Positions 1 to 64,000 of a stretch of DNA of 64,000 nt are shown one piece after another (position 1 is the stretch's first letter; every line of letters begins with the position of its first letter). Origin of the DNA: a virus; the IMG/VR virus record IMGVR_UViG_3300020469_000011, positions 1-64,000 of that record. One strand, 5' to 3'. The notes under the pieces were generated by a model that saw only the letters and a list, made by a program, of their open reading frames with translations, was not told the origin of the DNA and made no database searches. A program made the position numbers and the translations under genes.

Positions 1-1
1 T

Positions 2-88
2 GACACTACAAATACTGATTATCAAGAATACTTAACGTGGCTTGCAGAAGGTAATGAACCAGAACCAGCAGATGAACTAGAAGAATAG
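2..88 (+). CDS. 3' end of small tail-associated protein (truncated at window start)
   Basis: Frame 2 reads DTTNTDYQEYLTWLAEGNEPEPADELEE*, resembling the NTDYQEYLxWLAEGNxPEP C-terminal motif of small phage tail-region proteins. Confidence 0.6.
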   Translation, partial: DTTNTDYQEYLTWLAEGNEPEPADELEE

Positions 89-96
89 TATAAATA
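89..96 (+). promoter_or_regulatory. T4-type late promoter TATAAATA
   Basis: Exact gp55 consensus directly upstream of a tail fibre gene. Confidence 0.65.
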
Positions 97-145
97 TATT
101 ATAATTTTAAATTCTATAATAGGAACTATAAATGGCTCTTGAAAC

Positions 146-1105
146 ATGAGTGGAAGAATATTTTTAGATGAAATCTATAGTAAAGATGGTCAAAACAAAG
201 TATTAGATACAAAAAGTTTTGATGCTAATAATAATTTTGAAGCCAGCAATACTGGATTCAATTTAAACTATCAAAGTGCAAATACCGCATTGGTTATAAA
301 TCAAACAGGTACCGGTGATGCATTACATGTAAGTAGCACTACATCAGATGTATCTGCAGCAGCAGCATCTAGAAATCCCATAGCTAGTTTTAGAGGTGGA
401 AATGATAACAATAGATTAGATGTATATGTTGACAACAGTGGTGGAACAGCACATATGGGCTTGGGTGCATACAATCTGGCAGGAGGAGCAACTGAATTAG
501 GCTTTTACACAGGCGGCAGTGTTAATAAACAATTAACAATTGATAGTAATGGTTACATTCTAATAGATAATGCTACAAATAAAAATGTATCAACGTCCAC
601 TGGATTTTTCTTTGGTGCCGGTTATGCAACATTTAATCTTACTAGTTCTAATGATTATAAAGTAAGATTTAATGACAATGAATCAACTGGAAGTACAGGT
701 GATACGATTGGATTTTATAAAAATTCTACTCTTGTTGGGAGTATATCAACATTTACATCAAGCACAGGTTACAACACTTCATCTGATTATCGTATTAAAG
801 AAAACATAACAGATATTACTGATGGAATAGAAAGAGTAAAACTTTTAAAACCATCACAGTTTAATTTTATCGTAGAACCAAATATTACTGTGGACGGTTT
901 TATTGCACACGAAGTTTCTGATATTGTTCCTCTTGCAGTAACCGGAGAGAAAGATCAAATACATGAAGATGGTAGTATCAAACCACAAGGTATAGACCAA
1001 TCAAAATTAGTTCCATTGTTAACTGCAGCATTACAAGAGGCAATTGACAAAATAGAAGATTTAACTACTAGAATTGAAGCTCTTGAATCAAAAACAACAC
1101 CATAG
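146..1105 (+). CDS. tail fibre protein with C-terminal Peptidase_S74 (intramolecular chaperone) domain
   Basis: G/S/T/N-rich body, then SSDYRIKENI...GFIAHEV...DQSKLVPLLTAALQE plus a coiled-coil end. Confidence 0.85.
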   Translation: MSGRIFLDEIYSKDGQNKVLDTKSFDANNNFEASNTGFNLNYQSANTALVINQTGTGDALHVSSTTSDVSAAAASRNPIASFRGGNDNNRLDVYVDNSGGTAHMGLGAYNLAGGATELGFYTGGSVNKQLTIDSNGYILIDNATNKNVSTSTGFFFGAGYATFNLTSSNDYKVRFNDNESTGSTGDTIGFYKNSTLVGSISTFTSSTGYNTSSDYRIKENITDITDGIERVKLLKPSQFNFIVEPNITVDGFIAHEVSDIVPLAVTGEKDQIHEDGSIKPQGIDQSKLVPLLTAALQEAIDKIEDLTTRIEALESKTTP

Positions 1106-1113
1106 TAAGTTAA

Positions 1114-1329
1114 TTAAAAATATTCTACAAGTTGATCATAACCTCCTATAGATTTACCGTCAATTTTAATTTGAGGAAAAGTTCTCGCATTTGGAAACAA
1201 TTCAAACATCTCTTCAGCACTAAAATCTTTTCCTAAAGATTTATAATCATAATCTAAATTTTTTGATTCACACAATTGCTTTGCTTGAACGCATTTAATA
1301 CAAGAATCTTTTCCAAAAATTTCTATCAT
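1114..1329 (-). CDS. nrdC: glutaredoxin (NrdC-like)
   Basis: CIKC redox motif, ARTFPQI and IGGYDQL. Confidence 0.9.
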   Translation of the reverse strand: MIEIFGKDSCIKCVQAKQLCESKNLDYDYKSLGKDFSAEEMFELFPNARTFPQIKIDGKSIGGYDQLVEYF

Positions 1330-1574
1330 TCCACAACTTCAACTGTTGGTTGTTTTGTGTCACAAACACTGAGTTCAATCAACTTCATACCTAAGATGTG
1401 ATAAGCCCAGTAAAGTCCACGATTTTCTCCTGTGAACTTTGACCAGATTGAGTTTTCAAAAATTATAAAATCAGTTCTAGTGCCTGTCCATTCTAAAGCT
1501 TTAAATTCTACCTCCCAATTTTCAGATAAACTAAACTTAAATGAGAGTATTATTTTATCTAATAAGCTTTTCAA
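1326..1574 (-). CDS. hypothetical protein
   Basis: 82-aa ORF in a tightly packed minus-strand run. Confidence 0.5.
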   Translation of the reverse strand: MKSLLDKIILSFKFSLSENWEVEFKALEWTGTRTDFIIFENSIWSKFTGENRGLYWAYHILGMKLIELSVCDTKQPTVEVVE

Positions 1575-1575
1575 T

Positions 1576-1851
1576 CTATCCCTTTACTAAATAGTTTTTA
1601 TATTTTTTTCGTACAAAAGAATATTTGTTTGAAGTTCTTTCTACGATTTCTGGTTTTGTTTTAAATTTTTCTTTATACTTATTCAAAAAGAATTCGGCAT
1701 CAGTATCTTCTTCTAAGTAAAGAAAATCAAAATCAACATAAGAATATTCTGTAAAATGATTTTGATTTAAATTCATATCAGTTAAAGTCTGTCTGTCTAC
1801 ACGTAACCAAGCATGAGAAGGATCTGAAAACATATAAAATTTCTTTTTCAT
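1576..1851 (-). CDS. conserved phage hypothetical protein
   Basis: DPSHAWLRV...YSY...YLEEDTDA motif pattern. Confidence 0.6.
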   Translation of the reverse strand: MKKKFYMFSDPSHAWLRVDRQTLTDMNLNQNHFTEYSYVDFDFLYLEEDTDAEFFLNKYKEKFKTKPEIVERTSNKYSFVRKKYKNYLVKG

Positions 1852-2183
1852 AGCGAACTTCCTTTATCAAAATAATCATAAAAAACATCAGATGATGACT
1901 TATATTTATTAACCTTTTCAGATAAAGGTTTTTTATAAACATATGCCATTAAGCCATTAACTGGATGGTCAACTACATGCAAATCTCTATATTTTCCAAA
2001 CGTACTTTTAGTAATTGTTACTTCTCCTTTAGTTAAATAATTTTTAAGTGTCTCAATAAACATAGGAACTTTTAAAAGTTTTCTAATTTTAAGAAGCTTA
2101 TCAATTACATCCTCAGTAATAGTAACTTCATGAAAACTTTCAAGATAATTTAATTCATCTCGCAAAACCATCTGTTGATTCAT
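1848..2183 (-). CDS. hypothetical protein
   Basis: 111-aa ORF with start/stop overlap to the neighbouring gene. Confidence 0.5.
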   Translation of the reverse strand: MNQQMVLRDELNYLESFHEVTITEDVIDKLLKIRKLLKVPMFIETLKNYLTKGEVTITKSTFGKYRDLHVVDHPVNGLMAYVYKKPLSEKVNKYKSSSDVFYDYFDKGSSL

Positions 2184-2558
2184 ATATCAGGCACTTCAAG
2201 TATTGTTTCTAAAACAGCCAATAATACAAATATTACTACCATAAACACAAGCCATATAAGAAAATTTCTAGCATCGTTCATTGTAGAAAACCTACAATTC
2301 CAATAGCAAAAATGGAATTGAATAAAATAAATCCTGCTATTCCAATAATAATATCAAATTCTTTCATTATTCCTCTTCTTCTATTTCTTGATCATATAAA
2401 GTTGCTAATCCAATACCTGCTAAACCAATAAGTATTAGACTAGAAAAAGCTATGGCTGGCAACAATACTAAAAACCAAGAAGTTTGTAATATTCCACTGA
2501 CTTTTAGTATTATCAAAAAGAAAGTTACTCCCCAAATCATTTGAATCTCTATGATTGT

Positions 2559-2990
2559 TTAAGAAGTGTGTCCAAGTGCTCTTCCCCATGAACGCAAATT
2601 TGTCCATTGGGATTTAGGAATGGCATAACAAATAGCATCTTCAATAGTTTTTGCAAGAACTTTTTCGGGACAATCTTTAGTACGTGCATAACGAATTGTT
2701 TCCACACCCTTTAGTTGTGAGTGTTTTCCTTCAATATATTTATAAAGATCAAATTCAGCAGTAACAGGCATACATGCTGTTGGACCTGGAACACAAACAA
2801 ACGCAACCATTCTCCAAACGTATTTTGCTAAATGGTCTGAAGTTGATTCTCCCTTCGGTTTACTTTTACGAATAGAACCATTTTTTAGAATCATCTTAGA
2901 AACAACGTCCATTGCAAGAAGAAACTGTTCTTCTGAAAGAGTTTTGTTAAGAGTTTCGGTAATCTGTGCAAGATTGGCTTTAGCTGACAT
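2559..2990 (-). CDS. hypothetical early protein
   Basis: 143-aa ORF with GGAG RBS, downstream of an early promoter. Confidence 0.6.
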   Translation of the reverse strand: MSAKANLAQITETLNKTLSEEQFLLAMDVVSKMILKNGSIRKSKPKGESTSDHLAKYVWRMVAFVCVPGPTACMPVTAEFDLYKYIEGKHSQLKGVETIRYARTKDCPEKVLAKTIEDAICYAIPKSQWTNLRSWGRALGHTS

Positions 2991-3059
2991 AATCTACTCC
3001 AAATTAGGCATACATGATATAAATTGTCATGATTAAAATATCCAGCAACACTACAATCG

Positions 3060-3323
3060 CTACCATACTTTTTTATCTCCCAACCATTCGTTGTAGGAAT
3101 AACCAGCATGATATGCTTCAATCTGCTCAGATGTCATATCAGATTCAAAAACTTGAGTTCCACGAATTTTTGAACCACCTTTCCAATAATTTGGGGATTC
3201 GGGTCGGTAATAATAACTATCGCAAGTGCCTACGTCAAATGGAGAACCATGAGAATCATCGTACTTCTCTTTGATTGCTTCCATTTGTTTGTGCTGCTCT
3301 TGAGTCAACTTTATTATTTGCAT
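3060..3323 (-). CDS. conserved phage hypothetical protein
   Basis: HGSPFD..DSYY.R..MT..QIEAY.AGY..NE..GDKK pattern; first gene after the conserved early promoter. Confidence 0.65.
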   Translation of the reverse strand: MQIIKLTQEQHKQMEAIKEKYDDSHGSPFDVGTCDSYYYRPESPNYWKGGSKIRGTQVFESDMTSEQIEAYHAGYSYNEWLGDKKVW

Positions 3324-3398
3324 GATTTTTTCCTTGGGATTGGGTGTCTCTCAACATGATCAGATCATATCAGATGGAGAAGAAATGTCAAGGGAAAA
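3324..3398 (-). promoter_or_regulatory. early sigma70-type promoter cassette, copy A
   Basis: TTGACA (3391-3386), 16 nt, TATGAT (3369-3364) with TG extension; near-identical to the copies at 45261 and 45811. Confidence 0.8.
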
Positions 3399-3428
3399 TT
3401 CGGATTATTTTTTGGGAGGGGTAATATT

Positions 3429-3932
3429 TCAACTTACTGATTTTTCAAGGATTTTTATGACTCTACGAACTTTTTCTTCTACCATGAATAATTTTTCTTC
3501 TGTAGAATATTCTTTTTCTTCTTCAACCTGTTCTACAGTTTTTATATGCATAAAATCTTTGAAATATTGTTCATTTGAATCAAAACAAAACATTAATTTA
3601 AACGTGCCTGCTTTTTCTGGATCAGGATAATTTAATCCATAAATGTAAGTTTGTAATCCTTCTTTTTCAAGATAGTAACTTTCATATTCATGTGAGAGCA
3701 TATTACTCAAACACTCTCTTGATAATTCAAATGCTGTAGCTTGAATTTGTTTAGGAGAAGGTACAGCATTTAATGAACTCCATTTAATATCCATCACTTT
3801 ATGAATATCATGTAATTTTTTAAAATTTATGTTTCTTACAGCATTAGCAATTAAATCGTTAAAAACAAATTTAAAATCTTGATTATCAATGACTTCGGTT
3901 TTCCTTTCCTCTATATCCATCAATTCATACAT
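3429..3932 (-). CDS. hypothetical protein
   Basis: 167-aa ORF, operonic. Confidence 0.55.
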   Translation of the reverse strand: MYELMDIEERKTEVIDNQDFKFVFNDLIANAVRNINFKKLHDIHKVMDIKWSSLNAVPSPKQIQATAFELSRECLSNMLSHEYESYYLEKEGLQTYIYGLNYPDPEKAGTFKLMFCFDSNEQYFKDFMHIKTVEQVEEEKEYSTEEKLFMVEEKVRRVIKILEKSVS

Positions 3933-4320
3933 TTTTGGTTTCTTCTATTAATTCTTCTATTAAGACAACTGCTTTTTCTAATTCATGAAAATTATTATTC
4001 GTAAAACAGTAATAATAAATGTAATCAAGTATGGAGGCTATTTTTTTATTTTTTTCATTTTTTAGTATCTCAAGAAGAGCATCCATAAGCCCTGGATAAA
4101 TTCTATCTGGAAAAAAATTATGTGTATATGGATTTTCTATTTGCCGCTTCAAATACCAAATTGCTTTTTCTAAATCGGTCACTCCATTTTTATGTTGATA
4201 ACGGTATATATATTTGAAAGCATTTCCTAAACAAAAATTCATATATTCAACTATGTCTATTGCTTCTACACCAGATGGATGGGAATTATAATGCACAGGA
4301 TGATCAACTAGTTCTGTCAT
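3925..4320 (-). CDS. DUF3310 family protein (T7 gp1.7-like putative nucleotide kinase)
   Basis: VDHPVHY..GVEAIDI..FCLGNAFKY.YR..KNG..DLEKAIWYL. Confidence 0.85.
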   Translation of the reverse strand: MTELVDHPVHYNSHPSGVEAIDIVEYMNFCLGNAFKYIYRYQHKNGVTDLEKAIWYLKRQIENPYTHNFFPDRIYPGLMDALLEILKNEKNKKIASILDYIYYYCFTNNNFHELEKAVVLIEELIEETKNV

Positions 4321-4487
4321 GAAAACACTCTATATTTTTTACCATCAATTACTTCAATTCTACGAAAACGAATAGAAGAGGATTGCCGAACATTCTCTTC
4401 TACACCACCAGTTTCTAAGAATTGAACTTGACCTGCTCTCAGTTCGGCATTGAATTGATTTGATCCTGCTTTTGATTTGTTTGACAT
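4317..4487 (-). CDS. small hypothetical protein (56 aa; not in ORF track)
   Basis: MSNKSKAGSNQF...DGKKYRVFS*, ATGA-coupled to the next gene. Confidence 0.5.
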   Translation of the reverse strand: MSNKSKAGSNQFNAELRAGQVQFLETGGVEENVRQSSSIRFRRIEVIDGKKYRVFS

Positions 4488-4496
4488 AATATAATC

Positions 4497-4847
4497 TCAC
4501 TTATAATTTTTTTGAAAACCTGTTGGAAGATAATCTGGACCTGTCCAGCTAATATGATATTCTTGATAAATGTTACCTCTTGCTTTATTTTTAGCAGGAG
4601 TTGCCCAACTTGCTGCTAATAAAATATCACCTTCTTGAAATCTATCATCACCCATAGAAATAAAAGAATGTACTCTTTTATGACCATTACGATCACCAGA
4701 AATTACTTTAATATATTTTTTTCCTTTAGCGTAGTGTAAACCTTCGTTAAATTCTTGTTTCATTTGAGAACTTGAACAAGTTTTTTCATAATCTATTTTA
4801 ATATTTTCAAGATAAATGTTTAAAGCTGATTGCATTTTAAATGTCAT
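4497..4847 (-). CDS. conserved T4-like phage early protein
   Basis: GKKYIKV...VHSFI...GDILLAASWATPAKNKARGNI motif. Confidence 0.7.
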   Translation of the reverse strand: MTFKMQSALNIYLENIKIDYEKTCSSSQMKQEFNEGLHYAKGKKYIKVISGDRNGHKRVHSFISMGDDRFQEGDILLAASWATPAKNKARGNIYQEYHISWTGPDYLPTGFQKNYK

Positions 4848-4896
4848 AATTTTTTTCCCTTGAAAAAATATCTAAAGTATTTGTTTAACTCCTAAG

Positions 4897-4930
4897 ATCT
4901 TATCAGATTTTTACAAAATGTCAAGGGATT
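4897..4930 (-). promoter_or_regulatory. early sigma70-type promoter, copy D
   Basis: TTGACA (4924-4919), 16 nt, TAAGAT (4902-4897); same CCCTTGACATTT...TCTG context. Confidence 0.7.
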
Positions 4931-4936
4931 TTTTTG

Positions 4937-5131
4937 TCAATCATTTATTTTTCTTTTAACTAACTGTTTTATTATGTGTTTTCTTTTATTTTTGCTATAA
5001 GTATGCCATTCATTTATCTCTTCCATACTTCTATTACATCCAATACAATGTGTTAATTCACTGTTAAATCTACATATTCTTCGGCATACTTGTTTTTCTG
5101 CTTCGTTATAAGCAGGTATACCGTTTTTCAT
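4937..5131 (-). CDS. DUF1289 family putative Fe-S protein
   Basis: CxxxC...CIGCNRSMEEINEW. Confidence 0.8.
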   Translation of the reverse strand: MKNGIPAYNEAEKQVCRRICRFNSELTHCIGCNRSMEEINEWHTYSKNKRKHIIKQLVKRKIND

Positions 5132-5520
5132 TATGGATTTAGTTCATTCTTTTCATTAATATAATGAGCAAACCAAGAATCTGAATTAAAACTTTTATCA
5201 CATATATAAACATCAAAATGTGGTTTAGTTCCTACAGATAGACCATGATATTTACATCCCCAACTTTTTAACTGTTCTCTTGTTTTATCTTTCCAATCTA
5301 TATTAGACCTTGCACCTCTTGCAGTCCAATAATGAATTGTATGTCCTTCATCATATAGTTTGTTGATATGTTTTATTCTTTCCATAAAAGGTTTAGCTTT
5401 CATGTAATCTTTTTTATTTTCTACGTTTTCTCCTGCTCTTTTGCGAGAAAGTTGCATTTCTATATCTTCATCGGAAATTTCACTACAGATAGTTCCATCT
5501 ATATCTACATAAATGATCAT
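5131..5520 (-). CDS. HAD-superfamily hydrolase
   Basis: IYVDIDGTIC motif I, WTARG motif II, KP..DVYICDK. Confidence 0.8.
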   Translation of the reverse strand: MIIYVDIDGTICSEISDEDIEMQLSRKRAGENVENKKDYMKAKPFMERIKHINKLYDEGHTIHYWTARGARSNIDWKDKTREQLKSWGCKYHGLSVGTKPHFDVYICDKSFNSDSWFAHYINEKNELNP

Positions 5521-5894
5521 AATTTTTTCTCACGATAATTTTTGATTGCAGCTTTTATTGCATCTTCAGCTAAAACAGAACAGTGGATTTTAACTGGCGG
5601 AAGAGACAATTCTTCAACAATATCACTATTTTTAATCTCAAGTGCTTCATCAACAGTCTTGCCTTTAACCCATTCTGTCGCAAGACTAGAACTAGCAATA
5701 GCACTACCGCAACCGAATGTTTTAAATTTAGCATCAATTATTTTATCATCTTCAACTTTTATTTGAAGTTTCATAACATCACCACACTCAGGTGCTCCAA
5801 CTAAACCTGTACCCACATCTTCATCATCCTTTGGAAGACTTCCAACATTTTGTGGATTATTGTAATGATCTAATACTTCTTTACTATAAGACAT
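5517..5894 (-). CDS. iscU: Fe-S cluster scaffold IscU
   Basis: YSKEVLDHY.NP.NVG, GAPECGDVMKLQ, FKTFGCGSAIASSS, LPPVKIHCS. Confidence 0.97.
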   Translation of the reverse strand: MSYSKEVLDHYNNPQNVGSLPKDDEDVGTGLVGAPECGDVMKLQIKVEDDKIIDAKFKTFGCGSAIASSSLATEWVKGKTVDEALEIKNSDIVEELSLPPVKIHCSVLAEDAIKAAIKNYREKKL

Positions 5895-5907
5895 TTTATT
5901 TTTTTAA

Positions 5908-6105
5908 TTAATGGTGAACAACAAATTTTACTATGCTGTATTTAATATCATCATATTCTTTTGTTTTTTCAGATTCTTTTTTATACCTTTCTGCAGCTTC
6001 AATGTTTGAAAATATAGCAGATACTCCACTTACTCTTTCGTATTGATTATCATATTCCCAAATTAAAACATATACTACATTATTATTTTCCATAATTATA
6101 TCCAT
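5908..6105 (-). CDS. hypothetical protein
   Basis: Small operonic ORF. Confidence 0.45.
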   Translation of the reverse strand: MDIIMENNNVVYVLIWEYDNQYERVSGVSAIFSNIEAAERYKKESEKTKEYDDIKYSIVKFVVHH

Positions 6106-6608
6106 AAATTACGATAATATTTACCAAAAAGAAAAAGACCATTATTTAATCTTTCAATTTGTTCTTGATTAAGTTTTAAGATATCATCTTTTTTAACTTC
6201 AGAAAAAGAGAAAATCATTTCATCCATGACGTAATTCCATCTTTCTATTAGAATATCATTTTCAGTTTCTGCAAATGTAGAATCATCCTCAACTTTTAAC
6301 TCATCTGGTACATCATCATTTGAAACAAGAGGAATTGACATAGTATTATCATTTTTAAATTTTACCAATGCAGGATGAATAATTTTAGATAGTTTATAAT
6401 CTAAACTATAAGTATCATCTCTGTCAATTTTTACATAATCAAATCTTGTTTTTTGCCAAAACCAATTAAAAGCTTGACAGAGTGTATCATTTATTTTAGT
6501 AAAAATGTTATAAGTAGTTTCATTAATTGTTTTATTTTCAAAAGCTTTCTCAATACTATCGTAGAAAAAATTAACATAAGAACGATAGCCACATAAATAA
6601 ATTTTCAT
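6096..6608 (-). CDS. conserved phage hypothetical protein
   Basis: VKID..DTYSLDY.L..II.P.L...W..VMDEMIFSF...GL.LFGKYYRNLW. Confidence 0.65.
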   Translation of the reverse strand: MKIYLCGYRSYVNFFYDSIEKAFENKTINETTYNIFTKINDTLCQAFNWFWQKTRFDYVKIDRDDTYSLDYKLSKIIHPALVKFKNDNTMSIPLVSNDDVPDELKVEDDSTFAETENDILIERWNYVMDEMIFSFSEVKKDDILKLNQEQIERLNNGLFLFGKYYRNLWI

Positions 6609-7549
6609 TAAGCACCATCTCTGTTATATTGTTCAACTGTTCCAAGTTCTTCATACTCTAGAGGTAGATTTTTTACATTATCTCTACCTGTAATAATCAT
6701 CATACCAATACCACAATTGAAAGTTGCTCTCATTTGATAACTATCTAATCCTCCTCTTTCTTGTATCCATTCAAATAGAGATTGATTAGAATAAAATCTA
6801 TCAACTGATTTCCATGCAACTTCCATAGTACTCGGCAGCACACGATTTATATTATTAAATCCGCCGCCAGTAATATGCGCCATTGCTTTGACTTCAATTT
6901 TATTCTTTTTTAAATACTCTATTTTATCATTATAAAGGTAAGTTGGTTTTAATAATGAATGTATTAATTTTGAATCAGTTTCTTCATCAATTAATTTACG
7001 TATCAGACTAAAACCGTTACTATGAACACCACTACTATGCAATCCTAAAACTACATCTCCTTCTCTAATTTTATGTTTTATTTGTTTTGTTTTTATACCT
7101 ACTCCAAATCCACACACATCAAAATTTTCACCAGTAAACATTCCTGGCATTTCGGCAGTTTCTCCGCCAATTAATTTTACACTTATTGATTTACATGCAT
7201 TATGTATACCATTCAATATTTCTCTATAATCTGATTCATCTAATGAATTTGTCGCAAAATAATCCATAAAAAATAATGGCGTTGCTGATTCACATAACAT
7301 GTCATTAACAACCATAGCTACACAATCATAACCAACACTCATCATAGGACGTTTAAATCTTTTTTTAGCTTCCTTTGCCAAAATAGTTTTAGTACCAACA
7401 CCATCACAACTCATTACAAGGTCATAAAAAGTACGTCCTGGTAGTTTACATGTAGCAGCAAATTTACCTATTTGATCTGAAAATCCGCTGATATTTTTTA
7501 CAAGTTCATCAGCTAATTCTGTGTTTACTCCTGAAGATTTGTAATCCAT
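6608..7549 (-). CDS. purM: AIR synthetase
   Basis: YKSSGV, DGVGTK, DCVAMVVND, GGETAEMPG, SSGVHSNGFSL, AHITGGG, TFNCGIG. Confidence 0.95.
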   Translation of the reverse strand: MDYKSSGVNTELADELVKNISGFSDQIGKFAATCKLPGRTFYDLVMSCDGVGTKTILAKEAKKRFKRPMMSVGYDCVAMVVNDMLCESATPLFFMDYFATNSLDESDYREILNGIHNACKSISVKLIGGETAEMPGMFTGENFDVCGFGVGIKTKQIKHKIREGDVVLGLHSSGVHSNGFSLIRKLIDEETDSKLIHSLLKPTYLYNDKIEYLKKNKIEVKAMAHITGGGFNNINRVLPSTMEVAWKSVDRFYSNQSLFEWIQERGGLDSYQMRATFNCGIGMMIITGRDNVKNLPLEYEELGTVEQYNRDGA

Positions 7550-7551
7550 TT

Positions 7552-8169
7552 TTACCTAGATAAAAAAGTATTTAATATTTTGTAACCGTCTTTGCTTTTA
7601 TGATATTCTTCAAAAGCACGTTCTGGATGAGGCATCAATCCAAGAACATTACCTTCATTGTTATATATACCAGCTATAGCATGTAAACTTCCATTTGGAA
7701 TAGGTGGCTTATAACGCCAAGCTACTTCAAAGTTAAAATGGTCTTTGTCATTACAATAAAATTGTCCGTCTCCATGTGCAATAGGCACCGTGATATATTT
7801 CAAATGATTGTCATATAATTCCACTTCTCTACATATAAATTTTAAAGTATCATTTCTATTTAAAGTACCTGGTAATATTTTACGTTCACATAAAATTTGA
7901 AATCCATTACAAATACCTAAAATTTTTCTACCGTCTTTAGCATATTTTTCTATATCATTCATAACTGGACTTAGACTTGCTAATTTACCAGAACGTAAAT
8001 AATCTCCATAACTAAATCCACCCGGTAAAACATACATGTCTAGTTTGGGAATGTTTGATTCTTTATGCCATATTGTAGTAACTTCAAACTCTTCGTATGT
8101 ATTTAAAAATTTTATTGTTTCTTGGTCACAGTTAGAACCAGGAAAAATTACTACTCCTACTTTAAACAT
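7552..8169 (-). CDS. purQ: FGAM synthase glutaminase subunit
   Basis: FPGSNCD, LPGGFSYGDYLRSG, GICNGFQIL, PIAHGDG, MPHPER. Confidence 0.96.
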   Translation of the reverse strand: MFKVGVVIFPGSNCDQETIKFLNTYEEFEVTTIWHKESNIPKLDMYVLPGGFSYGDYLRSGKLASLSPVMNDIEKYAKDGRKILGICNGFQILCERKILPGTLNRNDTLKFICREVELYDNHLKYITVPIAHGDGQFYCNDKDHFNFEVAWRYKPPIPNGSLHAIAGIYNNEGNVLGLMPHPERAFEEYHKSKDGYKILNTFLSR

Positions 8170-8170
8170 A

Positions 8171-9730
8171 TTACCTTATTAATCCAATTACACCAATAAC
8201 AGGAGTTGGCATAATATTATCAAAATAAATTCCTTCTGTAGAATTATAGAAACTAACATTTCCACTCACAACTGGAAAATCTAATTTCTCACAGATGCTT
8301 TTCATTCCCTCAATAGTTTCTGAAAATTCATACATGATGTGAGACTCTTTAGGATTTCCAAAATTCAAACAATTTGTTAAAGCTATTGGTTCTGCACCAA
8401 CATCTTTTAATTGATTATAAGATTCTTCAATGCAATTTTGTATTCCTTGTTTTGGATTTTGATAACAAGCATAAGGATCACTATTTGTTGTCATTGCTAA
8501 GTATTTGTCTTTATTAGTAATTTTAACAATAGCAACCGGCTCTCTAATTCCTTTAACCGTATTTCCTTGAACTTGACTATCAAATTGATCCCAAACCCAA
8601 TTCATATCAAAATCCATATCTATTTTTGGATGTGCTTTTTCACGATGTCTTTTTTCTTTCCAATTATTTTCTTCATACTCTAATATATTCAACGGAATAT
8701 TACAACATATTTTATTATCTTTATAAACAATAAAATGCTTGTCATCAATTAATTTTCCTATTTCTACACAATCTAAATCCCATTTGTCAAATATATCAAA
8801 AACTTCCTCATTTACATTTTCATCAAGAACAAATAACATTCTCTCTTGACTTTCACTTAATAATATTTCCCAAGGTTCCATACCTTTTTCTCTCAGCGGA
8901 ACTTTGTCTATGTGTATTTCAATACCTAGATTACCTTTAATTGCTATTTCTGTAGTTGAACTAGTGAGTCCTGCTGCTCCCATATCTTGTGCTGCAATAA
9001 CATAACCTGTTGAAAATAGTTCTAAACTTGCTTCTAGTAAGAGTTTTTCAAAAAATGGATCACCTACTTGAACAGTAGGTCTTTTATCTTCTTCTCCACT
9101 AAAAGTTTCACTTGCCATTGTTGCACCACCAATACCATCTCTACCTGTTTTTGCACCTACATAATAAACAGTTCCTTTTTTGGCAGGTTTACTAATAAAG
9201 ATTTGTTTATCAGTATAACCAACACACATTGCATTTACTAAAGGATTTCTTTCATAACAATCAGCTAAAGTTATTTTGCTACTTACTGTAGGAACACCTA
9301 CACAATTGCCGTAATTACTTAATCCTCCTACAACACCTTCAATAATATTTTTTGTTTTTGTAATATTAGGAGAACCGAAATAAAGACTATTCAAATTTGC
9401 AATAGGTCTACATCCCATTGTAAATATATCTCTCATAATTCCACCAACACCAGTCGCCGCACCTTGAAAGGGTTCAATATAACTTGGGTGATTATGCGAC
9501 TCCATTTTAAAAGCTACTTTATCACTCTCACCAATGTCAATAACTCCTGCATTTTCGCCAGGACCATATAAAACATTTTTATTATGAATATAAAGTTTTT
9601 TTAATAAATTTTTAGAAGATTTATAACTACAGTGTTCTGACCACATTGCATCAAAAACTGCCAACTCCGTTTGACTGGGAACTCGCCAGAGCCTTTTTTC
9701 TATAAGACGTATCTCTTCTTTAGCTAACAT
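8171..9730 (-). CDS. purL: FGAM synthase subunit PurL (short form)
   Basis: MWSEHCSYKSS, ESHNHPS, GAATGVGGIMRD, QDMGAAGL, LSESQERM, NCLNFGNP, SGNVSFYN; likely start is MLAKEE at 9730. Confidence 0.93.
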   Translation of the reverse strand: MLAKEEIRLIEKRLWRVPSQTELAVFDAMWSEHCSYKSSKNLLKKLYIHNKNVLYGPGENAGVIDIGESDKVAFKMESHNHPSYIEPFQGAATGVGGIMRDIFTMGCRPIANLNSLYFGSPNITKTKNIIEGVVGGLSNYGNCVGVPTVSSKITLADCYERNPLVNAMCVGYTDKQIFISKPAKKGTVYYVGAKTGRDGIGGATMASETFSGEEDKRPTVQVGDPFFEKLLLEASLELFSTGYVIAAQDMGAAGLTSSTTEIAIKGNLGIEIHIDKVPLREKGMEPWEILLSESQERMLFVLDENVNEEVFDIFDKWDLDCVEIGKLIDDKHFIVYKDNKICCNIPLNILEYEENNWKEKRHREKAHPKIDMDFDMNWVWDQFDSQVQGNTVKGIREPVAIVKITNKDKYLAMTTNSDPYACYQNPKQGIQNCIEESYNQLKDVGAEPIALTNCLNFGNPKESHIMYEFSETIEGMKSICEKLDFPVVSGNVSFYNSTEGIYFDNIMPTPVIGVIGLIR

Positions 9731-9959
9731 TATAAATCTCACAATCATACAAAAGGTCATTTACAAAAATTTCTTTTACAAAATTTTCAATACCTTCTGT
9801 ACCAAGTTCATTTGCAACGTCATCATCTATATTAACATAAAAGATTTGTCCAACTTTAATCTCTTTTATTCCTGATTGTAGTTCTAACTTTTTCTGTATT
9901 ACTTCTCCCTCTATGTCTTTTATTCCTTCTCTCAACTTCGTCTTTATTTCTATAAACAT
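9720..9959 (-). CDS. purS: FGAM synthase subunit PurS
   Basis: 79 aa, KLREGIKDIEG..I...L..VG...N pattern, adjacent to purL/purQ. Confidence 0.75.
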   Translation of the reverse strand: MFIEIKTKLREGIKDIEGEVIQKKLELQSGIKEIKVGQIFYVNIDDDVANELGTEGIENFVKEIFVNDLLYDCEIYNVS

Positions 9960-11193
9960 ACTCCTCTCCTATATCTTTTCTATATGCTATATTGTCAAAA
10001 CATATCTTATCAATCTCATTATACACGTTTCCTCTTGCTTTGTCAAGCATTTCTCCGAGAGCAGTTACATTTAGCACCCTACCTCCTTTGGTTTTGAATT
10101 TTTGAGCGGTCTCATCAAATTCTGTAGCAGCATGAAAAACTTGGACATCTTTATTTACATTTTCCAATCCCTTTATAATATGATCTATTTTATATTCTGT
10201 CGGGTATCCTTGAGAACATAAAGACACTGTAATCGCAGAACCTTCATAAAATTTAGGTTCTGGTAAATCTTCTAATCCGCCTTTCGCCATTGCCATAAGA
10301 TAGGGAGCAAGATCGTCTTCCATTAACATCATTAATACCTGACATTCAGGATCTCCAAATCTTACATTATATTCTATTACATAAGGACCTGTTTCATTGA
10401 TCATTAATCCAATATAAAGAATTCCTTTATATTTTAATCCTTCAAGTCGCATACCATTTAAAGTTGGTTTTATAATACTGTTTTCAATTATTTTTTTCAT
10501 TTTGTCTGTAATTAAAGGATGTGGTGCTATCGCTCCCATACCTCCAGTATTCGGTCCTTTATCACCATCTTCCAATCTTTTATAATCTTTACAATACGGT
10601 AATACCTTGTAAGTATCTCCGTCTGACATGACAAAACAACTTGCTTCAAAACCTGATATAAAATCTTCAAATAATACTTTATTACTAGGTGACTTGTACC
10701 TATTATTAATAAAGATATGTGGAATATTGCTCCAAGCTTCTTGTTTAGATTTTGCAATTACTACTCCTTTCCCGCCACAAAGACCATCTTCTTTTATAAC
10801 TACAGGATAGTATTCATTTTCTAGATTGAGAGGATCTATGCTAACAATTTTATGTGGACGATCATTCCTATATGCATCAAGATCTAATAGTGCTTGAGTC
10901 ATTCCTTCTGGATTTCTTGTGTATGTCAACCATCTAGCTGTTGGTATATCCCATCTTTGCATGAACTGTTTCGCCCACAACTTGCTAGATTCTAATCTAG
11001 CAGCAAGTCTATTTGGACCTACGATGGGTGTATGAGTGAATTGATATCTATCTACAATACCATTTGCTAAAGGTGCTTCTGGTCCAACAAAGGCCAAATC
11101 TGGATAATTATTGGTAACAACGTGACCATCTTTTTCTAATTTCCATTTTATTGCGGCTTCTCTACCTCCAGAGCCTATTAAATCTATTTTCAC
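9856..11193 (-). CDS. purD: GAR synthetase
   Basis: GSGGRE, VGPEAPL, LESSK, DGLCGGKGV, GPNTGGMGA, EYNVRFGDPE, GGRVL, YRKDIG. Confidence 0.95.
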   Translation of the reverse strand: MKIDLIGSGGREAAIKWKLEKDGHVVTNNYPDLAFVGPEAPLANGIVDRYQFTHTPIVGPNRLAARLESSKLWAKQFMQRWDIPTARWLTYTRNPEGMTQALLDLDAYRNDRPHKIVSIDPLNLENEYYPVVIKEDGLCGGKGVVIAKSKQEAWSNIPHIFINNRYKSPSNKVLFEDFISGFEASCFVMSDGDTYKVLPYCKDYKRLEDGDKGPNTGGMGAIAPHPLITDKMKKIIENSIIKPTLNGMRLEGLKYKGILYIGLMINETGPYVIEYNVRFGDPECQVLMMLMEDDLAPYLMAMAKGGLEDLPEPKFYEGSAITVSLCSQGYPTEYKIDHIIKGLENVNKDVQVFHAATEFDETAQKFKTKGGRVLNVTALGEMLDKARGNVYNEIDKICFDNIAYRKDIGEEYVYRNKDEVERRNKRHRGRSNTEKVRTTIRNKRD

Positions 11194-11204
11194 TTTTCAA
11201 TCTC

Positions 11205-11753
11205 TTAAAATACATTATTATCAACTACATTAACATTTTCTTTACTATAAACAGTATTAAACTCGGCATTAATAACATCAATTTCTTTTTCTTGTTTATT
11301 TCTTTCATCGTTTAACTTATGATGAAGATCAACGTCACTTAGTGCAAGAATTTCTATTGCCAATAAAGCAGCATTTTTGGAATTGTTAATCGCAACAGTA
11401 GCTACAGGAACTCCTCTTGGCATTTGAACAATAGATAATAAACTATCTAATCCTTCGGCTGTTGAGGTTCTTACTGGCACTCCGATTACTGGTAGCACAG
11501 TTAGAGCAGCAAACATACCTGGTAAATGAGCGGCTCCACCAGCGCCAGCGATGATTACTTTAAATCCATCATCAACTGCAGATTTTGCATATTTTGTCAT
11601 TTTGAGTGGAGTTCTATGTGCGGATAATATTCTTTTTTCATAAGAAACATTATAATACTCAAGAGTATCACAAGCAGGTTTCATTACTTCCCAATCACTT
11701 TTACTTCCCATTACAACACTTACAACTGGATTTTCCATATTATTCTCCTTCAT
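11205..11753 (-). CDS. purE: N5-CAIR mutase
   Basis: VMGSKSD, SAHRTP, AGAGGAAHLPG, PVIGVP, IVQMP.GVPVATVA. Confidence 0.97.
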   Translation of the reverse strand: MKENNMENPVVSVVMGSKSDWEVMKPACDTLEYYNVSYEKRILSAHRTPLKMTKYAKSAVDDGFKVIIAGAGGAAHLPGMFAALTVLPVIGVPVRTSTAEGLDSLLSIVQMPRGVPVATVAINNSKNAALLAIEILALSDVDLHHKLNDERNKQEKEIDVINAEFNTVYSKENVNVVDNNVF

Positions 11754-11970
11754 GATTTATAGTTTTATCATCAATAAAATATTTTTCTATCATGTCTATT
11801 TGTTCTTGATACTTAGCAATCATATCTATTTCTCCTTCTATAGCTTCTAATATATCACTATGTTCTCCAATACCCACTGGATTATTTAAATACACTTCTA
11901 CATTTGTTTTGTGTTTGTCTATTTTTCCTTTAGCATGAGATACTAAAGAGTTTATAATTATCTGTCTCAT
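11740..11970 (-). CDS. conserved phage hypothetical protein
   Basis: HAKG.IDKH..NVEVYLNNPVGIGEHSDI pattern. Confidence 0.65.
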   Translation of the reverse strand: MRQIIINSLVSHAKGKIDKHKTNVEVYLNNPVGIGEHSDILEAIEGEIDMIAKYQEQIDMIEKYFIDDKTINHEGE

Positions 11971-11971
11971 T

Positions 11972-12694
11972 TCATCTCTCCATTAATATTTTATATAATT
12001 TATAAGGATTAAAACAAACAGTTCCTAAAGATATTCCGTTTGCACCGTGATCTAAGTATCTTTTTATATCTGTTTTATTTTCTATTCCTCCACCAGCTAT
12101 TATTTCTAAGTTAGAAATGTTTAAAGATTTTAATATATCAATTATTTTAATAACATAAGGATATAAAATTTTACCAGATTGTCCACCTTTATCTGTTAAA
12201 AATGTATTACAGCAATGTATGCTTGTAAATCCAGTATTGATAAGTTTTTCTATTTCTTTTTGCTCAAAGGTGGGAGAAATTTTAACAATAACTTTTCTTT
12301 GATTTGTTAAAAACTTTTCTATACCTTGTGTGTAATTTTCAAAATGTTTGATATTTGGACAACTTAAATTTAATTCAACATCTACATCATCAGGAACTAC
12401 TTCTGATAATATAGACCAATCATCAGATTCAATTGCTGCTAATGAAAGTATTTCTTTTTTATTTTTTCTATATTTTTTTAGGCCAAATTCAATTCCAGGA
12501 TTTCTTAAACCTATAGAATTGTACCATGATCCATTAGAATAGCGTAAAGTTTTTAGTATCTGTTTTATTAGACCTTTACGTTTGTAAAGAGTGAAAGAAC
12601 CTCTTACGCTTTTTGTATTGTTAGTATGAATGTAATTTCCGAACGGAGCCGCTATGTAAGTAGAAATCAATTCACTAGATTCATTATTAATCAT
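11972..12694 (-). CDS. pyrD: dihydroorotate dehydrogenase-like FMN TIM-barrel protein
   Basis: NSIGLRNPG, ELNLSCPN, VKISP, NT, GGQSG, IIAGGGI, GA..ISLGT. Confidence 0.75.
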   Translation of the reverse strand: MINNESSELISTYIAAPFGNYIHTNNTKSVRGSFTLYKRKGLIKQILKTLRYSNGSWYNSIGLRNPGIEFGLKKYRKNKKEILSLAAIESDDWSILSEVVPDDVDVELNLSCPNIKHFENYTQGIEKFLTNQRKVIVKISPTFEQKEIEKLINTGFTSIHCCNTFLTDKGGQSGKILYPYVIKIIDILKSLNISNLEIIAGGGIENKTDIKRYLDHGANGISLGTVCFNPYKLYKILMER

Positions 12695-12699
12695 ATGTT

Positions 12700-12912
12700 T
12701 TATTTTTTATATTCTGGTAAGTCCTTGTGTTTAGTTGATGCAAATTTTTTAACATCTTTCAATGAAATTCCTTTAGCAATTTTTTTTACTTCATCAGAAG
12801 CATCTTTCATTTCACCCTTTTTATAAGCATACACCATACCCATCAATTTTTGTTGACTTTTTGATAATGCTTTTTCTAGGATAACTTCCTGAAATTCTTT
12901 GAAGCTTTTCAT
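12700..12912 (-). CDS. putative internal head protein with capsid-targeting-like N-terminus
   Basis: MKSFKEFQEVILE N-terminus; QQKLMGMV...FASTKHKDLP. Confidence 0.6.
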   Translation of the reverse strand: MKSFKEFQEVILEKALSKSQQKLMGMVYAYKKGEMKDASDEVKKIAKGISLKDVKKFASTKHKDLPEYKK

Positions 12913-13049
12913 TCCTCTTTTTTATCCTTACCTTTATCATCTTTTTTGGCTTTGGCTAAAATAGCTTTTTGTAAAGCGGGAGGTAATTTTTTTTGCTTTG
13001 CTGTAAGTGCTTCTGTTATTTCTTCTATAAATTGTTTAAATGGTTTCAT
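12909..13049 (-). CDS. small basic putative internal head protein (46 aa; not in ORF track)
   Basis: MKPFKQFIEEITEALTAKQKKLPPALQKAILAKAKKDDKGKDKKEE*, ATGA overlap with the next gene. Confidence 0.6.
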   Translation of the reverse strand: MKPFKQFIEEITEALTAKQKKLPPALQKAILAKAKKDDKGKDKKEE

Positions 13050-13100
13050 TTTCTTTCTTTTTATTAGAATTTAATTTATAATTATATTTACATCTATTTA

Positions 13101-13550
13101 TCAATTAATTACAATAGGTATAATTTTTAATCCTATTATATCTGCAAGACCTTCGGTGTCTGAATTACTAAATGCTATAGCATTTTTATCTGCCATTACT
13201 TCTCTATACGTTTCCATAATTGTTTGTTTTACATCAACTTGTTCTAATTGACCTCTTGCTATTTTCTCTTCAATTTTTCTTTTAAGTAAATGTGGAGGTA
13301 ATACTGAAATTTCACGTACTACAGAATCTAATAAAATAGAATCTTTACCATATAATACAATAACAATTTTTGTTTCAACACCTTGAATAACTTCTGCTCT
13401 ACCTTCCAAAACATACATCAACTCTTCTCCACTTATCTCAGTAAGCCTGTTTTGAGGGTGAACCGCTATAGAATTATCTGCCTGCGTATTCGTAAATAAT
13501 ATCGAAAACGCTAATATTAAACTAAAAAACGTAAGTAATAGAAGCCGCAT
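13101..13550 (-). CDS. secreted small periplasmic-binding-protein-like protein
   Basis: Signal peptide; IAVHPQN..IS.EEL..V..G and V..DKNAIAF motifs. Confidence 0.55.
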   Translation of the reverse strand: MRLLLLTFFSLILAFSILFTNTQADNSIAVHPQNRLTEISGEELMYVLEGRAEVIQGVETKIVIVLYGKDSILLDSVVREISVLPPHLLKRKIEEKIARGQLEQVDVKQTIMETYREVMADKNAIAFSNSDTEGLADIIGLKIIPIVIN

Positions 13551-14670
13551 AGGTTTCCCAAGTTTCCTTTAAATTAGTATTAGTTAACCTTCTATTTTCT
13601 TTCCAAGTTAACTGTTGTGTGCCGTTGGTGTGACTGTACTGTCCCTTAAAAATTAAATTATCAAAATGATCATAAGAAAAACCGGTTCCTCTATGAGTTT
13701 CTTTATCATCGTTTTCTAATACATCGTAGCCGTAGTTTGCCCATAATTTATATTTATGATTACGGTATTGAATCATAGTATTCCAGAATTGATATTTATA
13801 CGGTCCCAATCTATATCCGTAATATTTTTGTGTTAAATCATTTGCTGTTCCATCACCAACTCGCAGTCTATCTATTTTTTCAAGTGTAAAAATAAAATCT
13901 CTCCAATAATATTCACCAGCATTATATCTATAAACATAATTTAGATCTACTAAATCATATTGTCTATCTTCTTCTTTTATTGACTTATTTAAATTGTAAA
14001 ATTTAGGTGTTGGATAAAAATCTGTTGTAATACTACCTTCAATTTGACGATATCTAAAACTATTGTAATAAAATTCTAATTGATATGAATAATTAATATT
14101 TTGTGATTGTGCGTCCATTCCCCTAAAGTTTTGAGTATAATCTTCTTTTGGACGTAAATCACTATTTCTACCTATCAAATATTCTAATTCAAAACATGCT
14201 CTACCAATATGCATTCTACCGAAAAAAGAATGACCGTCAATTGACGTTAGAAGTTGTCTTGTGTTTTGCCATACCATATTTGTTGGATAATATTGCAAAA
14301 CAAAAGGTCTTTCAGGTGCAAATTTAGTATCACTCCAAAATCCAAAAGGTACACTTAATCTACCAATTCTATATCCTACTCCATAATCTCTTTTATTAAA
14401 GTCCGCTTGTACAAAAGAATAATTAAAATCTAATTGTCTATCATCATCATACGCTGATTCATAAACAAATAAACTATTCCATTTTAAAATCTTTGTTAAA
14501 TTTACATTTAATTGTAAGCCTAATTCAACATTAGCATGATTTTCTGGTAATTCATTTTCTGTTGTTTCAACATAACTTGTTGTAAGCCATGAACGTGTGC
14601 TTAAACGTAAGTCTGCGTTTGCTATTCCGTATACTAAACAGAATATTAGCGTAAGAACTATTTTTTTCAT
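13522..14670 (-). CDS. outer-membrane beta-barrel (porin-like) protein
   Basis: Signal peptide, aromatic-rich alternating strands, RIGRLSVPFG, C-terminal SITYVF (BAM signal). Confidence 0.75.
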   Translation of the reverse strand: MKKIVLTLIFCLVYGIANADLRLSTRSWLTTSYVETTENELPENHANVELGLQLNVNLTKILKWNSLFVYESAYDDDRQLDFNYSFVQADFNKRDYGVGYRIGRLSVPFGFWSDTKFAPERPFVLQYYPTNMVWQNTRQLLTSIDGHSFFGRMHIGRACFELEYLIGRNSDLRPKEDYTQNFRGMDAQSQNINYSYQLEFYYNSFRYRQIEGSITTDFYPTPKFYNLNKSIKEEDRQYDLVDLNYVYRYNAGEYYWRDFIFTLEKIDRLRVGDGTANDLTQKYYGYRLGPYKYQFWNTMIQYRNHKYKLWANYGYDVLENDDKETHRGTGFSYDHFDNLIFKGQYSHTNGTQQLTWKENRRLTNTNLKETWETYAASITYVF

Positions 14671-15311
14671 TTGGAGGTTTTGGGAGTTATCTTAGTTATT
14701 TTTGAATAGACATCTGAGATGCTAAAAGTATTCGTGTCAACACTTTTTTCTACTGAAGTTAGATTACTAGAGACTTTTAAGATTTGTTCATCAATTGTAA
14801 CCAAAGTTTCTTTTACTGAATCTACATTACCTTGCATTACAAATAATTGTTTTTCAGTATCTCTATTTTGATCTGTTAAAGTAGTTACTTGAGTTTTTAA
14901 TAATGGCACGGAATCAAGTTTGGTTTGCATCTCATACAAAGAGTTCCATACAGAACCTAAACCTCCGGCAAATACTACACCAAGTATTGCACCAACATAT
15001 TTGGAAACATTAGATTTTTTTACCGTATTATGATCTAAATCTTCAATTTTTTCATGTATATGGTCTAATAATTTTTCATGATGACCTTTCTCACGGTCTA
15101 TTATTTCACCAACTTTAGGAAGAACACTCTTATAAAGGTAAGATTCAAATTCACGAACTAAATAATCGCTATCTGTTGATTTTCTTGTTAATTCTAATAC
15201 TTCTTTTTCAAATGATTTTAAACGAATATCCAGGTCGTTTTGCTTTTCTATTATTTTAACTTCATGTTTAGCTAACCACTCATAAAATTGTTCTCTTGTG
15301 AAATCAGACAT
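14667..15311 (-). CDS. single-TM coiled-coil membrane protein
   Basis: Central hydrophobic segment YVGAILGVVFAGGLGSVW flanked by heptad-rich regions. Confidence 0.6.
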   Translation of the reverse strand: MSDFTREQFYEWLAKHEVKIIEKQNDLDIRLKSFEKEVLELTRKSTDSDYLVREFESYLYKSVLPKVGEIIDREKGHHEKLLDHIHEKIEDLDHNTVKKSNVSKYVGAILGVVFAGGLGSVWNSLYEMQTKLDSVPLLKTQVTTLTDQNRDTEKQLFVMQGNVDSVKETLVTIDEQILKVSSNLTSVEKSVDTNTFSISDVYSKITKITPKTSK

Positions 15312-15353
15312 TTTTTATAATGGGTAAAAAATTAAAGAAATTAAATCTTTTAA

Positions 15354-15626
15354 TTATTTATATGTTTGAGTTTTTTCTAAAAACTCAGTAATAATATTAA
15401 CAATAAAATCATTTATTTTCATATCTTTCTCATGTGCTTCTGTAGCCAAAAACATGAATGTTTCCTTACTGATATCAATAGTTATTTTTTTCTGAAATTC
15501 ATCATCAACTGTTTGAAAAACATTTTCATTTTTTTCTAGATATTCAATTGAAGAATCAAAATCACTATCTTTATTAATATCCATTAATATATTTTTAATG
15601 TCTCTCAATTCTTGTGCGGTATTCAT
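15354..15626 (-). CDS. hypothetical protein
   Basis: ITIDIS.ETF..LA.EAHEKDM.IN motif, RHH-like. Confidence 0.5.
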   Translation of the reverse strand: MNTAQELRDIKNILMDINKDSDFDSSIEYLEKNENVFQTVDDEFQKKITIDISKETFMFLATEAHEKDMKINDFIVNIITEFLEKTQTYK

Positions 15627-15964
15627 TACATTCCTATTTTTAAGTCCATTGATATCATTTCCATATAATCAGATAATATATCTTTATGAATAGGAAATTT
15701 TTTTCCATTTTCTTCTACCATCACATACATCTCATCTATCTCATCTTCTTGATCTTCATCATCTTCATTTAAAAACTCTATTTCTATTTCGTTACCTAGC
15801 ATTTCCATTACATCATTTTCATTTACTTGCGAAAGTGATAGTTGCATTTCTACTACTGCTCCATTTTGATAGGTTACACTTTCTTTCATTACAGAGCCAT
15901 CAAACTCACCTTCCCATTTTAAAGGCACTGAAGATTTTGTCATGTTTTTTATTTTACTATTCAT
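15626..15964 (-). CDS. acidic hypothetical protein
   Basis: Operonic ORF. Confidence 0.5.
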   Translation of the reverse strand: MNSKIKNMTKSSVPLKWEGEFDGSVMKESVTYQNGAVVEMQLSLSQVNENDVMEMLGNEIEIEFLNEDDEDQEDEIDEMYVMVEENGKKFPIHKDILSDYMEMISMDLKIGM

Positions 15965-15967
15965 ATA

Positions 15968-16210
15968 TTATTCTGTAGAATTTTTATAGTTATTAAAAAT
16001 ATGCATCACATAAGAAGGATTCATAATTCCAAAATTATCAATATTTTGAACTGACATTTTATTATTTTTATTATTTTTTAATATCATGTTCTCTGAATAA
16101 GTAAAACATTCTTTATCTATTACAATATTTACAATTGCATCTTCTTCATCACCAAAGCAGGTATTTAAATTGACATTTACATCGTTATCGTATATAATAA
16201 TAGGTTTCAT
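15968..16210 (-). CDS. hypothetical protein
   Basis: ORF with AGGAG RBS. Confidence 0.5.
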   Translation of the reverse strand: MKPIIIYDNDVNVNLNTCFGDEEDAIVNIVIDKECFTYSENMILKNNKNNKMSVQNIDNFGIMNPSYVMHIFNNYKNSTE

Positions 16211-16337
16211 AAACTCCTTTTATTGAAAAGTTTTCAAATATATTTATGAGATAGTCTAACATATCTTTACAAAAAAATCAAGTTTTTTATTCAGCATAAA
16301 TATAGATGACAAATAATTTAAACAGTTTAGGAGATAT

Positions 16338-16859
16338 ATGTCAGCACCATCTTTAATAGATGCGGGAAACGGAGATTTAGATAATAATTTCTCACAAGTA
16401 AATAGATTTGAGATGGTTTTTAGTGTTTTGCCGAATGTAACTTATACTTTAAATGAAGTAAATTTACCGGGCATATCAATGAATAATCCGATAGTTCCTA
16501 CAGTTTTAAATAATACCTTTCAGGCAGCAGACTCTGCTACTTTTGATCAATTAAATATAAGTTTTTTGGTTCAAGAAAATTTTGCAAATTACTTTGAACT
16601 ACATGATTGGATGAGAGCAATTTCTTTTCCAGAAAGTTTTGAAGATAGAAAAAACTTAGTAAGATTTGAAGGGGATAATAGTTATGGATTTTTAACAATT
16701 AACAATAGTTATAATAAACCTTTATATAGATTTCATTTTTATAATATCATACCAAATACATTAACTGGTTTAAATCTTGTTTCAGCAGATGCAATTGAAT
16801 TGATGGCTTCGGCTAATTTTAATTATACAATATTTCGTAGGGAAGTTGTAAAATCGTAA
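16338..16859 (+). CDS. tail completion/sheath stabiliser (gp3-like)
   Basis: LPNVTY...VNLPGIS...FLVQENF.NY.ELHDWM; synteny with uvsY-uvsW. Confidence 0.75.
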   Translation: MSAPSLIDAGNGDLDNNFSQVNRFEMVFSVLPNVTYTLNEVNLPGISMNNPIVPTVLNNTFQAADSATFDQLNISFLVQENFANYFELHDWMRAISFPESFEDRKNLVRFEGDNSYGFLTINNSYNKPLYRFHFYNIIPNTLTGLNLVSADAIELMASANFNYTIFRREVVKS

Positions 16860-16872
16860 TTTTAATTTTGAG

Positions 16873-17340
16873 GTGAATATGATTAATCATGAGCTTATTT
16901 CTGAAGAATGGAATAAAGACTATCCAAAATATGCAGACCTTGCAAAAAATCTTTCAAATCTAGATCAAATAACACTAAAAGTAGAAAATAATTATAATAA
17001 GTATTGGGATTATTACTATAAGGCTTGTGGTGAACTTTATCGTTTAGAAAACAAGTTAGAAGAAATAGAAAAAATTCTTAAACTTTATTATTCTAAGAAA
17101 CCACTGTCTGATGAAAATGTACAAAGATATAACTTAGAGGCCCTTCAAATATCTTATACTAAACAAGAAGTGGATATGATGGTACGTTCTGACCCGAGAA
17201 TTTGTGAGATGAAAAGTCAAATTAAATTGAAAGAGTTAGTGGTTGAAAGAATTAAAGGATGTATTAAATTTATTACGGATTGGAAATGGAATCATAGCAA
17301 GTTTATAGAATTATATAAAATAAAGAATGGAATTATTTGA
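16873..17340 (+). CDS. uvsY: recombination mediator UvsY-like
   Basis: Helical 155-aa protein between gp3 and uvsW. Confidence 0.65.
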   Translation: MNMINHELISEEWNKDYPKYADLAKNLSNLDQITLKVENNYNKYWDYYYKACGELYRLENKLEEIEKILKLYYSKKPLSDENVQRYNLEALQISYTKQEVDMMVRSDPRICEMKSQIKLKELVVERIKGCIKFITDWKWNHSKFIELYKIKNGII

Positions 17341-18783
17341 ATGGACAATATAACAATAAATTTTTTTGATAATAGCAATTGTAAATTGAATTGTGATTAT
17401 GGAATTTTACATGAGTTAAGCGATGTATTTTCTTATTTTATTCCAAGTGCAAAATATCATCCTAAATTTAAGGCTAAAAAATGGGACGGTAAGATTCGTT
17501 TAGTTGATTTAAGAAGAAAAACAATACCATATGGTTTAATACATCGTCTTAAAAATTATTGCAAATATAAAGGTTATCAATTTAATTGTGATTTTAGTTT
17601 AGAGTTAAATGATTTTTCAGAAGAAGAAGCATTAAATTTTATTAATGAATTACAAATGCCTTTCGATATAAGAGATTATCAATTAGAAGCATTTATATAT
17701 GCTGTACAAAAACAAAGATCAATATTAGTATCTCCAACAGGAAGCGGTAAGTCTGCAATAATTTATTTACTTATGAGATTATTTTATCAATTAGACCGTA
17801 AGGTTTTAATGATTGTTCCTACAGTAAATCTTGTAACACAAATGAAACAAGATTTTGAAGATTACTCAGGTAATATTGAAAGTATGCCAGTTCAAGAAGT
17901 ATATGCAGGTAAAACTAAAGAACTTTCTTCACCAATTATGATTTCAACTTGGCAAAGCCTACAAAATCTTGATAAAAGCTGGTTTTCTCAATTTGATACA
18001 GTTGTTGTTGATGAGACTCACTTGGCTACCGGAAATACTCTTCAAAAAATCCTAAACAACTGTATTAATGCAGATTTTCGTGTTGGACTTACCGGAACTT
18101 TAACCGGAGAAAAAATACATGAGATGTTATTGATCGGCGCAATTGGTGAACCAAAGAAGATCATTACTACTAGTGAACTTATCGAGAGTGAGATGTTAAG
18201 TGATTTAAAAGTTAAGTGCTTGATATTAAATCACATTGACTCTCCTTCTAAAATGAACTATCAGGAAGAAATATCTTATTTAATAACACATAAAAAAAGA
18301 AATGATTTTATTATTAATTTAGCAAAAAAATTAGAAGGAAATACTTTAGTATTATTTAATTACGTTGAAAATCACGGAATTAAATTATTTGAACAGATGG
18401 AAAAAGAAGTTTTTGATAAAAATTTATTTTTCATGAGCGGAGAAACAAAAGCCGAATTAAGAGAAAACATAAGACAGCATGTAAGAAATAATCATTCCGA
18501 TAATATTATTTTTGCAAGCAGTGGAGTTTTCTCTACAGGTGTTAATATACCCGCTTTACATAATGTTATATTTTCTTCACCAACTAAATCTAAAATTCGT
18601 GTTTTGCAATCTGTTGGAAGAATTTTAAGAAAACACGATTCAAAAGAAACCGCAACCGTCTATGACATAGCGGATAAAATTTATAAAAATAAAAAAAACT
18701 ATGTGTTTTCTCATTTTGAAGAAAGATATAAGTATTACATTGAAGAAGATTTTAATGTTAAATATTATGAAATTAAAATTTAA
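17341..18783 (+). CDS. uvsW: SF2 DNA helicase UvsW
   Basis: WDGKIRL, RDYQ, SPTGSGKS, DETH, FSTGVNIP, LQSVGR. Confidence 0.92.
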   Translation: MDNITINFFDNSNCKLNCDYGILHELSDVFSYFIPSAKYHPKFKAKKWDGKIRLVDLRRKTIPYGLIHRLKNYCKYKGYQFNCDFSLELNDFSEEEALNFINELQMPFDIRDYQLEAFIYAVQKQRSILVSPTGSGKSAIIYLLMRLFYQLDRKVLMIVPTVNLVTQMKQDFEDYSGNIESMPVQEVYAGKTKELSSPIMISTWQSLQNLDKSWFSQFDTVVVDETHLATGNTLQKILNNCINADFRVGLTGTLTGEKIHEMLLIGAIGEPKKIITTSELIESEMLSDLKVKCLILNHIDSPSKMNYQEEISYLITHKKRNDFIINLAKKLEGNTLVLFNYVENHGIKLFEQMEKEVFDKNLFFMSGETKAELRENIRQHVRNNHSDNIIFASSGVFSTGVNIPALHNVIFSSPTKSKIRVLQSVGRILRKHDSKETATVYDIADKIYKNKKNYVFSHFEERYKYYIEEDFNVKYYEIKI

Positions 18784-18861
18784 GCTTGACTTTTTATATA
18801 AAATGCTGTATCATATACTTATTCTTAATCAATATGAATAACACAATAAGGAGAATTTTAT

Positions 18862-19518
18862 ATGGCAAAGGCTAATTTTGTAGACAAAGCTAAATTTTAC
18901 CAACATCTAGCTAATAGATATAATACTGTTTTAAAAATAAAAGAAAGACAAAAAAAATATTATCATTTGATCAGTGTGGCAAATGGTGATGATATAAGGA
19001 AAAGTGAATTGAATTTTAAAGTAAAAAATATGCTTCATAGAATTCCGATTGATGATTTTATCGGAAGTTGTATATTAAAAATTTGTCAAAATCTTATTAG
19101 AAAAAAAGGATTTATTGAATTTAGTCAGACACATGCAGAGGATATGATAGGAGATGCAATAGAAAACTGTATTCTTTATATATCATCATTTGACCCAAGA
19201 AAATCTTCTGAACCATTTTCTTATTTTACTCAAGTTGCAACATGGGCTTTTGTACGAAGAATTGAAAAAGAAAAAAGAGAAATTTATTTTAAATTAAGAT
19301 CTTTACATAATATGGATGGATTAACAGATAGTTCTTTTCAATCAGATCATGATGATACATATGACGGTAAAATAATGAGTGATGATTGGCTTATTCACAC
19401 ACGCAATTATGTAAATGAATATGAAGATAAAATGGAAAAGAAAAGAAATAAACAAAGAAAGAAAAAAGAAAATAAAAACTTAGTAAGTTTACTTGAGTTA
19501 GAGAGCACCAATGAATGA
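18862..19518 (+). CDS. late-transcription sigma factor gp55
   Basis: EDMIGDAIENC..Y...FDP.KS..PFSYFTQ...AFVRRIEKEK. Confidence 0.92.
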   Translation: MAKANFVDKAKFYQHLANRYNTVLKIKERQKKYYHLISVANGDDIRKSELNFKVKNMLHRIPIDDFIGSCILKICQNLIRKKGFIEFSQTHAEDMIGDAIENCILYISSFDPRKSSEPFSYFTQVATWAFVRRIEKEKREIYFKLRSLHNMDGLTDSSFQSDHDDTYDGKIMSDDWLIHTRNYVNEYEDKMEKKRNKQRKKKENKNLVSLLELESTNE

Positions 19519-20569
19519 TTGGATAGCATTGATTACAGATCAACATTTTGGTGTAAGAAATAATTCACAAGTGTTTCTTGATTATTATTTTAAATTTTAT
19601 GACAATGTGTTTTTTCCTAAACTTGAAGAATATAATATTTCAGAAATTATAGACCTTGGAGATACTTTTGATAAAAGAAAATCTATTGATTTTAATATAT
19701 TAGATCAAGTAAAAAATAGATATTTTAAAAAGTTATTGGATAGAGAAAAAACTGTTCATAGCATTGTTGGTAATCACACAGCATATTATAAAAATACTAA
19801 TCGTGTTAATACATTAAATTTATTATTAAAAGATTTTGAAAACATTGTGATTTATGAAGATCCTGAAGTTACAAGAATTAATGAAAAAGATATTTTATTA
19901 ATGCCTTGGATTAACGAAGAAAATAAAGATATTGCTTTTGATTTATTACAAGAAAAACATGAATATTGTTTTGGCCATTTAGAAATAAATGGATTTGAGA
20001 TGTATTCTGGATTAATACATCATAATGGTGATTACGATAGTCAGCTTTTTTATAACGTAGAAAATGTTTTTTCCGGTCATTTTCATCATCGTAGTAAAAA
20101 AGGAAATATTATGTATTTGGGAAATCCTTATCAATTAACATGGGGTGATTATGGAGATGTAAGAGGATTTCATATGTTAAACTTTAAAACAGGTGAATTG
20201 AGGTTTATTGAAAATCCTTATAATATGTTTCATACTATTAATTATAATGATAAGACCGTTTTAAGTGAGACAGAACAATATAAAGATTCTTACGTTAAAG
20301 TAATAAACAAGAAAAAAGGAAGTTCTACAAGATTTGAAACCTTTATAAAAAATCTTTTAAAATCAAATCCTATTGACGTAATCATTATTGAAAACGAAAA
20401 TGTATTTGAAAGTATACATGAAGATGAAAATTTTGAAGAAGAGAATACTACCGAATTATGTAGAAGTACAGTTCGTAAATTTGTAGAAGAAAATGAGATA
20501 TCTAATGGTGTAAAAATAGAAGATAAATTACTAAATTTATTACATAAAGCAGAGAGTGAAGAAGTATGA
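19511..20569 (+). CDS. recombination endonuclease gp47 (Mre11/SbcD-like)
   Basis: ITDQHFG, LGDTFD, VGNH, GHLE, SGHFH, YLGNPYQ. Confidence 0.93.
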   Translation: MNDWIALITDQHFGVRNNSQVFLDYYFKFYDNVFFPKLEEYNISEIIDLGDTFDKRKSIDFNILDQVKNRYFKKLLDREKTVHSIVGNHTAYYKNTNRVNTLNLLLKDFENIVIYEDPEVTRINEKDILLMPWINEENKDIAFDLLQEKHEYCFGHLEINGFEMYSGLIHHNGDYDSQLFYNVENVFSGHFHHRSKKGNIMYLGNPYQLTWGDYGDVRGFHMLNFKTGELRFIENPYNMFHTINYNDKTVLSETEQYKDSYVKVINKKKGSSTRFETFIKNLLKSNPIDVIIIENENVFESIHEDENFEEENTTELCRSTVRKFVEENEISNGVKIEDKLLNLLHKAESEEV

Positions 20570-20949
20570 AAGCAAATTCAGATCCTCCTAAAACTACAAG
20601 GGTAGGACCGAGGGCTATTTCATCCAGCAATCCTCAAACTAAAAGACAACTAGAACATCAAAAAGCAAGAGAACAGCAGAAAAAAAATACAACTATTATA
20701 CCCGTACAATCAATTACTAAAGAGGTTACACGTTTTTTATCTGATGATAAAAGAGCAGCAAGATATGTTAAGGGAATGGGTATTAAAAAAATCGAAATTA
20801 ATCGTAAAACAAATGCTATTGAATTTGAACTTGAAGAAGAATTTAATCATATATTATCTACAATATGTTCTTGGAAAAAAATAAAGCCTGAAGAATATTT
20901 AAGTCAACTATTAACAGAATATTTCTTGAGTTTAAAACATAAAAAATGA
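20566..20949 (+). CDS. hypothetical protein
   Basis: ATGA-coupled ORF. Confidence 0.55.
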   Translation: MKANSDPPKTTRVGPRAISSSNPQTKRQLEHQKAREQQKKNTTIIPVQSITKEVTRFLSDDKRAARYVKGMGIKKIEINRKTNAIEFELEEEFNHILSTICSWKKIKPEEYLSQLLTEYFLSLKHKK

Positions 20950-20969
20950 ATTTATTGAAAGGAGATTAG

Positions 20970-22082
20970 ATGAGAATTGAAGAAGACATTAAATTAGACT
21001 TTAAAGATGTTTTGTTTAAACCTAAACGATCTACTTTAACAAGCAGGCGTGATGTAGACTTAACTAGAACATTTAAGTTTGCTAATAGTGGTAAAGAATG
21101 GACAGGCATTCCTATTATGGCTAGTAATATGGATGGTGTTGGAACTTTTGAGATGGCTAAAATTTTACAAGAATATAAAATGATAACCGTAATGAGTAAA
21201 CACTATTCATTAGATGATTGGCATGATGCAATGAAAAGTGGAATAGATCCAAATTATTTGAGTGTGTGTACAGGAACTGGAATAATTTGGGATGAGCTTT
21301 CTTCAGATTATATTACAATGCAAGATGTTCTCAAATCTTATTCCGCTATTCAATTTATTTGTGTAGACGTTGCAAATGGATATCACGAAAATTATAGTAA
21401 CTTTGTTGCTAAACTTAGAAAAGATTATCCCGATAAAATAATTATTGCCGGTAATGTTATTACAAGTGAAATGACGGAAGAGTTAATTATAAATGGTGCA
21501 GATATTGTTAAATGCGGAATAGGTCCTGGAAGTGTATGTACAACAAGACTTGTAACAGGTGTTGGTGTTCCTCAGTTGTCAGGTATTATAGAATGTGCTG
21601 ATGCGGCTAATGGAGTAGGTGGACATATTATTGCTGACGGTGGATGCATTTATCCTGGTGATGTTGCAAAAGCATTTGGCGCTGGTGCTCATTTTGTTAT
21701 GCTTGGTGGAATGTTAGCCGGTCATGATGAAGGTGGAGGTGCGATTACTGAAAAGGCATATCCTAAAGAAGAATTTGATATTAGAGAAGATGGAGTTGTT
21801 ATTGATGGAGTTCAATGGGAAAGAAAAAGATTTATTGAATTTTATGGAATGAGTTCAGACGTTGCTATGTCAAAACATGGAAGTAGAAAAGATGGCTATA
21901 GAGGTGCTGAAGGTAGACTAGTAAAGCTACCGTATAGAGGTTCTGTTAAAAATGCAATAACGGAAATATTAGGAGGAGTAAGAAGCGCAGCAACTTATAT
22001 CGGTGCACAAAGAATTAAAGATATGCCAAAATGTGCTACGTTTGTTAGAGTTTTACAACAATATAATAATGAATACAAATAA
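20970..22082 (+). CDS. guaC: GMP reductase
   Basis: [47 protein letters not shown]. Confidence 0.95.
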
Positions 22083-22094
22083 ATAAAAAAAGAC

Positions 22095-22123
22095 TTGACA
22101 TTTTGATAAAGTTATGATATAAT
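22095..22123 (+). promoter_or_regulatory. sigma70 consensus promoter
   Basis: TTGACA-17 nt-TATAAT with TG extension, upstream of gp46. Confidence 0.75.
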
Positions 22124-22169
22124 TGAATTGTTTTGAAAAATTAATATTTTAATTTACCGGTGATATAAT

Positions 22170-23906
22170 ATGCAAATTACTTTTGAATCTGTTAGATTTC
22201 AAAATTTTCTTTCATTTGGCACAACTCCGACAGAAATAAATTTAACCTCACAAAAATCTACCTTAGTTACTGGAACAAATTTCTCTGGTAAATCCTCCGC
22301 AGTATTAGATACTATTACATTTGCACTTTTTGGAAAAGCGTTTAGACAAATTAATAAACCTCAACTTATTAATATGTATAACGGAAAAGAGTGTTTAGTA
22401 GAATTATACTTCAACAAAAATAATGTAAAATACTTAATAAGAAGAGGATTAAAACCTAATATTTTTGAGATTTTTAGAGATGGAAATAAATTAGATATAG
22501 ATGCTTCAGCAAAAGATCAACAAGTAGAATTTGAAAAAAATATATTAAACTTTACATATCAAACATTTCAACAAATTGTTGTTCTGGGTTCTGCTAATTA
22601 TATTCCTTTTATGAGATTGAAACCTAATGAGAGAAGACTAGTTGTGGATGACATTTTAAATTTACATGTGTTTACTAAAATGTCCGAAAAACTTAAAACA
22701 GAAATAGCGGAAACAAAATCAGAATTACAAACCACAACTAACCAATTATTTTTAAAAGAAGAATTTCTAAGTTCTAAAAAAGAACATTTAGAAGCACTCT
22801 CTAATGTAAATGTTTCAACAGTTGATGAGAGTTTGATCAAAGAAATACAAAATGAGAATAATAAGTTAGAATTAGAAATTAATGAAAAAGAATTAGAGTT
22901 GAAATCTCTTACTATTGAAGAAGAATACAATATTTCTGATATTGATAAAGAATTAAATAAGTATGAAAAAGTAAAAAATAAAATTATGTTTGGTGTTGAG
23001 ACACAAAAAAAGACATATGATTTTTTCTTAGAACATTCCAATTGTCCAACTTGTCATCAAAAGATTGAAGAAGATTTTAGAAAAAATCAAATTGAATCTA
23101 TAAAGGAAAAGATACTAGAAAAAAAAGAAGGTGTTCAACAGTTAATTGAAAAAATATCAGAGTTTAAGAAAACTAAAGATGAATATCTTTTATCAAATAA
23201 AAATATAGTTCTAAACAAGAAAAGACAAACTGAATTAACAAATTCAATTTTTTCATTAGAAAATAAAATAGAAACAAATCATGAAAAGATTTCTATATTA
23301 AGAAATCCTAGCACACTTGATGTAGAGAAAATAACTAAAACTAAAAATGAAATTTCTGATATTGAAAATACAATTAAAGAATTGAAATGTAATGAATCAT
23401 ACTATAATGAAGAAACTGAGATACAAAAAAATTGTTCTATTTTATTAAAGGATTCAGGAATAAAAGCTACAATAATGAATAAGTATCTGAAACTATTAAA
23501 TCAAAATATGGAGATTTATTTAAAAAGATTTGGTTTGAAATTGAATTTTGAATTGCAAAATTCTTTTGATGAAAAAATAACAAATTTTTCCGGTCATGAA
23601 TTTTCTTATTTTTCTTTAAGTGAAGGAGAAAAACTTAGAGTTGATTTAGCTATGATGTTTTCTTGGAGAAACCTTGCTTCTAAAAGAGCAAAAATGAAAA
23701 CAAACTTATTAATTTTAGATGAGGTTATGGATGGTGCAGCCGATGCTTTTCTACAACAAGAGTTAATTGATCTTTTAAATGATATGACTTCTACAAACTT
23801 TTTTGTTATATCTCATCGCACAGATGGATTACAAGATAAGTTTGATAGAAATCTTCACGTAGAAAGAAACACTGGATTTTCAATTATCAAGGAACATTTA
23901 TTATGA
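22170..23906 (+). CDS. recombination ATPase gp46 (Rad50/SbcC-like)
   Basis: FQNFLSFG, Walker A GTNFSGKS, CPTC zinc hook, LSEGEK, LILDEV, ISH. Confidence 0.93.
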   Translation: MQITFESVRFQNFLSFGTTPTEINLTSQKSTLVTGTNFSGKSSAVLDTITFALFGKAFRQINKPQLINMYNGKECLVELYFNKNNVKYLIRRGLKPNIFEIFRDGNKLDIDASAKDQQVEFEKNILNFTYQTFQQIVVLGSANYIPFMRLKPNERRLVVDDILNLHVFTKMSEKLKTEIAETKSELQTTTNQLFLKEEFLSSKKEHLEALSNVNVSTVDESLIKEIQNENNKLELEINEKELELKSLTIEEEYNISDIDKELNKYEKVKNKIMFGVETQKKTYDFFLEHSNCPTCHQKIEEDFRKNQIESIKEKILEKKEGVQQLIEKISEFKKTKDEYLLSNKNIVLNKKRQTELTNSIFSLENKIETNHEKISILRNPSTLDVEKITKTKNEISDIENTIKELKCNESYYNEETEIQKNCSILLKDSGIKATIMNKYLKLLNQNMEIYLKRFGLKLNFELQNSFDEKITNFSGHEFSYFSLSEGEKLRVDLAMMFSWRNLASKRAKMKTNLLILDEVMDGAADAFLQQELIDLLNDMTSTNFFVISHRTDGLQDKFDRNLHVERNTGFSIIKEHLL

Positions 23907-24709
23907 TTCTTCAATCTGATTTTGATATTGGGTTTGAAATAGAGGGTTTTGCTTTAGAATCAAATTATAAAAGAATTAAAAAAATCTCAGAGGAGTATGG
24001 TTTATATTTTATGACTGGTGATTGTAGTATGCATGAAGATGAAAATATTAAAGAATTGGCCTACACTGAATATAATGGAGAAGAATATTGTGAAACTATT
24101 GTTCCTTTTGAAATTAACACTAATCCTATTCAAGTAACACCTTTAAATATTTTAAAAGTATATCAGTATTTTAAAAACTTATACTTAGAAGGAATTATAA
24201 CAAACGATACATGTGCCTTACATGCACATATTAAATTAAAAAATGAAAAATTAAAAAGTGAAAGTTCATTTTATAAATCTGCAATGGCAATGGCATATCT
24301 TGTGGAAACAAGGAATTATAAAAACTTTATGTATTTTGAAAATGAAGAAATGTATCATAAAGGATGGTCTTCTTTAAATAGTACACTTAAACAATATGAA
24401 ATATTAAACAATTCTATAGGACAAGACAATTTTAGTTATATTACAAAAGGAGAGAAAAGAGGTTTGTTCTGGGTTCATCCACTAGGAACTATTGAATGGA
24501 GAGGACCAAGAAGAATATTTAACAATAATCCGGTTGCTTTTTTAAATAAAAAAGTTCATCAATATGAGTTGAAACTATATAGGCTAGTTAGATTTATATT
24601 TAATATTATTCCAGTATTACAAAATGCATATAATGGTAAAAATATTAAATACAATAGAGATTCTTTTTATTGGAAATTGTATAACTTAATGGCAACAAAT
24701 GAAATTTAA
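23903..24709 (+). CDS. putative amidoligase (COOH-NH2 ligase fold)
   Basis: IGFEIE, GDCS, FEINT, TCALHAH, TIEWR. Confidence 0.6.
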   Translation: MILQSDFDIGFEIEGFALESNYKRIKKISEEYGLYFMTGDCSMHEDENIKELAYTEYNGEEYCETIVPFEINTNPIQVTPLNILKVYQYFKNLYLEGIITNDTCALHAHIKLKNEKLKSESSFYKSAMAMAYLVETRNYKNFMYFENEEMYHKGWSSLNSTLKQYEILNNSIGQDNFSYITKGEKRGLFWVHPLGTIEWRGPRRIFNNNPVAFLNKKVHQYELKLYRLVRFIFNIIPVLQNAYNGKNIKYNRDSFYWKLYNLMATNEI

Positions 24710-25232
24710 ATTAGTTACTGAAAAAGATAATTTAGAATATTTAAAACAAGTTTCAAAACCTTTTGATTTTAATAGTTATACTAATGAAGAAATTAAAAAG
24801 ATTGAAAATAATATAACAAATTATGTTTTTGAACAACAAGCATTTGGAGTAGCAGGAGTACAATTATCCTTTCCTTATCGTGTATTTGGTGTGTATGTAG
24901 ATGAAGGAGACTTTAGAGTTATGTTTAATCCTAGCTTATTAAAAATTTTAGATGATACAAATGTAAATGAAATGGAAGGTTGTTTAAGTTTTCCAGAATT
25001 ATTCCTAAATATAGGAAGATCAAAAAGAATTCTTATAGAGTATCATGACTTAGAAAATAAACTAAATACAACAGAATTATCAGATTACTACGCAAGAGGG
25101 TTTTTGCATGAATTAGATCATTTGAATGGTACTGTATTTATAGATTATGTAGGAAAACTTTCTTTAAAATTGGCTAGAAAAAAAGTAGTCAAGTATAATA
25201 AGAGAAAATCTTTCAACAGAGGAATAAATTAA
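24699..25232 (+). CDS. def: peptide deformylase
   Basis: GVAGVQL, EGCLSFP, HELDHLNG. Confidence 0.93.
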   Translation: MKFKLVTEKDNLEYLKQVSKPFDFNSYTNEEIKKIENNITNYVFEQQAFGVAGVQLSFPYRVFGVYVDEGDFRVMFNPSLLKILDDTNVNEMEGCLSFPELFLNIGRSKRILIEYHDLENKLNTTELSDYYARGFLHELDHLNGTVFIDYVGKLSLKLARKKVVKYNKRKSFNRGIN

Positions 25233-25233
25233 A

Positions 25234-25896
25234 ATGGCTTATACAGCAGAATTTTTAGCAGCAGTAGCTGAAAAACCAAAGCATCTATCACCAAATGATA
25301 AAGCTAGAGTATTTGCAGGTAAAGGTGGATGGTATCTTAGGGACCTTACTACTGGTAATGCTCCTGAATTAATTATGTCAATTCCAGGACTATCTGACAT
25401 TTTGGATAGGGGAACAGATGGTAATCAATTAGCTGATAGTGTTAAAAAGCAATTAATGGTTCAACCTACAGATGTTGGATTTAACAGGAGAAGTAGAAGA
25501 AGATATAGTATTATAGTTGGCTTACATGAGCAGATTAAAGCGGTTGGTGCAGATGTTGTTCTCGAATTAGATATAAATGGTACAAGTACAGCCGGTGGTA
25601 AAGTTGGTACAACAGCACAAAATGTAGCTGGTGGTGATATTAAATCTCAACTAACAGTAGGCACTAAATTAGAATGTACAATTGCAGATGGTGCAACGGT
25701 AGGTAAACTTGAATTTCCATTGCCTTTATTAACTGTTGATCCAGGAAAGTTGATTATTCAATTAGCCGCTAGTGCTTCTATTGGAGCGAAATCTGGTTCA
25801 GACCTTGGTAATTTACAAGATTCAGAAGGTCTTACTCAGGGACAATCTATAGCACATGCCGTAATTAATGGTACTGAAGTTACAATTATACCTTAA
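25234..25896 (+). CDS. hypothetical (possibly virion) protein
   Basis: G/A/T-rich, beta-rich 220-aa ORF with GAGG RBS. Confidence 0.55.
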   Translation: MAYTAEFLAAVAEKPKHLSPNDKARVFAGKGGWYLRDLTTGNAPELIMSIPGLSDILDRGTDGNQLADSVKKQLMVQPTDVGFNRRSRRRYSIIVGLHEQIKAVGADVVLELDINGTSTAGGKVGTTAQNVAGGDIKSQLTVGTKLECTIADGATVGKLEFPLPLLTVDPGKLIIQLAASASIGAKSGSDLGNLQDSEGLTQGQSIAHAVINGTEVTIIP

Positions 25897-25914
25897 TAAT
25901 TTATAATTAAAAAC

Positions 25915-25943
25915 AATGCCTTTCTTTATGGAAGGCATTCTTA
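25915..25943 (+). terminator. intrinsic terminator
   Basis: AATGCCTTTC/GGAAGGCATT stem followed by a T-rich tract. Confidence 0.55.
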
Positions 25944-25970
25944 TATTCTTTAAAAGGAGAATTATTAGAA

Positions 25971-26171
25971 ATGCGTGATAAAGCATATCGTAAACAACAA
26001 GAAGTGAAAAAATCTTATAAAAAATTTGTTACTGAAATGAAACAAGAAAAGTTTAAAGAACCATCAAAGAAAAGAAATAATAAAATTAATCTTGATAAAA
26101 TTGATTATAATAATTTATCAGAAGAAGATATTTCAGAACTAGAAGAAATGGTAGATAAAGAACAATCATGA
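25971..26171 (+). CDS. hypothetical protein
   Basis: AGGAG RBS, basic/acidic small ORF. Confidence 0.55.
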   Translation: MRDKAYRKQQEVKKSYKKFVTEMKQEKFKEPSKKRNNKINLDKIDYNNLSEEDISELEEMVDKEQS

Positions 26172-26608
26172 CTCTTGAACAAATTAGAAAACTAAATTTA
26201 GAAAGTCCAAATACTCTTAATTTAGAACAAAATCTAATTAATCAGTTAAGAGTTGAAACAGATAATTTATTAGATGTTTTTTTAAAAAAATATAAAGGAC
26301 AATTTAATGGCCCAGTGAATTCAAATATTATTCGTGATAGTAATATATTAAGACAAGACGTTCTTTCTATGCTTCAAGAAAAATGTGCATTAATGATAAA
26401 TTTGTTTGATAAAGATTATAACACTTTTATAAATAAACATGGATGGTTTGAAAATTTATCTGCAGGAATTAGACATAAAGTTACTAAAGATGAATTAGCA
26501 TATGAATTATGTGAAGTTATTAGAAAGATTTATTATGTTTATATGGAAGACAAGCTTCCTAAAAAATATAAAATAGATATTACAGAAAAATATTTACTTA
26601 AAGAATAA
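26168..26608 (+). CDS. hypothetical protein
   Basis: Coupled ORF. Confidence 0.5.
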   Translation: MTLEQIRKLNLESPNTLNLEQNLINQLRVETDNLLDVFLKKYKGQFNGPVNSNIIRDSNILRQDVLSMLQEKCALMINLFDKDYNTFINKHGWFENLSAGIRHKVTKDELAYELCEVIRKIYYVYMEDKLPKKYKIDITEKYLLKE

Positions 26609-26609
26609 T

Positions 26610-26828
26610 ATGTCTCAAAGAATTAATACAACTGATTTGATCCTCACAACACCACAATGGTCTGCATACTGTGCTTCTGAAAAAGGAGTAAAGAAAAAAT
26701 CTTTTCCCGATTTTGTAGTAGATAAAAGAGAAATCGTAATAGATCCAGTGTCAAAGAAAAAGTTCTATAAATGTAGAATGGTTTCGGATAATGAAATTTA
26801 TAAAGAAGTTAAAAACTTATTGATGTGA
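26610..26828 (+). CDS. hypothetical protein
   Basis: Coupled ORF. Confidence 0.5.
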   Translation: MSQRINTTDLILTTPQWSAYCASEKGVKKKSFPDFVVDKREIVIDPVSKKKFYKCRMVSDNEIYKEVKNLLM

Positions 26829-27057
26829 GAACTACATGATATTTAAAAGAAAAGGTAATTTAACTTACTGTTTTGATAATGAAGAAGAATTTAAAAATTA
26901 TTGTGCGGAAAATACAACGGTAAATATAAAAATGTTTTCGGATTTCGAAATATCAAAATATAATAAAAGAACTAGAAGATTTGACAAAGTAAAATCTAGT
27001 AAACTTTGAATAATATTAATATATTAGAAAAAAATCACTCCAAATAAAAAAATCTCC

Positions 27058-27086
27058 TTGACTTTTCTATTCAAGTCTGATACAAT
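27058..27086 (+). promoter_or_regulatory. sigma70-type promoter
   Basis: TTGACT-17 nt-TACAAT with TG extension. Confidence 0.65.
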
Positions 27087-27127
27087 AATATTAAGTAAAA
27101 TATTGATCAAATTTTAGGGAGCATCAT

Positions 27128-29602
27128 ATGGAAATATACAGTGAAAGTCTTGCAAAACTTTTTGCTACAGAAAATATTTCTGTAGAAATAAAGAAAATAA
27201 CAACCGCATTTTTTGATGTCAAAAATAGAAGAATGGCTTTTCCTCTTTGGATATTGGATCTTCCAGTTGCTTCTAGAGAACTCCTCATGTTGCATGAAGC
27301 ATCTCACGCACTTCACACACCAGAATTTGGAACTCATGAAAAAGCTAAAGAATATGAACAAGTTTTTAGAACAATTCTAAATGTGTTAGAAGATAAAAGA
27401 ATTGAAGATTTGATGAAAGACAAGTATCCAGGCGCTAAAGCTACTTTCATCCGTGGGTTTTTTGAATTGGTAAACAAAAATTTTTTTGGTATTAGTTTTT
27501 ATGAAAATATAGAAGATTTTAATCTTATTGATAAAATGAATTTATATTTTAAGGGTGACTATTATTTTGATTGTGAATTTTCAGAAGAAGAACAGTACTG
27601 GGTAGATCGTGCATGTAATAATTCTTCTTTTGAAGAAGTGTATCAGAATGCTGAAGAATTATATGAATATCTTAAAGAAAAATATTCTAAAGAAGTTTTA
27701 GAAAATGTAAAATATGACCTAGACGATTTTTCTCTTAATGATTCAGGTGAATATGTTGATGGTGCAAGTAAAACTATGGATGAGTTGAGAGAATTATTAT
27801 CTAAAGAAGATTTTGAAAAGTTGGAAGAAGCATTAAATGATAATGACGATCAAAAAGCGGCCAATATAATTAAAGAAAAATTAGAAGATGATAATTTAGA
27901 TTTTGCTGAAAATAACTCAGCAAAAACAGATACTAATTGGGAACAAAGTCAGCAAAATTTTTCTTCAAAAAAAGAAGACGATACTAGATTTAATGGTTAT
28001 AGAAAAGAACCAATAAATGTTTCTATGCCGAGACTTGTTAACAGTAATGATTATATTATTAATAATGCATTAATTACGAAGACTATTAATGATGATAAAA
28101 TTTTCTTATCAGATATTAAAAAATCTTCATACGAATCTTTTATGAAAGAACATAAAGATTCTATGCGACCAATTATGAATCATATGCTCAAAGAATTTTA
28201 TCGCAAACAAGCGGCAGAAGATTTTCGTAGAGCAAAACAATCTAAGACGGGAAATTTAAATTTAAATAAACTACCTCATTACAAATATAACACAGATGTG
28301 TTTTTAAATAAAACTGTAATAAATGACCAAAAAAATCATGGGTTTGTGCTTTTAGTAGATTGGTCAGGTTCAATGAACTATATCATGACAAGTGCAATTC
28401 TTCAACTTATTAATAATGTCACCTTTTGTAAGAATATAGATGTTCCTTTTGTAGCTTATGCATTTTCTTCAGAAGCAAGCAAAAGTGATGATATTGGACA
28501 TAATGTAGTTTTTCATGGAGTAGAAAAAGGAGATCTTAGAATAAGTTCACAATTAAAATTACTTGAATTATTTGATTCGGAAAAAAATAATTATGAAGAA
28601 CAATTAAAAAATTTATATTACCTCGCTTTTTGCTTTTTGAATAATCAATTTACTAGCAGAGAACATTATCATTCTTTTGCGGAAGAATATCTTGATGAAA
28701 ATAAAAATTTAAAAATAAACACTAAGGATACATATAGAAATTATTGGATAAAACATGGATATGAAAATATGTGTGTTTTGAGTGATATTTTTAATTTAGG
28801 TTCTACACCATTAAACGATAGTTTATTATTAATGAATCATGTTATTCCAAAACAAAAGCAAAAGATGAATGTTGATATCATGAATTTTATTGTTATTACA
28901 GATGGTGATAGTGATCATCCTCAAACACCCGCATTACAAAATGATGTGAATACGATAAAAATTCTTGATACAACAACTTCGGATTGGGGTGACGCTAATG
29001 ATAAATGGGTTTCTAATTCAGACCGCTCATCTGATCTAGGAAGTTCTTATAAAAATGGTAAAATTTTTATTAAGTCAATGTATAGTAATAAAATATACAG
29101 TATCTCATCAATGTACGATGAAGATCTTGATAGAGGAATTAGAATTTCTAGATGTAGAACAAGAACTCTCGCTCACATATTAAAACAGGAAACAGATGCT
29201 AATGTTGTAAGTATAGAATTAGTAAATTATAATACTAATGGACTAAGAAGAGTATTGGCTAATTCTTATGGTATATGTGATTATGATCGAACAGAAGAAA
29301 TAGTAAATGATTATAAAAAGAACGGATTTGCAAACATAAATGGTACCGGATATGATAGTATATTCATTGTTAATACAAGTGTGATTTGTGACTACAACAA
29401 TGATAATAGTTACTTAAATGCAAATAATTTAACAGAAGATAAAAATTATCTAGATGATTTATCAGTAAATAAAAAAGGAGTTATTACTACAAAACAACTT
29501 ACAAATGCTCTTGGCAAAAATGTCTCACAAAAAAATAAAAGGAGATTTTTAGCAACACGCATTGTTGATATTGTCTCAGAAAAACAAAAAATTTCAACTT
29601 GA
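27128..29602 (+). CDS. HEXXH peptidase-like + vWA domain protein (CobT-like partner)
   Basis: LHEASH, NVLED.RIE, MIDAS DWSGS, GSTPLND, ITDGDS. Confidence 0.85.
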   Translation: MEIYSESLAKLFATENISVEIKKITTAFFDVKNRRMAFPLWILDLPVASRELLMLHEASHALHTPEFGTHEKAKEYEQVFRTILNVLEDKRIEDLMKDKYPGAKATFIRGFFELVNKNFFGISFYENIEDFNLIDKMNLYFKGDYYFDCEFSEEEQYWVDRACNNSSFEEVYQNAEELYEYLKEKYSKEVLENVKYDLDDFSLNDSGEYVDGASKTMDELRELLSKEDFEKLEEALNDNDDQKAANIIKEKLEDDNLDFAENNSAKTDTNWEQSQQNFSSKKEDDTRFNGYRKEPINVSMPRLVNSNDYIINNALITKTINDDKIFLSDIKKSSYESFMKEHKDSMRPIMNHMLKEFYRKQAAEDFRRAKQSKTGNLNLNKLPHYKYNTDVFLNKTVINDQKNHGFVLLVDWSGSMNYIMTSAILQLINNVTFCKNIDVPFVAYAFSSEASKSDDIGHNVVFHGVEKGDLRISSQLKLLELFDSEKNNYEEQLKNLYYLAFCFLNNQFTSREHYHSFAEEYLDENKNLKINTKDTYRNYWIKHGYENMCVLSDIFNLGSTPLNDSLLLMNHVIPKQKQKMNVDIMNFIVITDGDSDHPQTPALQNDVNTIKILDTTTSDWGDANDKWVSNSDRSSDLGSSYKNGKIFIKSMYSNKIYSISSMYDEDLDRGIRISRCRTRTLAHILKQETDANVVSIELVNYNTNGLRRVLANSYGICDYDRTEEIVNDYKKNGFANINGTGYDSIFIVNTSVICDYNNDNSYLNANNLTEDKNYLDDLSVNKKGVITTKQLTNALGKNVSQKNKRRFLATRIVDIVSEKQKIST

Positions 29603-29626
29603 CATTTTAAATTTTTCTGCTATACT
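29599..29626 (+). promoter_or_regulatory. sigma70-type promoter
   Basis: TTGACA-16 nt-TATACT with TG extension. Confidence 0.7.
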
Positions 29627-29671
29627 GTATAAAGTGACTTACATTATTCTTTTAAATTAAAGGAGTTTATT

Positions 29672-31054
29672 ATGAATTCAGTTCGTGAAATTGAACATAT
29701 TCGTGAATATTTAAATAAAGAAATAGTAACACGCAAAGAAATTGTACAAGCTGCAAAAGAACTTGGTATTAAACATGGTCCTGTTTTAAGGAAATCTGAA
29801 AAAATTTCTCATGGAGTTTATAATTTAGGAGTAAAAAATAATTCTCTTCCAACACCCGCTCCCAAAAAAGTAGTTCAATTTCCAGAACAAAATAAAGTTG
29901 AAAATAAAGTATCAGAGAATAAAGGATATGTTCCAGATAAAGATCCTTGTTTTGTTCCTTTCGGTGACTTTTCAATTATAGATTCAGTAGTATCCTCAAA
30001 AAAGTTCATGCCTTTAGTTATCACTGGTGATTCAGGAAATGGTAAAACTAAAATGGTGGAACAAGCCTGTGCTAAAAATAAAAGAAACTTTTATCGTATG
30101 AATATTACCGTAGAAACTGATGAAATGGATATTCTTGGTCACTACAACTTAATTAATGGAGAAACTAGATGGGAAGATTCACCTCTAGTAGAAGCAGCAA
30201 AAACAGGTGGTGTAGTTTTACTTGATGAAATATTTGCTGGAAATCCAGCACGTATGTTAGCTTTACAAGGTATTCTTGAAGGAAAACCGTTTCTAATTAA
30301 AAAAACAGGCGAAAGAATTATTCCAAAACAAGGATTTAATATTATCGCTACCGATAATACAAAAGGTAATGGTTCTGATTCTGGACGTTATATTGGTACA
30401 AATATTCAGAATACTGCATTTCTTGAAAGATTTGTCATGTGTATTGAACATGATTATCCTACAAAGATTAAAGAAATTAAAATGCTAGAGAAATATGTAG
30501 AAGAATATTCAATAGAATTAGAAGATGAAAAGTATATTGAAAAATTAGCACAATGGGCAGAAGTTACAAGAAAGTCTTATAAAGATGGTGCTATTGATGA
30601 GCAGATAACAACTCGCAGATTGTTTCACATTATGGATATTTTTTCTTTATTAAAAGATAAAGAGAAGGCTATTTTGTACGCAATTTCACGTTTTGATGAA
30701 GAAGTGAAAGATTCTTTTCTATCTCTGTATAAGAAAATTGATGAGACTATAATTGACCCAAATCATCAACCAATACAAAAATATAATTTTGAAAATATAT
30801 CGGAAGTAGTAGATCGTGTAATAGAATTAAATCATTCAAAATTAGGAGAATTGGTTTTTGTAAAGGGAGTAAACAACGAATTTAATAATTGGTTGTCAGA
30901 TTTTCCAGAAATACATGAAGCAGATATACAATGGAAAAGTAAAGAATTATCAGCAGAAGATATAGAATTTTATGAAAACTGGATTGCTGAGAAATTTGAA
31001 GAATTTATATTAAAAGAAAAATCTAACGCATATAAAAAAGGTATGAACTTTTAA
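29672..31054 (+). CDS. MoxR/CbbQ-type AAA+ ATPase (phage CobS-like)
   Basis: GDSGNGKT, LLDEI, ATDNT, AFLERF, ITTRRL. Confidence 0.88.
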   Translation: MNSVREIEHIREYLNKEIVTRKEIVQAAKELGIKHGPVLRKSEKISHGVYNLGVKNNSLPTPAPKKVVQFPEQNKVENKVSENKGYVPDKDPCFVPFGDFSIIDSVVSSKKFMPLVITGDSGNGKTKMVEQACAKNKRNFYRMNITVETDEMDILGHYNLINGETRWEDSPLVEAAKTGGVVLLDEIFAGNPARMLALQGILEGKPFLIKKTGERIIPKQGFNIIATDNTKGNGSDSGRYIGTNIQNTAFLERFVMCIEHDYPTKIKEIKMLEKYVEEYSIELEDEKYIEKLAQWAEVTRKSYKDGAIDEQITTRRLFHIMDIFSLLKDKEKAILYAISRFDEEVKDSFLSLYKKIDETIIDPNHQPIQKYNFENISEVVDRVIELNHSKLGELVFVKGVNNEFNNWLSDFPEIHEADIQWKSKELSAEDIEFYENWIAEKFEEFILKEKSNAYKKGMNF

Positions 31055-31067
31055 TTTTATACTAGCT

Positions 31068-31118
31068 AAATAGTAGGGTAAAACTGAAGTGTAGTGACTT
31101 TCCCTACTATTTTATTTT
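31068..31118 (+). terminator. hairpin / probable terminator
   Basis: AAATAGTAGGG (31068-78)/CCCTACTATTT (31102-12) followed by a T-rich tract. Confidence 0.55.
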
Positions 31119-31139
31119 AATTTTATTAGGAGTATATTA

Positions 31140-32042
31140 ATGGCAGAAGAAGTTAATGGTATGAAAACGCAACTAGAACCTAAAGATTTTGAAGGTAAAT
31201 CTTTAATGGTTTGTATGCCTTGTTATGGTGGAATGATGGTAGCTGAAACTGCATCTCGCCTTATTGATCTCAATACATTATGTTCTTATTTCGGAATTAA
31301 ACTTCAATGTAAATTTATTATGAATGAAAGTTTAATTCAAAGAGCAAGAAACTACCTTACTCATTATTTTGAAATCTCTGAATTTTCACACATGGTATTC
31401 ATTGATGCTGATATCGTGTTTGACCCTAGAGATGTTTTGCACTTATTGCATTTGTCTGATGATGAGCATGAAATTATTGGAGGACTTTATCCTAAAAAAC
31501 ATATTCTTTGGCCGAGAGTTAAAGCCGCAGCGGGAATTGATGGATTTTTAGATGACCCAAATAAACTATCTGAGTTTGGTGGAGACTTTGTTTTTAATCC
31601 AGCACAACGTGGTGAAATTCAAATTTTTAAACCTGTTGAAGTTTTAGAAATTGGTACTGGATTTATGATGATAAGTAAATCTGCACTAGAAACATATCGT
31701 GATAATTATCCAAATTATGAATACAGACCGGATCATAATCATTCAAAAGATTTTAATGGTTCTAAAAATATCACAGCATATTTTCATGTAGACTTTGATA
31801 GACCTGAAACAACCGGCGGAGAGACAAATCGTCTTCTGTCAGAAGATTATTTCTTTTGTCAAATGTCAAGAAAAGCTGGAACTAAAATTTGGGCATGTCC
31901 TTGGATGCAACTTTCTCATGTGGGAACATATGTATATCGTGGATCTGTACAAGCGTTGGCAGCAATGGAGCAAGTTCAATCTAGAACTCAGAGTATGAAA
32001 ATTCCTACTGCAGAAGAACTTCAAATTGATATCAAAGAATAA
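31140..32042 (+). CDS. GT-A fold glycosyltransferase-like protein
   Basis: MPCYGG, ESLIQRARN, FIDADI, GLYPKK, GTGFM, LSEDYFFC, HVG. Confidence 0.8.
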   Translation: MAEEVNGMKTQLEPKDFEGKSLMVCMPCYGGMMVAETASRLIDLNTLCSYFGIKLQCKFIMNESLIQRARNYLTHYFEISEFSHMVFIDADIVFDPRDVLHLLHLSDDEHEIIGGLYPKKHILWPRVKAAAGIDGFLDDPNKLSEFGGDFVFNPAQRGEIQIFKPVEVLEIGTGFMMISKSALETYRDNYPNYEYRPDHNHSKDFNGSKNITAYFHVDFDRPETTGGETNRLLSEDYFFCQMSRKAGTKIWACPWMQLSHVGTYVYRGSVQALAAMEQVQSRTQSMKIPTAEELQIDIKE

Positions 32043-32070
32043 CTTTACATTTTAGACAATATATGATATA

Positions 32071-32319
32071 ATGATTATTATCATTCAACCTCATGAATTG
32101 CTAGGAAAATTTAAGAATGAACCTGCGAAAATTGATAGAATGTATAATTTAGGAATAGATTACGCTACAAATACATTAGATTGTGTGTTTGAAGATGAAT
32201 GCGTAACCGTGTTTAATTTTAAAGATTATGGGATTATAATAGACAATCGGTGGAATACCTATGAAATTTCTAAAGGTATGGCTGGTATTTTAATTGAAAT
32301 CGTGACCACTAAGGAGTAA
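32071..32319 (+). CDS. hypothetical protein
   Basis: ORF after a TTTACA-17-TATAAT promoter; possibly leaderless. Confidence 0.45.
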   Translation: MIIIIQPHELLGKFKNEPAKIDRMYNLGIDYATNTLDCVFEDECVTVFNFKDYGIIIDNRWNTYEISKGMAGILIEIVTTKE

Positions 32320-32324
32320 TCGTT

Positions 32325-33035
32325 ATGAAGCTTTCAAAATCTGATTTATTACTATTAAATAATTTTGCATCCATTAATGAATCAATTCATTTTTATGAAG
32401 GAGCATTACAAAGTACAGTAGCAAATTCTAGAAATCATTTTGCTTTTGCTACTTTTGAAGAAGAGTTTCCAAAAGAGTTTTGTATATTTGATTTAAATCA
32501 TTTTATTTCAGTATACTCTCTAGTAAATTCAACAGGTGATACTGTTTTAGAATTTCCAGAGGATAAACAACATCTAGTGATCAAGTCAGATAAAACAAGT
32601 CAAGATATTCGTTTTTGTGATCCTAACATTATAGAAGAACTTGATAAGTCTAAAAGATATGAAATTGAAAAACCACAAATTAAATTTACAATAAGTGAAA
32701 CATTATTAGAATATGGAAAAAAAGCTGCCGCTATTAATGGATTTATGAATTTAGTTTTTGAAGGAGACGGTACTGAAATTTATATGGTTTCAGAAACCGT
32801 ATCACAAAACGGCAGTAATAATTCATCAGAAAGACATAGAAGAAAAATTGAACATGAGAATACTACTGGAAAACCATTTAGTGCCGTGTTTGAAGTATCC
32901 AAGTTAAAGATGTTAAGTGATGATTATGAAGTGAGAATAGCAGCAGCAGGAGGAGCACAATTTACATCTAAAAATAGAGAATATAAGTTTTTTGCTGCAT
33001 TACAACAACCAGTAACTGGACTAGAAGAGGAATAG
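32325..33035 (+). CDS. sliding clamp gp45
   Basis: MKLSK..L.LL.NFASIN, F.IFDLN.F, LKML.DDYEV. Confidence 0.88.
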   Translation: MKLSKSDLLLLNNFASINESIHFYEGALQSTVANSRNHFAFATFEEEFPKEFCIFDLNHFISVYSLVNSTGDTVLEFPEDKQHLVIKSDKTSQDIRFCDPNIIEELDKSKRYEIEKPQIKFTISETLLEYGKKAAAINGFMNLVFEGDGTEIYMVSETVSQNGSNNSSERHRRKIEHENTTGKPFSAVFEVSKLKMLSDDYEVRIAAAGGAQFTSKNREYKFFAALQQPVTGLEEE

Positions 33036-33036
33036 T

Positions 33037-33345
33037 ATGTCATATAATATATGTTCTTGTAAACTTTCTTCAGGTGAAGAAATTATTGCTAAAGTAGAAG
33101 ATCACCAAAATTATCTAAACCCTACAGGTACTATTGAAATAAAAAATCCTTTTGTATTAATTCAAACACAACAAGGAGTGGGAATGATGCCTTGGATAAA
33201 TACAGGGTCAACAGAAACTGTAACTCTCAAAACAAGTCATATAATGACTATTGTTTCATCTAAGTCAGAAGTTGAGTCAATGTATGTTAAGGCAACTTCG
33301 GGTATTGATATTGCTTCAGCGGATGCTTCATCTATTATTATGTAA
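33037..33345 (+). CDS. conserved T4-like Sm-fold hypothetical protein
   Basis: KLSSGEEIIA...I.NP...GMMPW...Y...TSGI. Confidence 0.65.
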   Translation: MSYNICSCKLSSGEEIIAKVEDHQNYLNPTGTIEIKNPFVLIQTQQGVGMMPWINTGSTETVTLKTSHIMTIVSSKSEVESMYVKATSGIDIASADASSIIM

Positions 33346-33346
33346 T

Positions 33347-33919
33347 ATGAAAAAAATTATTATGTGTTTTTTAGCACTTATGTTATCTTATACAAATATA
33401 AGTGCAAGTGATAAAAAAATCAATGTCTTTTATAATGATTTACGTTTTGAAAGGAGTATAAAATATTGTATATCAAGAGCCAATAAAAAGCAGTATTTAG
33501 AATTTATAGAACCTGTGTTTTCAAAATATAAATTACCAAATATGCTTACTTTTATACCAGTAATAGAAAGTTGTTTTAATCCATATGCCAAGTCATCTCA
33601 AGGTGCATTAGGCATGTGGCAAATAAATGATATTACAGCAAGACATGTAGGATTAAAAGAAGGGTTCATCACAGATGAAAGATACAATTGGAAAAAATCT
33701 ACAGTTGCTGCCGCTAAATATTTACTCTTTTTAAGAGAACGGTTTGATAATTGGGAATTAGTATTAGCAGCATATAATGTAGGTCCTACATTTTTAAGAG
33801 GACAAATTTCAAAATATAAGACATCTAACATTGAGAGATTAAAATTACCTAAAGAAACTAGAGATTATGTTCACAAGTTTAGGGCTTTATTTGAATACCT
33901 AAAATTATTAAGGAGTTGA
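33347..33919 (+). CDS. lytic transglycosylase (SLT) with signal peptide
   Basis: IESCFNP.A.S..GALGMWQ, LAAYNVG, ETRDYV; likely start at ATG 33347. Confidence 0.9.
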   Translation: MKKIIMCFLALMLSYTNISASDKKINVFYNDLRFERSIKYCISRANKKQYLEFIEPVFSKYKLPNMLTFIPVIESCFNPYAKSSQGALGMWQINDITARHVGLKEGFITDERYNWKKSTVAAAKYLLFLRERFDNWELVLAAYNVGPTFLRGQISKYKTSNIERLKLPKETRDYVHKFRALFEYLKLLRS

Positions 33920-33926
33920 TAAAATT

Positions 33927-34232
33927 ATGAGTAACCAAAACAATCTCACTTCTGTTGTTTTACCTTCAGCAGAAGCTGATTTATTAGCGATACAAAAAGT
34001 ATTGAAAGAAATTTCAGATTGCATGACCAGAATGGATTCCGAAAAAGATTTTATTAAGGATGCACTAAGTGATTTATCTAAGCAATATCAAATACCTAAA
34101 GCTATGTTAACCCGTGTAGCAAAAGCTTTTCATAAAAGAAATATTGCCGAAGAACGTGCGAAAACAGAGGACGTTTTCTATTTGTATGATGGAATATTTT
34201 CAACAGTAAAAAACAAGAAATTAGAAGAGTAG
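33927..34232 (+). CDS. dsDNA-binding protein DsbA-like (T4 family)
   Basis: LKEISD.MTR...EKDFIKD...Y.IPK......AKAFHK. Confidence 0.7.
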   Translation: MSNQNNLTSVVLPSAEADLLAIQKVLKEISDCMTRMDSEKDFIKDALSDLSKQYQIPKAMLTRVAKAFHKRNIAEERAKTEDVFYLYDGIFSTVKNKKLEE

Positions 34233-34354
34233 TAAAATGACCTCAATGTTTTTATTTGCCGTAGGATTTGGACTTGGTGTTGGAGCAGGATTATATATTT
34301 CAAAATATGCCTTGCCAAAAGAATAATAATATGTTATAATGAGGAGAATTCGTA

Positions 34355-34549
34355 ATGTATAAAAATAGTAAAGCCGCTAAAGACATCAGAAGAAAATCTG
34401 CTATCTCAAGATTAGAAAATAATATTTCTGCTTATCAACAGACAATGACTGTTACTAAAGATCAGGAGATTTTGAAAAAACTTCAAAACAAAATAAAAGC
34501 TCATAAGCTCACTATTGAAAATACTAATAATAATTTGAAACAGTATTAA
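34355..34549 (+). CDS. hypothetical protein
   Basis: GAGGAG RBS. Confidence 0.5.
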   Translation: MYKNSKAAKDIRRKSAISRLENNISAYQQTMTVTKDQEILKKLQNKIKAHKLTIENTNNNLKQY

Positions 34550-34587
34550 GATGGAGATGTACTAATTATTAATTATATTATGGAGTT

Positions 34588-35541
34588 GTGATTATGATCA
34601 TTCGTGAAGAATTTTTATGGGTTCAGAAATATCGTCCAAAAAGTGTACAAGAATTAATCCTTCCTGAAGATATTAGAGATACCTTAACTTCATTTGTAGA
34701 ACAAGGTAGCTTACCTAATTTTCTTTTTCATTCTCAATCTGGTGGTACTGGTAAAACAAGTGCCGCTTTGGCTATTGCTCATCAATTAGACCTTGATGTA
34801 ATGATGATTAACGCATCTGAGGAAAGGTCTATTGATATTATACGAAATAAAATGACTGATTTTTGTTCTGCTATGGCACTTGACGGTAGAAGAAAAATGA
34901 TGATATTAGATGAAGCAGATCATCTGCCAGATTTAAGTCAAAATGCTTTGAGGAACTTTTTTGAAAAATTTTCCTCTAATTGTTCTTTTGTTATGACTGC
35001 AAATCAAGCTCAAAGAATTATATCCCCCCTACACTCTAGATGTTCCGTTATTGAATTTAAATTTCCTAAAGCAGAGAAACCGAAATTAGCTGGTGAATTT
35101 TACCAAAGAATATGTAATATTTTAACAGAAGAAAACATTACTTTTGATAAGAAATTAATTCAACATGCTATTGTGCATTTTTTCCCAGACTTTCGTAGAT
35201 GTATAAATGAATTACAAAGATACAGTGCTACCGGACAACTTTCAGATAAAATACTTTCAAATGTACAAAATGAAAAAATAGATGCCTTATTAGAAGCGAT
35301 TGAAAGTAAGAAATTTAATTCTGTTCGTAAATTTATTCTTGAAAATTGGCATGGAACTGAACAAGAGTTATATCGTTCAGTATACGAAGAACTTATGCAA
35401 AAGGCAAGTCCTCAATCAATACCGGATATTATTTTAATACTTTCTAAGTATGGATTTGAATCTACGTTTGCTGTAGATAAAGAAATACATACTTTAGCTT
35501 GTATGGTTGAGTTAATGAGTTTGCCTATTGAATTTAAGTGA
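34588..35541 (+). CDS. clamp loader large subunit gp44
   Basis: LWVQKYRP, GTGKT, INASEE, ILDEAD, PLHSRC, FPDFRR. Confidence 0.95.
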   Translation: MIMIIREEFLWVQKYRPKSVQELILPEDIRDTLTSFVEQGSLPNFLFHSQSGGTGKTSAALAIAHQLDLDVMMINASEERSIDIIRNKMTDFCSAMALDGRRKMMILDEADHLPDLSQNALRNFFEKFSSNCSFVMTANQAQRIISPLHSRCSVIEFKFPKAEKPKLAGEFYQRICNILTEENITFDKKLIQHAIVHFFPDFRRCINELQRYSATGQLSDKILSNVQNEKIDALLEAIESKKFNSVRKFILENWHGTEQELYRSVYEELMQKASPQSIPDIILILSKYGFESTFAVDKEIHTLACMVELMSLPIEFK

Positions 35542-35548
35542 GTGCGCT

Positions 35549-35983
35549 ATGGAAAATTTTTTTGGATTAGAAAATAAGGAAGAAGTTGAATATGAATTAG
35601 AAAAGACAAAACAAAATAATGTATTTGATTATGTAAAATCAATTAATAATAAAGACAACTACTTAGGAGATAATTTAGATAATTATTCATCATATATAAT
35701 AACAAGAGCATTAGCTAGTTATTCAGATTGTATTTTTTATGTAAAAGAAATTAATCTTTATCCATCATTAGGTGATAGACTTGAATATGATTTTTACTAT
35801 TATGGAATTAGTAAAAAGAAAAGATTCGCAGAATGGATGAAAAGAAATAATGCTGATGTAGATATTGTTTCTAAATTCTATAATGTTTCTAAAAAGAAAG
35901 CTCTTGAATTTTTAGATATTTTGACAGAAAGTGAAATGAAATATATAAAGAATTCACTACATTATGGTGTTATAGAAAAATGA
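35549..35983 (+). CDS. clamp loader small subunit gp62
   Basis: FDYVKSIN, Y..YII.RAL, KKKRF..W; located between gp44 and regA. Confidence 0.88.
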   Translation: MENFFGLENKEEVEYELEKTKQNNVFDYVKSINNKDNYLGDNLDNYSSYIITRALASYSDCIFYVKEINLYPSLGDRLEYDFYYYGISKKKRFAEWMKRNNADVDIVSKFYNVSKKKALEFLDILTESEMKYIKNSLHYGVIEK

Positions 35984-35988
35984 AAAAA

Positions 35989-35996
35989 TATAAATA
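35989..35996 (+). promoter_or_regulatory. T4-type late promoter TATAAATA
   Basis: Exact consensus upstream of regA. Confidence 0.45.
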
Positions 35997-36047
35997 TATA
36001 GCGATGAATATATTATTTAAATATAAAAAATACTAAGGAGATTGTTT

Positions 36048-36467
36048 ATGTTACCTGATGAATCAATGGAAGATATTTTCCGTGGTGTTGGTGTGGAAGT
36101 AAATTTGAAAAGTCAAGATGATTTTTTGAAAGTAAGAGAAACATTGACTAGAATAGGAATAGCTTCTAAAAAAGAAAAAAAATTATACCAATCATGTCAT
36201 ATTTTACATAAAAGAGGTAGATACGTTATTCTTTCTTTTAAAGAATTATTTAAACTAGATGGAAAAGAAAGCAATTTTACTGAATCTGATTTAGCAAGGA
36301 GAAACACAATAGCAAAACTTTTACATGATTGGAGTTTAGTTGAAATAAAAGAATTGGAAAGAGTTGAAGAACCAAATGTTCCAATTTCCCAAATTAAAAT
36401 TATTCCACATAAAGAAAAAACTCAGTGGGAACTTGTCGCTAAATATCAAGTTGGTTCTAAAAATTAA
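36048..36467 (+). CDS. regA: translational repressor RegA
   Basis: DDFLKVRETLTRIGIAS, LYQSCHILHK.GRY, FKELF.LDG, RRNTIA.LL.DW. Confidence 0.95.
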   Translation: MLPDESMEDIFRGVGVEVNLKSQDDFLKVRETLTRIGIASKKEKKLYQSCHILHKRGRYVILSFKELFKLDGKESNFTESDLARRNTIAKLLHDWSLVEIKELERVEEPNVPISQIKIIPHKEKTQWELVAKYQVGSKN

Positions 36468-36504
36468 CTATTAATACTAAAATATAATTATCAAGTGATG
36501 TATT

Positions 36505-36693
36505 ATGGAAAAAATGAGTCCTTTCAAAAAAAGATCAAATAAAACTATTGAAGTAAACGCATTTAGTAAAAAATCTTTTATAAATGAATTTACTAGCATT
36601 GTAATGAATGAAAATCTAAACACAGATCAAAAAACTTTATTGTTATATAATCATTGTCTCTATGACAAAAACAGTCCTTTAAACATGAAATAG
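36505..36693 (+). CDS. hypothetical protein
   Basis: Small ORF. Confidence 0.4.
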   Translation: MEKMSPFKKRSNKTIEVNAFSKKSFINEFTSIVMNENLNTDQKTLLLYNHCLYDKNSPLNMK

Positions 36694-36701
36694 AGTTAAT
36701 T

Positions 36702-37238
36702 ATGGAAAATTGGAAAGTTATTACCGAAGAAGCTAATACTTTAGGAGTTTATAAAATAAATGAATATGCGACTATCCCAACTTTTGCGACTAAAGGTTCT
36801 GCTTGTTTTGATGTATATACATCTTTAGCAAGTCATAAAGAAATAACTTCTTATAATCATGCACACTCAGAGGTTGTTAAACTAAAAGTAGAAGAAGATT
36901 CTGTAAAAGTTTATAGAGGATTTCGTGTCATGATACCCACCGGAATTATATTTGATATACCAAAAGGATATAGTGTTCGTTTACATCCCAGATCCGGACT
37001 TGCGTTAAAAAATGGAGTGACATTGGTAAACCAGGAAGCAATTATAGATTCCGATTACGTCCAAGAAACTTTTGTTTTAATTGAAAATACTTCTATGGTT
37101 TCATTTGAGATTACTCATGGTATGAGAATGTGCCAAGGAGAACTTGTAAAAAATATAGAAACTCAATTAAAAGAAACATTTTTACCACCCATAGAAAAAG
37201 AACGTAAAGGAGGATTTGGTTCTACAGGAACTAAATAA
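36702..37238 (+). CDS. dut: trimeric dUTPase
   Basis: GSACFD, IPTG, PRSGLA, IIDSDY, RKGGFGSTG. Confidence 0.93.
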   Translation: MENWKVITEEANTLGVYKINEYATIPTFATKGSACFDVYTSLASHKEITSYNHAHSEVVKLKVEEDSVKVYRGFRVMIPTGIIFDIPKGYSVRLHPRSGLALKNGVTLVNQEAIIDSDYVQETFVLIENTSMVSFEITHGMRMCQGELVKNIETQLKETFLPPIEKERKGGFGSTGTK

Positions 37239-37250
37239 ATCATATGAGAG

Positions 37251-37715
37251 ATGAATGAATTAAATATAGCAGATATAAAGGATTATGCTGATATTAATAA
37301 TATATTTGAACAACATCGTGAATTTTTTCCACATATAAGAAAAGATTATATAGAAAGAAATATTCATGACAAAAATGTTATTTATCAAAATGAAGTTGTA
37401 ATTTTTTATAAGAAATATAAAAGAAAAACAAAATTAGGTAATGTATACGCTTCAAAAGATAATTATATTTTACATCAAATAGCTACCAAATATCATGATG
37501 GTAGAGCATCTAAAATATTTAAATTATTTTTAGAAAATCTAGATAATAAATTATATTTAACGGTTCGTAAAAATAATAAAAAAGCGATAGAATTTTATAT
37601 AAAAAATAAAATGGTAGAAGTAGGTAGCATATCTTGGAAGGAAAATACAATTCCAGGATGTGTTTTTTTATATAATAATATTAAAGATAATTATGAAAAA
37701 TTTGGGATATTATAA
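37251..37715 (+). CDS. GNAT-family acetyltransferase
   Basis: LHQIA...G.AS...LTVRKNNKKAIEFY. Confidence 0.7.
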   Translation: MNELNIADIKDYADINNIFEQHREFFPHIRKDYIERNIHDKNVIYQNEVVIFYKKYKRKTKLGNVYASKDNYILHQIATKYHDGRASKIFKLFLENLDNKLYLTVRKNNKKAIEFYIKNKMVEVGSISWKENTIPGCVFLYNNIKDNYEKFGIL

Positions 37716-37893
37716 GAAATCTTTTACTATAGGAATTGTCTTATACGTTATTTGGTTACTTGTATTTCATACAAGTTTCAGTACAAGGAATGAGTACACT
37801 GAATTTCATTATGATAATTTAAAAAGAATGTGTGAATTTAATTATGATAAGTTACATAGAGATGTGCAACCATATTGTAATAACTTTAATTAA
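37693..37893 (+). CDS. small single-TM membrane protein
   Basis: FTIGIVLYVIWLLVF hydrophobic stretch, directly upstream of the endolysin. Confidence 0.5.
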   Translation: MKNLGYYKKSFTIGIVLYVIWLLVFHTSFSTRNEYTEFHYDNLKRMCEFNYDKLHRDVQPYCNNFN

Positions 37894-37902
37894 GGAATAC
37901 GC

Positions 37903-38352
37903 ATGTTTAGATTATCACAAAGGTCTTTAGACAGATTAGACGGAGTTAAACCAGACCTAGTTAATGTAGTTAAAAGAGCAATTGAATTAACTAAAATTGA
38001 CTTTGGCGTTATTGAAGGAGTAAGAACAGAAGAAAGACAGAAAGAACTTGTTGCCAAAGGAGCAAGTAAAACAATGAAATCAAAGCATCTTACAGGTAAT
38101 GCTGTTGATTTGATGGCATATGTGGCAGGTAGAGGTTGTTGGGAATTAAATGTATATGATGAAATAGCAGATGCGGTAAAACATGCTGCTATAGAAGAGG
38201 GTGTAGAAGTTAAATGGGGAGCAGCCTGGAGTATTGATTGTTTAAATGATTGGGATGGAACTGCAGAAGAAGCAATGAATTCCTATGTTGATTTAAGAAG
38301 ATCACAAGGTAGAAGGCCATTTATTGATGCACCACATTTTGAGTTAGTATAA
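37903..38352 (+). CDS. M15-family (L-Ala-D-Glu) peptidase endolysin
   Basis: FRLSQRS..RL.GV.PDL, EGVRT.ERQ, SKHLTGNAVD, WG..W, D.PHFEL. Confidence 0.9.
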   Translation: MFRLSQRSLDRLDGVKPDLVNVVKRAIELTKIDFGVIEGVRTEERQKELVAKGASKTMKSKHLTGNAVDLMAYVAGRGCWELNVYDEIADAVKHAAIEEGVEVKWGAAWSIDCLNDWDGTAEEAMNSYVDLRRSQGRRPFIDAPHFELV

Positions 38353-38356
38353 AAAT

Positions 38357-41224
38357 ATGTTTAACACATCTAATTTCACACACAGGCACACTGGTCCAAA
38401 TTTAAAAGAACAAAAATACATGTTGGAATTTTTAGGTTGTAAATCTTTAGAAGATTTATTATCACAAACAGTTCCTCATAATATACTAGAAAATAAAAGT
38501 AATCTTGACTTAGATCCAGTTAGTGAAGAAAAAGCACTAGATGAATTAAAATCCATAATAGATAAAAATAAAATATGGAAGAGTTATCTAGGTCAAGGTT
38601 ATTATGGAACGTACCTACCTTCTGTTATTCAAAGAAATCTTTTAGAAAATCCTGGATGGTATACATCATATACACCATATCAAGCTGAGATAGCTCAAGG
38701 TAGACTTGAAGCATTATTAAACTATCAACAGATGGTAATTGATCTTACCGCAATGGATTTAGCAAATGCTTCATTATTAGATGAGGCAACTGCCGCTGCA
38801 GAAGCTATGACTCTTTGCCATCGTCAATCCAAAAAGAAAAGCAACTTATTTTTTGTAGATTCAACAGTACATGAACAAACAATAGAATTATTAAAAACAA
38901 GAGCACAACCTTTAGACATTCAGTTGACTATAGGAAATCTTGAAGACATTATAGAACCCGAAAAATATTTTGGTTGTCTTTTACAGTACCCAAATACGTT
39001 CGGTCACATAGAAGATTGGTCTGATTTGATTGAAAATTTACACTCAGATAATGTACTTGTTTGTATGGCTACAGATTTATTAGCACTTACTATTTTAAAA
39101 CCTCCTGGAGAAATGGGTGCTGATATTGTGTTTGGTAGTAGTCAAAGGTTTGGTGTACCAATGGGTTATGGTGGACCTCATGCTGCATTTTTTGCTATCA
39201 AAGAAAACCTCAAAAGAAGTTTACCTGGTAGATTAATCGGTGTATCAAAAGATAGAAGGGGTAAAACTGCATATAGATTAAGTTTACAAACAAGAGAGCA
39301 GCACATTCGTAGAGAAAAGGCAACAAGTAATATTTGTACAGCACAAGTTCTACTTGCTGTTATTGCTGGCTTTTATGCAGTCTATCACGGACCTAATGGA
39401 TTAAAACAAATTGCTGAAAGAGTTAATACTTTAACAAAACTTTTATATGGTGTATTAACAGATAGTGGATATTCATCTAATGAAAACTTTTTTGATACAC
39501 TGCTGATACATGTAGGAGATAAACAAGATAAAATTATTGGTAAAGCTGAACTATTTGAAGTTAATCTTAGAATTGTTGGAGATAATTTCGTAGGAATAAG
39601 TTTAGATGAAACAACTACTTTAGAAGATGTAATTGATTTGTTTGTAGTTTTTGATATTGATACCCATGAATATAGTAAAGATATAGATAATATCTTATCG
39701 TTGTATAGTGAATCGGGAATTTCTTCTAATTTAAAAAGAGAATCTGAATACTTAACACATCCTGTTTTTCATGATTATCACTCAGAAACTGAGTTGATGA
39801 GATATATGCATAAACTTGAAGACAGAGACCTGGCTTTAAATCGTGCAATGATTCCACTTGGTTCATGTACTATGAAATTAAATAGCACAAGTGAAATGAT
39901 TCCAGTAACATGGCCTACCATTGGATTACTTCATCCTTTTGTACCAATTGATCAGTCAGAAGGTATAAGAGAAATGATGAATCAGTTAGAAGAGTGGTTA
40001 TTAGATTTAACAGGTTTTGATGCAATTAGTATGCAACCCAATTCAGGTGCTCAAGGAGAATATGCAGGTTTATTAGCTATACGTGATTATCATATTAAAA
40101 ATAATGAATCTCATAGAAACATTTGTTTGATACCAAATTCTGCTCATGGAACAAATCCAGCAAGCGCACAAATGTGTGGAATGAAAGTTATAGTGGTTAA
40201 TTGTGATTCAGAAGGTAATGTAGACATAGAAGACCTGACTAAAAAAACAGAAAAACACGCAATGAATTTAAGTGCGTTAATGGTTACTTATCCTAGTACT
40301 CACGGTGTTTTTGAAGAAGAGATTGAGAGTATTTGTAAAATAGTACAAAACAACGGTGGTCAAGTTTATATGGATGGCGCAAATTTAAACGCATTAATAG
40401 GAGTAGCACAACCTGGTAAATTTGGTCCTGATGTCATGCATTTTAATTTACATAAAACATTTTGTATACCTCACGGTGGTGGAGGTCCTGGAATGGGACC
40501 GATAGGAGTTAAAAAACATTTAGAACCTCATTTACCAAATCATCCAATAATAGGTTTAAATGATAAGTGGAGTGGTGGTTCTATTAGTGCTGCACCTTGG
40601 GGAAGTCCAAGTATATTGCCGATTAGTTGGATGTATATCAGAATGATGGGTGGAAAAAATCTTAGAACAGCAAGTCAAGTCAGTATATTAAATGCAAACT
40701 ATGTCGCTGAGAGATTAAGCAAATATTATCCAATATTGTATCGTGGAAAAAATGGAAGACTTGCTCATGAATGTATTATTGATATACGTCCTATAAAAAG
40801 TAGATCAGGTATATCAGAAGAAGACATAGCAAAACGTCTTATGGATTATGGATTTCATGCACCAACAATGAGTTGGCCAGTTCCAGGTACATTAATGATA
40901 GAACCTACCGAAAGTGAATCATTAGTAGAACTAGATAAATTTTGTGATGCTATGTTGAAAATTGGTGAAGAGATACAGAAGGTAGAAAACAATGAATGGA
41001 ATGTAGAAAATAATCCCTTAGTAAATGCTCCACATACACAATCAGATATTGTTGATAAAGAATGGGTTTACAATTATGATTATGAGAGAGAAGTTGCTGT
41101 ATTTCCACTAGAATATATTAAAGATAATAAATTTTGGCCTTTTGTAAATCGTATTGATAATGCATATGGCGATAGAAATTTAGTCTGTTCTTGTCCGTCA
41201 TTAGAAGAATATACGGAGGAATGA
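38357..41224 (+). CDS. gcvP: glycine cleavage system P protein (single-chain glycine decarboxylase)
   Basis: YTPYQAEIAQGRLE, GYGGPHA, REKATSNICTAQ, PLGSCTMKLN, PLP-binding NLHKTFCIPHGGGGPG, EPTESE. Confidence 0.97.
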   Translation: MFNTSNFTHRHTGPNLKEQKYMLEFLGCKSLEDLLSQTVPHNILENKSNLDLDPVSEEKALDELKSIIDKNKIWKSYLGQGYYGTYLPSVIQRNLLENPGWYTSYTPYQAEIAQGRLEALLNYQQMVIDLTAMDLANASLLDEATAAAEAMTLCHRQSKKKSNLFFVDSTVHEQTIELLKTRAQPLDIQLTIGNLEDIIEPEKYFGCLLQYPNTFGHIEDWSDLIENLHSDNVLVCMATDLLALTILKPPGEMGADIVFGSSQRFGVPMGYGGPHAAFFAIKENLKRSLPGRLIGVSKDRRGKTAYRLSLQTREQHIRREKATSNICTAQVLLAVIAGFYAVYHGPNGLKQIAERVNTLTKLLYGVLTDSGYSSNENFFDTLLIHVGDKQDKIIGKAELFEVNLRIVGDNFVGISLDETTTLEDVIDLFVVFDIDTHEYSKDIDNILSLYSESGISSNLKRESEYLTHPVFHDYHSETELMRYMHKLEDRDLALNRAMIPLGSCTMKLNSTSEMIPVTWPTIGLLHPFVPIDQSEGIREMMNQLEEWLLDLTGFDAISMQPNSGAQGEYAGLLAIRDYHIKNNESHRNICLIPNSAHGTNPASAQMCGMKVIVVNCDSEGNVDIEDLTKKTEKHAMNLSALMVTYPSTHGVFEEEIESICKIVQNNGGQVYMDGANLNALIGVAQPGKFGPDVMHFNLHKTFCIPHGGGGPGMGPIGVKKHLEPHLPNHPIIGLNDKWSGGSISAAPWGSPSILPISWMYIRMMGGKNLRTASQVSILNANYVAERLSKYYPILYRGKNGRLAHECIIDIRPIKSRSGISEEDIAKRLMDYGFHAPTMSWPVPGTLMIEPTESESLVELDKFCDAMLKIGEEIQKVENNEWNVENNPLVNAPHTQSDIVDKEWVYNYDYEREVAVFPLEYIKDNKFWPFVNRIDNAYGDRNLVCSCPSLEEYTEE

Positions 41225-41808
41225 TGTTTGTAGCTATTATAATAGGCTATCATAAAAAAGACAGTTTCAATCATCAAGGCATAGTAAAAACTATTACATC
41301 TGAATGTGAAAATAATGGAATAAACTATTGTCTTATAGACTTATATAAAGATAATTTTAATCCAAGCAATCAACCAGATAATAAAATTAAGATATCCCAT
41401 TATCATGAAATCTTATTGAAAGCAACTCATCATATCTATGTAAGTCCTGTTTGGTGGTTTAGGTGTACTAGTATGTTAGAGGGGTTTTTTGATCAAATAT
41501 TCATACCTGGCTTTGCATATAATTTTAAACAAATTACAAAAACATACGGCATTCCAGTTCCAAGATTATCAGATAAGAAAGTGTTAACCTATTTGACACA
41601 TGGTGCGCCCGCATTACCAGTTTATACAATTTATCTCAATAGTGTATGGGGCAGATTACAACTAGGAGTTTTCAGTTTTGTCTATGGGTGGTTCAGACCA
41701 AAAATAAGACAGTTTTTCAGTGTTCCATTTTGCAGTGATGATACTAGAAAAAAGTATATAAAAACAGTGAGAAAGGATATTTTAAAAGAAATTCAAAAAA
41801 GTTCTTGA
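41221..41808 (+). CDS. flavodoxin-fold NAD(P)H dehydrogenase (MdaB/KefF-like)
   Basis: H...SFN, DLY...FNP, SPVWW...MLEGFFD...PGFAY, THGAP. Confidence 0.8.
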   Translation: MMFVAIIIGYHKKDSFNHQGIVKTITSECENNGINYCLIDLYKDNFNPSNQPDNKIKISHYHEILLKATHHIYVSPVWWFRCTSMLEGFFDQIFIPGFAYNFKQITKTYGIPVPRLSDKKVLTYLTHGAPALPVYTIYLNSVWGRLQLGVFSFVYGWFRPKIRQFFSVPFCSDDTRKKYIKTVRKDILKEIQKSS

Positions 41809-41833
41809 CAAATACAAAATCTTCTGATATGAT
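41805..41833 (+). promoter_or_regulatory. sigma70-type promoter for the tRNA cluster
   Basis: TTGACA-17 nt-TATGAT with TG extension, 20 nt before tRNA-Asn. Confidence 0.75.
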
Positions 41834-41852
41834 CTTATTATTGAATCGACAC

Positions 41853-41928
41853 TCCCTGATAGCTCAGTTGGTAGAGCAAAGGACTGTTAATCCTTTGGTC
41901 CCTGGTTCGAGTCCAGGTCAGGGAGCCA
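41853..41928 (+). tRNA. tRNA-Asn(GTT)
   Basis: Cloverleaf; anticodon loop CTGTTAA; GGTTCGAGTCC T-arm; encoded CCA. Confidence 0.95.
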
Positions 41929-41935
41929 AAATTTA

Positions 41936-42012
41936 GGCCTGTTAGTTCAGTTGGTTAGAACGCTTGCCTGTCACGCAAGAGGTCACCGGTTCAAGTCCGG
42001 TACAGGTCGCCA
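41936..42012 (+). tRNA. tRNA-Asp(GTC)
   Basis: Cloverleaf; loop CTGTCAC; GGTTCAAGTCC; encoded CCA. Confidence 0.95.
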
Positions 42013-42109
42013 ATTATAGAGAGTAAGATGAACACGTTTTCAAAATTTTTTTTAATATATATGACAGTTATTACTATTGTTACTATAATAGATTTTGTTT
42101 AAGGTAAAC

Positions 42110-42421
42110 ATGGCAGAGCAACATCCTTTTGGTGAACAAGCTGAAATACATGACCATTTACAACTTCCTAATAATGATGCAGAGAGATATATTAAGAACT
42201 TTGATAATGGTTATTCTACTTCTGTAATTAAGAATAGTGTATCATATGGAGGAAAGCAAGGTTTATATGAAATGGGAGTGATGTATGAAGGTATTCTTAC
42301 AGAAGTACCTGGAATCACTGTAGAAAATGACACTGTTATTGGTTGGTTAGAGTTTGAAGAAGTAATTGAATTAATGAATAAAATTGAAAACTTGGAGTCA
42401 AAAAATGCGTACATCAATTAA
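42110..42421 (+). CDS. conserved phage hypothetical protein
   Basis: FDNGY..SVI...SYGG..GLYE..V...TVIGWL motif. Confidence 0.65.
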   Translation: MAEQHPFGEQAEIHDHLQLPNNDAERYIKNFDNGYSTSVIKNSVSYGGKQGLYEMGVMYEGILTEVPGITVENDTVIGWLEFEEVIELMNKIENLESKNAYIN

Positions 42422-42611
42422 AAAAGATAAAAAAGCAAACTACAAAAGAAAACTCATGGTAAGACATGCTCTTGACCAAATTGAATATATGAAAAAGACC
42501 GCAAAAGAAAATAAAGAATCTAGCGAAGTGATTGCCAGAAAAGAGGCAAATATGGTAAATTTTTATAAAAGTAAAATCAAAACATTTGATAATGTGCGCA
42601 ATAATCTATGA
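42405..42611 (+). CDS. small basic hypothetical protein
   Basis: GGAG RBS before ATG 42405. Confidence 0.5.
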   Translation: MRTSIKKDKKANYKRKLMVRHALDQIEYMKKTAKENKESSEVIARKEANMVNFYKSKIKTFDNVRNNL

Positions 42612-42970
42612 ATATTCATAGCATACAACTAACAGAAAAAGCATCAAATGCAATAGTTGAATCTATTGTAGAAAGCGGAGAAAATATTAATGATGTCTGT
42701 TTACGTGTCGGTGCTAATAAAGGAGGTTGTTCTGGTTGGAGATGGGAATTAGAAACTGAGCCAGTTGACAATAAAAAAGAAACCGATCTAATTTTTAACA
42801 ATAGAGATATAACAGTTATAGTAGATAAAAATATACTCAACGATGTTATTGGTAGTGTCAAAATAGATTATGATACTAAAAATATGGTTGAGCAAGGATT
42901 TGTTTTCATACGCTCAACTGGCCAACAGTGTGGATGTGGTGAATCTTTCACACCAGTAAATGAAATATAA
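42608..42970 (+). CDS. iscA: A-type Fe-S carrier (IscA/ErpA/HesB family)
   Basis: LTEKA, LRVG..GGCSG, CGCGESF. Confidence 0.9.
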   Translation: MNIHSIQLTEKASNAIVESIVESGENINDVCLRVGANKGGCSGWRWELETEPVDNKKETDLIFNNRDITVIVDKNILNDVIGSVKIDYDTKNMVEQGFVFIRSTGQQCGCGESFTPVNEI

Positions 42971-42976
42971 AACTAT

Positions 42977-43063
42977 GCGGAGGGTTCCGGCCAGCTGTCT
43001 TATACGCAGTCAGTTAAACAGGCCGGCGGTGCTATAGAGGTTCAACTCCTCCTCTCCGTACCA
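42977..43063 (+). ncRNA. atypical tRNA-like RNA, anticodon TAT (Ile-like), non-canonical D-arm
   Basis: 7-bp acceptor GCGGAGG/TCTCCGT + A-CCA; T-loop TTCAACT; anticodon arm GCTGT-CTTATAC-GCAGT; CCGGCC/GGCCGG helix enclosing the anticodon arm. Confidence 0.75.
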
Positions 43064-43081
43064 ACATAATTTATTTATACT

Positions 43082-43462
43082 ATGGATACCGCAAATAATG
43101 ATTTAATCTTCAACAGTGATTTAAAAGAAACTGGTGATGAAGAACCGCAAACTATTTCCTATAACTCTTCCGTTGTAGATGAAATCGTAGAAAATGACCC
43201 ACAATTAACTAAGATTGTAACTCCAGTTGATGACTGGACATATTGGGCAAAATGGGCAGGTAATTTCTTTCTTATTGTAGGAACATTAATAACTAATTTA
43301 GAACTATTTCCATATAACTTTATTTTTAATCTAATTGGATTATCATTGTGGGCAATTGTAGCAGCACAATGGAACGACAGAAGTTTGGTAGTTCTAAATA
43401 TTTTTCTTTTAGGCACAGTTGCAATGACGTTGGCGCAACACATTAAAGAATTTTTCTTATAA
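43082..43462 (+). CDS. membrane protein (DUF6552-like)
   Basis: KWAG..FL..G...PYN......G..LW..V...WNDRSL..LN; three TM segments. Confidence 0.65.
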   Translation: MDTANNDLIFNSDLKETGDEEPQTISYNSSVVDEIVENDPQLTKIVTPVDDWTYWAKWAGNFFLIVGTLITNLELFPYNFIFNLIGLSLWAIVAAQWNDRSLVVLNIFLLGTVAMTLAQHIKEFFL

Positions 43463-43629
43463 AGGTAAAGATGACAGAACAAACATTGAAAACAATTGAA
43501 TTTTATCAAAATGAACAGATTCGTATGTTACGAGAATTTACAAATAATTTAGAAAAAGTTACTAAACAATTTCAAGAAGTTGTAGAAATAATTAAAGAAA
43601 AGAATTTAAAGTTTGATTAATTATCTATT

Positions 43630-43704
43630 GTGCCTATAGTTAAACGGATATAACAGAAGACTTCTAATCTTCCATTCTAGGTTCGATTCCTAGTGGGCGC
43701 ACCA
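43630..43704 (+). tRNA. tRNA-Arg(TCT)
   Basis: Cloverleaf; loop CTTCTAA; GGTTCGATTCC; encoded CCA. Confidence 0.95.
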
Positions 43705-43845
43705 TAGAATTAAAATGCAATTAATTTTGCATTTAAGAAATTTCTAAGTAAATTTAATAAACTTAGAAATATAACGAGGTGAAATTCCCGTTATTTTTAA
43801 CAAGGTAGTAAAATACCTATTTTAAATTTTTATAGAGGTTATACA

Positions 43846-45195
43846 ATGTTGAAAATTAATGAATCTGTCAAGCTCGAATCTGGCGGAAGCTTTATTCAAG
43901 AACATGCAGATACAAATAGAGAAAACCTAAAAGCTGCAGAAAAAAGATATCCTGAAATGTATGATGAAGAGCATTTGAAAGAACTAGGATTAATACATAA
44001 AGAGCACTGTTCTTTAGTTGAAACTAAATTAATTCAAGTTGAATCAAATACAGAAATTTCTAAAAATGATGTTCGTGCAGGCGGTGTAAATGCAGAGATG
44101 AAAAATTTACATTCTTCTTTGGAACAAATCGGATATTTACTAAAACATCCAGCTATTTGTATTTACGAAATAGAAGATTCAACTCTTGATGGTGAAAAGA
44201 CTTATGAACTTTTAGATGGTAGAACACGATTTGATAAATTACGTGAATATGAATATAAAAATGCTATTTGTGAAGTATATGCAAAAGCACCAAATGCAAC
44301 TGACCAGGAAGCTAATATAGGTAAAGATATTTTAAAAGCACAGGCTAATTTCAGTGGCACAACTATTAGAGGAGTTACTAAAGAACAAGATGTTATTGCT
44401 TTCTTACATTCTCAAATGAAAAAAGGAAACATTTCTTGTAATTCAAGAGGTGGTGCAAGCTATAGTGAAACTCTTGAAATGCTTGAAACTACTTATAAGA
44501 ATTATAAGTATAGACTTCAAAAAAGAAGAACATTAGCACAAGAGGCGATCAATACTTATAATAATGGTGAAGGAGTAGATGTTAAATTTTGGAAAGATTC
44601 TAAAACTGTTAAAAAATGGGCAGCATCAGAAGATGATGCTTCATTAAAACAAAATAGTGAATTTTTTCTTCAAACGGTTTCTGATAATAAAAATAAATCT
44701 AATGTAAAACCAGTAAGTAAGATAAGAAAATATATAGATAGTAAACCCGTCTATCATAAAGAAACCGGAGTTTGTATATCTGAAGGAGTAAAATATTTAT
44801 TTAAAGATACAGATCAGCCAAGACTTACTGTTTTAGAAGCTGCTGAACTCGGAGTCAAATTTCCTGACCATAAAATTAGAATAGTAGCCTTCATAAAAGA
44901 AACAGAAGCTATTAATACAGTAGGAAATTTTAATAAAAAGAGAGATGAATTTGTTAATAATATTAATACAATTATAATCAATTTTTCAACTACTTTTTTT
45001 AACAAAGCAAAAAAAATAAATTGTCCTGTAGAAATCTATGGTATTTTACCAAGCATTGCTTCTGTTCATAATCTTGATGAACTTATATTGTACGATAAAT
45101 CTGCAGACTGTTGGTTTCAAAAAAATCCTTTATCTGGTATCAGAGATGATGCTTTTACTTCCGATAAGTTAAATGAGGATATGACCGAAGAATAA
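43846..45195 (+). CDS. ParB/sulfiredoxin N-terminal-domain-like protein
   Basis: VRAGG, G....P, YELLDGRTR. Confidence 0.6.
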   Translation: MLKINESVKLESGGSFIQEHADTNRENLKAAEKRYPEMYDEEHLKELGLIHKEHCSLVETKLIQVESNTEISKNDVRAGGVNAEMKNLHSSLEQIGYLLKHPAICIYEIEDSTLDGEKTYELLDGRTRFDKLREYEYKNAICEVYAKAPNATDQEANIGKDILKAQANFSGTTIRGVTKEQDVIAFLHSQMKKGNISCNSRGGASYSETLEMLETTYKNYKYRLQKRRTLAQEAINTYNNGEGVDVKFWKDSKTVKKWAASEDDASLKQNSEFFLQTVSDNKNKSNVKPVSKIRKYIDSKPVYHKETGVCISEGVKYLFKDTDQPRLTVLEAAELGVKFPDHKIRIVAFIKETEAINTVGNFNKKRDEFVNNINTIIINFSTTFFNKAKKINCPVEIYGILPSIASVHNLDELILYDKSADCWFQKNPLSGIRDDAFTSDKLNEDMTEE

Positions 45196-45203
45196 CACAT
45201 TGA

Positions 45204-45243
45204 GAGTTAGAGCAGAAGAATTTAATCTGCTCTAACTTTTTTT
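45204..45243 (+). terminator. intrinsic terminator
   Basis: AGTTAGAGCAGA/TCTGCTCTAACT stem followed by a T run. Confidence 0.8.
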
Positions 45244-45254
45244 ATTTGAATATA

Positions 45255-45332
45255 AAAAAATCCCTTGACATTTCCTCCTCATCTGCTATGATATGATCAT
45301 GTTGAAAAACACCCAACCCATCTAAGGAAGTC
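45255..45332 (+). promoter_or_regulatory. early promoter cassette, copy B
   Basis: TTGACA 45265-70, TATGAT 45287-92, conserved leader GATCATGTTGA..ACACCCAA. Confidence 0.8.
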
Positions 45333-45602
45333 ATGGAAAAAATCAAAATTATCCCAAGCAGACGTTGGAAAAATTCCAAGACTGGAGAAACCGCTTCCAT
45401 CACAAGTGCTGCTCCATATCACAATCTCAGAACTCAACGTGATTGGAACGTAGAGACAAGAGGATTCACGGTTCGCATCACCAAATCTGATGGAACAGTA
45501 ATTATTGGAGCAGGTTACCCACCATTTGAAACCCATGAGGAAGTCAGTAAGTTTGTTGCAGACTATGTAAATTTGTTTAATGCTGCAATTGAAACTGCAT
45601 AA
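45333..45602 (+). CDS. hypothetical early protein
   Basis: AAGGA RBS after the promoter cassette. Confidence 0.6.
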   Translation: MEKIKIIPSRRWKNSKTGETASITSAAPYHNLRTQRDWNVETRGFTVRITKSDGTVIIGAGYPPFETHEEVSKFVADYVNLFNAAIETA

Positions 45603-45623
45603 AATATTTTTAGAGTACAAATC

Positions 45624-45818
45624 ATGACATTTGATATTAGAAAATGCGTAGTGGATTCAGTAAGAAGAAATGTCTCAAATCGTCAAGAGACTGTTGAAAA
45701 CCTGAGAACACAAATAGCAGAATGGGATGAAAAAGAATTGGGGAGAAAGGGTAAGGCAGGTAAACGTCTTCTTGAACATCGTCTGCATGAAATTGAAAAA
45801 AATGATTTTTCCCCTTGA
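45624..45818 (+). CDS. hypothetical protein
   Basis: Small ORF whose stop codon overlaps the next -35 box. Confidence 0.5.
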   Translation: MTFDIRKCVVDSVRRNVSNRQETVENLRTQIAEWDEKELGRKGKAGKRLLEHRLHEIEKNDFSP

Positions 45819-45887
45819 CATTTCCTTCCCATCTGCTATGATCTGATCATTGAGTGAGACAACTCCCCACCACAATTCAGAGGAAGC
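45806..45887 (+). promoter_or_regulatory. early promoter cassette, copy C
   Basis: TTGACA 45815-20, TATGAT 45837-42. Confidence 0.8.
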
Positions 45888-47423
45888 ATGACTCCTACTA
45901 TAGAGCAACAAGCAATTCTTGAGAATTTTACAAAAGTCAGTGGAAACATCAAAGTTCTTGCTTTGGCAGGAACCGGTAAGACTTCAACTCTTCTTGAGCT
46001 TGTTAATCAAAATCCTACTCAGCGTTTCCTCTACCTCGCTTTCAATCGTGACGTTAAAGAAGAAGTTGAACGTAAAGCTCATGCTAACGGTCTTGATAAT
46101 CTGAAGGTTAAAACTCAAAATGGTTTTTGTCTTGAGCTTGCAAGAGCGGCAGGTTTAAAGTGTAGAAATATTAAGGGATACATGTCTGTGAAAGATATTA
46201 TCTCAAGATTGAATCTTACTGGAAATGACAAGTTTTTGGCGTACCATGCTTTTCAAATCATGACACGTTTCATGGCTTCCCGTGATAAGACAATTGAACT
46301 CAAGCATGTTCCAAAGGATGTAGAGGAAAAAATCTACAATAACATTCGCCGTTATACAAATATGACTGAGGACAAAATTCTCAAAGAGACCGACAAGCGT
46401 AAAAAAAGTGCCATGCAGATTGCACAACGATTGTTTTCTTCTTTTGATTTTAACAGTGATGTTATGCTGCATGATGTATATGTGAAGTTAGTACAACTCC
46501 ACTACAATGGAATTCCTGTTAGTGAGGATGTTGTTTTGTCAGATGAATCACAAGATGTAAATCCTGTATTTTCAGATATTGTTTCACGCATGACTGCCCG
46601 AGTAATTGCGGTTGGTGACAACAATCAAGCTATTTATCAGTTCCGCGGTGCACAAGATTACTTAAAAGAAATGCCAGCAGAAGCCGAATTTACACTTACA
46701 CAATCATTTCGTTTCATTCCAGAAATAGCGGAAAAAGCAAATGAACTGCTTGAGCATATGACAGATTTAAGACTCAAAGGTTTTGAAGGAGTTGAAGAAG
46801 ATAATACTTCTGCTGTACTTTGCCGAACAAATATGGGATGTTTGACAGAAGCAATCTTTTTGATGGAAGCAAATACTCCATTTGCTCTTGAAGGTGGAGT
46901 TGACAATGAAGGTTTTAAAATGATTGAGGATATTGTTTCTCTTTCTAATGGTGATACTTATAATGTAAGACATCCTGATCTTAAAGGTTTAAGAAGTATT
47001 CAAGAATTTGAAAAAGAATTAGATGAAGACCTGCTAAATAAAGAGTGGAAAACTTCTTTGCGAGTTATTGATAAAATGGGTGGTATTGACAGTGCCTTGT
47101 CAATGGTTGACCGAATCAAAGAATCACAACGAAAAGTTCCCGCTGATTCTGTTGTAATCACTACGATGCACAAGTCAAAAGGTAAAGAGTGGAATACCGT
47201 TCGCATTGCTAATGATGCAGAATCAGTTTTTTATAGAACTGGTGTTGATGAGATGGGCAGAAAAGTCCGAGAAGCAATAGAATTCAAGGATGCACCTGTA
47301 ATGGAAAAAAACCTCTTTTATGTAGCAGTTACTAGAGCAAAGCGCAATCTCTCCCTTGGCGCTTCTGAAAGATTATTTAAACATGAAGAAAGTGCTAATA
47401 CAGTAATGGATATAGCTGCTTAA
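45888..47423 (+). CDS. UvrD/Rep-like SF1 helicase
   Basis: ALAGTGKT, YLAFN, DESQD, VGD.NQAIYQFRGA, LTQSFRF, TMHKSKGKEW, YVAVTRAK. Confidence 0.9.
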   Translation: MTPTIEQQAILENFTKVSGNIKVLALAGTGKTSTLLELVNQNPTQRFLYLAFNRDVKEEVERKAHANGLDNLKVKTQNGFCLELARAAGLKCRNIKGYMSVKDIISRLNLTGNDKFLAYHAFQIMTRFMASRDKTIELKHVPKDVEEKIYNNIRRYTNMTEDKILKETDKRKKSAMQIAQRLFSSFDFNSDVMLHDVYVKLVQLHYNGIPVSEDVVLSDESQDVNPVFSDIVSRMTARVIAVGDNNQAIYQFRGAQDYLKEMPAEAEFTLTQSFRFIPEIAEKANELLEHMTDLRLKGFEGVEEDNTSAVLCRTNMGCLTEAIFLMEANTPFALEGGVDNEGFKMIEDIVSLSNGDTYNVRHPDLKGLRSIQEFEKELDEDLLNKEWKTSLRVIDKMGGIDSALSMVDRIKESQRKVPADSVVITTMHKSKGKEWNTVRIANDAESVFYRTGVDEMGRKVREAIEFKDAPVMEKNLFYVAVTRAKRNLSLGASERLFKHEESANTVMDIAA

Positions 47424-47459
47424 TGATACACAACACTACACACGAAAAAATGTATTTTC

Positions 47460-47467
47460 TATAAATA
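47460..47467 (+). promoter_or_regulatory. T4-type late promoter TATAAATA
   Basis: Exact consensus in the intergenic region. Confidence 0.5.
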
Positions 47468-47522
47468 TAACTCCGTCTAAAATACATAAATATAGAAAAT
47501 ACTTAATATAGGAAAATATTAA

Positions 47523-48035
47523 ATGAAAAAATTAGCAACAACTTTCATATGTTTTTTTGCAGCATCAAATTTTTCATTAGCAGATCCACTACTTTTTAAG
47601 GAAGAGATACCTAAAGAAGATATAAAACTTAATTACCCAGTAGTAGAATACCCAACTAGTTTGATTGCTGGATTCTTAAATTTTTGTATGAATCTAATGG
47701 TTCCAAAAATGTTACAACAAGGTACACCGCAAGAGGTAGCAGTTCCTAATGCGGCATTTATGTGTGGTTGTGTGATGGATAGTTATAGAAAAAATCAAGA
47801 TGAAGCAGTATTTCAATACGAATTAAGTAGAAAAGACAAAAGAGATGTTCCTAATTTTTCTGAGTATCTAGGTACATGTAATACATTGAATACACAAAGA
47901 GGAGCAGTTCCATCTAGTTACGATCCTATGAAGTCAATTTGGGTTAAAAAAGAAGAATTACTTCAAACGTCATTAGCAGAATCTATTTCTAATAAAATTA
48001 AAAAGAGAAAAAATGAGGCTAACTTTTCCAACTAA
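47523..48035 (+). CDS. secreted Cys-containing hypothetical protein
   Basis: Signal peptide; C...CGC..D...C. Confidence 0.6.
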   Translation: MKKLATTFICFFAASNFSLADPLLFKEEIPKEDIKLNYPVVEYPTSLIAGFLNFCMNLMVPKMLQQGTPQEVAVPNAAFMCGCVMDSYRKNQDEAVFQYELSRKDKRDVPNFSEYLGTCNTLNTQRGAVPSSYDPMKSIWVKKEELLQTSLAESISNKIKKRKNEANFSN

Positions 48036-48636
48036 ATTTGCTAAAGAACAAAATACTTATTTCGTAAGAAACAATACAAGAATTGCTTTATTTGATAATA
48101 GTATTCAATTCATATATAAGTTATCTTTTAAACTAGGTGCAATTAATAATGATGGTGTAGATGAATATGTTTTCTCTTCTTATAGTGAAGAAGAAAAGAA
48201 ATTTTTTATATCAACTCCTGAGATTGTTTTTTCAAGAAGAGATTATGATGATGCAGAAGGAAATAACGTAAATCAAATAGTTACTGATAGGTACATTGAA
48301 AAATTCAACGAGCCTGTTTCTGGATATACATTTTTAAATGATCAAATAGTATATGATCCGCAAATGCAAGATAATGCATTTCGTAATAAAGCTACCATTA
48401 ATGTAACAGGACCAAGTGGAAGAAGTTTTAAAAGTTATGCAGATCAATTGACAATTGCAAATAATGTTATGAAAGAAAAAGTATGGATTAGAAAATATGC
48501 ACAAAAACACTTCATGATTATATTTAAGTCCAATGAATTAAATACTCCAACAGATTCAACTCCTGGACCAAGAATTTATTATGGTGTGCCTGTTAAAGAT
48601 TTAAGAGAACATCCTTACGATAGGACAAAATATTAA
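48013..48636 (+). CDS. hypothetical protein
   Basis: 207-aa operonic ORF. Confidence 0.5.
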   Translation: MRLTFPTKFAKEQNTYFVRNNTRIALFDNSIQFIYKLSFKLGAINNDGVDEYVFSSYSEEEKKFFISTPEIVFSRRDYDDAEGNNVNQIVTDRYIEKFNEPVSGYTFLNDQIVYDPQMQDNAFRNKATINVTGPSGRSFKSYADQLTIANNVMKEKVWIRKYAQKHFMIIFKSNELNTPTDSTPGPRIYYGVPVKDLREHPYDRTKY

Positions 48637-48651
48637 TTAAAGGATTAAATA

Positions 48652-48948
48652 ATGAAAGTTGATGATTTTTTAAAATTAGTTGGTGATAAAGTTACTGACA
48701 TGGCAAAATATAATTCTAACGGTGGTCAAACTGGAATATATGTTTTCTTTTCAAAATGGAAAGAAGATGATATATGGGGTTATGTAGAATCTTATAAAAC
48801 TAAAGAGGGTGTAATTTATATGTGTAAAACTGCTTCGGCAGAAATTATTGAAAACCAAGATATTAAATTATATTTTGTAGATGCTCAAAGTGAAGAAATG
48901 ACAAAAATATTTGACACAATGGAGATAGATAATGAAAAAAACAATTGA
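48652..48948 (+). CDS. hypothetical protein
   Basis: AAGGA RBS. Confidence 0.55.
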   Translation: MKVDDFLKLVGDKVTDMAKYNSNGGQTGIYVFFSKWKEDDIWGYVESYKTKEGVIYMCKTASAEIIENQDIKLYFVDAQSEEMTKIFDTMEIDNEKNN

Positions 48949-49147
48949 AATTGATTTTAACTTGCCAGATTGGGCAAAATATCATGCAACGGATGAAAAT
49001 GGTGATTTTTGTATATTTGAAGAAAAACCATTTTTACTTGATGAAATTGTTGGAGAGGGAATTTTTGAAACAAAATCAAACTTTATGTTACTCGCAAAAA
49101 ACTGCACACATTCAAATTGGAAAGATTCATTAGCTATTATTGAATAA
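48932..49147 (+). CDS. conserved phage hypothetical protein
   Basis: PDWAKY.ATDENG...FEEKP...WKDSL. Confidence 0.6.
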   Translation: MKKTIEIDFNLPDWAKYHATDENGDFCIFEEKPFLLDEIVGEGIFETKSNFMLLAKNCTHSNWKDSLAIIE

Positions 49148-49165
49148 TCAATTGGAGTTTATATT

Positions 49166-50239
49166 ATGAGAAGGAAAAGAAAAGAATCTAATGTAATTAG
49201 TGAACCTAAATCAAAAACACTTAATGATTTTGAAACGGCACTTCTTTTTAATTGGTATCGTGTAAATTATAATGAAAAAGATGCCAAAAAATTTCTAGTA
49301 GAATACACTTCTTGTAAGATTAAAAAATCAATTATAAACAGTTTATCTTATATTCCTTTATCGCATTGCTGGATTGCGAGAATGGTAAAAAATGGTAATA
49401 TTGTTCCTAAAAAATGTTTAGAGAATGTTGAAAAATATATAAATTCTTTAGAAAGAGAAACAAAGATACCGCAGAAAAATGATTTATTTAAAGTGTCTGT
49501 AGAAGAGAAAAATAAGAATAAAACTCTAGATGCATATAGTTATCTTGAAAACTTGATTGATAAACTTTTTGATTCTAAAGGAAAAGTAGAAGTAAAAAGT
49601 GAACCTGTAATTTCAATGTACAACTTAAATAAATCTCAAGCAAGTTTAATTGCGGACTACCTTGAAAAAGATCATCTAAAAGATTTAAGAGATATATCAA
49701 CAGATACTGAAATACAAGAGGGATACTCTTTTCTTACCAAACGTCAACAAAACTTAATTTATAAAAATTTGAAAAATCTTAAAGATGAATTTTTATCTGT
49801 GAGAAATGTTGTAGACAAAGAAAGAAAAAGAAAAGTGAGAGCCGTTAAAATAAAGCCTATTGAAGAACGCATTAGTAAATTAAAGTTTAGAAAAAGTGTT
49901 TTTAAAACTGATCAAATTGATATGAAACATTTGATTGGAAAAAGAGTTTTGTATGTAGCATCAGAAGATAAAAGAACTCTCATTCGCATAGAGTCAAAGT
50001 CTGGATTTGATACAAGATCTTCTTTTTTAATAAATGTTGATAGTGCTGAAAAGTTTGTAATTTATGGGACAAATTTAGAAAAAGGTGTTGAATATATTTC
50101 AAAAGCTAGAAATGAAAAATTAGCTAAAAAGATTAATAAACACGTTATTGTTCGTAGAAAAGAACAAATAGAAATTAAAAATAATGAGTATCGCTCAACA
50201 GATAAATTTTGTGTGATACAAGGATACTTAGATTTATAG
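49166..50239 (+). CDS. conserved T4-like hypothetical protein
   Basis: FNWY...EKDAKKF, EIQEGYS.L, RK.R..K.KP....SKLKF. Confidence 0.65.
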   Translation: MRRKRKESNVISEPKSKTLNDFETALLFNWYRVNYNEKDAKKFLVEYTSCKIKKSIINSLSYIPLSHCWIARMVKNGNIVPKKCLENVEKYINSLERETKIPQKNDLFKVSVEEKNKNKTLDAYSYLENLIDKLFDSKGKVEVKSEPVISMYNLNKSQASLIADYLEKDHLKDLRDISTDTEIQEGYSFLTKRQQNLIYKNLKNLKDEFLSVRNVVDKERKRKVRAVKIKPIEERISKLKFRKSVFKTDQIDMKHLIGKRVLYVASEDKRTLIRIESKSGFDTRSSFLINVDSAEKFVIYGTNLEKGVEYISKARNEKLAKKINKHVIVRRKEQIEIKNNEYRSTDKFCVIQGYLDL

Positions 50240-50246
50240 GAGATTT

Positions 50247-50675
50247 ATGAGCTTAAAACCCGTACCAATAATTTTTGAAGAAATATCTAAAGCAAAAACT
50301 CATTTAGAGAAAGTAAAGATATTAAAAAATAATCGCAATTCAATGGTAGATTTATTGTTAGAATTAACTTTTAGTAAGAATTTAGCTATTTCTTTGCCAG
50401 TTGGAAAACCCCCTTATTTAAAAGCAGGAGAAGCAGATTTATTTAATGCAACTTTATTATACGCTAATCGTAAATTAATTGAAATTTTTATCAATGACAA
50501 TGGAAGTCATTTAAAACTAATTAAAAAAGAGCAACTCTTTATTGATTTATTAGAGAACCTAGATCCTAAAGAGGCTGAACTATTATGTGAAGTTAAAGAT
50601 AAGGAATTGACTTCTTATCCTGGAATCTCAAAAAAAGTTATACAAAAAATTTATCCGCATTGGGAACTTGCTTAA
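50247..50675 (+). CDS. DUF6433-like conserved T4-like protein
   Basis: SKAKT..EKVKILK, LPVGKPPY, KKEQLFIDLLENL.PKEAELL..VKDK. Confidence 0.7.
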   Translation: MSLKPVPIIFEEISKAKTHLEKVKILKNNRNSMVDLLLELTFSKNLAISLPVGKPPYLKAGEADLFNATLLYANRKLIEIFINDNGSHLKLIKKEQLFIDLLENLDPKEAELLCEVKDKELTSYPGISKKVIQKIYPHWELA

Positions 50676-51142
50676 TTTTTCTTGCTGACATAGGCTACTG
50701 GAATTTCTTTCATTTCATGTAACCAAAAAGCAACCATCCTATGCCTACCTTCCATTACAAATAAGTTCTTATCATTTTTTTCTACATAAATGGGAAGAGC
50801 TTTTTCACCTTTTTTTAATTGATTTAAAATTTTATTTGTTCTTTTTTCATCTTTTGGGAATTCATCGTAAGTAGAATACATTTCCTTTATCTGTTTTTCA
50901 AATTTAGAAATAGGTTCTCTTTTTAATTCCACTTTAATGTTATCAACAGAAGTATCTAACCATTCGCTCACATCTTTTAAATCTTGGTCATTTATAGTAG
51001 ATGTATCTTCTTTTAATTTTTTCTTTCCTTGGCAATGAGCCCGTTGGCTAAATCCTTTAGGATTATTACAGTCAATAGATTTTTTATACTTATCTGACCA
51101 TTTTTCTGATAAGTATATACAAAAATTTTTATATGTTTTCAT
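50672..51142 (-). CDS. capsid-targeting-like N-terminus fused to a ParB-like domain
   Basis: MKTYKNF; KWSDKYKKSIDCNNPKGFSQRAHC; PIYV...VMEGRHR; TATAAATA upstream (51197-51190). Confidence 0.65.
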   Translation of the reverse strand: MKTYKNFCIYLSEKWSDKYKKSIDCNNPKGFSQRAHCQGKKKLKEDTSTINDQDLKDVSEWLDTSVDNIKVELKREPISKFEKQIKEMYSTYDEFPKDEKRTNKILNQLKKGEKALPIYVEKNDKNLFVMEGRHRMVAFWLHEMKEIPVAYVSKKN

Positions 51143-51220
51143 AATTATTTAAAAAGTTTTTTTGATAAATAGTCTTATTGATTATGATATATTTATAAAT
51201 TTTTAATGGAGTTATATAAT

Positions 51221-51466
51221 ATGCCTTATTACGATTTCTACTGTGAACAATGTGATAAAGAATTAGAAATTAATTTACCCATAGCGAAACGAAATGATAT
51301 TATAAAATGCGAACAATGCCAAAACACACTCACAAAAAAAGTTTCTCTAATTACAATAGGTTATGATAATTTTGCTTTAACCGGCAAAAAGCCTGATGAG
51401 GGTTTCCGTGACAAATTAAGAGAGATGAAAAGAAACATTCCGAGAAATACAATCAACGTAGATTAA
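51221..51466 (+). CDS. FmdB-family zinc-ribbon protein
   Basis: MPYYDFYCEQC...CEQC. Confidence 0.8.
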   Translation: MPYYDFYCEQCDKELEINLPIAKRNDIIKCEQCQNTLTKKVSLITIGYDNFALTGKKPDEGFRDKLREMKRNIPRNTINVD

Positions 51467-51577
51467 TAAGGAGGTTTCGAATAAAAAAATATTAAATAAC
51501 TCACTCAGGTCTTATATATTCTGAGTGAGTGATAAGTAAACCTGAGTAATTCTTGTTAAAATAATACGGAGTTACTT

Positions 51578-52372
51578 ATGTCAAGAAAAAAGACACAAAC
51601 TTCTAATCGAGATCGTGGACTTCAACTGCGAGAGATTGAGCCGATGACTAACGCTCAAAATTTATTATTTAATGCGTTTTATGAAGGTTATCATGTAATA
51701 TCAATGGGTACGGCAGGTACGGGTAAATCCTTTTTATCTATCTACCTTGGATTAGAAGCGGTCTTTGACCCACACTCTCCATATAAAAAAGTTCTCATAT
51801 GTAGGTCTTGTGTACCTTCTAGAGATATCGGATTTTTACCAGGTACAGAAGAGGAAAAAATTTCTGTATATAAAAGACCATATCAATCTATTGTGCAAGA
51901 ACTTTTCAAAAGAGATGATGCTTGGGAAATTCTTGAAAAAAAAGGAGTTGTTCAATTCTGTTCAACTTCATTTTTGAGAGGAACAACAATCGATAACACA
52001 ATTATATTTGTAGATGAAATACAAAATTTAGCCTACAATGAAATTCATAACGTAGTTACTCGCATAGGAAAGGATTCGGCTTTAGTTTTAGCGGGAGATT
52101 TTGGTCAAATGGATTTAGACACGGAAGAAAGCGGTGTCAAAGACTTTTTTGAAATAGCAAAAAGAACAAAAGGCTTCAACATCGTAACTTTCCAAGAAAA
52201 AGATATAGTCAGAAATGATTTTATTAAAGATTATATCATAGCTAAAAACCAATATGATAAGGAGAAAAGAGAAAGAACTATATATAATGGCCATAGAGTT
52301 GAAAGAGAGTCATTTAATAATATAGTTGTTGCGGGTAAAAAATATGCTTTAGAGGCAACTCCTATTAATTAA
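51578..52372 (+). CDS. phoH: PhoH-family ATPase
   Basis: GTAGTGKS, IGFLPG...EK, SFLRGTT, VDEIQN, TRIG, GDFGQ.D, DIVR. Confidence 0.93.
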   Translation: MSRKKTQTSNRDRGLQLREIEPMTNAQNLLFNAFYEGYHVISMGTAGTGKSFLSIYLGLEAVFDPHSPYKKVLICRSCVPSRDIGFLPGTEEEKISVYKRPYQSIVQELFKRDDAWEILEKKGVVQFCSTSFLRGTTIDNTIIFVDEIQNLAYNEIHNVVTRIGKDSALVLAGDFGQMDLDTEESGVKDFFEIAKRTKGFNIVTFQEKDIVRNDFIKDYIIAKNQYDKEKRERTIYNGHRVERESFNNIVVAGKKYALEATPIN

Positions 52373-52427
52373 TCTATTATTTCAAAGGAACACGGGGGAT
52401 ATAGATCCCCCAAAATAGAAAGTTAAT

Positions 52428-52838
52428 GTGCAAAGATACGAAAATATTTTAAATGATTTTTTAGGTTTTTGTGAAAGTAAAAAATATGATATTGCAAGTG
52501 TTGATAAGTTGTATGAAAAAGAAAAATATAAAAGAGAGAGCAATATAGTTCTTATTTTAGCAAGAGTAGCTTTATATAAACACGTACCGCTACTAATTGA
52601 ACTTTACAGCACCAAATCAATTGGATTGTTTTTTAATTTGTTTGAATGTGATCCACTTTCAGCAAGTTTATTTACCAAAGAGTTTATGGAAAAGGAAGTA
52701 GATATTATATCGGCATTTGTTGAAATGAAAGATACGAAAGGAAAATTAACTAATATATTATTTGGTGAAGAAGCCTTTAATCAGTTTATCAAAGAGAAAA
52801 AAAATAAGTCAATAATAACACCTAATTTGCTAAATTAG
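52428..52838 (+). CDS. hypothetical protein
   Basis: 136-aa ORF. Confidence 0.5.
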   Translation: MQRYENILNDFLGFCESKKYDIASVDKLYEKEKYKRESNIVLILARVALYKHVPLLIELYSTKSIGLFFNLFECDPLSASLFTKEFMEKEVDIISAFVEMKDTKGKLTNILFGEEAFNQFIKEKKNKSIITPNLLN

Positions 52839-52854
52839 TAAGGAATATCAAAGA

Positions 52855-54261
52855 ATGGAAAGTCCGAATAAATTTTTAATTGAAGGAATTAAAAAAAATC
52901 AAATTGAAGAAGTCTTTAATAATCAAGATTTTAAAGTTGGTATAGAATATGAATTTTATAACACAAAATTTTTAGATGATACAAATCGTCCTGACGCTAA
53001 TGAAACTTTATTATTAGGATTATTCACAGATGTTTTAAATGGAGCTAAAAAGAAAAATCGTAACATATTAAATAATAATCGTAATCAAACTAAAAAGAAT
53101 AAAATTATAAATTCTTATGACATTCTTGATGATTTTGAAGCAAAAGATGCTAAAGTACTTTTGCAATTTTTTAAACGTAATGAAATTAATTTATCTGAAT
53201 TAATTGATTTGATATATTTTTACATCGCTTCACCAGGTTCTAAATTTCCAAAATTATTTAAAGAGTATGATTATAAAAAAGATGTGTTTGACAAATACAC
53301 AGGACCCGGTAAGTTTAGAAAATTTCAAAAGTTCATGGGTTTACTTAATTCTAAAGTTTCTGGTGAAGTTCCATTTCGTGAAATTAAAAAATTCTATACA
53401 AAAGAAGGTAATCTACCCCCATCAATTAAAAATCCATTAGTATCTGTTTCGGCTAAAGCAAGCAAAGATAGATGGGGTATTACAGTAGACCCTTCAATTT
53501 CTCCAGCAATAGGTGGAATAGAATTTATCAGTCCTCCTATGAAACCTAAAGAAGCTATTATAGCAACAGACCAAATATTTCGTTATATAAAACAAAATGG
53601 TAATACTGAATCTTTTTATGATGAAATGGAAATAACTAATCCTAGAATGGAAGAACCTAGTTACAGAGGCTCTAATAAAAGAGAATCCCAATGTGGATTG
53701 CATATCAATATATCTTTTAAGCCCGAAAGAATGAAAAATTTTGACCCTTTAAAATTCTTAATATTTTCTCATGAATCTCAAGTAGATCAAAAAAAGCTTT
53801 TTGGTGATAGAAAAGATGCTGCACATATAACTAAGGTACTACCAGAATTAAAGACTTATTTTTTGAAAATTAGTAAGAATGTTGATTTAGGTTCAGAAAA
53901 AACTGATGAACAAAGAGAAGCCACATTTCATGAATATACAAAAAATAAAATGAGTAAAGGTTTAAATTTATTGAAAAGTATAATGAACTCTGGTCTAGTT
54001 GCCGATAAATATAGTAATTTTAATTTAGCTAATTTTAAACACACTAATCGTTCTATTAGAAGAGCAAGTTCAGAAAGAATAGAAATTCGTTATTTTGGGG
54101 GGCAAGGTTATGAAGATAAGTTTATGTTGTTTAGAAAAGTGCTTGGTGAATTATTATACGCACTAGATATAGCAACAGACCCAGAAAAAGAAAAGAAAAC
54201 TTATTACAAAAAAGCTTATAAAATATTAAACCTTATAAGAACAGAAAATAAAAAGAAATGA
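52855..54261 (+). CDS. putative amidoligase (COOH-NH2 ligase fold)
   Basis: VGIEYEF, DPSI, GIEFISPP, CGLHINISF, KY...N, IEIRYFGG. Confidence 0.7.
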   Translation: MESPNKFLIEGIKKNQIEEVFNNQDFKVGIEYEFYNTKFLDDTNRPDANETLLLGLFTDVLNGAKKKNRNILNNNRNQTKKNKIINSYDILDDFEAKDAKVLLQFFKRNEINLSELIDLIYFYIASPGSKFPKLFKEYDYKKDVFDKYTGPGKFRKFQKFMGLLNSKVSGEVPFREIKKFYTKEGNLPPSIKNPLVSVSAKASKDRWGITVDPSISPAIGGIEFISPPMKPKEAIIATDQIFRYIKQNGNTESFYDEMEITNPRMEEPSYRGSNKRESQCGLHINISFKPERMKNFDPLKFLIFSHESQVDQKKLFGDRKDAAHITKVLPELKTYFLKISKNVDLGSEKTDEQREATFHEYTKNKMSKGLNLLKSIMNSGLVADKYSNFNLANFKHTNRSIRRASSERIEIRYFGGQGYEDKFMLFRKVLGELLYALDIATDPEKEKKTYYKKAYKILNLIRTENKKK

Positions 54262-54264
54262 AAT

Positions 54265-54414
54265 ATGTATCATAAAAATATAGCATGTAATTCATGTAAT
54301 GCAGAGTTTACTATAAAACATGAAATGATGGCAGAAATATATGAAGTTAAATGCTGTCCTTTTTGTGGAGATGAAATTGACGAAGAAGATGTGGAAGAAA
54401 TAACAGATAATTAA
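54265..54414 (+). CDS. small zinc-ribbon protein (49 aa; not in ORF track)
   Basis: MYHKNIACNSCNAEF...KCCPFCG + acidic tail. Confidence 0.7.
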   Translation: MYHKNIACNSCNAEFTIKHEMMAEIYEVKCCPFCGDEIDEEDVEEITDN

Positions 54415-54416
54415 TT

Positions 54417-54677
54417 ATGGAAACACTTACAGAAAAAAATAGTTGGAGAGTCTTATTTTTTCAAGATGTAGATAAATTATTTGAGGGATATTTATTCAAA
54501 ACTAAAGATGATGCTTTAGGAGCAGCACTTGAATACTGCAAGCAAATGAGTCCTTCTAAAAGATCTAATCTTATTAAAGTAAATGCTAAAAAATTGATAA
54601 TGGCGGCAAAAAATTCTAAAGAGTATGTAATAATAATGCCTCCAGATATAGAAAAAAATAAAAAGAAAATAATTTAA
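54417..54677 (+). CDS. hypothetical protein
   Basis: Operonic ORF. Confidence 0.5.
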   Translation: METLTEKNSWRVLFFQDVDKLFEGYLFKTKDDALGAALEYCKQMSPSKRSNLIKVNAKKLIMAAKNSKEYVIIMPPDIEKNKKKII

Positions 54678-54682
54678 TAAGG

Positions 54683-55144
54683 ATGATTATGAAGAAATAT
54701 TTTTTAAGTTTATTCATTATGTTTTGGGTTTTTATAGTAATAGGAACAACTTTTAGTAATTTTTTAAAAGCTGAAGATTTAGAGTATCCAATTTTTAAAA
54801 GTTGTTATGATGGTGATACTTGTAAATTTGATATACCGGATGTGCCAGATGTTTTTGGTAAAAATTTAGCCGTAAGAATAAGAGGTATTGATACGCCAGA
54901 AATTAGAGGAAAATGTGAGAATGAAAAAATTATGGCAAAAAAAGCAAAAGAATTTATTAATTTTCTAATGAACAAAGCGACTTTAATAGAAGTTAAAAAT
55001 GTAGAAAGAGGTAAATATTTTAGAGTTGTTGCCGATGTATATGTTGATGGTAAGTCTATTGCAAAATATATGATACAAAATGATTATGCTCTACCTTATG
55101 AAGAAAACATTGATTGGTGTAAGCATAGAAGAATAAGGAAATAA
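54683..55144 (+). CDS. thermonuclease (SNase-like) with signal/TM segment
   Basis: YDGDT, VRIRGIDTPE, GKYFRVVADV. Confidence 0.88.
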   Translation: MIMKKYFLSLFIMFWVFIVIGTTFSNFLKAEDLEYPIFKSCYDGDTCKFDIPDVPDVFGKNLAVRIRGIDTPEIRGKCENEKIMAKKAKEFINFLMNKATLIEVKNVERGKYFRVVADVYVDGKSIAKYMIQNDYALPYEENIDWCKHRRIRK

Positions 55145-55331
55145 TATCACTGACAGAAGCTTTATTTTAGACGCCAGTGAATTTTTATAAGCGAATCAAT
55201 CATTCGCAAGCAAGTTATAAAAAAATATGAAAAAAAATAAAAAAAATAATTAGTTTGTTTGAATGACATAAATAAAACAAAGCCCTTTTATATAAAACAA
55301 TTCAAACAAACGAACTTTTGGAAATACAAAC

Positions 55332-58300
55332 ATGAGTAATATTCCTCTTCTATTATTGAGCAACACTTTTGGTGAGTGGTTAATAACAATTAACAATGTC
55401 ATAGCAGAAAATAATAATTCTTCTGCGAATGGTGTATCAAATACATTGACAAGATTTGATGCAAATGGCTCACTTACATTCAATGAATTAAACTCCAACA
55501 ATGTTCAGTTAAAAGTCGGTCCTGCGATTAATGAAGTTAGAACTGATTTTCAACAAAACAATCACACTTCTGTAGCAACTACAGGAGCTATTCTTGAATT
55601 GTTAACTGGAAGTAATAGTATTCTTCCATTGAGGCTTGAGTCATTGAGGTTTGGTACTTCATTTGATTCAGTAAATGCAATATCCAAAAGTTTTAGTGCA
55701 AGTGACCCAAATACATTATTAACATCAAATGCTATTTACAATTTCTTAACGGGCACAAGAACATTAAGTTTTGACCTTAGATCTGATTCTATTCGTATTG
55801 GTTCAGGACCTGTTATAACTGAAATAGCTACTACATTTTCTTCTATTGATAATTCAACTGTACCTACAACAAGTGCTGTAAGCAACTACTTATCAAGTGC
55901 AGCAACCATTAATTTGGACCTAGCATCTTTAAGATTGAATACGGGACAATCTGTAAATAAAATTGCAAATAACTTTAATAGTGTTGACGACACTACACTA
56001 GTGACTGCAAAGGCTGTTTATAATTTGGTTGGTGGAATTGATAACGATATTGGAACTATTGAAGGTAGAAGTATAGATTTGGGTTCTACTTATGTTGTAA
56101 ATAATTTTGCTATTGATTTCAGCACAATAACTCACTATTCTTTACCCACTGTAACTGCGGTAAAAGACTTTATAACAAGTGGAAACTATAGTCTAGATGT
56201 ATCTGCTAATTCTTTAACAGCAACTAATTTACATACAAATGCTATCTCTATAGATGGTCATACTATTAATAGCATAAGAACAGACTTTAATTTACTTTCA
56301 AATGATGAGTTAGTTACTTCAAATGCTGTATATAATCTATTAACTGATGGAAATGTAGTTTTAAATTCTCAATTTTCAAATACACATACGTCTAGTATAT
56401 CTATAAATGGATATTCAATTAATGCTGTAGCAAATGTAATAAATGCTGCAAACACAAATAATCATACTTTAGGAACAACACAAGGAATTTATGACCTTTT
56501 ATCTGGAGGTGTAACTACTGTTCCTCCACTTCCAATTTCTGCTAATTCATTCTCATTCCCAGGTGGTACTGGAAATACATCAGTAAATTCTATTGCTACA
56601 AATTTCTCTTCTATAAATGATAATAGTTTAGTCACAGCAAATGCAGTTTATAATTTATTAACTGATGGTTCTGTTAATTTAGCTGTAGATTTTGATTCAA
56701 TCACTTTAGTGAATGGAGTAACTGTAAATGGAATCGCTACTGCTATTACAACTGCTAATACGAATGATTATACTCTAGCCACTACAAAAGCAGTTCATGA
56801 CACTATAGGAAGTGGTGTAGGCAACATCACAGTTGCACAAGTAGAAACAAATGACTTGTACTCATTTCAAGTAAGTTTAGGAAATTATGCATTTGGTAGG
56901 TCAACTGCTCAAAATGCTGCATCAGCAGGAACAGCAACTTTAGCTACTCCTTGGGTATATACTTCTACATTAGAAGCTTATGATCAAAAGAATGCAAGTG
57001 GTACGGGTATTATATTAAGTGCAAATTCAAGTTCACCTGCAGGAGAAACAGTTGCTGCAAATAACATTGCATTTTTTACAGGCGGATCAATACGTCTAAA
57101 GGTTAATAATACAGAGATAGATGCTGGATCTAGTATTGTTAAAACAACAGCAACTCCTTCAGCATCAAGTCATTTGATAACAAAAGCCTTTGCAGATGCT
57201 ACTTACAATCCTGTTGGAAGCACAGGTACTAGAATTGCAAACAATGCGATTAATGTTGATATAGATGCTAATAATATTGTATTCACAGGTAATAGTGAGC
57301 CAGCAACTAATGACACTTATACTTTAGGAAATTCAACAAATAGATTTAAAGATTTATATCTAAGTGGTAGTGCATTTATTTCAGATGATTCTGCAATTAC
57401 TTCTTCAAATGGAAGTATACAGTTTAATGCTAATAACCAAACAATAGAAGTTCTAGGAAATGGTTCTTCTGTAACTGGTAAATTAACTTTAAATTGTGAG
57501 ATGAATTCACACGGACAAACTATTGTACCACAACCACATAGTGCAGCCGTTACAAACACTTTAACTTTACCAGCAAACGGCAGTCAAGAAATTGTTGGTA
57601 CAATTGCTACACAAACATTAACAAATAAAACATTAGGTCAAACAAGTTTAAGTGGAGATTTATTACCAACTGCTGATTCAACATATAATCTAGGATCACC
57701 TGCAAATAAATTCAAAGATTTATATCTGTCATCTTCAACACTATGGTTGGGTGATTTAATAAAATTAGACACTTCATCTGGTGTAGCTAAGTTCTTAAAG
57801 AGAAATCCAAGTAGCTTACCTTATATATTTTCTATTATTGGTGGTGATAGTGCTAATGCAATATCACATGTTAATACTACATTTAGTTATAGTCCTGCTA
57901 GAACTGCATTATCTGAATTAACATCAAACGATTTATTAAGTTATTTACAAACATTTGCTTCTTTTGGAAATGCACAATTGGGAACTTTGTTTCCACCAGA
58001 AAAAGATGCTACTGGCAACACAAGTACTTATTACAATGTTAATGATTACTCTGATATTATAGCTCAAGAAAGACCAGGAACAATTGCTTCGGATGTATCG
58101 GAAGCCTCTACATATGCTCTTGATTACGGAGTATCAAGTACAGCCACCTTTAAAAGACCTGATATAGATGTTACACTATCTTTAACCAATGTTTCTGATT
58201 TAGAAGGAATGACGGTACATGTAACTGCTTTTGTTGTACAAAACACAACTCCACATACAATGTCAGGTATATTAATTAATGGAAATAGTGCGAATCAGTT

Positions 58301-58412
58301 TAATATTTCTGGTGTGAATACCATGAATTCCACTGCTAATACTATAAACACATTTGATATAAAAGCAGTTTACTTTGAAAATGAATGGAATGCTACTTGT
58401 ATTGTAGGATAA
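55332..58412 (+). CDS. long tail fibre / receptor-binding structural protein
   Basis: N-terminal LSNTFGEW...N; S/T/N-rich internal repeats; TYTLG...RFKDLYLS motifs. Confidence 0.75.
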   Translation: MSNIPLLLLSNTFGEWLITINNVIAENNNSSANGVSNTLTRFDANGSLTFNELNSNNVQLKVGPAINEVRTDFQQNNHTSVATTGAILELLTGSNSILPLRLESLRFGTSFDSVNAISKSFSASDPNTLLTSNAIYNFLTGTRTLSFDLRSDSIRIGSGPVITEIATTFSSIDNSTVPTTSAVSNYLSSAATINLDLASLRLNTGQSVNKIANNFNSVDDTTLVTAKAVYNLVGGIDNDIGTIEGRSIDLGSTYVVNNFAIDFSTITHYSLPTVTAVKDFITSGNYSLDVSANSLTATNLHTNAISIDGHTINSIRTDFNLLSNDELVTSNAVYNLLTDGNVVLNSQFSNTHTSSISINGYSINAVANVINAANTNNHTLGTTQGIYDLLSGGVTTVPPLPISANSFSFPGGTGNTSVNSIATNFSSINDNSLVTANAVYNLLTDGSVNLAVDFDSITLVNGVTVNGIATAITTANTNDYTLATTKAVHDTIGSGVGNITVAQVETNDLYSFQVSLGNYAFGRSTAQNAASAGTATLATPWVYTSTLEAYDQKNASGTGIILSANSSSPAGETVAANNIAFFTGGSIRLKVNNTEIDAGSSIVKTTATPSASSHLITKAFADATYNPVGSTGTRIANNAINVDIDANNIVFTGNSEPATNDTYTLGNSTNRFKDLYLSGSAFISDDSAITSSNGSIQFNANNQTIEVLGNGSSVTGKLTLNCEMNSHGQTIVPQPHSAAVTNTLTLPANGSQEIVGTIATQTLTNKTLGQTSLSGDLLPTADSTYNLGSPANKFKDLYLSSSTLWLGDLIKLDTSSGVAKFLKRNPSSLPYIFSIIGGDSANAISHVNTTFSYSPARTALSELTSNDLLSYLQTFASFGNAQLGTLFPPEKDATGNTSTYYNVNDYSDIIAQERPGTIASDVSEASTYALDYGVSSTATFKRPDIDVTLSLTNVSDLEGMTVHVTAFVVQNTTPHTMSGILINGNSANQFNISGVNTMNSTANTINTFDIKAVYFENEWNATCIVG

Positions 58413-58985
58413 ATGAAACTAGCACTATTAGCTTCAGGAAATGGAACTAATGTTGAGGTTTTATTAAAAGAAAAAAAGTTAGGTAAATTATCTTTAGTAA
58501 ATTGGAAACTTTTAATATGTGATAATCCAGATGCTTTTGTACTAGAAAGAGTAAAAGTTTTTAATCTACCTAGCTTTATAGTAGAACCAAAAAACTTTGA
58601 AAATAAAGAAACTTACGAAACTTGTATTCACCAAAAATTAATTGACTTTGAAATAGACGGAATAGTTCTTGCAGGCTATATGCGTCTAATTGGACCTACG
58701 TTATTAAAATATTGGAAAAATAAAATAATAAATGTTCATCCCTCACTTCTACCTTCCTTTCCTGGTAGAAATTCAGTATCAGATGCCATAAAAAGTAAAT
58801 TTTATACAAGTGGATGTACAGTACATTTTGTTGATGAGGGTATAGATACAGGACCTATAATTGCACAAAAAACTGTATTAATTGAAAAACATGATAACCA
58901 AGAAAGTTTATCTGAAAAGATACATAAAGCGGAACATGAATTACTTCCTAAAGTAATTTGTCAATGGAGTAATAGCAAATTTTAG
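58413..58985 (+). CDS. purN: GAR transformylase
   Basis: LASGNGTN, LAGYMRLI, INVHPSLLPSFPG, GCTVHFVDEGIDTGPII. Confidence 0.96.
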   Translation: MKLALLASGNGTNVEVLLKEKKLGKLSLVNWKLLICDNPDAFVLERVKVFNLPSFIVEPKNFENKETYETCIHQKLIDFEIDGIVLAGYMRLIGPTLLKYWKNKIINVHPSLLPSFPGRNSVSDAIKSKFYTSGCTVHFVDEGIDTGPIIAQKTVLIEKHDNQESLSEKIHKAEHELLPKVICQWSNSKF

Positions 58986-58989
58986 GCAC

Positions 58990-59023
58990 AAAAAAAGCCG
59001 AGGTTTTTACACCTCGGCTTTTT
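58990..59023. terminator. bidirectional intrinsic terminator
   Basis: AAAAAAGCCGAGGT-TTTTAC-ACCTCGGCTTTTT between convergent genes. Confidence 0.88.
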
Positions 59024-59031
59024 CTATTTAC

Positions 59032-59121
59032 TCAGCATTCACAACTTTCATCATTACAGTCTAAACATTTACAATTACCACATTTACAATCCTCACATTT
59101 ACAGTTTGGATTATTACACAT
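59032..59121 (-). CDS. metallothionein-like Cys-rich micropeptide (29 aa; not in ORF track)
   Basis: MCNNPNCKCEDCKCGNCKCLDCNDESCEC*, AAGGAG RBS 5 nt upstream, followed by a terminator. Confidence 0.8.
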   Translation of the reverse strand: MCNNPNCKCEDCKCGNCKCLDCNDESCEC

Positions 59122-59133
59122 GGAATCTCCTTA

Positions 59134-61554
59134 TTAGAACTGAATACTGATCTTCAAGTCTTCAGTTTGATTTTGTGAACGTGATACCATACTTCTGTTT
59201 TCTACATACAATACTTTACCAGAACCTGGCATCATACCTGGTGTGAGTGCAGTATTTGTAGATACAGTATTTGCAACTACATTATCACTCTGAACTGAGT
59301 GTAATGTAAGTGACTCTATTTTATATGCATGATCTTGTTGAAGAACAGTAAAGAAATCTTTACGTGGCTTAATAACTCTCAATCTTTCCAAAACAGTATC
59401 ATGATCTACAACTCTTGCAGTTGCTACCAATTCTCCAGCGTTATATGTCTTTGTTGCAGTTGGAAGACCACTAGCATATGTATTTGAAGTTATAGTACCT
59501 GTTGCATAGAAACCGATATCCATATCTGGCTCAAAGAATAGATTCATAGAAGTATTTGCTTTTGCATATGAATTTCCATTCAGATTTACACGATAGCATT
59601 GGTCTGTTTTGAAGTTTCTAAACAACTCACCATAACTTGTGCCTGATGAAGTTGGTTTACTTTGCCACAATTTATTTAAATTAGCAGCATCGTAACTTAA
59701 TGGATTTTTCAAAATACCAATCTTTCTGAATTCGTTTCCTACCGTAAATTCATCAGATTCTGTACCTTCAAATCTTGCGTTAATCATTACATTGAATCCT
59801 CCAAACTCCGCAACTGGATCAAATCCATGACCACCTACAGGTGAAATAGTAGCATGTACTTTTGCTGTATTTGCTGCCGCAGGAAATGCTCCGGCACCAC
59901 TATATGTAGAGACATCTGGTATTACTTTAGCCGAATCAATACGATAATGATACTTACCAGGATTTGTTACTCTTACATCAATAATTCTTCCTGGATCCGA
60001 AACTTTGTATACTTTTGGATTTGCAGTAGAATCAAAGATAGGCTCAACAATTGCATATGCGTTAAATCCATCAACAGGATCTACAATTGTGGTTGCCTGA
60101 TGATTAGGTTCAATTGTGATTCTCGGATGTACTTCTACATGTACAGCAGTTTGTGTACCAGCAACACCAGCAGTTAAACCTGTTATTGTTCCAGCGGCAT
60201 TAGTACCTGTGATACTATTAACAAATGCGGGATCAATAGTCAGTGATAATTGTGAACCATTGTGTGCTACTGCAGAAACGGGAAATACATATTTTTTATA
60301 ATTGTCATCAACGAAAGCACCGGTACCAACAGCTTTAATAACAACACCGTATCCAATAAAAGCATCTTTTTTAGTTGATGTTGCAAGAGCGGCGGCACCT
60401 GCTGAAAAATCAAATTGATTAACAGCAGTTGAAGCACCTGCATACTTAGAGGCAATTCCTTTATCAGGCCATTCCGGATCAATATTATTGAAATCAGCAT
60501 TTGTAATTTGAAATACTAATGATCCTGCATTTATATCTATAACTGCGCTTGCTGTATTACATGCAAGTTGATAAAAACCATCTCCACCTTTAATATCATA
60601 TCCATGTAAAGTACCCGCAGAGTCTACAACTGCAGTTTTTTCAACTAACACGTTCATAATTGTTCCGTTAGTTGCATTTTCTTCTACAGTATATTGATCT
60701 GAATAATCGTTAATACGATTTCCATTTTCTCTACGTATGGTTCTTACTGGTATGTAAGAAGTTGTTACAAATTTAAGTGCTTCACCGGCATCAATAGTAT
60801 AATAGTATTTCCACTGATAACCATCATTTTTTTCTGTTTCAGTATCTGTAGAATCCACAATCATATAATCTTCACTGACTCCACTGGTTTGTACAAAATT
60901 AAGAGGTTCACGATAAGATGAAAAGTCCCAAATATAAGTATTTGATCCATCTACCGAAACTTCTTTAAATCTACCAACTCCTTGTTTAATTGCTTTATAA
61001 ACTCGGAATCTTTGGTTTACTGTATGCAAAAGCATATCATCGTCAAATAGATTGTCTAATCTATCATCATATCCATCATATTTTAATCCAGTTTTCCAAT
61101 TTCTTACGCCTGCTTTAATTTCATCGGCTCTCTCTCTTTTAACAACATGAGAAACTTCACCGCTTGAAACTTTTTTAGCAGCAATCATATCGTCCCAATG
61201 ATTAAAATGGGAATCTTTCACACTATCCACAGGATTAGGTGGATTATTTTCATTAATATTTGGGTCTACACTTCCGTCTGGTGTATCTGTTGAAGTCCAG
61301 GCCGCTACTCTACCAATAAATAAATACATCTGATCATCTAATGCAAAGAAAGGAATTCTATTCAATCCATTAGTACCTGTGCTTGTATCCGTAATTCCCC
61401 CAGAGGCAACGTCTAAAGCTTGTGTATTAGGATCAACTCTCATCGCATTGATAGGAATGTAGCCACCCACTTCATTTTGAGATCGTTCTTCAAAACTTTC
61501 TCTAAATTGTTTAGCATTACTTACACGAAAACTGGTATGCACTAGTGCTGGCAT
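59134..61554 (-). CDS. baseplate wedge subunit gp8
   Basis: FR..NA..F, YLFIGR..W, WDDMIAAKKV, YQWKYYYTI, KF.T..YIPV, SGKVLYVENR...QTEDLKI. Confidence 0.85.
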   Translation of the reverse strand: MPALVHTSFRVSNAKQFRESFEERSQNEVGGYIPINAMRVDPNTQALDVASGGITDTSTGTNGLNRIPFFALDDQMYLFIGRVAAWTSTDTPDGSVDPNINENNPPNPVDSVKDSHFNHWDDMIAAKKVSSGEVSHVVKRERADEIKAGVRNWKTGLKYDGYDDRLDNLFDDDMLLHTVNQRFRVYKAIKQGVGRFKEVSVDGSNTYIWDFSSYREPLNFVQTSGVSEDYMIVDSTDTETEKNDGYQWKYYYTIDAGEALKFVTTSYIPVRTIRRENGNRINDYSDQYTVEENATNGTIMNVLVEKTAVVDSAGTLHGYDIKGGDGFYQLACNTASAVIDINAGSLVFQITNADFNNIDPEWPDKGIASKYAGASTAVNQFDFSAGAAALATSTKKDAFIGYGVVIKAVGTGAFVDDNYKKYVFPVSAVAHNGSQLSLTIDPAFVNSITGTNAAGTITGLTAGVAGTQTAVHVEVHPRITIEPNHQATTIVDPVDGFNAYAIVEPIFDSTANPKVYKVSDPGRIIDVRVTNPGKYHYRIDSAKVIPDVSTYSGAGAFPAAANTAKVHATISPVGGHGFDPVAEFGGFNVMINARFEGTESDEFTVGNEFRKIGILKNPLSYDAANLNKLWQSKPTSSGTSYGELFRNFKTDQCYRVNLNGNSYAKANTSMNLFFEPDMDIGFYATGTITSNTYASGLPTATKTYNAGELVATARVVDHDTVLERLRVIKPRKDFFTVLQQDHAYKIESLTLHSVQSDNVVANTVSTNTALTPGMMPGSGKVLYVENRSMVSRSQNQTEDLKISIQF

Positions 61555-61608
61555 ATCTACTCTCCTTTAATTTAAATTTTAAACCTCTATTTCAATTCCA
61601 TCACTTTT

Positions 61609-64000
61609 CTACACTAAGATAGTGGAATTCAATAAATTTATCTGCTCTACTGTCATTACTGCATTATTTACAATACTAGTCGTAAAAGTATTTAGTTCAC
61701 TAATATTCCAAGTATAAAGTTCATTTTTTATATAATTCATCTTTAAACTAGAGTGATTATATCTTTTATGATTATTTCTTCTTTTTATTAATCTCTCATC
61801 ATAATATTTCAATCTGAAATCTAAGAAATTATCAACATAATTATTTAATAAAAACTCCTCTAGTGTTATTCCATTATTTATATTATTTATTTCAGTTCCT
61901 AAACCGTCAACATTTCCATTTGCATTTACACTTCCAAAAGTATTTGCAACTCCAAAGGTAGCATTCATATATAGTTTCAAATCATATGGAACAATAGAAT
62001 CTATATTAACATAATTATTATTATTGTATTCAGAAATTTTATATGTAGAATCAAATATATTTTTTGATAACAGTTCAGCTTTCACAGAAGGAATATGGTC
62101 TTCCAAGTAATCTGATAGTTTTAATTTTTTCTTTTCATCAATAGTTCCATATAAGAAATCATGGCGAATAACTTTATCAATATCAAATAATTCATTTCTG
62201 TTGTTTATTTCTTCAAATAATTTTTCAATATTTTCTTCATCACCTAATACAGGAATACTATCTACAAAACTACTTTCTCTGTGTCTAATAGTTGAGGATT
62301 CCTTTAATTTAGTAACTAATTTTTCTTCATCTTCAAATACGCTACTTATAACATTTCTTGAATGTCCAAATGGTATTGGTCTTACATTTTCAATTTGATC
62401 ACTAATCACAGCATTTTTACGTTTTTCAATTGTACCTAATAAGAAGACATCAGTTATCTTATCTTTTAATGAAACTACTGAATTGTCAACAGGAAGTATC
62501 ATTTCTTCTGAAAAATCAGTCAAACTTTCGGTTTCTACGAAAGAAGCATCTAAGAAAACTGGTTGTGTTCCTATAAGGAAATCATCTACAGTTTTTAACT
62601 TTGGTAGATACTTGTCTACAAATGATTGACTAATTATTGTAGGCTCATGAATTTCTTCAGACACAACTGTTCTATTAATATCAATACGATTTTCAAGTAT
62701 AGTGAAATCCAAGAAGCCGTCTATTATTTCATAGTATTTTCTTAAAATAAAATCTTTTTTAGTAATTATATGTCTATCTGAAATTACATTGTGATTATTT
62801 TCATATTCATGAAACTCTAATTGTTGATCTATAGTTGCGTCTAAAAATGTAGTATTTCCGAATGTTACTGTAGTGTGGGGATATTCTTTAGTAGTTAAAT
62901 CTAATTCTGGTTTATAGATTATTCTTGGTTCATGAAGTGCTCTTACAGAAGGAATGTAATTTAAATCAGAAGTAACTATAGGAACATCTAAGTAATCTCC
63001 TATTAAACCATAAAACCATTTCATTCCAATTCTACGATTTCTACCCATGACAACATTTTTATCAAGAACAAATTGATTGTGTTCATATTCATGAAACTCT
63101 AATTGTTGATCTATAGTTCCATCTAAGAATGTAGTATTTGCAAATGTTACTGTTGTGAAAGGAGTAAATTTAAATGTACCATCTAGTTCAGGTTTGTAAG
63201 TTATTTCAGGTTCATTAAGTACAGAAACTGAAGGAATAGATTGTCCACCCCATTCTACTATGGTCTGTTTTCTAAATATCTCTTTTATATTTTTATTTAA
63301 GAAAGGACTAATTTTTTCTTGAGTAGCAAATATAGAAAATCTATCAGGAATAAAGGTGTCATTTTCAAAATCAAATTCTTCAATCATATCACTTGTTGCA
63401 TCTAAGAAAGTTGTATTTGGAAAATATACAGTTGTTATTGGAGTTATTACCGTCTGAGCATCTAGTTCTGGTTTATATGTTATTTCAGGCTCATTCAATA
63501 CGGAAACAGATGGTATCGTATCCTTATTGTACTCTCTCAATATTTGAGTACGCATGTTTTTTCTAATATCTTTATTTAAAAATGGATTTATAAAGTTATT
63601 CGTAGAAAAAGTTGCGAATCTATCTATTATTGATATATCATTTTCAAAATCAAACTCTTCGGTCATGTAACTTGTTGCATCTAAGAAAGTAGTATTTGGA
63701 AATGTAACTGTAGTAAATATGTCTGTTTTTGTATTTGCATCAATGTCTATTCTTCTAATATATCTTGGTTCTGTTAAAGGAACAACTCCTGGTAAAGTAT
63801 CTTTATTATATTCTTTTAAAAATTGATTCATCATATAACTTGCAATTTTTCTGTCAAACCATCTGCCAATAATATTTCCTTTAGAAAATGTACGGTTTCT
63901 ATCAAATATTGGAACATTGTGTTCAAAAGTATCTTCTATGAAAGTAGAAATAGATCCATCTAAAAATACTGTGTTTGGAAAATAAACTATTGTATGTGGA
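61609..64000 (-). CDS. large repeat-containing structural protein (gp7-position baseplate candidate), 5' truncated
   Basis: The frame stays open beyond 63834 to the window end (PHTIVYFPNTVFLDG...); ~93-aa repeats; lies upstream of gp8. Confidence 0.6.
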   Translation of the reverse strand, partial: PHTIVYFPNTVFLDGSISTFIEDTFEHNVPIFDRNRTFSKGNIIGRWFDRKIASYMMNQFLKEYNKDTLPGVVPLTEPRYIRRIDIDANTKTDIFTTVTFPNTTFLDATSYMTEEFDFENDISIIDRFATFSTNNFINPFLNKDIRKNMRTQILREYNKDTIPSVSVLNEPEITYKPELDAQTVITPITTVYFPNTTFLDATSDMIEEFDFENDTFIPDRFSIFATQEKISPFLNKNIKEIFRKQTIVEWGGQSIPSVSVLNEPEITYKPELDGTFKFTPFTTVTFANTTFLDGTIDQQLEFHEYEHNQFVLDKNVVMGRNRRIGMKWFYGLIGDYLDVPIVTSDLNYIPSVRALHEPRIIYKPELDLTTKEYPHTTVTFGNTTFLDATIDQQLEFHEYENNHNVISDRHIITKKDFILRKYYEIIDGFLDFTILENRIDINRTVVSEEIHEPTIISQSFVDKYLPKLKTVDDFLIGTQPVFLDASFVETESLTDFSEEMILPVDNSVVSLKDKITDVFLLGTIEKRKNAVISDQIENVRPIPFGHSRNVISSVFEDEEKLVTKLKESSTIRHRESSFVDSIPVLGDEENIEKLFEEINNRNELFDIDKVIRHDFLYGTIDEKKKLKLSDYLEDHIPSVKAELLSKNIFDSTYKISEYNNNNYVNIDSIVPYDLKLYMNATFGVANTFGSVNANGNVDGLGTEINNINNGITLEEFLLNNYVDNFLDFRLKYYDERLIKRRNNHKRYNHSSLKMNYIKNELYTWNISELNTFTTSIVNNAVMTVEQINLLNSTILV

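What the first reader, a model, noticed from the sequence alone, without database searches (positions are those of the whole stretch)
42977..43063. tRNA-like RNA with UAU anticodon and an apparently rewired (permuted) D-arm
Seen in sequence: acceptor GCGGAGG (42977-83) pairs with TCTCCGT (43053-59), followed by discriminator A and encoded CCA. The T-arm is AGAGG-TTCAACT-CCTCC. The anticodon arm is GCTGT-CTTATAC-GCAGT (U33, anticodon UAU, A37). Only 10 nt (GTTCCGGCCA) lie between acceptor and anticodon arm, so no D hairpin can form. Instead CCGGCC (42987-92) pairs perfectly with GGCCGG (43021-26), which lies AFTER the anticodon arm and is followed by CGGTGCTAT containing a D-loop-like GG. Inference: the D-stem is formed by strands in swapped order, so an L-shape might be rebuilt with a new topology. 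Established: bacteria normally read AUA with lysidine-modified tRNA-Ile(CAU), and UAU anticodons are rare. This AT-rich phage uses ATA heavily. The RNA sits among canonical tRNAs. It could be a TilS-independent Ile tRNA, a nuclease-resistant tRNA or a decoy for host anticodon nucleases. I cannot exclude that this fold is already catalogued.
Basis: partly seen in the sequence, partly recalled or inferred. Interest (0 to 1): 0.9.

Follow-up and report, generated by a model that had tools for sequence, protein, structure and literature searches.

The report
Phage isoleucine tRNA with rewired core
This 87-base phage gene encodes a strongly conserved tRNA-like molecule for the isoleucine codon AUA in which the usual D-arm hairpin is replaced by a long-range helix to the variable region, a layout that standard tRNA finders miss and that I found described in no paper.

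Summary

**Family.** Pattern scans and a covariance model recovered 31 distinct homologues from uncultured viral and metagenome contigs. None came from cellular genomes or GenBank phage records.

**Fold.** All four helices are kept by compensatory changes: 99.7% of cells paired, 16 of 23 pairs changed on both sides, 0 of 500 shuffles as good. This includes the long-range 6-bp helix CCGGCC/GGCCGG.

- The acceptor/T split is 8/4, not 7/5.
- A further 3-bp helix (7 bp in the most divergent member) links the two junction strands and looks like a short variable-arm stem.
- The long-range helix is therefore the 5' D-region strand paired with the variable-arm loop.
- It is followed by an invariant CGGU, the same tetraloop as the D-loop of E. 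coli tRNA-Sec.

**tRNA-like features.** Every member carries CUUAUA (anticodon UAU, U33, A37) and A73. Members lie in tRNA arrays with tRNA-like spacing and follow their neighbours in encoding CCA or not.

**Codon use.** ATA makes up 41% of this phage's Ile codons and aligns with Ile/Leu/Val in homologues.

**Reading.** Most likely a working AUA-decoding tRNA-Ile (about 0.6). Charging and decoding are untested.

This scan found the same family before, on three other genomes.

The parts
42977..42984 (+). Acceptor stem, 5' strand (8 nt, GCGGAGGG). It pairs with 43052-43059. The first pair is G1.U72.
   Evidence: all 8 pairs are paired in 31 of 31 sequences, and 6 of the 8 show changes on both sides. 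The eighth pair is an invariant G-C.
42985..42986 (+). Two-base linker (UU) between the acceptor stem and helix H
   Evidence: UU in 23 of 31 sequences; the rest are CU, UC or AU.
42987..42992 (+). Helix H, 5' strand (CCGGCC). It stands where a D-stem 5' strand would, but runs straight into the anticodon stem.
   Evidence: 6 bp with 43021-43026, 99.5% of cells paired. Four pairs have changes on both sides, with up to 5 pair types per position. The first two pairs are always C-G.
42993..42993 (+). Single junction base (A), the counterpart of position 26. It may pair with the first base of J2.
   Evidence: this position with J2[1] reads A.C in 14 sequences, G.U in 11, G-C in 5 and C.U in 1. The pairing is inferred.
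42994..43010 (+). Anticodon arm: 5-bp stem GCTGT/GCAGT and 7-nt loop CTTATAC. U33 is at 43000, the anticodon TAT at 43001-43003 and A37 at 43004.
   Evidence: the stem is 100% paired and 3 pairs show changes on both sides; the loop is CUUAUA+N in 31 of 31; scans without the anticodon find only UAU members.
43011..43020 (+). Junction strand J2 (CAGTTAAACA). Bases 43012-43014 (AGT) form the 5' strand of the short helix S2. The AAA run is conserved.
   Evidence: RGY pairs with GCY of J3 in 31 of 31 sequences. The outer pair reads A-U, G-C, or C-G in L030, where the helix is shifted by 1 nt. In the MFE fold of L030 the helix has 7 bp.
43021..43026 (+). Helix H, 3' strand (GGCCGG)
43027..43036 (+). 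Junction strand J3 (CGGTGCTATA). CGGT (43027-43030) is D-loop-like and holds the GG. GCT (43031-43033) is the 3' strand of S2.
   Evidence: CGGTGC is invariant in 31 of 31; the D-loop of E. coli selC is also CGGT, after a 6-nt D-stem strand.
43037..43051 (+). T arm: 4-bp stem GAGG/CCTC and loop TTCAACT, which matches the canonical T54-Psi55-C56-R57-A58 pattern
   Evidence: the stem is 99.2% paired and 3 pairs show changes on both sides; the loop is TTCAAYT in 31 of 31.
43052..43059 (+). Acceptor stem, 3' strand (CTCTCCGT)
43060..43063 (+). Discriminator A73 and the encoded CCA end
   Evidence: A73 in 31 of 31 and CCA in 30 of 31; whether CCA is encoded matches the neighbouring tRNA genes.

Best explanation
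The gene encodes an elongator tRNA that reads the isoleucine codon AUA with an unmodified-by-lysidine UAU anticodon, built on a non-cloverleaf core.

**Shown.**
- An 8-bp acceptor stem stacks on a 4-bp T stem, giving the usual 12-bp arm. It carries a canonical T loop, A73 and CCA.
- After a 2-nt linker, a 6-nt strand runs through one base straight into a normal 5-bp, 7-nt anticodon arm.
- The partner of that strand lies after the anticodon arm. It sits inside the loop of a short variable-arm-like helix (S2, 3 bp) and is followed by an invariant CGGU.

**Inferred.**
- Helix H (6 bp) plus the junction base plus the anticodon stem (5 bp) make 12 stacked layers. That equals the canonical count: anticodon stem 5, pair 26:44, D stem 4, and the tertiary pairs 8:14 and 15:48.
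- The invariant GG of CGGU lies at the elbow end of H, where G18 and G19 meet the T loop.
- An L-shape of normal size can therefore be rebuilt.
- The RNA would be cut out of the transcript by RNase P and 3' processing like its neighbour tRNAs.
- The host IleRS would charge it (A35, U36, A37, A38 and A73 are present), EF-Tu would carry it, and it would supply AUA decoding to an AT-rich phage without needing TilS.
For: **Structure.**
- Compensatory changes occur in all four helices across 31 distinct sequences, and RNAalifold predicts the same fold independently.
- S2 pairs in 31 of 31 sequences, with three pair types at its outer pair.
- The split is 8/4: G8-C is invariant, and the alternative fifth T-stem pair forms in only 1 of 31 sequences.
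- E. coli selC shares the pattern of 8-bp acceptor, 2-nt linker, 6-nt D strand and CGGU. Rfam's tRNA-Sec model aligns helix H as its D stem.

**tRNA behaviour.**
- CUUAUA and A73 are invariant, and the T loop is TTCAAYT.
- Two scans made without the anticodon return only UAU members.
- In L036 the RNA starts 9 nt after tRNA-Arg, and its CCA abuts base +1 of tRNA-Thr.
- The one member without CCA lies in an array whose tRNAs also lack CCA. This window's tRNAs all encode CCA.

**Demand for the codon.**
- ATA runs at 31.5 per 1000 codons, 41% of Ile codons. Carrier contigs show 10-46%.
- ATA positions in UvsW align with I/L/V in 73% of cells in five homologues, much like ATT.

**Literature.** 8/4 tRNAs work in E. 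coli translation (PMC5389517).
Against:
- Some E. coli IleRS identity elements known from the literature are not conserved. Pair 29:41 is U-A or G-C, not C-G. Pair 4:69 varies. There is no 12:23 pair in the usual sense.
- U34 could also read AUG unless it is modified or restrained.
- Mukai et al. judged most allo-tRNA(UAU) species unlikely to be used in translation (PMC5389517, section 16).
- Several carriers also hold a tRNA(CAU) that looks like tRNA-Ile2, so an AUA decoder may already be present.
- The three-dimensional fit is argued from layer counts only, not modelled.
- Single-sequence MFE folds often prefer other pairings.
Confidence: 0.6

Rival explanations
1. It is a tRNA mimic that is processed like a tRNA but does not decode. 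It could be a decoy or sponge for a host tRNA-directed nuclease or modification enzyme, or a regulator. The odd core would keep it off the ribosome or away from the synthetase.
For: - The core departs strongly from the cloverleaf.
- Some carriers already have a tRNA-Ile2-like tRNA(CAU).
Against: - All features needed for translation are strictly kept: the 12-bp arm, T loop, A73, CCA, U33, A37 and the 7-nt loop.
- The stack length matches a normal tRNA (inferred).
- No conserved protein partner, toxin or nuclease gene lies next to it across lineages.
- No known anticodon nuclease is reported to target tRNA-Ile(UAU) (my knowledge, not searched exhaustively).
Confidence: 0.2
2. It is a working tRNA that carries an amino acid other than Ile, so AUA is recoded or read ambiguously during infection.
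For: - Incomplete match to the known IleRS identity set.
- Group A members have G1.U72 and group B members C1-G72, both unusual for tRNA-Ile.
- 8/4 allo-tRNAs can insert Ser or Ala (PMC5389517).
Against: - ATA codons of the phage's UvsW align with Ile in 45% and I/L/V in 73% of homologue cells, as ATT does.
- G3-C70 is invariant, so there is no Ala identity.
- A73 and the lack of a long variable-arm stem argue against SerRS.
- C34, which MetRS needs, is absent.
Confidence: 0.05
3. It is a decayed tRNA pseudogene, or a chance set of complementary segments.
For: Default ARAGORN and Rfam do not call it. The z-score of the single-sequence fold is only -2.2.
Against: - 31 distinct sequences from many contigs keep every helix through double changes.
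- 36 columns are invariant, including the loop and junction motifs.
- Covariance-model E-values reach 1e-26.
Confidence: 0.01
4. It is a structured RNA with a job outside translation that merely reuses a tRNA-like end, for example a primer, a processing signal for the flanking mRNAs, or a recombination site.
For: It lies between protein genes on the same strand: 6 nt after the stop of the upstream gene and 18 nt before the ATG of the downstream gene. T4 tRNA regions are known to hold small stable RNAs of unknown function (my knowledge).
Against: An invariant anticodon loop of exact tRNA form is not needed for such roles. In other phages the RNA sits inside tight tRNA arrays rather than between protein genes, so the flanking genes are not conserved.
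Confidence: 0.05

Closest known systems
(8/4) allo-tRNA, especially allo-tRNA(UAU) (Mukai et al. 2017, PMC5389517)
   Same: - The 12-bp acceptor branch is split 8/4.
- A long (6-bp) D-type helix of tRNA-Sec style carries a tetraloop-like element.
- An enlarged variable region is present.
- UAU is a predominant anticodon.
- Standard finders miss both, and both are picked up weakly by the tRNA-Sec model.
   Different: - Allo-tRNAs have a local D hairpin and a separate long variable-arm hairpin. Here there is no D hairpin, and the D-type helix forms between the 5' strand and the variable-arm loop.
- The discriminator is A73 here, against G73 or U73.
- Allo-tRNAs come from Acidobacteria, Clostridia and Proteobacteria, often near toxin-antitoxin genes. 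This family comes from marine and freshwater phage contigs, inside tRNA arrays.
Bacterial tRNA-Sec (Rfam RF01852; E. coli selC)
   Same: 8-bp acceptor stem, 2-nt linker, 6-bp D helix and CGGU next to that helix. This is the best Rfam match.
   Different: - The score of 17.9 bits is far below the 47-bit cut-off.
- The acceptor plus T stack has 12 bp, not 13.
- The anticodon is UAU, not UCA.
- In selC, CGGU closes a local hairpin; here it follows the distal strand.
- There is no long variable-arm stem.
- The discriminator is A73, not G73.
TilS-independent tRNA-Ile(UAU) of Mycoplasma mobile, Bifidobacterium and Neorickettsia, and B. subtilis suppressor mutants
   Same: UAU anticodon with A37, proposed to read AUA as Ile without lysidine.
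   Different: Those are ordinary 7/5 cloverleaf tRNAs of cellular genomes.
D-armless mitochondrial tRNAs (for example tRNA-Ser(AGY) and nematode tRNAs; PMC7609411)
   Same: There is no D hairpin, and translation still accepts them.
   Different: They simply lose the arm, become flexible, and work with co-evolved mitochondrial factors. Here a full-length replacement helix is built from a distant strand, and the RNA must work with ordinary bacterial machinery.
Phage tRNA-Ile(UAU) with a second, GAU-bearing anticodon-like arm
   Same: Phage-borne UAU tRNAs with unusual architecture that finders miss.
   Different: A different design, with an extra hairpin in a 93-102 nt tRNA. No conserved GAU motif occurs in J2 or J3 of the present family.

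Membership tests
Canonical tRNA (Rfam RF00005) | Score at or above the 29-bit gathering cut-off | tested here: not met
   no hit at gathering. In the E-value scan the best match in the clan is tRNA-Sec at 17.9 bits.
Canonical tRNA (Rfam RF00005) | Local D-arm hairpin between position 9 and position 26 | tested here: not met
   Only 9 nt lie between the 8-bp acceptor stem and the anticodon stem. The partner strand lies 3' of the anticodon arm.
Canonical tRNA (Rfam RF00005) | 7-bp acceptor stem and 5-bp T stem | tested here: not met
   The split is 8/4 in nearly all sequences.
Canonical tRNA (Rfam RF00005) | 5-bp anticodon stem, 7-nt loop with U33 and a purine at 37; T loop TTCRANY; discriminator plus CCA | tested here: met
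tRNA-Sec (RF01852) | Score at or above 47 bits, UCA anticodon, 13-bp acceptor/T stack | tested here: not met
   17.9 bits. The anticodon is UAU and the stack has 12 bp.
(8/4) allo-tRNA (Mukai 2017) | 12-bp acceptor branch split 8/4 | tested here: met
(8/4) allo-tRNA (Mukai 2017) | tRNA-Sec-like local D stem-loop (long stem plus tetraloop) | tested here: not met
   The 6-bp helix and CGGU exist, but the two strands are separated by the whole anticodon arm.
(8/4) allo-tRNA (Mukai 2017) | Long variable-arm hairpin and G73 or U73 | tested here: not met
   S2 has only 3 bp (7 in L030) with a 16-nt loop that is itself paired. The discriminator is A73 in 31 of 31.
AUA-decoding tRNA-Ile | Anticodon able to read AUA (UAU or k2C-AU), with A37 for t6A | tested here: met
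   The loop is CUUAUA+N in 31 of 31.
AUA-decoding tRNA-Ile | Aminoacylation by IleRS and Ile insertion at AUA | not testable with these tools
   Indirect evidence only: A73, A35, U36, A37 and A38 are present, and ATA behaves as Ile in this phage.
Expressed, end-matured tRNA | A discrete RNA with a mature 5' end and a CCA 3' end | not testable with these tools
Array spacing in L036 and the CCA convention are consistent with maturation.

The most novel reading that the evidence does not exclude
Bacterial ribosomes, EF-Tu and IleRS accept a natural tRNA whose core is a pseudoknot (5' D-region strand paired with the variable-arm loop) instead of the cloverleaf. Phages also keep this rewiring because it is adaptive. 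It might give AUA decoding that is independent of TilS and invisible to host enzymes or defence nucleases that recognise the normal D-arm and core.
Probability: 0.25. Interest if true: 0.9.

Novelty: new variant of a known kind. Interest (0 to 1): 0.8.

Why it matters
- **A departure from a near-universal structure.** The cloverleaf with a local D hairpin is one of the most conserved structures in biology outside mitochondria. A widespread phage family that rebuilds the D helix from a distant strand, while keeping every part that touches the translation machinery, would show that only the L-shape is required, not its wiring.
- **A new chassis for engineering.** It would be a natural orthogonal-looking scaffold for tRNA engineering.
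- **A gap in annotation.** ARAGORN and Rfam miss it, so tRNA counts and codon-usage arguments for marine phages are incomplete.
- **A testable question.** It makes directly testable how phages solve the AUA problem, with lysidine or with a UAU anticodon.

Tried and rejected
**Searches that found nothing.**
- blastn of the region and of three family members against GenBank phage records: no match.
- An exact 25-mer scan of viral contigs: no match.
- The genome-contig scan gave only 2 chance matches, neither with the fold.
- The 68 extra loci from the anticodon-free pattern all failed the covariance model, so no member with another anticodon was found.
- One copy only in this phage record.
- Literature searches for a D-arm-less or rewired phage tRNA found nothing closer than Mukai 2017.

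- The supplement of Mukai 2017 is not held.

**Alternative folds rejected.**
- The window's MFE fold extends helix H with AGCUG/CAGUU and breaks the anticodon stem. That pairing is not possible in L001 or in group B.
- The 7/5 reading is rejected because the fifth T-stem pair forms in only 1 of 31 sequences.
- A local hairpin GGGC-GGU-GCCC appears in group B MFE folds. It needs the strand that covaries with helix H, and it fails in L030.

**Other ideas dropped.**
- A dedicated partner protein: the recurrent neighbour ORFs are lineage-specific and match no Pfam family.
- A GAU 'handle' like that of the other phage tRNA(UAU) family: no conserved GAU in J2 or J3.

Full report
**What is in the sequence**

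Window 42977-43063 (+) reads, in segments:
- GCGGAGGG, the acceptor 5' strand
- TT, a linker
- CCGGCC, the 5' strand of helix H
- A, a single junction base
- GCTGT-CTTATAC-GCAGT, the anticodon arm
- CAGTTAAACA, junction strand J2
- GGCCGG, the 3' strand of helix H
- CGGTGCTATA, junction strand J3
- GAGG-TTCAACT-CCTC, the T arm
- CTCTCCGT, the acceptor 3' strand
- A, then CCA

ARAGORN at default settings and Rfam at gathering scores report only the three ordinary tRNAs of the window. With permissive thresholds, Rfam's best match is tRNA-Sec at 17.9 bits (E = 0.36), and that model aligns CCGGCC/GGCCGG as its 6-bp D stem with a 27-nt insertion. Relaxed ARAGORN calls tRNA-Ile(tat) with a poor D-arm and a 25-nt variable loop.

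**The genome**

The record is a virus contig of 146.5 kb with 29.6% G+C, estimated 68% complete. Its replication genes are T4-like. UvsW is about 43% identical to those of pelagimyophages and T4-like cyanophages. It is therefore a distant marine T4-like myovirus of unknown host.

**Homologues**

- The gene downstream (DUF6552) led to IMG/VR contigs that carry a diverged copy of the RNA at the same place.
- Three pattern scans then gave many loci: viral contigs, one genome per species of bacteria and archaea, and metagenomes.
- After filtering, 31 distinct sequences remain. All score E = 1e-9 to 1e-26 with covariance model R1, which was built from 12 of them.
- The two hits in cellular genomes lack the fold.
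- GenBank phage records gave no match with three different members.

Within these collections, the family is confined to uncultured phage contigs.

**Structure**

*The four main helices.* I parsed each sequence with fixed anchors rather than fitting it to the structure. On that basis all four helices pair in essentially every sequence.
- On the model-based alignment A4, 99.7% of 713 cells form standard pairs and 16 of 23 pairs show changes on both sides.
- No shuffle out of 500 reaches the observed values. Sliding the partner columns drops pairing to about 50%.
- RNAalifold predicts the same structure on its own.

*The long-range helix H.* Its inner positions take several pair types: C-G, U-A, A-U, G-C and U-G at position 3; G-C, U-G and C-G at position 4; and C-G, G-C, U-A, A-U and G-U at position 5. 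Its first two pairs are always C-G.

*The 8/4 split.* The eighth acceptor pair (G-C) never varies. The base that would make a fifth T-stem pair is complementary in only 1 of 31 sequences. The arm is therefore 8/4, as in the allo-tRNAs of Mukai et al. (PMC5389517).

*Weakness of single-sequence folding.* MFE folds are heterogeneous and often miss helix H. Covariation carries the case, not thermodynamics.

**A second tertiary helix**

Bases 2-4 of J2 (RGY) are complementary to bases 5-7 of J3 (GCY) in all 31 sequences.
- The outer pair is A-U in one clade and G-C in the others. In the most divergent member, L030, it is C-G, with the helix shifted by one base.
- In L030 this helix extends to 7 bp and dominates the MFE fold.
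- The number of independent changes is small, so I rate this helix (S2) probable, not proven.

S2 starts one base after the anticodon stem and ends three or four bases before the T stem. That is where a variable arm sits.

The simplest description of the whole molecule is then a long-variable-arm type of tRNA that has lost the D hairpin. The loop of its short variable arm holds YAAACA, the six bases that pair with the 5' D-region strand, and an invariant CGGU.

E. coli selC has the same order of parts: an 8-bp acceptor stem, a 2-nt linker, a 6-nt D strand and a CGGU D-loop. The difference is that in selC the next strand folds straight back.

**Fit to an L-shape (inference)**

- The first strand of H continues through a single base into the 5' strand of the anticodon stem. 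It therefore takes the place of canonical 22-25, and the distal strand takes the place of 10-15.
- H (6 layers), the junction base and the anticodon stem (5 layers) give 12 layers. This equals the canonical stack of anticodon stem (5), pair 26:44, D stem (4), 8:14 and 15:48.
- The junction base faces J2[1] as A.C, G.U or G-C, like a 26:44 pair.
- The invariant GG follows the elbow end of H, where G18 and G19 meet the T loop.
- I could not model the RNA in three dimensions.

**Signs that it behaves as a tRNA**

- The loop is CUUAUA+N in 31 of 31 sequences. A73 is present in 31 of 31, CCA in 30 of 31, and the T loop is TTCAAYT in 31 of 31.
- The main pattern contained the anticodon, so I ran two scans of viral contigs without it. 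Every true member found had UAU, and the other 68 pattern hits failed the model.
- In L036 the RNA lies in a ten-gene tRNA array. It starts 9 nt after tRNA-Arg, and its CCA directly abuts base +1 of tRNA-Thr.
- In L043 it lies between tRNA-Asn and tRNA-Gly and lacks CCA, as do those neighbours.
- In this window the three ordinary tRNAs all encode CCA.
- No protein gene is a constant neighbour.

**Codon usage**

- ATA is the ninth most used codon of this phage: 31.5 per 1000 codons, 41% of Ile codons.
- Carrier contigs have 30-48% G+C, and ATA makes up 10-46% of their Ile codons.
- In UvsW, ATA codons align with Ile in 45% and with I/L/V in 73% of cells in five homologues, much as ATT does. There is no sign of recoding.

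**Comparison with what is known**

- Those tRNAs have a local D hairpin, a separate long variable arm and G73 or U73. They come from soil and gut bacteria, often near toxin-antitoxin genes, and their authors doubted that most UAU species are used in translation.
- The present family fails these defining features. It may share ancestry with them, which is speculation.

It is also not tRNA-Sec, a canonical tRNA or a mitochondrial D-armless tRNA. Searches of the held literature found no description of this wiring. Papers outside that library could not be checked.

**Earlier notes of this scan**

After I had worked out the fold, a look-up showed that the scan had met the same family on three other genomes, with follow-up reports reaching the same structural reading. 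One report mentions a neighbouring tRNA-Ile2(CAU). Here too a tRNA(CAU) with C4-G69 and C5-G68 lies in the genome, and about 316 nt upstream of the RNA in several carriers. Its identity is not tested. These notes are leads, not evidence.

**Verdict**

- The structured RNA and its rewired topology are real (confidence above 0.95).
- That it is a working AUA-decoding tRNA-Ile is the best-supported reading (about 0.6).
- A non-decoding tRNA mimic is the main rival (about 0.2).
- It is a new variant of a known kind and of high interest.

Noticed in passing
window 38357-41808: A full-length glycine decarboxylase GcvP (955 aa; Pfam GDC-P, E = 6e-193) overlaps a flavodoxin-fold protein in a T4-like phage. 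This is an unusual auxiliary metabolic gene. First readers had already noted it.
   Followed up: partly
G000:C1:105129-105205 (outside the window); also about 316 nt upstream of the RNA in L018, L025, L066, L071 and L107: A tRNA(CAU) that ARAGORN calls Met has C4-G69, C5-G68 and A31-U39. From memory, these resemble tRNA-Ile2, the TilS substrate. If so, these phages carry two different AUA decoders.
   Followed up: partly
G000:C1:101098-101173 (outside the window): A tRNA-Gly with anticodon ACC, that is A34, which is rare in bacteria and phages.
   Followed up: no
L030:1289-1382 (-) and L043:7225-7318 (+): The most divergent family member comes from a 182-kb contig of 48% G+C. It has A1-U72, no encoded CCA, a longer J2, and a 7-bp J2-J3 helix that competes with helix H in the MFE fold.
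   Followed up: partly
window 42608-42970 and 43082-43462: The RNA is wedged between a weak HesB/IscA-like Fe-S protein gene, whose C-terminus reads CGCGESF, and a DUF6552 membrane-protein gene. It lies 6 nt after the stop of the first and 18 nt before the ATG of the second, so it must be cut out of an mRNA.
   Followed up: partly
L036:4999-8048: A small viral contig holds ten canonical tRNAs plus the rewired one in 3 kb. It includes tRNA-Ile(GAU) but no tRNA(CAU).
   Followed up: no

Follow-up and report, generated by a model that had tools for sequence, protein, structure and literature searches.

A cysteine-rich micro-gene of marine phages predicted to encode a metallothionein-like peptide

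Among the described metallothioneins, the Cu-metallothionein of Neurospora crassa has about 25 residues and 7 Cys, and SmtA has approximately 55 residues, contains His as well as Cys, and adopts a zinc-finger-like fold; marine Synechococcus reportedly uses BmtA in zinc handling. Metallothioneins also grow by duplication, and CxC spacing is typical of Zn, Cd, or Cu thiolate clusters and less so of the ligands of 4Fe-4S clusters. PAAR tips, like related spike apexes, contain a Zn or Fe ion. The trace metals Zn, Co, Cd, Cu, and Fe limit or poison the dominant microbes of the ocean. Auxiliary genes by which phages adjust the metabolism of their hosts are also known.

We analyzed a 64,000-nt stretch of viral DNA (the window), which constitutes the first 64 kb of a 146.5-kb IMG/VR record with a GC content of 29.6% and a completeness of 68%. 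The UvsW protein of the record is approximately 43% identical to those of pelagimyophages and cyanomyophages, and the source is a T4-like marine phage. An earlier note on this DNA had proposed that a hidden metallothionein-like micro-gene lies behind a gp8 baseplate gene. The features of this locus and of related loci are listed in Table 1.

Table 1. Features of the micro-gene locus, of the window, and of related loci (coordinates without a locus prefix refer to the window)
Feature	Coordinates	Strand	Basis or remark
10-Cys micro-gene, MCNNPxCKC family	59032..59121, stop included	-	Cys-count outlier, homologues
Shine-Dalgarno (SD) AAGGAG	59127..59132	-	5-nt spacer to micro-gene ATG
gp8-like baseplate wedge gene, 806 aa	59134..61554	-	upstream cistron of micro-gene
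Bidirectional intrinsic terminator	58990..59023	.	folding energy, conserved in relatives
purN-like phosphoribosylglycinamide formyltransferase auxiliary gene	58413..58985	+	PF00551 E 2.7e-49, phrog_9240
15-nt tandem repeat, 2.6 copies	59065..59103	-	encodes CKCxx units; covers 39/90 nt
NifU/IscU-like Fe-S cluster assembly gene	5517-5894	-	PF01592, E 6.6e-55
Three phage tRNA genes: Asn(GTT), Asp(GTC), Arg(TCT)	41853-42012 and 43630-43704	+	
Gene for a 1026-aa protein	55332-58412	+	weak match to PF12219 endosialidase C-terminal chaperone (E 4e-4)
gp5-peptide-PAAR example	L294:1661-3010 (gp5), L294:3024-3116 (peptide)		PAAR next
PAAR-peptide example	L282:4604-4939 (PAAR), L282:5106-5183 (peptide)		
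NifU-linked Cys-peptide loci, 15-16-aa and 37-aa subtypes	L149:745-1165; L271:1313-1861		
H-NOX gene	L310:703-1260	+	haem-NO-binding, PF07700, E 7.5e-46
Locus of the EYHG-containing subtype	L334:2133-3905 and neighbours	-	33-aa peptide

Our analysis reproduced the earlier reading of the ORF as written. The minus-strand frame at positions 59032-59121 runs from an ATG through 29 codons to a TGA, and the encoded 29-residue peptide contains 10 Cys (34%) at positions 2, 7, 9, 12, 14, 17, 19, 22, 27, and 29, laid out as Cys 2, three CKCxx units, and a terminal C-x4-C-x-C. Phe, Trp, Tyr, and His are all absent, and the net charge is approximately -3. The AAGGAG ribosome-binding site was also present, with a spacer of 5 nt to the ATG. 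The 806-aa gene upstream matched the Pfam family Phage-Gp8 (PF09215, E 5e-8) and the baseplate wedge family phrog_438 (E 9e-65); its 3' end is a tandem TAA TAA, and the micro-gene starts 12 nt further on. This gap fits co-transcription, which the note had suggested from the location of the ORF as the last gene before a bidirectional terminator, a location that we likewise observed. The terminator hairpin (58992-59023, 17-bp stem, with a T run to 58990; -28.3 kcal/mol, z -7.6) lies 13 nt past the micro-gene stop. With an A run at one edge and a T run at the opposite edge, it can end transcription from both directions, that of the baseplate operon as well as that of the purN-like gene. Because the purN-like gene converges on the terminator, the micro-gene has no co-directional gene downstream. 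No enrichment of the T4 late-promoter motif TATAAATA was found across the window. The three phage tRNA genes of the window do not include a tRNA-Cys, and the 1026-aa protein, whose domain match is weak, probably forms a tail fibre that carries a self-cleaving chaperone.

The Cys count of the micro-gene was an outlier. Among the 603 ATG ORFs of 20-45 aa in the 146.5-kb record, the runner-up had 5 Cys, and none of 200 genome simulations under a second-order Markov model produced 10 Cys, the maximum being 8, reached once. A chance origin of the 10-Cys ORF is excluded. Since the 15-nt tandem repeat underlies part of the Cys pattern, the Cys codons are not independent events, and duplication of the 15-nt unit produced part of the CKCxx pattern. 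The ORF could also be regarded as a non-functional by-product of this repeat in the intergenic spacer, as the period-15 repeat spans 39 of the 90 nt and comparison with related phages shows the element as a clean indel. However, the frame, start codon, SD, and cysteines are intact in at least nine genome contexts, the variation in the family is biased to third codon positions, and the Markov simulations fall short of 10 Cys. Such a by-product is highly improbable, and the pattern of conservation already contradicts it.

The N-terminus was searched for with a degenerate DNA pattern (MCNNP, then N, D, E, or K, then CKC). The pattern matched 48 IMG/VR viral contigs and 78 metagenome contigs, and its single match in the genomes of 185,579 prokaryote species fell in a 28-kb MAG fragment. 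The MCNNPxCKC family is carried almost only by marine phages. The matches gave 45 distinct peptides, all but one of which had 19-44 residues and 7-10 Cys. We defined the family by M-C-N-N-P-x-C-K-C followed by C-x-C-x2-C-x-C, a length of 19-44 residues, an SD of its own, and location on a phage contig; the window copy has each of these features, and its core aligns without gaps. The conserved core comprises seven cysteines (C-x4-C-x-C-x2-C-x-C-x2-C-x-C), to which the window copy adds three more. In a 36-member alignment, C12, C14, and C17 were invariant and C19 was at least 90% conserved, all of them outside the search pattern. The segregating sites at the first, second, and third codon positions numbered 6/4/16, 2/1/8, and 1/1/7 in three length classes or subtypes. 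The Cys columns mixed TGT and TGC, and their sole residue change was one C-terminal Cys-to-Tyr variant. An SD-like motif was located at the right distance in 55 of the 58 distinct upstream regions. The Cys outlier, the homologues, and the third-position variation bear out the earlier view of a real small gene rather than an accidental frame. The micro-gene is phage-borne, its cysteines are under selection, and it moves between genome positions; we infer that it is translated.

Among 1.84 billion representative proteins, a HMMER profile search picked out 24 further cluster representatives, 23 of which were 29-58 aa long and contained the family core, MCNNE variants included. None of the called family proteins was named or had a Pfam domain, and most copies had fewer than 30 codons. 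The same search retrieved a 213-aa protein (P0006) with six tandem CxCxxCxCxxCxC units and a C-terminal hydrophobic anchor, a membrane-tethered multi-domain relative of the micro-peptides. Arrays of the CKCED/CKCDP type were also observed, at internal or N-terminal positions, in larger phage proteins (L022 and L023 [542 aa], L199 [637 aa], L172 [669 aa], and L256, L260, and L160 [approximately 80 aa]), so the motif is also a module of bigger proteins.

Other searches returned little. The locus had no megablast match among GenBank phages, and when the 29-, 37-, and 44-aa peptides were compared with the same phages by tblastn, one chance match or none appeared, although the low-complexity filter may hide true ones. 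A scan of five cultured Kyanoviridae (HTVC008M, Mosig, S-WAM1, P-TIM40, and Bellamy) for CxCxxCxCxxCxC revealed no clean member; the lone match was off-frame and aromatic-rich, and a reversed control gave as many. Nothing was found in a word-indexed protein search with the 41-aa read-through of L001, the locus closest to that of the window, ORFs so short being rarely called. The output of a fully degenerate Cys pattern was mostly off-frame low-complexity sequence.

A gp8-based search of viral contigs yielded 14 related loci, and the arrangement of gp8 followed by the peptide gene was found in the window and in seven loci. The earlier note had named a lack of conservation in related phages as evidence against its proposal; we found instead that the gp8-linked homologues in L001, L315, L328, L369, L329, and L311 retain every cysteine. 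In L001, whose gp8 is 63% identical, a 30-codon homologue occupies the same place and keeps all ten cysteines; between the two copies, 7 of the 10 non-Cys residues in the second half were replaced, and two Cys codons were changed synonymously. The copy behind gp8 in L311 encodes 20 aa and that in L329 is a variant of 29 or more aa. Lengths of 20, 29, and 30 aa fit the gain or loss of 15-nt repeat units. Read-through from gp8 into the micro-gene as a fusion was rejected: two in-frame stops intervene, and the spacer is 12 nt here versus 13 nt in L001, so the frame relation is not conserved.

Alignment of the junction between gp8 and the terminator showed that the SD and ORF together form a clean indel of approximately 100 nt. 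Four loci (L002, L003, L013, and L014; gp8 56% identical) share this gp8 end and terminator yet lack the ORF, which indicates that the micro-gene is dispensable, and no CKC motif was found elsewhere in five fragments of the ORF-less relatives (19-41% complete). The link with gp8 described in the note thus did not extend beyond one small lineage, outside which the nearest gp8 relatives lack the ORF; the family as a whole is found in at least eight further contexts. An obligatory partnership with gp8 is ruled out by the varied gene contexts of the family.

The micro-gene family is mobile and occurs in at least nine gene contexts. The order in the window lineage is gp8, peptide, and terminator. 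A 31-aa peptide gene lies between a gp5 hub/lysozyme gene and an abutting PAAR gene in about 20 loci, and a 19- or 26-aa peptide gene follows a PAAR gene after approximately 161 nt in about 30 loci. On about 50 marine phage contigs, 31-, 26-, and 19-aa members were located directly between or beside PAAR, the spike-tip gene, and gp5, the cell-puncturing hub; this adjacency recurs and might be functional. In other contigs, a 37-38-aa peptide with an acidic-hydrophobic tail follows NifU/IscU, or the peptide gene stands between a cytidylyltransferase gene and an SNase nuclease gene that is followed by NifU, between a gene without an assigned function and H-NOX, or after a small-terminase-like gene with the terminase further on. 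The remaining contexts are a CHASE2-cyclase neighbourhood and several neighbourhoods composed only of genes of no assigned function. The H-NOX gene directly follows a 22-aa member on a marine metagenome contig and is an unusual phage gene if that contig is viral. In L334, a CHASE2-adenylate/guanylate cyclase and a class-3 lipase flank a 33-aa EYHG-containing subtype; the short contigs of this subtype may be cellular rather than viral.

A looser scan revealed a second subtype of 15-16 residues that starts with MCKCKDCKC and overlaps the end of a NifU gene. Two distinct peptide subtypes directly follow NifU/IscU and two lie beside PAAR, both of these neighbours being metal-handling. Proximity to NifU and proximity to spike or baseplate genes are thus both recurrent, and neither is general. 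Such heterogeneous contexts indicate no single partner or pathway.

The recurrence beside NifU raises the possibility that the peptide is a thiol, redox, or Fe-S helper, rather than a general metallothionein, that carries sulfur, iron, or a small Fe-S cluster or protects an IscU-type scaffold. Both the 37-38-aa MCNNPE type and the 15-aa MCKCKDCKC type follow or overlap NifU/IscU-like genes, and the NifU genes of the two subtypes are 72% identical even though the downstream genes are unrelated. The L393 peptide gene is two genes from NifU, and the phage of the window has a NifU-like gene of its own, 73% identical to those that precede Cys peptides in other phages. However, the window micro-gene is located 53 kb from this gene, which is not followed by any Cys-rich ORF, most contexts of the family contain no Fe-S gene, and the CxC spacing fits Zn, Cd, and Cu thiolate clusters better than 4Fe-4S clusters. 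We consider a helper of this kind rather unlikely.

The three baseplate contexts (gp8-peptide, gp5-peptide-PAAR, and PAAR-peptide) would also agree with an accessory of the baseplate or spike, either a metal donor or a small structural part of the tail tip (gp5/PAAR/gp8), in which case packaging in the virion is possible. This role seems quite improbable: gp5 is located at approximately 84.8 kb of the record, 25 kb from the micro-gene, and no PAAR domain was detected in the 146.5-kb record, which is 68% complete. Moreover, other members adjoin NifU, nuclease, H-NOX, small-terminase, or functionally unassigned genes, and close gp8 relatives do without the gene. Recurrent neighbours are what speaks for both the Fe-S/IscU helper and the spike-tip or baseplate donor or component, each of which keeps a small probability.

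The micro-gene could also be regarded as a cysteine-sensing regulatory short ORF, in which ribosome stalling at Cys codons would control a downstream gene. In mycobacteria, cysteine-dense leaderless short ORFs are proven attenuators (bioRxiv 10.1101/834739), and in the window a hairpin directly follows the micro-gene. Like the micro-gene, the mycobacterial polycysteine short ORFs are unannotated, very short, and cysteine-dense; they are first cistrons that stall ribosomes and regulate cysteine-metabolism genes (bioRxiv 10.1101/834739). In contrast, the micro-gene is a last cistron that has its own SD and is not leaderless, and it encodes a conserved peptide. It does not lie upstream of a co-directional gene as an attenuator short ORF does, because the gene that follows runs in the opposite direction and uses the same terminator. 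In addition, selection acts on spaced CxC/CxxC and the N-terminal MCNNP, not on a run of Cys codons, and the neighbours are not cysteine-metabolism genes. A regulatory short ORF is contradicted at the window locus by this gene order, and we give it almost no credence.

It is similarly hard to regard the product as a precursor peptide that is cross-linked by enzymes, whether RiPP-like or with radical-SAM thioethers. No radical-SAM domain (PF04055) was matched in the 146.5-kb, 68%-complete record, and no cognate maturase was found nearby there; the examined neighbours of related loci included no radical-SAM gene, and a peptide of 19-29 aa has no leader/core architecture. These observations make a cross-linked precursor very unlikely.

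The metallothionein-like label in the earlier note held for composition and not for membership of a curated family. The peptide is small, approximately one-third Cys, and aromatic-free, with CxC/CxxC motifs and polar or charged spacers, the hallmarks of metallothionein composition. None of the curated metallothionein families (PF00131, PF02069, PF01439, PF12749, PF02067, and others) reached its gathering cut-off, and the sole Pfam model to register was metallothionein PF12749 (9 bits, E 1.8, versus a cut-off of 22), which registered for only 2 of 28 family members (E 1.8-3.5). An NCBIfam search of the peptide gave no match, and a PDB profile search gave 0 matches at E <=10. Among the nearest look-alikes in the ESM Atlas, the only named cluster was a metallothionein, with a score of 0.77 that serves only as a lead. 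The AlphaFold model, calculated without metal, had no secondary structure (pLDDT 62), as would be expected of a fold that depends on metal, and is neutral on metal binding. The likeness to metallothioneins may be only compositional, and redox buffers, Fe-S ligands, and substrates of cross-linking enzymes also occur among Cys-rich peptides.

On balance, the composition leads us to favour, with a modest degree of confidence, the reading of the micro-gene as an accessory gene for a metallothionein-like metal-thiolate peptide. Metal binding is predicted from composition only, and the bound metal and any physiological role are putative. As the last cistron of the baseplate-wedge transcript, the micro-gene would be expressed late and made with the baseplate proteins; translation would start from its own SD, and the transcript would end at the hairpin directly downstream. 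The product would be a cytoplasmic, acidic, 29-residue peptide that, like a metallothionein, most likely folds around a metal-thiolate cluster. If metallothionein domains of 9-11 Cys are a guide, the cluster might contain approximately three Zn(II) or Cd(II) ions or several Cu(I) ions. During infection, the peptide could retain or buffer a trace metal, pass it on, or sequester a toxic one.

In a narrower and doubtful version, the MCNNPxCKC peptides would be dedicated phage metallochaperones for the PAAR/gp5 spike tip, the baseplate, and the IscU scaffold, loading Zn, Fe, or Cu so that virions can be built in ocean hosts starved of trace metals. Such a role would explain why the gene repeatedly lands beside PAAR/gp5, baseplate, and IscU genes.

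If the metallothionein-like reading is true, the family represents a new kind of auxiliary gene, widespread and phage-borne, that acts on metal economy, and few known metal-binding proteins are as small as its products. Genes this short systematically escape gene callers and domain databases. Chemical synthesis of the peptides is within reach, which makes the central claim directly testable.

A comparison with phage morons concerns the gene rather than its product. The micro-gene shares with morons the clean presence or absence of approximately 100 nt between a conserved gene and a terminator, and insertion sites that vary by phage; unlike morons, it lacks its own promoter at this locus and depends on transcription of the operon. 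For the product, the Cu-metallothionein of N. crassa is comparable in size class, in a Cys content of approximately one-third, in CxC/CxxC motifs, in the absence of aromatics, and in a seven-Cys core. The phage peptide differs from it in spacing and in the MCNNPxCKC start, has no detectable homology to it, and is only predicted to bind metal. The vertebrate beta and alpha domains (PF00131), PF12749, and PF02067 share CKC-x2-CKC motifs and 9-11 Cys per cluster unit with the phage peptide, and Lys, Asp, Glu, and Asn stand between the cysteines in vertebrate and eukaryotic metallothioneins and in the phage peptide alike. Unlike these families, the phage family consists of a single domain of 19-44 residues, scores far under the cut-off, and has no significant PDB match. 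Like SmtA/BmtA (PF02069) and MymT, the phage peptide, whose metal binding is predicted, is a cytoplasmic, Cys-rich product of the prokaryote world; unlike SmtA, it lacks His and matches no Pfam or NCBIfam family. A full-text literature search, mostly without subscription journals, returned no description of such a phage gene. We classify the peptide as one of metallothionein-like design outside every described family; to the extent of the literature searched, its product class is new for phages.
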